Source: Candidatus Bathyarchaeia archaeon
Lineage (GTDB): Archaea > Thermoproteota > Bathyarchaeia > Bathyarchaeales > Bathycorpusculaceae
Length of the DNA: 28,461 nt
Reading direction: 5' to 3'
Assembly (NCBI GenBank): GCA_038883855.1
Contig: JAVZLH010000014.1
Location: forward strand, 1-28,461
A program made the position numbers and the translations under genes. Positions 1 to 28,461 of the stretch are shown here, in pieces (within the stretch, counting starts at the first letter, position 1; the number at the start of each line of letters is the position of its first letter). The notes beneath the pieces were generated by a model that was not told where the DNA came from, ran no database searches, and saw only the letters and a program-made list of their open reading frames with translations.

Positions 1-2
1 TT

Positions 3-74
3 GAGTGGGTCAGATATTCGCCAGAAGAAATTGAGAAAGAATTCAAAGAAGCATCTGCGGCAGAGCAAAAATGA
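3..74 (+). CDS. C-terminal fragment of a small protein, probably UPF0175-type antitoxin partner of the PIN protein (partial, runs off window)
   Basis: Open frame EWVRYSPEEIEKEFKEASAAEQK*; its stop overlaps the next start (ATGA, 71-74); acidic tail and position upstream of a DUF3368 gene are typical. Confidence 0.5.
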   Translation, partial: EWVRYSPEEIEKEFKEASAAEQK

Positions 75-592
75 AGCTGCTTGTGTTCAATTCAACTCCG
101 TTAATCTACATAACAAAGATTGGGTTAAGCCGAATTTTTGAAGAATTGAAATGTGAAAAGTTAACTTCTCCAAACGTGAAATGTGAAGTTGTGGATGAAG
201 GCAAGCGTAAGGGTGTTGCAGACGCCATAGTCTTGGAAAAGTTATTTCAAAAGAGTGTTTTCAAAGTTGTAAAACCCAAAAACACAGGTTTCTTGGAAAC
301 TCTCTTACAAACGAGAGGGCTTCATATGACTGACACTGAAGTTTTAGCTATCGCGAAAGAGCGCGACGGAACAGCCATAATAGACGATGAGGTCGCGAGG
401 AAAACAGCAAAAATCTATGGAATATCCTACGCTGGAACTCCATACATTTTGGCAAAGGCGGTATCTCAAGGGCTTATTACAAAGGAAAAGGCGAAACAGG
501 CAATAAATGATATGGTTTTCGCTGGGTGGAGATGCAGTGTTGAAACTTACGCGAAAATTATGGAAAGCATAGAAAAGCTTGGGAAAGAATAA
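71..592 (+). CDS. PIN-domain protein, DUF3368 / VapC-like
   Basis: N-terminal VFNSTPLI, V..EV, E..A.A.E, IIDD..AR..AK..GI...GT motifs of DUF3368-type PIN proteins. Confidence 0.8.
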   Translation: MKLLVFNSTPLIYITKIGLSRIFEELKCEKLTSPNVKCEVVDEGKRKGVADAIVLEKLFQKSVFKVVKPKNTGFLETLLQTRGLHMTDTEVLAIAKERDGTAIIDDEVARKTAKIYGISYAGTPYILAKAVSQGLITKEKAKQAINDMVFAGWRCSVETYAKIMESIEKLGKE

Positions 593-594
593 GG

Positions 595-1074
595 ATGGGA
601 ATAGCTGGAAAACGGCAAGGTTTGCCCATTTCAGATGTTGCTGAACCTCTGGTTTCAGTTACTGATGTTAAGCATTATGTTTATTGTCCACGGCTTGTGT
701 ATTTTGATAGGGTTGAGCATGCTCAACCCGTTTTTGGCTCTCAGCAGGAAGAAAGCCAAGAACTGCATATGGATTATGTGCGTAAGGAGCTTAGGCGAAA
801 AGATGCTGTTTACTATTCTCCTGAATTTGTTGGCGCTGAGAAGCTTCTTTTTGTCCCGCTAGTTTCAAGAACTCTTCAGCTTAATGGCGTGGTGGACTGC
901 ATAATAAGGACGGTTAAGGGCGAGTATGTTCCAGTCGAGTATAAGAACATGAGCTCTGATAGGGGAAAAGCCTACATGGACCATAAGTACCAGCTTGTGG
1001 CATCAATTAAAGGAAAGAATGTTCCTTTATTTAAGGATTCGCTTAAAAAATTAAGTGGACCGGGCAGGATTTGA
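595..1074 (+). pseudogene. cas4: Cas4 nuclease, C-terminally truncated
   Basis: VTDVKHYVYCPRLVYF (first Fe-S Cys), GVVD, EYK and HKYQLVA motifs; similarity stops at ~1002 before the Tyr of QxxxY; the three C-terminal Cys are missing and the frame runs into the tRNA-like gene. Confidence 0.8.
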
Positions 1075-1127
1075 ACCCGCGACCCCCGAGTGCGAGTCGG
1101 CGTTCATACAAGCTGAACTACCAGCTC
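1056..1127 (-). tRNA. tRNA-Ala(CGC), degenerate or pseudo
   Basis: GAGCTGG TA GTTC AGCTTGTAT GAAC G CCGA CTCGCAC TCGG GGGTC GCGGG TTCAAAT CCTGC CCGGTCC A; G3.U70 Ala identity pair present, but A2/C71 mismatch, D-loop lacks GG and anticodon stem is only 4 bp. Confidence 0.7.
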
Positions 1128-1180
1128 ATTCGTCTTTAACCGGAATTCTGCTTTGGATTTAGGCTTTCTAGTGTCAGGTT

Positions 1181-1246
1181 GGGCTCAGGAGTATGCCCCC
1201 TTGTCATCTTTTGTCGGCGAAGAGAGGAGGGTTCCTTCATCGCCAT
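1181..1246 (-). ncRNA. C/D-box methylation guide sRNA (predicted 16S rRNA target)
   Basis: C CGATGA (1242-1237), D' CCGA (1217-1214), C' AGATGA (1209-1204), D CTGA (1188-1185); D guide GGGGCATACT complements 16S AGUAUGCCCC; BRE/TATA AAAGGCTTAAAAA ~25 nt upstream. Confidence 0.6.
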
Positions 1247-1382
1247 CCAGAAAATAGGTGGACTGTTTTTAAGCCTTTACTGCATGTGTGGTTGCATGAA
1301 CATGCGAAAAGCTTTTACAGAAGTACAGCTCAATGCTGTAGCGCCGCTATGGCACCATAATTTAGCGTTTCGGGGTTTTAGG

Positions 1383-2147
1383 ATGAGTGACCGTGTTGAT
1401 GTTGGTATTCCTGGAATGAACGAGATATTGAATGGCGGTTTGCCTAGGAGAAACGTTGTCCTCATGTCCGGGGGTCCGGGCACTGGCAAGTCTATTTTTG
1501 GCCAGCAGTTTTTATACGCTGGGTTTAGGCTTGGGGAGCCCGGCGTATTGGTGACTTTGGAGGAGCATCCTGTCCAGATTAGGATTAACATGGACCGTTT
1601 CGGATGGGACCCGAGGAAGTACGAACAGGATGGCAAGTTTGCCATTGTGGATGCTTTCACTTCGGGTATTGGTGAGGCGGCGAAGAGGGAACGCTATGTC
1701 GTTAAGGATCCCGATGATGTTCCAAGCTTTTTGGACGTCATTCGACAGGCGATCGCCGACTTGAACGCTCAACGGGTTGTCATAGACTCTGTTTCAACGC
1801 TTTACATGACCAAGCCGGCGCTGGCAAGATCCACCATTATGCTGATAAAGAAGGTTTTGGCAGGTTTGGGCTGCACAGGCTTCCTTGTTTCTCAAGTTAG
1901 CGTTACGGATAGGGGGTTTGGCGGTCCAGGTGTCGAGCATGCCGCCGATGGCATTATCCGACTTGACTTGGACGAGTTTCAGGGAGAACTCAAACGCTCG
2001 ATAATTGTTTGGAAGATGCGGGGTACAAGCCACTCTATGAGGAGGCACCCCTTCGACATAACAAGCAAAGGCATAGTAGTTTATCCGGATAAAACTATTA
2101 GGATAACCCCGAGAGGCTTTTTTGAAGGAGGAGGTGAAAGCCCATGA
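1383..2147 (+). CDS. KaiC-domain RecA-superfamily ATPase (PH0284-like, single domain)
   Basis: GIPGMNEIL, Walker [13 protein letters not shown], Walker [22 protein letters not shown]; likely start ATG 1383, not the 1179 ORF start. Confidence 0.9.
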
Positions 2148-2676
2148 GCGAAGTTGAGGTTCCCCTAAAACCCTTGGGCAGAGAGGACATCCAAAAACTT
2201 GAGGCAGTCCTCTTGCTTGGAACGGTTTCAAGGCAGGATGTTATCGAGAAAATGCGAAGCGAGACCCCAAAGACAGAATAACGTGGATAGACTCGCTGGC
2301 TATGGCGGCTGGAGCCATTGCGAGAGAGAAGGCTGGCATGACGGTTCCAAGGATATCCGACGAGCTTGGAAGAGGCGAACAGACAATACGCTCCCATTTA
2401 ACGGGGAAAACTGAGGCTGGAAAACTTGTAAGTGAAACCTATGAGATGCTAGTGCGCGGCGAGAAAGTCCTATCTTTCATGCTCAAGGAGGCTGAGGCTC
2501 CATCTAAGGAGGAGCTGGAGAAACTTAAACTTGAACTGGATAAAGAGCGAAGGGAAAAGGCTGAGCTTCAAGAGAAGCTGGCTAAACTTCAAGGCAAAAT
2601 CGAGAATGCAGTCAAGGCCTTGGAGGAGGTCGTAAACCAACTGAAAGCCCAAACTGCTAGGCTTTTTCCACCCTAA
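2144..2676 (+). pseudogene. KaiC-associated HTH regulator with C-terminal coiled coil, interrupted by one -1 frameshift near 2261-2272
   Basis: ATGA overlap with the ATPase; frame 1 [20 protein letters not shown]...KMRSETPKTE* (stop 2279-81); the -1 frame continues DPKDRITWIDSLAMAAGAIAREKAG...ELGR.EQTIR.HL.G. Confidence 0.75.
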
Positions 2677-3050
2677 GTTTTTCTCCCCCCTCCACTTTTT
2701 CAAGGATTTTCGGATCGTTTAGGATTTTCCCTATCACGTTTACTGGACTGTAGGGTTTTATTATGTTGGGGTTTGGACTTGAGAGGGTTGGCCCGAAGAA
2801 TAGGCATAGTGCTGGGCCTTCAGGGCCAGTAGGCTACGTCCCCATATTCCACGATTTCCTTAGCCTTTTCCAGGGTCACTTTGAAGGGTGCAGTGAAATA
2901 GATCTCTTTGCCCCAGAATTCAGCTCTCGCCTCGAAGGGTAAAGCCTTCATAAGGGCTTCGGCTGTTTTTGGATTTTTATTGAAGCGTATTTCGCATGTT
3001 ATGGTTATGCCGGATTCAAACGTGATTTTTATCCTCTCTTTTCGCTCCAT
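2657..3050 (-). pseudogene. Cyclophilin-like fold protein (DUF369/TM1367 type), +1 frameshift at CCC-TGA
   Basis: NPKTAEAL..ALPF, WGKEIYF, GDVAYWP*; the +1 frame continues EGPALCLFFGPT...PYSPVNVIGK...RVEKA* (stop 2659-2657). Confidence 0.8.
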
Positions 3051-3620
3051 ATATACGCCCTCTCCAGGCTATTCTCTCGTCAAATTTAATAGTGTCCTCA
3101 TGGCTTCCGTCACATATCTGGTGCATTTCTTCTCTCTTATCTGCTCCCCTTTAAATTTTTGTCTGCCTTCTGTTGTTGTTAGGTCGCAGTTTGGAGTTGC
3201 AGACCGCGTTTTTCTATTTGGAGAAGTATTGCCATTTGAAAATGAAATAACGTCTCTGACGTCGAAAATCTTAGCGATTTAATAGGATTACTAGTCCACT
3301 ACGGTGGAAAAGTCTACGTTGTTACACGTTCTCCTCTAGACTTAAAAAGCACTACACTTTCGTCATTATTCATTAAAAACAAGCCAGAATGCTTATGCAA
3401 CTTCATCACAAAAGATGCGAAATAAAATTCAATCCAAGACTTCACGCAAAAGCAACAGTAACTTCCCAAGGCGTGGTTTCCGTTCATTTACTCTAACAGA
3501 AAGTGGGCGGTTCTTAAATCTTGAAGAAGGACAATTTTTCCCAATGAGGGTGAATCTAAAAAGTATTACCTAAAGAAGTTGGCATGGGCAAAAGATCTTT
3601 TGAAAACCGTTCCAAACCAC

Positions 3621-4073
3621 TTAGCATAGAAGATTTAAAAGTCGCGCTTCAAAGCCTAAATGAACCCCGTAGAATCCACAAAGTTTTTCAATATCACTAA
3701 ATGAGACGATTAAAATATTATTTGGTCCGTGTAGTGACCTAAATTCTGCCAGCGCCTTCTCGAATCGATTTCTGATAGGTTCAACTTTATCCGTAGCCTT
3801 TTCAGCCTTGCCTCGTTTAACTACTATGAATCCATACGGTAATTTAGAAAGATTTGAAATATCTCCTTTCATGGCTTTTGTTGTTACATCAGTGACCTCA
3901 ATTTCAAAAGCAGCACACAGTTGCCTCTTCATACTAATTTTCCGCTGAAGCAATTTCCTGTATTGCTCATCCAAATCCTTTCGGCTTAGAACAATTTTTA
4001 AAAGTTCTTTATACCAATCGGGCGGCCGCGTATAAACCCTAAACAACTTCCAGCCAACGGGAAAAACCGACAC
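3621..4073 (-). CDS. Hypothetical protein, possibly the C-terminal part of a PD-(D/E)XK nuclease-like protein
   Basis: 150 aa ORF; AAFEIEV...K..KGDISNLS resembles restriction-endonuclease-like active-site strands; N-terminus uncertain. Confidence 0.4.
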   Translation of the reverse strand: MSVFPVGWKLFRVYTRPPDWYKELLKIVLSRKDLDEQYRKLLQRKISMKRQLCAAFEIEVTDVTTKAMKGDISNLSKLPYGFIVVKRGKAEKATDKVEPIRNRFEKALAEFRSLHGPNNILIVSFSDIEKLCGFYGVHLGFEARLLNLLC

Positions 4074-4255
4074 AAATCAACAGCCTTCTCCAACCACATC
4101 TGCCCACCCCACTCATACTTCGCCAAAAATCCCCGACAAACTTATTCCCCGCACAAAACACTTCACATCCCTCAACGAAACACTATAACCAAACCGCCGC
4201 CACCGCAACAACAACCACCAAACAAAAAAACAAAGTGACAAGACATAAACCTTTA

Positions 4256-4322
4256 GGTGTCAGTTCGCCCGTCGAGCCATATCATAGCCTTAAAGCTCTA
4301 TTGACTCTCCAGCTCATCATCC
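4256..4322 (-). ncRNA. C/D-box sRNA predicted to guide 2'-O-methylation of 16S C1402 (E. coli numbering)
   Basis: C ATGATGA (4320-4314), D' TAGA, short hairpin, C'-like CTATGA, D CTGA (4263-4260); D guide CGACGGGCG pairs with CGCCCGUC(G) and the D+5 rule lands on C1402; AAAGCTTAT promoter-like motif ~25 nt upstream. Confidence 0.7.
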
Positions 4323-4654
4323 AAAAGACAACAAGTAAAGCCACAAAAATAAGCTTTGTTAAAAGGCATCAGAATTTACGGAATACTCATTATCCATTAG
4401 CATGAAACGTTTTTCGGACGCTGACAGATGGGTATAGAGAAAAACACATTGAACTTCTGCTGAGGGATTTATTGCCTAACAAATCCTAGTCGAGAATCTT
4501 GCGAAAACCCCGCACCCTCGCTTTCTGACAACATTGTTGGATAGCCTCTCCAATGTGATGTTTTCAAAAAGTGCTCAACACATTAGTCAAGATGACGAAT
4601 ATAATAAAACTTAAGGCTTTTGCAGTGCAAAATAGAAAACGCGTGGTGAAATTT

Positions 4655-5176
4655 ATGGATGTTTTCGAAGCCATTAAAGGCAGAAGAAGCATAAGAGCCT
4701 TCCAAAGCTGTGATATTCCACAGGAAATTGTGGATAGGCTAATTGACGCTGCTCGTTGGGCGCCTTCCGCTGGAAACATCCAACCATGGGAATTCGTAAT
4801 CGTTAGAAAACTAGAAACAAAGCGGAGCCTTGCGGAAGCTGCTTTAGAACAAACCTTCATCGAAGAAGCGCCAGTTGTAATCGTTGTATGTGCCGATGAG
4901 AACCGTTCCTCAAGAGGCTATGGTATTCGCGGAAAAACCCTATACTGTTTGCAGGACACTGCAGCTGCCATCCAAAACATTCACTTAGCTGCCTACGCGC
5001 TTGGTTTAGGCACATGTTGGGTTGGCGCCTTCAAAGAAGACGAGGTAAGAAAAATCCTAAAAACTCCAGCTGGAGTGAGACCAGTAGCTATAATCCCAGT
5101 GGGTTACCCAGCCGAAAAACCACAACCGCGAAATAGAAGACCAATAAGTCAAATAACGCATTACGAAAGCTTTTAA
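4655..5176 (+). CDS. Nitroreductase family flavoprotein
   Basis: AI.GRRSIRAF, APSAGNIQPWEF, LGLGTCWVGAF, IIPVGYP; start ATG 4655 preceded by GGTGA. Confidence 0.93.
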   Translation: MDVFEAIKGRRSIRAFQSCDIPQEIVDRLIDAARWAPSAGNIQPWEFVIVRKLETKRSLAEAALEQTFIEEAPVVIVVCADENRSSRGYGIRGKTLYCLQDTAAAIQNIHLAAYALGLGTCWVGAFKEDEVRKILKTPAGVRPVAIIPVGYPAEKPQPRNRRPISQITHYESF

Positions 5177-5374
5177 GCAGATAAATTTGATTGTAGGTTA
5201 ATCATATTCTTGGTTGGTTTTCCTCCTTACAGTTACGGTAAAAACTGTCGGTGTTTGAAGCCACTATATGCATTGTTTGGTGTTACTTCAGACAGAACTT
5301 GGTCATATAAAGGCCGGTGTATCCACAGTTGAAATGGACGATATGAAGCTTTAATATTCCTTTTCCACATTTTA

Positions 5375-7150
5375 TTGTGGGGTTATTTGTTGAAGTATTC
5401 GGAAATTGCAGATGCTTATGAAAAAATTGAGGCTACAACCAAAAGATTGGAGATGACAGACCTTTTAGTTGACCTTCTTAAACGTACGCCTAAAGATGTC
5501 ATCGACAAAGTCGTATATTTGACGCAGGGCAAGATTTACCCGGATTTTGTTGGTATAGAAATAGGTGTGGCGGAGAGACTTGCGATAAAGGCTTTGGCGA
5601 GGGCTTCTGGAAGAAGAGAAAGTGAAATTGAAGAAGATTTACAAAAGAGCGGGGATATAGGGGCGACAGCCCAGAAAATGACTGCTGCCAAGAAACAGTT
5701 GACCTTCTTTCAACAACCCCTAACCGTTCAAAGAGTCTACGAAACCCTTGACAAAATGGCTAAGGCTTCGGGTTCTGGTGCGGTTGACACTAAAATGGCT
5801 TTGTTAGCTGGGCTTTTGGCTGACGCAACACCGAAAGAGGCGAAGTATATAATGCGTACTGTGACTGGAAATCTGCGTTTAGGCATTGCCGACATGACTG
5901 TTCTTGACGCTTTAGCCATAGCCTATGGCGGCAGTAAAGAAGCCCGCGAACTAATCGAACGCGCCTACAACATATCCTCAGACCTTGGAAGAGTGGCACG
6001 AGTTTTAGCCGAAAAAGGCTTGGAAGGAATTAAAAAGTTTGAAGTTTCAGTAGGCGAGCCTATACGACCAATGTTAGCTGAAAGACTTTCATCTCCAGAA
6101 GAAATTTTGGAAAAGCTTGGCGGAAAATGCATAGCCGAATACAAGTATGACGGCGAGAGAATACAAGCACACAAAAAAGGCGGAGAAATTATCCTGTTTT
6201 CTAGGCGTTTAGAGAATATTTCCAGCCAGTACCCAGACGCTGTAGAGCTCATCAAGAAGCATGTTAAGGCGCAAGACGCCATTTTAGAGGCGGAATGCGT
6301 CGCCATAGACCCTGACACTGGTGAAATGCAACCCTTCCAAGAGCTTATGCATCGTAGACGCAAGTATGGAATTGAAAAGGCTATGGAGGAATACCCCGTC
6401 TCTCTTTTCATGTTTGACGCGCTTTACATAGACGGCAAGGACTTAACCCTAAAGCCTTACCCAGTTAGGCGCAAAGCTCTCGAGAAGGCAGTTGAGGAAA
6501 GCGAAAGGGTGAAAATCGCCAAATGTATAATTACGGGAGACGTTAAGGAACTTGAAAAGTTCTTTCTCGAAGCCATAGAAGATGGATGTGAAGGCTTAGT
6601 CTGCAAGTCGATTGCAGAAGATTCTGTTTATCAAGCTGGAGCTAGAGGGTGGCTCTGGATAAAGTATAAGCGCGATTATAAAAGCGAAATGACAGACACC
6701 GTAGACTTGGTCGTTGTTGGTGCTTTTCATGGAAGAGGAAGAAGGGCTGGAACTTATGGTGCGTTGTTGCTGGCGGCTTACAATCCAGAAAACGACACGT
6801 TCGAAACGGTGACGAAATGTGGAACAGGCTTTACAGACGAGGATTTGGCGAAACTCCCAGAAATGATGAAAAAACACGTAATATCTCATAAACATCCGAG
6901 AGTCAACTCTGTTATCGAGGCTGATGTCTGGTTTGAGCCGGTTGTTGTCATTGAGGTTTTGGGTGCAGAAATAACCCTGAGCCCCATACACACATGTGCC
7001 ATGGACGCCGTAAGGAAAGGAAGCGGATTGGCGATTAGGTTTCCACGGTTTACTGGAAATTATAGACTTGACAAGGCGGCGGAAGATGCTACAAACGTAA
7101 GCGAAATAATTGAAATGTACCAGAAGCAACTTAAGAAAATTGTTGAATGA
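5375..7150 (+). CDS. lig: ATP-dependent DNA ligase
   Basis: Motif I EYKYDGER, EGLVCK, WIKYKRDY, RFPRF; true start may be a few codons later. Confidence 0.97.
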   Translation: MWGYLLKYSEIADAYEKIEATTKRLEMTDLLVDLLKRTPKDVIDKVVYLTQGKIYPDFVGIEIGVAERLAIKALARASGRRESEIEEDLQKSGDIGATAQKMTAAKKQLTFFQQPLTVQRVYETLDKMAKASGSGAVDTKMALLAGLLADATPKEAKYIMRTVTGNLRLGIADMTVLDALAIAYGGSKEARELIERAYNISSDLGRVARVLAEKGLEGIKKFEVSVGEPIRPMLAERLSSPEEILEKLGGKCIAEYKYDGERIQAHKKGGEIILFSRRLENISSQYPDAVELIKKHVKAQDAILEAECVAIDPDTGEMQPFQELMHRRRKYGIEKAMEEYPVSLFMFDALYIDGKDLTLKPYPVRRKALEKAVEESERVKIAKCIITGDVKELEKFFLEAIEDGCEGLVCKSIAEDSVYQAGARGWLWIKYKRDYKSEMTDTVDLVVVGAFHGRGRRAGTYGALLLAAYNPENDTFETVTKCGTGFTDEDLAKLPEMMKKHVISHKHPRVNSVIEADVWFEPVVVIEVLGAEITLSPIHTCAMDAVRKGSGLAIRFPRFTGNYRLDKAAEDATNVSEIIEMYQKQLKKIVE

Positions 7151-7308
7151 TCACTTGTAAGTGAAGTTTCCTTCTTTTGCGTTAAAGTTAAAAGAATTTC
7201 TGCCTCAAAATTAGCCGGAGAAGGCGTCGTCATCGAAGTAGCCTAAAATCATGCTGGAGTCCAAAGGTTTCATAAAGGAAAACCTATCTTATATCCTATT
7301 GTGGAGAA

Positions 7309-7890
7309 ATGATGTCCAGCGACGCCGAGAAAATAAAGGGGCTTTTAGCCTTTAAAAAGAGGCTTGAAGCAAAAATTGAAGCCTTAGAATCTGAACTTAA
7401 AGAGTTGCGAGTAGCACTTGAAACAGTTAACTCTATTCTCTTAGAGAAAGGGTTTAAACGCGTAGAAGTTGTTGTTCCGCCACAAGAGGAAGCAGTTGAA
7501 ACTGCGCCGCCTTTTCCCACTCAAACTCCGAAGAAACATGAAAAAAGTTTTCCGTTGAAGACGGCTGGCGGGGAACTCCTCGCGAACCTTTTTGTTGAAG
7601 ACGATTCTTTGAGGGTTGTGCCAGCTGAAGACAAGGATTTCAACGTTAACACGCCGCCCTTCAACCAGTTCCTGATAGAGAAGGTTTTTTTGAAAATGCA
7701 AGAGAAAGATGCTGAGCTTGCCAGAACTGGACGGTTGCCTCAGGAAAAAATTTTCTCCTTCAATATTGTAAGGGAAGGCGACGTAATCCGCGAAATAATT
7801 GTTAACAATGTGGATGCAGAACGCTTGAAAGAGCTTAAATCCAGCATTCGTTGGACTTTTGAGAAAATGTATGAGAAAATGAAGGGTTAA
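7309..7890 (+). CDS. Conserved hypothetical protein (N-terminal coiled coil plus globular domain with TPPF motif)
   Basis: 193 aa clean ORF; heptad N-terminus; architecture recalled from TACK hypothetical proteins. Confidence 0.7.
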   Translation: MMSSDAEKIKGLLAFKKRLEAKIEALESELKELRVALETVNSILLEKGFKRVEVVVPPQEEAVETAPPFPTQTPKKHEKSFPLKTAGGELLANLFVEDDSLRVVPAEDKDFNVNTPPFNQFLIEKVFLKMQEKDAELARTGRLPQEKIFSFNIVREGDVIREIIVNNVDAERLKELKSSIRWTFEKMYEKMKG

Positions 7891-8453
7891 GTGCGTCTGT
7901 CAAAGTATATGCTTTTTCCCTTCGCTGAGATGGGAATGCCCATGGCAACAGTTGCTTCCGGCAACATTCCCAGCCTCAAAGCCGCCGTGCCAGCTCTATA
8001 CATGATGCGGTTGTCAACATTTAACACGCTTGCAATTTTTACAGCGGAACCTAAAGCGATTCCGAGGTCCAAAGCCTTAAAAACACATGTTGGACCAACA
8101 AAATCTTCGCCTTTACGCCTTTCAGCAGCCTCAAACTCCTTGCAGCTTTTGTAGCCGCAAGCTCCACAGTTTAATCCAGTGATGCGGCCTCCTCTAACAC
8201 CGATTAAAACAACAGCCTCTGAATCCCTAACGTTTTTTGCATCTCGCCTAAAACCTTCTAATTTCCGCTCTTCGCCTATCTTCTCCATTTCAGCAGCAAT
8301 ACGGTCTTTATCTTCGCCGTAAACAATTAGTGTTAGGATGTCGTCTACGCCAAGGGATTTAGGCGCTGTTCTTGCAGCAACTAGCATGATCTTTGCAGCT
8401 TCTAAGAGCGCCTCTTTCTCTGCGGTTTCGCTTCCGATTTTTGGCGGTGTCAT
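7887..8453 (-). CDS. DUF2148 ferredoxin-domain protein
   Basis: AARTAPK, NCGACGYKSC, C....DLGIALGSA, VDNRIMY, S.KGKSIYFDR. Confidence 0.88.
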   Translation of the reverse strand: MTPPKIGSETAEKEALLEAAKIMLVAARTAPKSLGVDDILTLIVYGEDKDRIAAEMEKIGEERKLEGFRRDAKNVRDSEAVVLIGVRGGRITGLNCGACGYKSCKEFEAAERRKGEDFVGPTCVFKALDLGIALGSAVKIASVLNVDNRIMYRAGTAALRLGMLPEATVAMGIPISAKGKSIYFDRRT

Positions 8454-8514
8454 AAGTCACGCAACCCCATTTTAGATTTGTTAATGAATTCAAAACTGTT
8501 TATAAGGTTTAGGT

Positions 8515-8655
8515 TTATGCTATAACTGTCTTAAAGGTTGTTTTCAACATTTCCACTATCAAGTTTAACTGTCCAGTAGATATGCCCACGGCTAGTAAGG
8601 AAACTCCGAAGAGCAGTAGGAGTCCGCCTATAACCCTTCGCTCTGCCACGTCCAT
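8515..8655 (-). CDS. Small (46 aa) single-TM membrane protein, not in ORF track
   Basis: MDVAERRVIGGLLLLFGVSLLAVGISTGQLNLIVEMLKTTFKTVIA*; ATG 7 nt after the thioredoxin stop. Confidence 0.6.
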   Translation of the reverse strand: MDVAERRVIGGLLLLFGVSLLAVGISTGQLNLIVEMLKTTFKTVIA

Positions 8656-8662
8656 AATTTTC

Positions 8663-9007
8663 CTATCCTAAATGCTTTTTTAAAACAGCCTCTATGTGCT
8701 TTTTGGGAACAAGCCCGACAATTCTTTCAACTTCCCTTCCATTCTTCGTTATAAGTAGTGTTGGAATGCTGAAAACGTTGAAGCGTTCCGCCGTCTTCGG
8801 ATTTTCGTCCACATTAAGTTTTCCAACAAAAACCTTTCCAGCATATTCTTTGGCTAACTCTTCTATTGTGGGCTCCAAGGCTCTGCAGGGATAGCACCAG
8901 ACAGCCCAAAAGTCTATTAAAGCCAAAGTATGCTCGCTAACTACTTTGTCAAAGTTCGCGTCTGTCACTTTAGCTGGCTCAACACCCGTCACAACTTTCT
9001 CTCCCAA
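8663..9007 (-). CDS. trxA: Thioredoxin (WCYPC active site)
   Basis: [26 protein letters not shown]. Confidence 0.92.
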
Positions 9008-9012
9008 ACTTT

Positions 9013-9513
9013 CTAAAGCTTTTCCACTTCTCTTTTGCTGCTACTCTGATATAAACAGTTTGTGTTTCCCTTTCGCCCTTCACGTTTTAAGGATTGCTGC
9101 AAAGCCCTTAGTTTTCTGTAGGCTTCGTTTGGGTTTGGGATTTCATCCGCTAACTTTTCGAATGGGCACACGTTTTTTCCGTCAACGCCCAAAATGTTTT
9201 CCACAAGGTTTTCCCATTCGTGGTGAACCGAGTTTTCTTCCAGCACGGTCTTCGCTTTTTTGCTTAGCGTCACAGCATAAACTGCCCTAACCTTTGCGTA
9301 AACGCACAGCAAGGCGATGGCTTTTCCAACAATCCTATCTGCAACAGAAGCTTTTTCAAGGTGGGTTCCACATTTTTCAATCGCCTCCAAAAAGCCTGAA
9401 ACCCCATGCGAGGCTGTTTCAAAGAGCACTTTGCCATCTTTCACTATTGAAAGGGTTAGGTTCTCTCCTTTAAGCCGACTTTTTGCAATTTCCAACTCTT
9501 GAAGCGTCATCAA
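9013..9513 (-). CDS. DUF1893 (TM1506-like) protein
   Basis: [17 protein letters not shown]...G...CPFE. Confidence 0.85.
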
Positions 9514-9542
9514 AACATGTAAAGCAATGTCTTAAAAGATAT

Positions 9543-9968
9543 TTATTGTGTTTCTATTTTGAAAAGCTCATGTTCTGGTTTACGCGCAATTTCCCATGCC
9601 AGTTCCTCGCTGGAAGCGCCTTCCGAAAGCTTTTCCACAATTTCTTTAACTGTCCTTTGGTTAACTGTTATTTTCAAAGTTTTGCTTGGGTTCGAAGCTT
9701 TAAAATACGCAATTATCTCCCCTTTTGAATTTTCAATCTTCAGCTTCTGATTACCCACAGTGCATTTTGTTGTGGATTGCACTCCGTCAATAACACATGA
9801 GAAGGGAGTTGAAAACGGCACTTTTACAGTTGCATGCATTTCCCCGTTCAAAGTTTTTTGGGCGATTGCCCCCGTCCTAACTCCAATAACAAGAAATGGA
9901 CCCAAATGTCCATGAAGCTTCTCAGCCACTTCTACCATGGATTTTAGCTTAGCCTCTTCATTAGACAC
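9543..9968 (-). CDS. FmdE/FwdE-family metal-binding protein
   Basis: LHGHLGPFLVIG.R, SCVIDGVQ..T.CT.GN. Confidence 0.9.
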   Translation of the reverse strand: MSNEEAKLKSMVEVAEKLHGHLGPFLVIGVRTGAIAQKTLNGEMHATVKVPFSTPFSCVIDGVQSTTKCTVGNQKLKIENSKGEIIAYFKASNPSKTLKITVNQRTVKEIVEKLSEGASSEELAWEIARKPEHELFKIETQ

Positions 9969-10500
9969 TCTTAATCCTCCTTACATTCGCCTTTTCCAAA
10001 ACGCTTATGATGGGCAACGTTACCACGACGCCAATTAAGCCTCCTGCTAGGTGCCACCCTCCCCAAAAGGTTAGCGCCCACTCTATTTGTCTGCCCATAA
10101 AGATTGTGCCTATGACTACCCCTGCAAAGTAGGCAGATACTGCAGTTGCCAGCGCAGCTATGATCATGTCACGTATTTTCAAATTGATTCGATGACCGCT
10201 CGCCAACATCAGTATATCGAAAAGCACTGATGAAATTGTAAAGCCAATAATGTGTGTTGAAGGTAGAATAAGCATGTATATTATTGCGCCTATGATGCCG
10301 ACGATTGAGGCTGCTCCAAACTTGCCAACTATCCACACGGTTAACAGAAGTGTGAAGAAAACTGCGAAGTCACAGAATATTGGGAGATTGAACCAAGTGA
10401 ACCCCAATCTTCCTATTGTCATGTTAAGGGTTGCCCAGAGAGCGCTAAAAACACCTATTAAAGCGATGTCAACCGTTTTGAAGTGTGTTTTTTCATTCAT
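9961..10500 (-). CDS. Multi-TM membrane protein, probable ECF S-component
   Basis: About five hydrophobic segments; N-terminal T.DIALIGVFSAL typical of S-components; start ATG 10500 overlaps the upstream stop. Confidence 0.6.
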   Translation of the reverse strand: MNEKTHFKTVDIALIGVFSALWATLNMTIGRLGFTWFNLPIFCDFAVFFTLLLTVWIVGKFGAASIVGIIGAIIYMLILPSTHIIGFTISSVLFDILMLASGHRINLKIRDMIIAALATAVSAYFAGVVIGTIFMGRQIEWALTFWGGWHLAGGLIGVVVTLPIISVLEKANVRRIKSV

Positions 10501-10780
10501 GCGGCTTAGCCTCTTTTTTAGCCACTGCCATTCCCACAATGTAGGATAATCCTAACACAAGGAATGTTCCGAAAACGCCAGCCAACAATGTTGAAGCGTA
10601 ACTATTGCTTATTGCTGGCAAAGTGTAGTCTGGCATTAAACCGCTCCAAAGAGGTTCATGCTCCTCCACCCCTAAAGTTTCAACAACCCTTTCTAAACCG
10701 TCTGGAGCTTCCGAAGAGAAAGGTATCAATAACGCAAGAAATGCCAGAATTAAGATTAGAGGCTTAAGGTATCCCTTCAT
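10493..10780 (-). CDS. PDGLE-domain protein (NikN-like auxiliary ECF subunit)
   Basis: S.APDGLE, PDY, two TM helices. Confidence 0.9.
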   Translation of the reverse strand: MKGYLKPLILILAFLALLIPFSSEAPDGLERVVETLGVEEHEPLWSGLMPDYTLPAISNSYASTLLAGVFGTFLVLGLSYIVGMAVAKKEAKPHE

Positions 10781-11438
10781 TTTTCGTTCTCCCAAAACGT
10801 GCTAAACCGTTAAGAACTGTGGGTTGTATTCTGCCAAGCTGAGACACGACAGTTGTGGTTATTGCGGCTTCGCCCACGCCGATAATCACATGCCAAAACA
10901 GCATTGCTGGCACAGTGGCTAATATGCCTCCAACTTCTGAGAAGGCTGGAGAAAAGCCTATCTGCAATGCGCAGGATAGCGCTCCCAGAACCACGGAGAG
11001 CCACGAAGCTGCAAAAACGCTTGGGAGAAGCCAGCTTTTCTTCGTGAAGTTTTTTGTTAGGATTTTTATTAAGAAATAGCTTAGTCCGCCTATTATCGCC
11101 ATGTTGAAGACGTTTGCTCCGAAAGCGAAGATGCCGCCGTCAGCGAAGAAAAGCGCCTGTATCAACAAAACAATTGTCATGCTTAAAATTGCAGCGTAGG
11201 GTCCCAAAACAACTGCGAGAAAGGTTCCGCCGACTAAATGTCCACTTGTTCCATATGGAATTGGAAAGTTTATCATTTGGGCGGCGAAGACGAAGGCGCT
11301 TGAAACCGCAAGAATTGGCGTGAGAGAGTGTGAATATGTGGCTTTCGCCTTTTTCCAAGCCCAGATTAGGAAGGTAGCTGATATGGCGTACATTAAGGCG
11401 CAGATTAGTGGGCTTAGGAGTCCGTCTGAAATATGCAT
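10764..11438 (-). CDS. cbiM: Ni/Co ECF transporter substrate-binding component NikM/CbiM
   Basis: N-terminal MHISDG metal-binding motif, AAQMINFP..GTSGH, ADGG...GAN..NM, H..IG.GE. Confidence 0.93.
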   Translation of the reverse strand: MHISDGLLSPLICALMYAISATFLIWAWKKAKATYSHSLTPILAVSSAFVFAAQMINFPIPYGTSGHLVGGTFLAVVLGPYAAILSMTIVLLIQALFFADGGIFAFGANVFNMAIIGGLSYFLIKILTKNFTKKSWLLPSVFAASWLSVVLGALSCALQIGFSPAFSEVGGILATVPAMLFWHVIIGVGEAAITTTVVSQLGRIQPTVLNGLARFGRTKNEGIP

Positions 11439-11448
11439 TCCATCACCA

Positions 11449-11476
11449 GTAACACTTTTTAGAGTTTCTGTGTTAC
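11449..11476. promoter_or_regulatory. Putative NikR operator GTAACA-N16-TGTTAC
   Basis: Perfect GTAACAC/GTGTTAC inverted repeat with the 6-16-6 geometry of the E. coli NikR site, between divergent cbiM and nikR. Confidence 0.8.
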
Positions 11477-11483
11477 CGCATGC

Positions 11484-11496
11484 ATAAAAGCTTTAT
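11484..11496. promoter_or_regulatory. Near-palindromic BRE/TATA element serving divergent cbiM and nikR
   Basis: ATAAAAGCTTTAT reads as a BRE/TATA-like element on both strands. Confidence 0.5.
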
Positions 11497-11528
11497 GGTT
11501 AACCCGCAACAAAACAATGGGAAAACCC

Positions 11529-11936
11529 ATGACAAAAATAGTCCGCGTCGGAGTAACGTTTCCCCCAGACCTCCTTAAAGACTTCGACGAAATAATACGT
11601 AAAATGGGTTACGAAAACCGTTCGAAAGCAGTCCAAGACGCTGTTAGAATTTTCATTTCAGAGCGAAAGTGGCTTCAAGAAGAGCAGGGAACCCAAGCTG
11701 GAGTTTTGATGATGCTCTATGACCATGAAGTCAGGGGACTTGAAGAAGCGCTCACCGATGTTCAGCACGATTACGCTGACATAATCTTTTCAACAATGCA
11801 CATTCACCTAGGCGAAAGAGACTGCCTAGAAGCGATAGCAGTCAAAGGCGAAGCCTCAAGAGTCAGGAAACTAAGTGACGAATTAGCAGCAAAAAGAGGC
11901 GTGAAAATCTTAAAAACCATGATTGTCTCAGTTTAG
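11529..11936 (+). CDS. nikR: Nickel-responsive regulator NikR
   Basis: RHH N-terminus (R.GVTF, GY.NRSKA); YDH, QH, HIHL....CLE Ni ligands. Confidence 0.95.
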   Translation: MTKIVRVGVTFPPDLLKDFDEIIRKMGYENRSKAVQDAVRIFISERKWLQEEQGTQAGVLMMLYDHEVRGLEEALTDVQHDYADIIFSTMHIHLGERDCLEAIAVKGEASRVRKLSDELAAKRGVKILKTMIVSV

Positions 11937-11944
11937 CACTTCCC

Positions 11945-12853
11945 TCATTTTAACTCAAACATCTTCTCCAAAGCCCTTCTAGCCTTACTTGCTATGGGCT
12001 CTGGGACAGTCACGACATGTTTCTCTTCCTTCAAAGCCATGTAAAGCCTCTCCAAAGTATTCAACTTCATGTTTGGGCAAACGGCCCCCTCATAAGCCAA
12101 AACAAACCTTTTCTGAGGGTTCTCCTTGCGCAGACGATGCAGAAGCCCTTCCTCCGTAGCTACAATAAAGGTTTTAGCGCTGCTTTCTTTCGCATACTTA
12201 CACATCTGTGAGGTGCTTCCAATGAAATCTCCGACTTTCCGCATTTCACCTGAGCATTCTGGATGAACCATAACCACAGCATCTGGATACTGCATCTTAA
12301 GCACATGCACCTCTTCAGGCTGAAACAGTAGATGCGTTGGGCAGAAACCCCGCTCAGGAATCGGAATTATGGTCTTCCTAGTTTTTTCTTGAACGTATTC
12401 AGCCAAGTTGTGGTCTGGTCCAAAAAGCACCCTGTCAGAATTTATAGACTCAATAACTTTAACGGCGTTTGCAGAAGTACAGCATATGTCACAGTAGGCT
12501 TTTGCTGCAGCCAAAGAATTCACGTAAAGCACTAGGGGCACGTTTGGATAAAGCACCTTACACCTCTTAATCTCATCAACAGTAAGCATCTGCGCCATTG
12601 GACACCGCGCACCAAGAGAAGGCAACAAAACCTTCTTTTTGGGATTCAAAATGGCAGCGGATTCCGCCATAAAATCCACAGCGGCAAAAACTATTATTTC
12701 TGCTTCCTTTTCATCCATGGCTTTCCGGCTGAGCTCTATGCTGTCGCCAACATAGTCCGCCACGTCTTGGATTTCTGGTCTCTGATAGTTATGGGCTAGA
12801 ATTATGGCTTTCTTCTCTTTCTTCAGTTTAAGTATTTTTTCAGCTAACTCCAC
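11945..12853 (-). CDS. nadA: Quinolinate synthase
   Basis: ILAHNYQ, GDS..LS, FMAE, CPMA, YVNS, CPTH, HPEC, CPNMK. Confidence 0.97.
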   Translation of the reverse strand: MELAEKILKLKKEKKAIILAHNYQRPEIQDVADYVGDSIELSRKAMDEKEAEIIVFAAVDFMAESAAILNPKKKVLLPSLGARCPMAQMLTVDEIKRCKVLYPNVPLVLYVNSLAAAKAYCDICCTSANAVKVIESINSDRVLFGPDHNLAEYVQEKTRKTIIPIPERGFCPTHLLFQPEEVHVLKMQYPDAVVMVHPECSGEMRKVGDFIGSTSQMCKYAKESSAKTFIVATEEGLLHRLRKENPQKRFVLAYEGAVCPNMKLNTLERLYMALKEEKHVVTVPEPIASKARRALEKMFELK

Positions 12854-12927
12854 TAAGTTCGCCTTGTTGCCATCTTTTAGGGTTTGGTGAAGAGTTTTCT
12901 AATTAAACCGCAAGATATATCTTTTAC

Positions 12928-13923
12928 CTACACCTTCGCCTTCATTTTTCGCTTCAAAAGTAGAAGTCCAATTATTGCTGTCAAGCCAACAAGCGACACC
13001 CCTAAAACCCCGTTTATTTCATGTAAAAAAGCCAAAAATATTAGAAAAGAAAGAGCACCAGCCACTATCGCCAATCTGCTAGGAGCGGATTCTGGGTTTT
13101 CCCAATCAAAGCCGTCCAACAACTTTAGCATGCCGAAAACAAACGCCATTCCAAAAAGCATTAGGACGATTGGAGTGTTTATGAAGCTTGGACCGGCCCA
13201 AAACAGCAGAAAAAAGACGGTAGTGCTCACTAAACCAGCAGTCCAGAAAAGTTTTGGTTTGCCAGCTTTCTTTTCTTTTGCATTCTGTTTTTCTAAAGGA
13301 ATTTTGTATGCTATGTAAATGAGTAGAAACATTGCGAACATGGCTAGCACGTAATGCGTTAATGGTGGAATGTAAGGCGTCAAAAAGAAATATCCCAAGG
13401 CTGTCACAAATGCCAACAAAACCACTAAACCGGCGAACGTGCGCTTGCCTATCCAGCTTTCGCCTTTCCTCTCCGGATAAGCAAGTTCAACAAGCACAAC
13501 AGGAATTGTTATGCTGAAAACAGCATGATAAATAACAAGCATTTCACTCCAAACCCAGTTAACCTCCAACCATCTGCCGTAAACTCCCAAAACCCCCAAA
13601 TCCACCCACTCTGGATCGAAAAAACTTTTCACCATCAACCCCTCCTCAAGTATCCCATATGCGGCTCCAAGCAGAAGCAAAGCCCTAAAGTCCTTTTTCC
13701 ATCGAACTTTAAGTTCACGCATCAAAACTGCGCCGCTACCATACAAAGAAGCAAGCAAAAAGAAAACAATTGGGTTAAAAAACTCCAGCGGCGGCGAGGA
13801 GCCAGAAAGAAGTTCACCTATCGCAGGAGCCAAAACAAACAACACAAGAGGAGGCGAAAGCTTAGGCTTCTTCAATCCTATAATCTCCTTAGGTAAACAG
13901 TTATGAAGATATTTCCATATCAC
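12928..13923 (-). CDS. Uncharacterised polytopic membrane protein
   Basis: Many TM segments; LAP.IGELLSGS, LYG, AYGILEEGL..KSFFDP, YHAVFSI; start probably ~13873. Confidence 0.75.
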   Translation of the reverse strand: MIWKYLHNCLPKEIIGLKKPKLSPPLVLFVLAPAIGELLSGSSPPLEFFNPIVFFLLASLYGSGAVLMRELKVRWKKDFRALLLLGAAYGILEEGLMVKSFFDPEWVDLGVLGVYGRWLEVNWVWSEMLVIYHAVFSITIPVVLVELAYPERKGESWIGKRTFAGLVVLLAFVTALGYFFLTPYIPPLTHYVLAMFAMFLLIYIAYKIPLEKQNAKEKKAGKPKLFWTAGLVSTTVFFLLFWAGPSFINTPIVLMLFGMAFVFGMLKLLDGFDWENPESAPSRLAIVAGALSFLIFLAFLHEINGVLGVSLVGLTAIIGLLLLKRKMKAKV

Positions 13924-14053
13924 AAATGAAGTCCTTACGACACATATTAAAGTTTATGACATGCTGATTCACCAACGGTGGTGCAGGTCAAGTTCAATTT
14001 TCGGAATGCATGTTTGCGTTTAGTAAGTGTTTTATGTTTATCAATGAAAGAAC

Positions 14054-14299
14054 ATGTGTTGGATTGAGAAAGTGATTGAATACACGGAGCATGCAATATT
14101 TCGAATGAGATATAGAAGTATATCCAAAACTAGCGTTGAAGAGGTTGTTCAAAATCCAGATTCAATTTTTATCACGCGATTTGGCAGGTCAGCGGCGTTG
14201 AAGAGATACGGTGATAGGTTCCTAAAGGTGATTTACGAAAAGAGTAATGATAAAATAACAGTTGTTACAGTTTATTGGACAAGGAGGCTTCAGCGGTAA
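14054..14299 (+). CDS. DUF4258 (RelE/BrnT-like) toxin
   Basis: YTEHA..RM..R.I, V..PD, LKVIY, VVTVY; stop overlaps the next start (TAATG). Confidence 0.8.
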   Translation: MCWIEKVIEYTEHAIFRMRYRSISKTSVEEVVQNPDSIFITRFGRSAALKRYGDRFLKVIYEKSNDKITVVTVYWTRRLQR

Positions 14300-14517
14300 T
14301 GGTAAGAGTTGAATATGACTCAAAGATTGATGCTATGTATATTTGGCTTAGAAAAGCCAAGTATGACATAAGCGAAGAGCTTGCAGAAAACGTTATCATA
14401 GACCTCGACAAGAGTGGGCGCATCATAGGAATAGAGATTTTAGACGCTTCGAAAAACCTAGGAAAAGAGTTAGTACACAAAATCTTGAACACGGAAAAAC
14501 CTGTAACCGCAGCCTAA
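14299..14517 (+). CDS. DUF2283 antitoxin-like protein
   Basis: V.YD...DAMYI, IDLD..G.IIGIEILDASK. Confidence 0.85.
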   Translation: MVRVEYDSKIDAMYIWLRKAKYDISEELAENVIIDLDKSGRIIGIEILDASKNLGKELVHKILNTEKPVTAA

Positions 14518-14536
14518 ATAAGAAAAGTGGCTTGAT

Positions 14537-14777
14537 TTGGAAAAGGAAGGATTAAAGGTTTGGTTTGACCCTGAAGTGACTTGCTTGAAGTGGAGTTGAG
14601 TAAGCCACGAAAGGGTTTCTTTAAAGATTTTTGGGGGGACGACGTTTTCTAAGAGATGACGAAAAGGGAAATGTGTTAGGATTTATTATTCTCAATGTCA
14701 CAAAAAGGGTGAAAAAAGCAAGAGAAATAGAACTACCCATAAAAGCTTCCTTCTCAAAAATAAAACAAACAGCCTAA
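14537..14777 (+). pseudogene. Second DUF2283-like gene, multiply frameshifted
   Basis: Fragments LKVWFDPE/DLLEV..KPRKGFFKD/GDDVF*/DEKGNVLGFIILN...KQTA*. Confidence 0.65.
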
Positions 14778-14789
14778 AACAAATTTAGC

Positions 14790-14842
14790 GCGACGGGCCG
14801 AATTTGAACCGGCGAACCACCATGGAAAAAGGAATTCATAGG
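14790..14842 (-). repeat. Degenerate direct repeat of the tRNA-Leu 3' portion (att-like)
   Basis: 14790-14818 matches 16339-16367 at 27/29 nt; weaker similarity continues to TCATAGG, which is intron sequence in the tRNA. Confidence 0.85.
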
Positions 14843-15122
14843 TAGCTTATTATCTTGTTTTTTGGGGGGCTAACAATTTCAAGTACATCGCTTTCTAAAG
14901 CTTTGCGAAATACACGATCCGCATTTCTCTTATAAAAAGCCTCTATTTCCTCTTTAGTAAAGCTTGACCTAACAAATTTTCTTGCTTCCGATTTTATCTT
15001 ATTTTTTGATTGTCAGAGATAAATTGCAGTAGTATCCAATAGACCGCTGATAAAGCGCGTGTCTCTATTGTCAGAAGTTCAAGTTCTTTCCGAAGTTCTT
15101 TATTTACTTGTGCTAAGCTCAA
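14836..15122 (-). pseudogene. Small helical protein (~95 aa if repaired), frameshifted in an A6 run near 15002-15007
   Basis: TTG after GGGGTGA; LSLAQVNKELRKELELL...; the alternative frame continues NKIKSEARKFVRSSF...ISYL*. Confidence 0.4.
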
Positions 15123-15126
15123 TCTT

Positions 15127-16310
15127 TCACCCCATCAGGATCTTACTTATTTGTTCTGATAATTTATCTTTATTTGAACTGAGCGACAAGGTGACCGCTT
15201 TTTCGGCGTACATCAATCCGTAATCTTCAACTTTAAATCCGCGACCTTCCCATAATCTCCGAAAATTTTCTTGATCCATTATAGCAGGTTTCGTCACGCG
15301 AATCATAACATCTCCTTTTTCCAATTCTAAGACCCAACAATCAACCGTCGATGCTTCATATTTAGAGATTACTTTTCTCAAGATTTTTTGAATAGTTAAC
15401 TCGATTGCATTTATTTCTTTGCGTTTCTTCGACTCTGTTTCCAATTTCAATTCTTCTTCTTTATTTCGTGCCAGTTTATACCAAGTTTTTGTTCCGCGAT
15501 ATTTGATTGTATATACTTTGTTTTCAGGGATGCCGAATTTTCTAAGTGTTTCACGTAATATCTCTTCAGAAGCTTCATACTTTGGAGTATTCCAAAGCAC
15601 TTGAAGGGCTACATCTCCAAGTTTTTCGCTTGGGATAATTGAAAGACACTTTTGATCAAAAATTCTCCTATCTTTTTTAGAAAGCGAGCGTCAAAGACGC
15701 TTGTAGAGAGCTTTTTATGTTCTAATTTTAAGAATTCTTCATATTCATCTTTGGTCGGTTCAAGAACACAGTCTTGCGGTGAGTCATAAGACCAATTTTC
15801 AAAAATCGGAATTTCATAATAGATGTAAACTCTTCCTGATATTGGTGTGAACGCTCTGCTATCCATTTCAAATTGTATATGAATTCCCTTTATACCTTTC
15901 GTCAAAAGTCTTCTTGTAACCGTATCCCACCATAACATATAAGGAATACAGAGGCGAGACCATCCAAAAAGTTCACTCCAACTCATTGTAGCAACCCACT
16001 CCATTGGAATACGTCTATTCTTAATTTCGGAAGACAAAGGACCACGAAATGCATCTTCTAAACTCATGCCTTTCTCATAACACTCAAAAATGAGATTATG
16101 ACATTCACTTAGACTGCTGAATGCCCTATGCCATTGCTCAAATTCATCCTTTACTTTCATGTGAATAATAACATCTAAATCTCCTGGCAGCACTTCTCCT
16201 CTAATATAACTTCCATGAACAAATACTCTCAAGATTGTTACTGGGAGAAAAGTGTGTTTTACTCTTTTTATCATTTCTTTCAGGTTTCTAGTAAGAGTGT
16301 CTCTCTTCAC
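15127..16310 (-). pseudogene. Pol-beta-superfamily nucleotidyltransferase-domain protein (~390 aa), split by a frameshift near 15650
   Basis: FVHGSYIRGEVLPGDLDV (GS...DxD); the frame of ORF 15127-15600 extends upstream (CLSIIPSEKLGDVALQV) to an A4 run, joining the two ORFs. Confidence 0.65.
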
Positions 16311-16334
16311 ATTTTCTCCCCTATAACTCTTAAA

Positions 16335-16457
16335 TGGTGCGGCGGGCCGGATTTGAACCGGCGAACCCCTACGGGAGAGGATGGCTCATAGGGGCTTTAT
16401 AGCCTTCCAGCGCCGATCTTGAGTCCTCCGCCTTTGACCTGACTTGGCTACCGCCGC
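16335..16457 (-). tRNA. tRNA-Leu(CAA) with 35-nt intron at 37/38 and encoded CCA
   Basis: Acceptor GCGGCGG/CCGCCGC-A-CCA; anticodon stem GAGGA/TCCTC; loop CT-CAA-G|intron 16417-16383|A; CTCA/TGAG central helix of a BHB motif; long variable arm. Confidence 0.95.
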
Positions 16458-16765
16458 CTAATGTTTCAATTTGGATAATGATAATTTAAGCTTACCGACT
16501 GGAAAATCTAGAGGTGGGTAGGGTCTGTATTGGCTTTGAAAACTTTCAATAGTTGTTTAGCGTTGTTGGTAACTAGCCTAAAAGTGGAGTTGTCCACAAA
16601 AAAGTTTATTAGTGAGGTGTGTTGTTTTTACGGTTTAGCTTCACAAAATTGGAGACTTTTTCGGTTGGATGATCCAACAACGGGAGGAAATTGAAAGTTT
16701 GAGTAAACCCGCAAATCCACATGTCAAAAAACGTTTAAATTTGAGAATGCGGGGGCTGATTTGGT

Positions 16766-19700
16766 TTGGTTGAAATTTCAGGAGATAACGTTTATCCATT
16801 GTTGAAAGCGTTCTTTAAAGAGAAGGGGCTGGTGCGTCAACACTTAGACTCTTACAACGAGTTCATAGACCATGGCTTGCAAGAGGTAATAGACGAAGTT
16901 GGCGAGATTCCAATAGAGGTTCCAGAAAGCCCCTACAAGGTCAAACTTGGACAAGTTTGGATAATAGACCCTCAAACTAGGATAACTGGACCATACACAA
17001 CTGAGGTGGACGGTACGAAACACGAGATTTACCCGATGGAGGCTAGGCTTAGAAACTTAACCTACGCTGCGCCCATAGCTCTTGAAATGACGCCCATAAT
17101 AGACGGCAGAGAACAAGACACTGAGCTCGTCTATATCGGTAACATTCCAGTAATGCTAAAATCAAAACTCTGCTTCCTATCGCAGCTTTCAAGAGAGGAA
17201 CTAATAGCGTGCGGAGAAGACCCGGATGATCCTGGCGGCTACTTTATAGTGAACGGTTCAGAACGTGTAATTGTAGCCATGGAAGACTTGGCTCCCAACC
17301 GCGTAATAGTTGACATAGACGATAAGGGAGCAACACCAGTTTACCAAGCCAAAATATTTTCAACGACGGTTGGATTTAGAGCGCGCATAGAACTGAAAAT
17401 GAAGTCTGACGGAGCACTGTATGTTTCGGTGCCAGGCGTGCCCACAGAAATTCCCTTTGTGATTTTGATGCGTGCCCTCGGCTTAGAATCAGACAAGGAA
17501 ATAGCTGAAGCCGTCTCGCTTGACAAGGAAATACAAAGTGAACTTGACCCCTCTTTTGAGAAGGCAGTGGGTGTTGACACTCCACAAGACGCCATACTAT
17601 TCATCGGAAACCGTGTAGCCCACGGACAAATCGAAGAATACCGCATCCAAAAGGCTGAAGCAGCCATCGACAAAAACTTTCTGCCCCACATAGGGCGAAC
17701 AAGCGAAAGCAGAAGAGACAAAGCCATATTCCTCGGCGAAATGGCTTGCAGAGTTATAGAGCTTAAACTTGGAAGGAGAGGACAAGACGACAAAGACCAC
17801 TTCAAAAACAAGCGATTAAGGCTTGCCGGACCATTGCTCGCAGACTTATTTAGAGTTGCCTTCAGAAATCTCGTCAGAGACATAAAATACCAGCTTGAAC
17901 GCATAGGAGTGAAAGGTCCAATAATCACAGTTTCTGCGGCTGTCCGCCCGGGAATAATAACTGAACGGTTCCAGCATGCTCTTGCAACTGGAAACTGGGG
18001 CAGGGGAAGGGTCGGTATAACTCAGCTTCTGGACAGGACAAACCACCTCTCCACCCTAAGCCACCTACGCAGACTCCAATCACCGTTAAGCCGAAGCCAG
18101 CCCAATTTTGAGGCAAGAGACCTGCACCCAACCCACTGGGGACGCTTATGCCCAAACGAGACTCCGGAAGGCTCCAACTGTGGCTTAGTGAAGAACCTAG
18201 CCTTATCCGCGTGCATTTCTGTTGGCGTAAACCCGGAGAAAATAAAGCAGATTATTTTCAGCATGGGAGTAACTCCAATAAACGAGGCAAATGAATCAAT
18301 GAAACTTTCAGCGGCAAAAGTTTTCATAGATGGAAACATTGTGGGCTATTGCAATGCGCCGGAGAAACTCGTAAAGGAGTTTAGGGAAAGAAGGAGAACA
18401 GGTGAAATTTCAAACGAAGTGAACATAGCCTACTTCTCGAAGCCCCAAGACAAAAGGGGAGAAATTTACGTTAACTGTGATGAGGGAAGGGTTAGACGCC
18501 CTCTCATAATAATTGAAAATGGCGTTCCAAAACTTCAGCCGGAGCACATTGAAAAAGTTGCCTCGGGAGAATGGTCTTGGGAAGACTTGGTCAAAAACAG
18601 TATAATAGAGTATTTAGACGCTGAGGAAGAGGAAAACGCTTACATCGCCATGACCCCGGAGGAAGTTTCTCCTGAACACACTCATATGGAAATAGCAGCC
18701 TACACTATTCTCGGAATATGCGCCTCAACAATTCCCTATCCAGAACACAACCAGTCACCCCGCAACTCTTACCAAGCTGCGATGGCGAAACAAGCCCTAG
18801 GCGTTTACGCCACAAACTTCCATCAGCGCGTAGACTCAAGGTCTCACATTTTGCATTACCCGCAGGTACCGCTGGTGGAGACAAAATTAATGGAGATAAT
18901 GGGGTATAAACTGCGTCCTTCAGGGCAAAACTGCATAGTTGCGGTGCTTTCCTTCGAAGGCTACAACATGGAAGACGCTTTAATCTTCAACAAAGCATCC
19001 ATAGAAAGGGGTTTAGCCCGCTCAACTTTCTACAGAATATACGAGGCTGAATGCCGCCAATACCTCGGCGGATTAAAAGACAAATTCACTGTGCCTGAAC
19101 CTGGAACGCGGGGATACAGAGGTGAACAGTATTATAGGCTTCTTGAACCCGACGGCATAGTGAGTTTGGAAGCAGCAGTTTCAGGCGGAGATGTTTTAGT
19201 TGGAAGAATCAGCCCGCCAAGATTCTTGGAGGAGTATAAGGAGTTTGAAGTGAGGGGTCCGTCGATGCGGGACACCTCCGTTGACATGCGCCCCTCTGAA
19301 ACAGGGATTGTTGACGCAATTTTCATAACGGAATCTGGGGAAGGAAGCAAACTCGTAAAGGTTAGGGTGAGAGACCAGCGTATTCCAGAGTTAGGCGACA
19401 AGTTTGCCTCCCGCCACGGACAGAAAGGAGTTATAGGAAGAATTGTTCCGCAGGAGGATATGCCCTTCACAGAAGATGGCATTGTTCCAGACATAATAAT
19501 CAATCCCCACGCGATTCCTTCCAGAATGACAATAGGTCAGTTCATAGAGTCGATAGCTGGAAAAGCTGCTGCCCTCCGAGGAAAGCCAGTTGATGGAACA
19601 CCTTTCGCGAACGAAAAACCAGAAGAACTTAGAAAAGCTCTTGTCAAGCTGGGCTTCAGCCATACTGGCAGCGAAGTTTTCTATAGTGGTGTAACTGGCG

Positions 19701-20131
19701 AAAAGTTTGTTGCAGACGTTTTTGTTGGAGTAGTTTACTATCAGAAGCTGCATCACATGGTCGCAGACAAGATTCACGCTAGGGCAAGGGGACAAGTGCA
19801 GATGTTGACAAGACAACCCACGGAAGGAAGAGCTAGGGGCGGCGGGCTTAGGTTCGGAGAGATGGAACGTGACTGCCTTATTGGGCATGGAGCGGCAATG
19901 CTTTTAAGAGACAGACTTTTGGAGGAGTCGGACAAATACACGCTTTATGTATGTGAAAACTGCGGCTTTATAGCCTACTTCGACATGAAGCAGAGAAAAT
20001 ACGTGTGTAGACTCTGTGAGGATAAAGCCAAAATCTCTCCCGTAATAGTCTCTTATGCTTTTAAGCTCCTCTTACAAGAGCTAATGAGCCTTTGTGTGGC
20101 TCCAAAATTAAAACTTAAGGAGAAAGCGTAA
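16766..20131 (+). CDS. rpo2: RNA polymerase subunit Rpo2 (B), unsplit
   Basis: GGYFIVNGSE, ETPEG.NCGLVKN, GYNMED, GDKFASRHGQKG, GGLRFGEMERD, C-terminal Zn ribbon. Confidence 0.99.
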   Translation: MVEISGDNVYPLLKAFFKEKGLVRQHLDSYNEFIDHGLQEVIDEVGEIPIEVPESPYKVKLGQVWIIDPQTRITGPYTTEVDGTKHEIYPMEARLRNLTYAAPIALEMTPIIDGREQDTELVYIGNIPVMLKSKLCFLSQLSREELIACGEDPDDPGGYFIVNGSERVIVAMEDLAPNRVIVDIDDKGATPVYQAKIFSTTVGFRARIELKMKSDGALYVSVPGVPTEIPFVILMRALGLESDKEIAEAVSLDKEIQSELDPSFEKAVGVDTPQDAILFIGNRVAHGQIEEYRIQKAEAAIDKNFLPHIGRTSESRRDKAIFLGEMACRVIELKLGRRGQDDKDHFKNKRLRLAGPLLADLFRVAFRNLVRDIKYQLERIGVKGPIITVSAAVRPGIITERFQHALATGNWGRGRVGITQLLDRTNHLSTLSHLRRLQSPLSRSQPNFEARDLHPTHWGRLCPNETPEGSNCGLVKNLALSACISVGVNPEKIKQIIFSMGVTPINEANESMKLSAAKVFIDGNIVGYCNAPEKLVKEFRERRRTGEISNEVNIAYFSKPQDKRGEIYVNCDEGRVRRPLIIIENGVPKLQPEHIEKVASGEWSWEDLVKNSIIEYLDAEEEENAYIAMTPEEVSPEHTHMEIAAYTILGICASTIPYPEHNQSPRNSYQAAMAKQALGVYATNFHQRVDSRSHILHYPQVPLVETKLMEIMGYKLRPSGQNCIVAVLSFEGYNMEDALIFNKASIERGLARSTFYRIYEAECRQYLGGLKDKFTVPEPGTRGYRGEQYYRLLEPDGIVSLEAAVSGGDVLVGRISPPRFLEEYKEFEVRGPSMRDTSVDMRPSETGIVDAIFITESGEGSKLVKVRVRDQRIPELGDKFASRHGQKGVIGRIVPQEDMPFTEDGIVPDIIINPHAIPSRMTIGQFIESIAGKAAALRGKPVDGTPFANEKPEELRKALVKLGFSHTGSEVFYSGVTGEKFVADVFVGVVYYQKLHHMVADKIHARARGQVQMLTRQPTEGRARGGGLRFGEMERDCLIGHGAAMLLRDRLLEESDKYTLYVCENCGFIAYFDMKQRKYVCRLCEDKAKISPVIVSYAFKLLLQELMSLCVAPKLKLKEKA

Positions 20132-20132
20132 C

Positions 20133-23100
20133 ATGGCTGTTGAAGAAATAGTTCACAAAGTTGTTGACGAAATCTCCTTCGGTTTAATCTCTCCGCAAGA
20201 TATACGCAGACTCTCAGTTGTGGAAATCCAGACACCAGACACCTATGATGAAGACGGCGCGCCAATCACCGCTGGACTTATGGATGGTAGACTCGGAACC
20301 CTCGAACCTAGGCAAAGATGCAAAACATGCGGGAATACGGCCGCACGCTGCCCAGGGCACTTCGGTCACATAGAACTTGCGGTTCCAATAATCCACATTG
20401 AATTTGCAAAGATAATTTATGATCTTTTAAGGGCAACTTGCCGCAACTGCGGGCGCATTCTTCTTCCAGACGAAACCATAAAGAAGACCAAAGCAAGAAT
20501 TGCTAAGATTCGCCAACTTTTAGGTGTGGTTCCAGACGAGGTTTACAAGGGAGTTATCCAAGAAGCAAAGACTAAGCAGTGTCCCCATTGTGGAGCAATC
20601 CAGTACAAGATAGTTTTTGAGAAACCGACAAAATTCACGGAGCAAATTCCGGAAAGCGGAGCGGAACCCTTAACGGCCAGCATGGTTCGGGAAAGGCTTG
20701 AACGTATACCGGATGAAGACCTTGAACTTTTAGGATTTAACCCGAAAACGGCGCGTCCAGAATGGATGGTTCTCCAAGTGTTACCTGTCCCGCCAGTCTA
20801 CGTTCGTCCGTCGATTACGCTTGAATCTGGCATCCGTTCAGAAGACGACCTTACCCACAAACTTGTGGACATAATCCGCATCAACCAGAGGCTTAAAGAA
20901 AACATGGATGCGGGCGCTCCAACCCTCATAATTCAAGATTTGTCTGAGCTTCTACAATATCACGTAACAACATACTTCAACAACGAAGCTTCAGGTATAC
21001 CTCCTGCAAGACACCGCTCTGGAAGAGCTTTGAAGACGCTTGCGCAAAGGTTGAAGGGAAAAGAGGGCAGGTTCAGAAGCAACCTTTCAGGGAAAAGGGT
21101 GGACTTTTCCGCTCGAACAGTAATTTCTCCAGATCCAAACCTTGATATAAACGAAGTTGGCGTTCCACTTGATGTTGCCATGCGTTTATCCGTCCCGGAA
21201 AAAGTTACAGAATGGAACCTTGAAGAAATGCGAAAACTAGTCTTAAATGGACCTGAGAAATATCCAGGCGCACTATATATTATCAGGCCAGACGGGAAAC
21301 GAATAAGACTTGAGTTTGTGGTTGACAGAACAAAGATTGCTGAGGCTTTGGAGCCGGGTTTCATTGTTGAAAGACACCTCAAAAACGGGGACATAGCCAT
21401 TTTTAACCGTCAGCCTTCACTTCACAGAATGTCCATAATGGCGCATTACGTGCGTGTTCTTCCATACAAAACCTTCCGTCTACACCTCTGCGTGTGCCCA
21501 CCCTACAACGCTGACTTCGATGGAGACGAAATGAACTTACATATCCCACAAAGCGAAGAAGCCAGAACCGAGGCTTTACTCTTAATGCAAGTTCAAGACC
21601 AAATACTTTCACCGAGGTTTGGCGGTCCAATAATAGGCGCCATCCGCGACTTCATAACCGCCGCTTACCTCTTCACAAGAAAATCAAACTACTTGACAAA
21701 GGACGAAGTTAGCAGACTTCTTGTTGCTGCCGGATATGAGGGCCCGCTTCCAGAACCCAAAATTAAGGAGCCCCAGCCGCTTTGGACCGGTAAACAGATT
21801 TTTAGTCTTTTCCTGCCGAAAGACATGAACTATGTTTTAAGGGCGAATATTTGTCAAGGATGCGATAAATGCCTCGAAGAAAAATGCCCGCACGATGCCT
21901 ACGTTGTTGTTAAAAACGGTGAACTTGTTTCCGGAGTAATAGATAGACGTTCAATAGGCGCAGAACAGTCTGAAAGCCTTCTTCACAGAATAGTGAAAGA
22001 TTACGGAACGAAGGCTGGACGTGACTTCCTAAACAAAATAACAAGGTTGTTAAAACTTTTCCTAACCATGAGAGGCTTCACCTATTCCTACAATGAACTT
22101 GTTTTGTCTCCAAGAGCTGAAGAAAGAATAAATAAAGTGATGGAGAGGGTTCAAAAGAAGATAGGAGAGCTTATAGAAAGCTACCGTAACGGCACCTTAC
22201 CCGGACTTCCCGGACAAACCCTTGAGGAATCGTTTGAAATCTACGTCATGAACGAACTAGCCAATGCAAGAGATGAAGCTGGAAAAATCGCTGACGAAGA
22301 CTTCACCTTGGAGAATTCTGGCATAGTGATGACGCGGACAGGTGCGAGGGGTTCAAGCCTAAACATTGGGCAGATGAGCGCCTGTGTTGGACAACAGTCG
22401 GTTCGTGGAAAAAGGATTTTGAGAGGATACATGGATCGAGCTCTTCCCCATTTTAAACCAGGCGATCCAAGCCCAAGAGCAAGGGGTTTCGTCTACTCTT
22501 CGTATGAGAGAGGGTTAGATGCTATTGAATTCTTCTTCCACGCTATGGGAGGCCGCGAAGGACTCGTGGACACAGCTGTCAGAACACAACAAAGCGGCTA
22601 TATGCAGAGGAGGTTAATTAACGCCCTTGAACACATCAAACTGGAGTATGATGGAACAGTTAGGAACTCAGCTGGAGACATAATCCAGTTTAGATACGGC
22701 GAAGACGGTGTTGACCCGGCTAAAAGCGACCATGGAAAAGCCGTTAACGTAAGTCGGCTCATTGAACAGATAAAAATAGCTGAAGAAGGTGGGGAACCAG
22801 CGTCTGATGAGGAAATTAAGAAGCAATTGAAAGAAGTTGAAAGCGAACTCACACCCCTGCTTATAGATGAACTCAAACAAGGCTTGGCGAAAGCTAAACT
22901 AAGCAAGAAAGGCGTGGAAAAAGCAATCAAATTGACGGTTGAACACTACAAACGCGCTTTGATGGAGCCGGGCGAAGCCGTGGGCATAGTTACCGCCCAA
23001 TCAATAGGTGAGCCAGGCACACAGATGACCCTGAGAACATTCCACTATGCTGGGGTTAGGGAGCAGAACGTGACCTTGGGTTTGCCAAGGCTTATAGAAA

Positions 23101-23954
23101 TTGTTGACGCTAGGAGGGTTCCATCCACGCCCATAATGACGATATATCTCACTGAAGAGTATAGGAAAAGCAGAGAAGCAGCTGTTAAGATAGCGCGTAA
23201 CATAATTTACACGACAATGGAGGATTTGGCAGAGGCAATTTACGAAGATCCAATGAATGAGGAAATAGTGGTGGAACTTAACAAGACAATGATGGAGGAC
23301 AGACAAATAACCATAGACGAACTTAAGGAAAAACTGCAGATACCAAACTGCTCTGTGAAATTGAAGGGAAGCAAAGTACATATAAAGCCCAAGAAAGGAG
23401 CTTCCCTAAGTAAACTACTTGACAAGGTTTCGTCATTCTACATTAAAGGAGTACCGGGCATAAAGCGAGTATTGGTTACCGAAGAACATGGGGAATGGGT
23501 TATAAGAACAGACGGCTCAAACTTACCTAAAGTTTTGGAAATCGGTGGAGTCGACACTTCAAGAACGACGACAAACAACATTCACGAAATAGCTAAAACC
23601 CTTGGGATAGAGGCTGCACGCAACGCTTTAATCTACGAAGCAAAAAGTGTTTTGGAAGAGCAGGGTTTAGACGTTGATGTCCGCCACGTTATGCTTGTGG
23701 CTGACATGATGACTTCCACCGGCGAAGTGCAGCAGATAGGAAGGCATGGTATAAGCGGCAAAAAGTCAAGCGTCCTAGCTAGGGCTGCCTTCGAAATAAC
23801 TGTTCCAAACATTGTGGACGCAGCTGTTAAAGGCGAAAGTGACCCGTTGGAAGGCGTAACCGAAAACGTTATAGTTGGGCAGTCAATACCAATTGGCACG
23901 GGGCTCGTTGAACTCTACATGTCAACGTTTGAGCAACAAGGGGAGAACAAGTGA
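20133..23954 (+). CDS. rpo1: RNA polymerase subunit Rpo1, fused A'+A''
   Basis: CPGHFGHI, NADFDGD, GGREGLVDTA, then in the same frame AQSIGEPGTQMTLRTFHYAG and GTG. Confidence 0.99.
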   Translation: MAVEEIVHKVVDEISFGLISPQDIRRLSVVEIQTPDTYDEDGAPITAGLMDGRLGTLEPRQRCKTCGNTAARCPGHFGHIELAVPIIHIEFAKIIYDLLRATCRNCGRILLPDETIKKTKARIAKIRQLLGVVPDEVYKGVIQEAKTKQCPHCGAIQYKIVFEKPTKFTEQIPESGAEPLTASMVRERLERIPDEDLELLGFNPKTARPEWMVLQVLPVPPVYVRPSITLESGIRSEDDLTHKLVDIIRINQRLKENMDAGAPTLIIQDLSELLQYHVTTYFNNEASGIPPARHRSGRALKTLAQRLKGKEGRFRSNLSGKRVDFSARTVISPDPNLDINEVGVPLDVAMRLSVPEKVTEWNLEEMRKLVLNGPEKYPGALYIIRPDGKRIRLEFVVDRTKIAEALEPGFIVERHLKNGDIAIFNRQPSLHRMSIMAHYVRVLPYKTFRLHLCVCPPYNADFDGDEMNLHIPQSEEARTEALLLMQVQDQILSPRFGGPIIGAIRDFITAAYLFTRKSNYLTKDEVSRLLVAAGYEGPLPEPKIKEPQPLWTGKQIFSLFLPKDMNYVLRANICQGCDKCLEEKCPHDAYVVVKNGELVSGVIDRRSIGAEQSESLLHRIVKDYGTKAGRDFLNKITRLLKLFLTMRGFTYSYNELVLSPRAEERINKVMERVQKKIGELIESYRNGTLPGLPGQTLEESFEIYVMNELANARDEAGKIADEDFTLENSGIVMTRTGARGSSLNIGQMSACVGQQSVRGKRILRGYMDRALPHFKPGDPSPRARGFVYSSYERGLDAIEFFFHAMGGREGLVDTAVRTQQSGYMQRRLINALEHIKLEYDGTVRNSAGDIIQFRYGEDGVDPAKSDHGKAVNVSRLIEQIKIAEEGGEPASDEEIKKQLKEVESELTPLLIDELKQGLAKAKLSKKGVEKAIKLTVEHYKRALMEPGEAVGIVTAQSIGEPGTQMTLRTFHYAGVREQNVTLGLPRLIEIVDARRVPSTPIMTIYLTEEYRKSREAAVKIARNIIYTTMEDLAEAIYEDPMNEEIVVELNKTMMEDRQITIDELKEKLQIPNCSVKLKGSKVHIKPKKGASLSKLLDKVSSFYIKGVPGIKRVLVTEEHGEWVIRTDGSNLPKVLEIGGVDTSRTTTNNIHEIAKTLGIEAARNALIYEAKSVLEEQGLDVDVRHVMLVADMMTSTGEVQQIGRHGISGKKSSVLARAAFEITVPNIVDAAVKGESDPLEGVTENVIVGQSIPIGTGLVELYMSTFEQQGENK

Positions 23955-24286
23955 TAGACATAGACAAGGCAATTTCCACGGCCGTTAAAACTGGAAAAGT
24001 GTTTTTTGGGGCTAACTCCGCCATACAAAGCGCCAAAACTGGAAGGGCTAAACTTATTGTTCTGTCCTCAAACTGTCCCAAGGCAGTTAAGGAAGACATA
24101 GAATACTACTGTAAGCTTTCAAAAATTCCAGTAATAACCTATAAAGGATCATCTCTCGATTTGGCGGCTTTATGTGGAAAACCCTTCGCTGTTTCGGCGT
24201 TAAGTATAAGAGAGCCCGGCGATTCAGAAATTCTTAGATTAGTGGAAAATGTTGAATCTAAAGAACCTATTGGAGGAAGCGAATGA
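23951..24286 (+). CDS. rpl30e: 50S ribosomal protein L30e
   Basis: AVKTGKV.FG, SNCP, LCGKPF.VS, PGDSEIL. Confidence 0.97.
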   Translation: MIDIDKAISTAVKTGKVFFGANSAIQSAKTGRAKLIVLSSNCPKAVKEDIEYYCKLSKIPVITYKGSSLDLAALCGKPFAVSALSIREPGDSEILRLVENVESKEPIGGSE

Positions 24287-24720
24287 CTAGTGGAATAAAA
24301 TTCACAGGGACAGAAATGCGTTATATTGCTTTGTTTGAGAGCATAAGCGGCGCAAGTGTCAAAGATTGCATAATTGATGAGGAACAGGGACGCGTAATCT
24401 TGGTTGTTAATGAGGGTCAAGTTGGCGTCGCCATTGGAAAGGGCGGGAGAAACATAAGAATTTTAGAGAGGATGACTGGGAAAAAGCATGAGATAATTGA
24501 GTATTCAGAAGACCCTGTTCAGTTTATTAAGAACGCCCTTAAACCCGCTAATGTCAAAGAGGTTCGCTTAATCCAGAAGACTGATGGAAAAACAATTGCT
24601 GTTGTAACTGTTAATCCAAAAGACAAGGGTGTCGCCATAGGGAAGAACGGCAAAAATGCTGAACGCCTACGTTTCTTGGCTAAACGATACTTTCAAATAC
24701 AAAATGTAAGCATAACGTAA
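24283..24720 (+). CDS. nusA: Archaeal NusA (two KH domains)
   Basis: Two AIGK.G KH motifs; position after L30e. Confidence 0.96.
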   Translation: MTSGIKFTGTEMRYIALFESISGASVKDCIIDEEQGRVILVVNEGQVGVAIGKGGRNIRILERMTGKKHEIIEYSEDPVQFIKNALKPANVKEVRLIQKTDGKTIAVVTVNPKDKGVAIGKNGKNAERLRFLAKRYFQIQNVSIT

Positions 24721-24740
24721 CAAGGGATTTAGGATTTAGA

Positions 24741-24917
24741 ATGAAAGCTAGAAGCGCACTAGCTCTTTGTTTGATGCTGTTTTTTTCTTGTGGCAAGGTT
24801 GTCGGCGCCTCCGAAGAGCCTTTCACGGAGCAGTTTCTCGGCAGTCCTCTGCTTGTTTTAACAGCCATAATAATCATTGACATAATGGCCCTAATTTACC
24901 GTAAAATAAGGAGATGA
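24741..24917 (+). CDS. Small (58 aa) membrane protein with signal-like N-terminus and C-terminal TM plus basic tail, not in ORF track
   Basis: MKARSALALCLMLFFSCGKVVGASEEPFTEQFLGSPLLVLTAIIIIDIMALIYRKIRR*. Confidence 0.6.
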   Translation: MKARSALALCLMLFFSCGKVVGASEEPFTEQFLGSPLLVLTAIIIIDIMALIYRKIRR

Positions 24918-24921
24918 AATT

Positions 24922-25518
24922 TTATTCGCTTTGAGTTTCGCCCTTTAAAAGCAAGTCTGCAAGCGCTTTCTGGTCAACTTCCGCGCGGGTTCTCCAATCC
25001 AAGTATAATTGCTCGTTTTCGTCTTGGGTAAGGTATCCATAACGAATGTAGCGGTCAATGTTTAAGCCCACCTTCCACCCGGGCAGCTTATCTCGCAAAA
25101 GTTCTTCCACTTCTTTCCGCGGTGCTTTCCCCTTCTTTGATATTATGTATGCAATTGTTATGGCTAAGCCTGCCAAGTCGTCTATTCGCCACCCAATCAT
25201 CTTCGCTTCTTTGGGCGTCAAGTCTCCTCTTAGGGTTAAGTAGAATCTGGCTTTGTCCAACTGCTCCAAAGTTGGCTTCTCAACTGGTTTTTCCTCTTCA
25301 AAAACAGTCTTAACTTGCAAGTCAAGCGGTTTAAGGTAATTATCCAGTATGCTTAAAACTTTTGGGTAGTCTGCGCCCAAGGCTTTGCGAAGTTCCCAGC
25401 CTTTTACTCCTGGTTTTTTGTGTCTTCGGTAGAAGAGCATATGGGTTGCCCTTTTCATTTTGCTGGCATAGTAGGCTTTTCTTTTGCTCACTTTGACTTG
25501 CTTTTCCACTTTTGCCAC
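24922..25518 (-). CDS. KITE (tandem winged-helix) protein, Nse1/Nse3(MAGE)/ScpB-like
   Basis: Two WH-sized halves; GLAITIAYIISKKGK...EELL, IDRYIRYGYL, LDWRTRAE resemble MAGE/Nse3 WH-B; third gene of the SMC operon. Confidence 0.7.
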   Translation of the reverse strand: MAKVEKQVKVSKRKAYYASKMKRATHMLFYRRHKKPGVKGWELRKALGADYPKVLSILDNYLKPLDLQVKTVFEEEKPVEKPTLEQLDKARFYLTLRGDLTPKEAKMIGWRIDDLAGLAITIAYIISKKGKAPRKEVEELLRDKLPGWKVGLNIDRYIRYGYLTQDENEQLYLDWRTRAEVDQKALADLLLKGETQSE

Positions 25519-26309
25519 TCTTCCACGGTCACAGCTATCGGTATGGAAACCAGCTGTTTTTTCGTGGTTTTTGCTGGTTTTTCCACGGGTTTGATGAATA
25601 TTTCCTCTTCTAACGGGCGGATTTCCAATGTTGCATAACCGTATGTGATTAGAAAGCTTGTCATAAAGGCCCTGTGAACTGTTTCCTCGTAGGTTTCTGC
25701 GCCTACAAAGTCCCAGTATCTAATTTTTCCTTCCACACCTTTCTCCGCTACTTTATTTTTTAGCTCTTGCCAAAAGCTTTCCAATTCCTCTGAAAATGCT
25801 TTGTCACGTAGAATTCTTTCCCTAATCAGTTCTTCCCGCGTTGCTGAACCAGCAGCAACTTCGGGTTGAGCAAACTCTTTCCACCTCTCTTTAAGTGGCA
25901 GTAGGTTTTCCCAGTATTTTATGGATTCAATTAGGCTGTGGAGAGATATTTGCTCAAGCTCAACTATGGGGTGCCAAGCCTTAAGAAAAACTCTGACCAT
26001 TTCATCTTTGTCCATGCGCGTTATCTTCTCTTCTAAAAGGAATGGGTCTGTGTAGAGGGATGTTGAACGGTGTTTAACCCATTCGCTTTGAAGCTTTATA
26101 ACAGAAGCTAGGCGATGTATGGCTTCAGCGTCTAGGCATAGGTCTTCTGGCAGTTCCCATTCTGGAAAATACTCTCTTACCACAGCGATAATTTGGTCAA
26201 CATCCACAAGGAAAGGGTCTAAGGAACGCTCCTCAATAGAACGGCACATTTCAATTATTCTCTGAAGCTTTTCTCTGCCGATCTTCACCTTTTCCCTTTT
26301 TGAAGACAT
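25488..26309 (-). CDS. Kleisin (ScpA/Nse4-like)
   Basis: N-terminal LDPFLVDV...DL....A....A..IKLQSE (ScpA-type); C-terminal WH IRYWDFV....EETV..AF..SFLI..G (Nse4-type). Confidence 0.78.
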   Translation of the reverse strand: MSSKREKVKIGREKLQRIIEMCRSIEERSLDPFLVDVDQIIAVVREYFPEWELPEDLCLDAEAIHRLASVIKLQSEWVKHRSTSLYTDPFLLEEKITRMDKDEMVRVFLKAWHPIVELEQISLHSLIESIKYWENLLPLKERWKEFAQPEVAAGSATREELIRERILRDKAFSEELESFWQELKNKVAEKGVEGKIRYWDFVGAETYEETVHRAFMTSFLITYGYATLEIRPLEEEIFIKPVEKPAKTTKKQLVSIPIAVTVEEWQKWKSKSK

Positions 26310-28255
26310 TAGGCAACCTCTCTGATCACGGATTTTCCTTCAACGTTTTGAACAGTGATTATGTTGACTTCTTCTTTGGCGAAGGTTATTTGGCTTGGCG
26401 TAATCACAATGTATTGGGCATTTGCATCCTTAACTGTTGAAATTAACATTTGCGCAATTACCTCGCGGTTTCTGGGGTCCATATGGATGTCGTATTCGTC
26501 AACTGCACGGAAGGGGGAGCGGACATGCTGCTGCAAAGCCAGCAAGAAGCTCATTGTGGCTGTTGTTCTTTCGCCGCCGCTCTGCGTATAAGCGTCCAAG
26601 GGCACTGGTTTTCCACCTTTAAAGCCGACGAGGATTTCCAGTCCCGCAGCCTCTATATCATGCCCATTAACAAGCCTAACTTCGCCTTCGGCTTGGGCGT
26701 GGGCCAAAATTTTCTGGTATTCCAAGTTCACACGGTCTAGAAGGCTTTGAATCACTGTTCGCCAAGCTTGCATCCTCGTTTTAACTTCTTCCAAAGCTTT
26801 TTCTCGGTTTTCAGCAACCAACTGAGCTTTTTCCTTAAGCTCCAAGTAAAGTTTTGAGTAGGATTCATACATGCGTTCGATGTCTTCTGAAACATCTGAA
26901 AGAGCAGCCAAGTGGCCGTCTGTAACGCGGATTTCGTCGAGGATTTCGCCGACGCTTTTTATTACAGCTATTCTCGGTCCAGTCTCCTCAGCCTTTTTAA
27001 TGGAGCTGTTCAAATAGGCTTTTGCGTCTTTAAGTTCCTTCTCGAGGTTTTCAATTTCTGCTGTCACGTTTTCCCTACGGTATTGAAGAAGCGCCAGTTT
27101 AATTCGGCTGTCTAAAACTTGATTGCCAAAATCTTCAATTTCCTTCTCCAGCCTCTCCATTTTTGCTTGGTTTTCGCTCATATTTTCGCTCAGTTTTTGA
27201 AGGTGCGCCTTGGAGTTTTTCGCCATTTCCTCCAAGTTTTCTTTTACGAGAAGTTTGAGCTTTTCTGACGTGTTTTCTTTTAGCAGTTGGGTTAGCTGGA
27301 GATGCGGATTTTCGAGAACCGCCGTTTCCTTTAGCAACTGCTCGCAAAATGTTAATGCTGCTTCGCTTCTGCCTTTTTCAAATTCAAGCTTTAGACGCTC
27401 TTCTAAAAGCCTCTTCCATTCGCCTTTAAGCTTTTCAAGCTGCCCATTAAGAGTTTCCATCCGTTCTTTTTCTATTTTTGTTTCTTCCTCGATTTGGCTT
27501 AGATTTTTAAGCATTTTTTCCCGTTTGGCTTCCAATTCCTTAACTGTGCTTTCTTTTCGGTTTACCTCAGCCCAAGCAAGCTCCCTCTCCAAAAATCTTC
27601 TCTTTGTCTGCAGCTGCTTTTTCTCTTGAAGCCTCTCGTACTGTTCCCGCCAGTAGTTAAGCGTCTGCTCCGCTGACTCCAAAAGTTTGCTTATGGATTC
27701 TTCTTGGCTTAGGATTCGCGTCAATTTTTTCTGGGCTTGCAAAACGTTTTCGCGGTAGGCTTCAAGCCCAACGGCGGCCTCAACCATCCTCAGTTTTTCC
27801 GTTGGTGAAAGCACGGTGAACTGTTCAACCATGTTCTGATGCATTATTATGAGCATGTTGTCCGGGTCAACGCCCAATTTAGACAAAAGCCTCTCCACAT
27901 CCTTCTTCGTAACAGCCCTATTCTCCAACTCAAACCAGTACTGTCCATCCCTACGCAAAACGCGCGTCAAAAAAATCTGGTCCTTATTAAACTTTGGAAC
28001 TGGGCGCCTTCCACCTTTCTTTATGTTATCTAAAACAAGTGTGACGCGCGCTTGGTCTCTTCCCCAACGAATCAAATCGCTCAATTTCCTAGAACGTTCA
28101 GTGTACGATTGTCCCAAGGCTACAGAAATAGCCAGCAAAAGCGAAGACTTTCCAGAGCCGTTTGGACCGCAAATGACGTTTACGCCATGTTTAAACGGTA
28201 CCCTAGCGTATTCGTAGCTCATGAAGTTTTCAAGGATCACCTCACTGATTAGCAT
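26309..28255 (-). CDS. SMC-family ATPase related to Smc5/6 (short arms, no recognisable hinge)
   Basis: LENFMSY, Walker A GPNGSGKS, Q-loop MHQN, long coiled coils, signature QSGGE, Walker B/D-loop SPFRAVDEYDIHMD, ITP. Confidence 0.9.
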   Translation of the reverse strand: MLISEVILENFMSYEYARVPFKHGVNVICGPNGSGKSSLLLAISVALGQSYTERSRKLSDLIRWGRDQARVTLVLDNIKKGGRRPVPKFNKDQIFLTRVLRRDGQYWFELENRAVTKKDVERLLSKLGVDPDNMLIIMHQNMVEQFTVLSPTEKLRMVEAAVGLEAYRENVLQAQKKLTRILSQEESISKLLESAEQTLNYWREQYERLQEKKQLQTKRRFLERELAWAEVNRKESTVKELEAKREKMLKNLSQIEEETKIEKERMETLNGQLEKLKGEWKRLLEERLKLEFEKGRSEAALTFCEQLLKETAVLENPHLQLTQLLKENTSEKLKLLVKENLEEMAKNSKAHLQKLSENMSENQAKMERLEKEIEDFGNQVLDSRIKLALLQYRRENVTAEIENLEKELKDAKAYLNSSIKKAEETGPRIAVIKSVGEILDEIRVTDGHLAALSDVSEDIERMYESYSKLYLELKEKAQLVAENREKALEEVKTRMQAWRTVIQSLLDRVNLEYQKILAHAQAEGEVRLVNGHDIEAAGLEILVGFKGGKPVPLDAYTQSGGERTTATMSFLLALQQHVRSPFRAVDEYDIHMDPRNREVIAQMLISTVKDANAQYIVITPSQITFAKEEVNIITVQNVEGKSVIREVA

Positions 28256-28357
28256 TTGTTTTGTTTGCCTCTTTTGCGGTAAATAATAGAGATTTAAGAC
28301 TCTTATTAAAACAATTATGTCAAGCCTGTTAAAAGTGCATCACAGCAAATTGGAGTG

Positions 28358-28461
28358 TTATGGTGTTCTTTTCACTTTGCTGATTATCCAAGGAATGGCT
28401 AAAACTGTGCCTGTTGAAATAAGAAATAAAGCTGGCAAGGCCACTCTCTCGTTCGGTGCAA
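28358..28461 (-). CDS. Possible C-terminus of a membrane protein (partial)
   Basis: Frame APNERVALPALFLISTGTVLAIPWIISKVKRTP*: TM-like segment plus basic tail. Confidence 0.3.
   Translation of the reverse strand, partial: APNERVALPALFLISTGTVLAIPWIISKVKRTP

Follow-up and report, generated by a model that had tools for sequence, protein, structure and literature searches.

A probable archaeal SMC5/6-related operon with a shortened SMC protein that has lost its hinge

A stretch of 28,461 nucleotides from a Candidatus Bathyarchaeia archaeon (contig JAVZLH010000014.1; hereafter the window) carries a three-gene operon which, on the somewhat favoured reading, encodes a derived, hinge-less form of the archaeal SMC5/6-related complex that most likely works as an ATP-gated DNA clamp or tether. 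The genes lie on the minus strand and encode an SMC5/6-related ATPase of 648 aa (26309-28255), a kleisin of 273 aa (25488-26309) and, from a GTG start, a kite of 198 aa (24922-25518). They overlap as described in an earlier note on this DNA, by a TAATG at 26309 between the SMC and kleisin genes and by 31 nt (25488-25518) between the kleisin and kite genes. The start of the kite gene is uncertain, the corresponding overlap being mostly 0-44 nt among relatives.

The trio is kept across Bathyarchaeia and much of its phylum. Among the 71 Bathyarchaeia loci with at least 1450 bases downstream of the SMC gene (9 of 80 were too short and were excluded), kleisin and kite lie no more than 5 kb downstream in 70, and the three genes are contiguous in 69; at locus L065 the kite is 3.7 kb off, and locus L045 is without one. 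The trio is also present in 17 of 20 regions fetched from more distant genomes, contiguously in 15. Because the partners adjoin the SMC gene in Bathyarchaeia and distant loci alike, their association is not due to chance, and the synteny check proposed earlier found a conserved gene order. The trio has spread vertically and in single copy. A promoter scan gave matches at chance level only, with a bacterial promoter model that is unsuited to archaea. Matches in sequencing runs were contigs with small shares, one of the runs being recorded as RNA, and are uninformative on transcription.

Sequence evidence supports an Smc5/6-type SMC head. The C-terminal head reads TQSGGERTTATMSFLLALQ..SPFRAVDEYDIHMDPRNRE, exactly as previously quoted, and the ATPase motifs are intact, including the Walker B glutamate. 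Walker A (GPNGSGKS, residues 30-37; 28145-28168, minus strand) is invariant or nearly so in 85 aligned relatives, while the ABC signature QSGGE, Walker B (DE, residues 586-587) and D-loop have Smc5/6-type wording in sequence and alignment (26465-26587, minus strand). At the H-loop position, where canonical Smc rows have TH, TL, SH or SL, the protein shares TP (T619-P620; 26396-26401, minus strand) with eukaryotic Smc5/6; P620 is invariant in the 85 rows. Smc5 and Smc6 motifs are mixed in this single gene, and the best matches in a sequence search of solved structures are Smc5. The rule that archaeal condensin Smc reads (L/M)SGGEK...DE.DA.LD stood only in its second half, as the canonical Smc of this genome reads DEIDAHLD, which fits, and ASGGER, which does not.

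In a phylogeny of the heads, the short clade and eukaryotic Smc5/6 form one branch (support 100/99), with canonical Smc on a separate branch (100/97) and two Rad50-like rows also apart; the grouping with Rad50 or canonical Smc that had been named as fatal to the assignment was not obtained. Eukaryotic Smc5/6 join two long archaeal-type proteins, P0201 and P0251 (95/88), outside the short clade, which is sister to the branch holding them. This tree is rooted on two long Rad50-like branches and includes no Smc1-4, MukB, JetC, Sph or arcadin rows. A motif filter dropped 6 of its 75 rows (one Smc6-type, an ASRP member and four Rad50-like), and of the 14 eukaryotic rows only 4 take their name from a source, the others being labelled by motif.

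Both partners carry the folds that the earlier note had expected of them, kleisin and winged helix. The second gene (25488-26309, minus strand) is supported as an Nse4-type kleisin, with a ScpA-like N-terminal helical domain and an Nse4-type C-terminal winged helix assigned from Pfam, profiles and Atlas. Pfam Nse4_C is matched by 35 of 39 kleisin members at E <= 1 (best 1.1e-6), the kleisin profile matches yeast Nse4 and human EID3 (E 4.7e-5), and a profile-profile comparison aligns it with both domains of ScpA (92.5%, E 4.9e-7, 189 columns); a single-sequence search of solved structures gave no match. The third gene product (24922-25518, minus strand) is supported as an Nse1/3-type kite by its predicted fold, a tandem winged helix closest to Nse1/Nse3 (MAGE), in a model of middling confidence (pLDDT 71). 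Its top Foldseek matches are Nse1 (7dg2_A), MAGE-G1 (5hvq_D), Nse1 (5hvq_C) and, fourth, JetB, and its top VIA match is again 7dg2_A (Z 9.3, rmsd 12.3, 147 aligned). By sequence, the kite matched nothing in Pfam or among solved structures, and its match to the ScpB profile is weak (4.8%).

The SMC protein itself is a derived, shortened form with half-length arms, in which the hinge has been lost, a feature that the earlier note overlooked. It comprises a split ABC head, neck, joint and short antiparallel coiled coil (26309-28255, minus strand), and neither a Pfam SMC_hinge match nor a CxxC zinc hook was found in its 648 residues. In the AlphaFold model a helix (165-313) leads into a 16-residue loop and a returning helix (330-425), so that a short low-confidence loop (residues 314-329; 27269-27316, minus strand) occupies the usual hinge site. 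None of 52 short full-length relatives scored above 1 bit against a purpose-built hinge profile, compared with 43 for the sister protein P0179; this profile recovers just 8 of 21 eukaryotic Smc5/6 rows at E < 0.01 and is weak alone, and the case for hinge loss therefore rests on the model and on length. Across all 85 rows the head-to-W228 span is 193-199 residues and the joint-to-Walker B span 156-162, while the distal arm has anything between 100 and 233 residues at a conservation of 0.2-0.4, and the apex is the least conserved and most gapped stretch of the alignment. The conserved part is thus head-proximal. Since a hinge is kept by canonical Smc, Freyarchaeia relatives, P0179 and eukaryotic Smc5/6, with hinge-bearing forms placed at the base of the short clade as well as outside it, its loss here is secondary and not ancestral.

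The predicted complex would contain two short SMC copies, one kleisin and probably two kites. The kleisin would bridge the two heads, contacting one at its neck and the other at its cap, and the dimer would be held by the kleisin and ATP-sandwiched heads rather than by a hinge, leaving arms of roughly 22-28 nm with an open tip. In eukaryotic Smc5/6, ATP binding leads to DNA being clamped, with the engaged heads on one side and the kleisin-kite module on the other. ATP binding may do the same here, and hydrolysis would then release the DNA. Acting at forks, recombination intermediates or supercoiled DNA, such a complex would most likely serve genome maintenance (repair or replication) as a short-range, ATP-gated clamp or tether and not as a closed ring extruding long loops. 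The gene neighbours are core genes, with nusA near 47 of 100 loci, a housekeeping pattern that supports the earlier preference for chromosome maintenance over Wadjet-type defence. An Lhr-type repair helicase lies inside the fetched region at 9 of 20 distant loci.

Several observations count against the clamp model. The Lhr link is missing at all 80 Bathyarchaeia loci, and no functional data were found for any family member. Coiled coils can pair in the absence of a conserved sequence, and the hairpin tip could likewise still dimerise. The trio is the sole SMC-kleisin set found in three near-complete genomes (G008, G016 and G057), which also fits a condensin-like job.

It is somewhat unlikely, though of the alternatives the best placed, that the complex is a miniature loop extruder or condensin substitute, in which hairpin tips dimerise by a non-hinge coiled-coil contact and the resulting small ring translocates and organises the chromosome. 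All studied kite-bearing SMC complexes, Smc5/6 included, are described as extruding loops in one source (PMC11840125), and no other SMC-kleisin set was found in the three genomes above. Of the 71 genomes with a short SMC, 36 are without a Pfam hinge match, but this overcounts those lacking canonical Smc, as family f23 holds a 1128-aa Smc whose hinge Pfam missed. Against an extruder, the tip is the least conserved and most length-variable part and is modelled as a disordered loop, and at least 35 of the 71 genomes retain the short SMC alongside a full Smc-ScpAB. The genome studied here likewise encodes an ordinary Smc-ScpA-ScpB elsewhere, which takes care of bulk condensation.

It is improbable that the complex senses or silences plasmid and virus DNA through an effector encoded elsewhere, in the manner of Lamassu, Wadjet or human Smc5/6 in its antiviral role. 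The SMC resembles LmuB in size and short arms (about 650 aa; PMC10586767) and matches the PADLOC LmuB model (E 6.3e-26), and JetB is among the Foldseek matches of the kite. However, no conserved nuclease or effector, JetD included, was found among the neighbours of 100 loci, nor JetD_C in the genome (85% complete), in agreement with the earlier note, which saw no JetD. Unlike a typical LmuB, the protein has an intact Walker B glutamate and lacks a hook, and the short SMC is carried by whole families, whereas defence systems spread sporadically.

Equally improbable is a four-part complex in which a 228-aa neighbour substitutes for the hinge, bridging the arm tips or binding DNA there, though this protein is a candidate fourth partner. 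Its gene is present in 66 of the 71 genomes with the short SMC (5 have the SMC only, 4 the gene only and 46 neither, counted over related genomes that are not independent), and it is the divergent neighbour at 41 of the 61 Bathyarchaeia loci that leave room upstream, as well as in 10 of 20 distant regions. Among named Atlas clusters the nearest are CENP-L (0.83) and RdgC (0.78), which have a common fold (PMC5095916), values below 0.9 being leads only. On the other side, the gene is transcribed separately and often unlinked to the trio, CENP-L and RdgC models did not recover it in 5 genomes, and a conserved partner would be poorly served by a docking site as variable as the tip. Searches of Pfam, NCBIfam, PADLOC and solved structures gave no match for the protein.

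One family has an extra, long paralogue with a zinc-hook-like CxxC. It is an additional copy and does not replace the short SMC, and an origin of its arms from Rad50 is unsupported (best E 0.24 against two Rad50-like proteins of the same family). A bolder synthesis, which we consider unlikely, is a hinge-free SMC-kleisin-kite machine that some archaeal lineages have as their only SMC complex and that uses a fourth subunit of RdgC/CENP-L-like fold, the arm tip having been swapped three ways within the family (hinge, bare loop and zinc-hook-like CxxC). If a hinge-less machine did still translocate or extrude loops, the SMC motor could do without a hinge, which would eliminate several models of loop extrusion. 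Very improbable, and for architecture largely refuted, is the earlier framing of the operon as a faithful relic of a homodimeric, pre-duplication Smc5/6 ancestor: the single SMC gene of mixed motifs and the sister position of its clade favour it, but the hinge was lost here and kept in the surrounding lineages, and eukaryotic Smc5/6 fall with P0201 and P0251 and not inside the short clade.

The operon is of wider interest, as no prokaryotic relative stands closer to Smc5/6 than this family, and the core function of Smc5/6 itself remains debated. With three proteins of 648, 273 and 198 aa, this version is small and easy to express, and the hinge-less form uncouples ATP-driven head clamping from the hinge-closed ring, which are coupled in other SMC complexes. 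Loop extrusion by it would be a direct test of the hinge requirement. For modelling the ancestor of the eukaryotic complex, relatives that keep a hinge are better suited.

Among known systems, Wadjet (JetABCD) differs in having the JetD Toprim nuclease with its operon. Lamassu LmuB shares the short arms and the size of about 650 aa, but it is Rad50-like, frequently has a hook and is accompanied by an effector (PMC10586767), whereas the operon described here has an Smc5/6-type head and no visible effector; the partners are a kleisin and a kite and give no PADLOC match to LmuA or LmuC. Rad50/SbcC is set apart by the missing CxxC, by model scores of at most 75.8 bits against cut-offs of 700 or more, and by its separate place in the tree. 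ASRP and arcadin-4 are likewise short SMC-like ATPases of archaea, and the earlier note had named such families as kin, but the scores fall far below the NCBIfam cut-offs (70.7 bits against 300 and 57.4 against 860), and the ASRP member fetched has a central CxxC that the 648-aa SMC lacks. The coalescin ClsN and Sph are related to these archaea-specific SMC-related proteins (ASRP).

Strict-sense SMC complexes (condensin, cohesin, Smc5/6, Smc-ScpAB) have a dimerising apex hinge, unlike the present one. Smc-ScpAB shares the SMC-kleisin-kite gene order, the homodimer logic and a kleisin that aligns over both ScpA domains, but its Smc, of about 1180 aa with a hinge, forms a separate clade, and the short SMC scores 191.9 bits against a cut-off of 729.4 for the canonical Smc model TIGR02169. 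Eukaryotic Smc5/6 (Smc5, Smc6, Nse4, Nse1 and Nse3, plus Nse2/5/6) shares the head motifs, including the TP H-loop, the C-terminal domain of the kleisin and the kite fold. It differs in SMC length (about 1050-1130 aa against ~650 aa here), in its hinge, in its Smc5-Smc6 heterodimer, where this genome (85% complete) yielded only the short SMC and canonical Smc, and in its two kites, of which Nse1 has a RING, against one 198-aa kite with two winged-helix domains.

The operon type is already in print, so the novelty implied by the earlier note, which named neither paper, does not hold: the SMC clade was described by Yoshinaga and Inagaki (PMC8665677, 2021), and the text of van Hooff et al. (2025; 10.1101/2024.01.07.573240) reports operons of an SMC5/6-related SMC, Nse4-like kleisin and Nse1/3-like kite in TACK and Asgard archaea, proposes homodimers and calls for their characterisation. 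No paper stating the hinge-less form was found, and the main texts of those two do not mention the half-length hinge-less form, the 228-aa gene or the hook paralogue. They describe SMC proteins as dimerising through a hinge, and in this the present operon differs. It otherwise matches the archaeal SMC5/6-related complex, itself uncharacterised in the laboratory, in coexisting with Smc-ScpAB, in its proposed homodimer and in joining an Smc5/6-sister head, an Nse4-like kleisin and an Nse1/3-like kite in one operon.

The three genes lie on the minus strand and overlap one another: an SMC frame of 648 aa (gene 1, 26309-28255), a kleisin frame of 273 aa (gene 2, 25488-26309) and a kite frame of 198 aa (gene 3, 24922-25518). 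The sequence bears out both overlaps quoted in the earlier note (TAATG and 31 nt), and the SMC head motifs quoted there too. The window is one contig (C14) of a 1.11-Mb genome that is 85% complete, the nearest relatives are in Bathyarchaeia, and the trio is convergent with rpoB, L30e-family and nusA genes. A 58-aa hydrophobic ORF with no family match (24741-24917, plus strand) separates nusA from the kite gene's end. The same genome also codes for a hinge-bearing Smc of 1184 aa, with the ScpA and ScpB genes after it. The frame of this canonical ScpA (L081:11274-11840) stays open ahead of the first ATG listed for it, and that extension matches relatives, so the true start lies upstream of this ATG and may use an unusual codon.

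Gene 1 has an SMC_N match in Pfam and no SMC_hinge match, and it scores far under the model cut-offs for Smc, Rad50, ASRP and arcadin-4. Against solved structures, its top matches by sequence are yeast Smc5. A DNA- and ATP-bound Smc5/6 core is among the structure matches. The Smc5/6-type head proposed in the earlier note is borne out by a 69-row head-domain tree, in which gene 1 falls within a 34-row archaeal clade (98/85) that is united (100/99) with the branch to which eukaryotic Smc5 and Smc6 belong, canonical Smc forming a separate branch (100/97). At the H-loop position gene 1 has TP, the same as the eukaryotic rows, and canonical Smc has TH, TL, SH or SL. Across 85 aligned rows, Walker A, Q140, SGGE and the Walker B DE show no variation or almost none, and so, judged from these motifs, gene 1 looks like an active ATPase.

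Both partners are what they had been taken for. Nse4_C is matched by 35 of 39 aligned gene 2 members at E <= 1 (best 1.1e-6), and a more diverse gene 2 profile matches yeast Nse4 and human EID3 (E 4.7e-5), a score similar to that of a designed repeat protein via summed repeats. ScpA structures, N- and C-terminal, are matched weakly (E ~0.5); against ten archaeal ScpA sequences the gene 2 profile aligns both domains over 189 columns (92.5%, E 4.9e-7; crossed controls <1%). In the Atlas, gene 2 lies near a eukaryotic Nse4 cluster (0.91), and it is a complete Nse4-type kleisin. For gene 3, sequence searches found no match. It is modelled (pLDDT 71) as a pair of winged-helix domains, and Foldseek gave five matches at E <= 0.001 (Nse1, MAGE-G1, Nse1, JetB and the second chain of an Nse1-Nse3-Nse4 entry), with ScpB next in rank. 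The Nse1-Nse3-Nse4 entry also came top in a wide structural search (Z 9.3, rmsd 12.3, 147 aligned), with single winged-helix proteins within 1 Z of it. On its predicted structure, gene 3 is a kite, closest to Nse1/Nse3.

The arrangement is widely conserved. Among 80 fetched loci, the sequence extends 1450 bases or more past the SMC gene in 71; both partners are present there in 70 and contiguous in 69. In 20 distant regions selected from the class and phylum, all three genes occur in 17 and are contiguous in 15. In L044, L045, L065, L116, L117 and L122 the genes are divided or one of the partners is not adjacent. By profile search the SMC gene is found in entire families of the phylum and is absent from others, occurring in 71 of genomes G000-G120 (E <= 1e-90). 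The short SMC is present in G008 and G016 (one contig each, 97% complete) and in G057 (two contigs, 92%), where long Smc and ScpB were not found; G057 also has an 882-aa Rad50-sized protein. No SMC-kleisin set other than the hinge-less trio was found in these three near-complete genomes. An Lhr-type helicase neighbours the trio in 9 of the 20 distant regions (L112, L114-L116, L118-L120, L126, L127), as against none of the 80 Bathyarchaeia loci. In L121 a 786-aa Rad50-like ATPase without CxxC (8980-11340) lies 840 bases from the trio.

The earlier note missed the absence of a hinge. The gene 1 model (pLDDT 87.5) runs from head through helix 165-313, a loop, helix 330-425, a joint and helices to 519 back to head; the arm apex is a loop of ~16 residues (pLDDT <50), a layout that leaves no space for a hinge. 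The sequence has no CxxC, and the arm would measure ~22-28 nm from its residue count. With a profile built from 20 hinges, all 52 of the short full-length relatives (548-685 aa) stayed at or below 1 bit; the profile matched P0179 (43 bits) and P0251 (17 bits); its reach is limited, since it detects 8 of 21 eukaryotic rows. In aligned relatives, head-proximal segments are constant in length and the distal arm, which is poorly conserved, can be anywhere between 100 and 233 residues long. Hinges are borne by canonical Smc, by 823-841-aa Freyarchaeia/Jordarchaeia proteins and by P0179, which has 40% identity in the head and is the basal branch next to the short clade. Secondary loss is the simplest reading, and the trio is not a faithful counterpart of the pre-duplication Smc5/6 ancestor that the earlier note took it to resemble. 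A second hinge-less pair (P0203 and P0209, 628-633 aa) falls outside the main short clade on a branch of its own, so the hinge may have been lost more than once. P0270 (781 aa), in the canonical Smc clade, has no hinge by Pfam or the 20-hinge profile, perhaps a separate loss.

In 7 of 10 genomes of one Bathyarchaeia family (f76), and in no other family among 401 genomes (E <= 1e-120), there is a long-armed paralogue of ~1020-1050 aa that has a CxxC at its centre (L147:4843-8019; L169:1656-4857; P0137, P0140, P0146). It is nested in the short clade (100/99) and is an orphan, with neither kleisin nor kite; G439, G476 and G482 carry it alongside a normal trio and canonical Smc. From its sequence, an Smc5/6-type head seems here to have acquired a zinc hook recently.

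DNA clamping by ATP-engaged heads and kleisin is known for Smc5/6. By analogy, we consider it somewhat better than an even chance that the trio would form a 2:1:2 complex whose dimer is held together, and DNA clamped, by the kleisin and ATP-engaged heads, a short-range clamp acting in replication or repair. A small loop extruder, its ring closed through a tip contact other than a hinge, is unlikely, at roughly one chance in five. A defence sensor is improbable; JetD, whose absence had been remarked, was not found among conserved neighbours of the loci or in this genome (85% complete).

About as improbable is a four-part complex, in which a 228-aa protein would substitute for the hinge. Its conserved hypothetical gene (G000:C11:31631-32314, minus strand; relative at L057:4088-4783) is a close and usually divergent neighbour of the SMC gene: of 61 Bathyarchaeia loci with enough sequence upstream, 41 have it there, as do 10 of the 20 distant regions. 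The two genes co-occur through the phylum: among 121 genomes, whose kin are not independent, 66 have both genes, 5 the SMC alone, 4 the 228-aa gene alone and 46 neither. In this genome it lies on contig C11, whose end joins the window end in a 91% identical relative; a single contig of that relative covers both, with a gap of ~25 bases, and C11 and C14 are probably adjacent (window end 28461 to the end of C11). Family searches found no named family. In the Atlas, the closest clusters that bear a name are CENP-L (0.83) and RdgC (0.78), two proteins reported to have a common fold (PMC5095916). This likeness is a lead only; no statement of RdgC/CENP-L in archaea was found in the literature searched, most subscription papers being outside its scope.

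The trio is real, its identification was right, and it belongs to a family already in print; it is not a new system. For TACK and Asgard archaea, van Hooff et al. (10.1101/2024.01.07.573240) describe distinct operons that each code for an SMC, a kleisin and a kite, one condensin/cohesin-related and one SMC5/6-related, the kleisin of the latter being Nse4-like and its kite Nse1/3-like; the complexes are taken as homodimers, experiment being awaited, and 'hinge' appears there three times, each in general description. Yoshinaga and Inagaki (PMC8665677) found 80 archaeal SMC5/6-related SMCs, 66 from TACK, and 'hinge' is absent from their supplement. No statement of a hinge-less archaeal Smc5/6 relative was found in the literature searched, again with most subscription papers outside its scope. 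SMC complexes in the strict sense require a hinge, which the SMC of this trio lacks, and the trio is therefore a variant worth a biochemical test.
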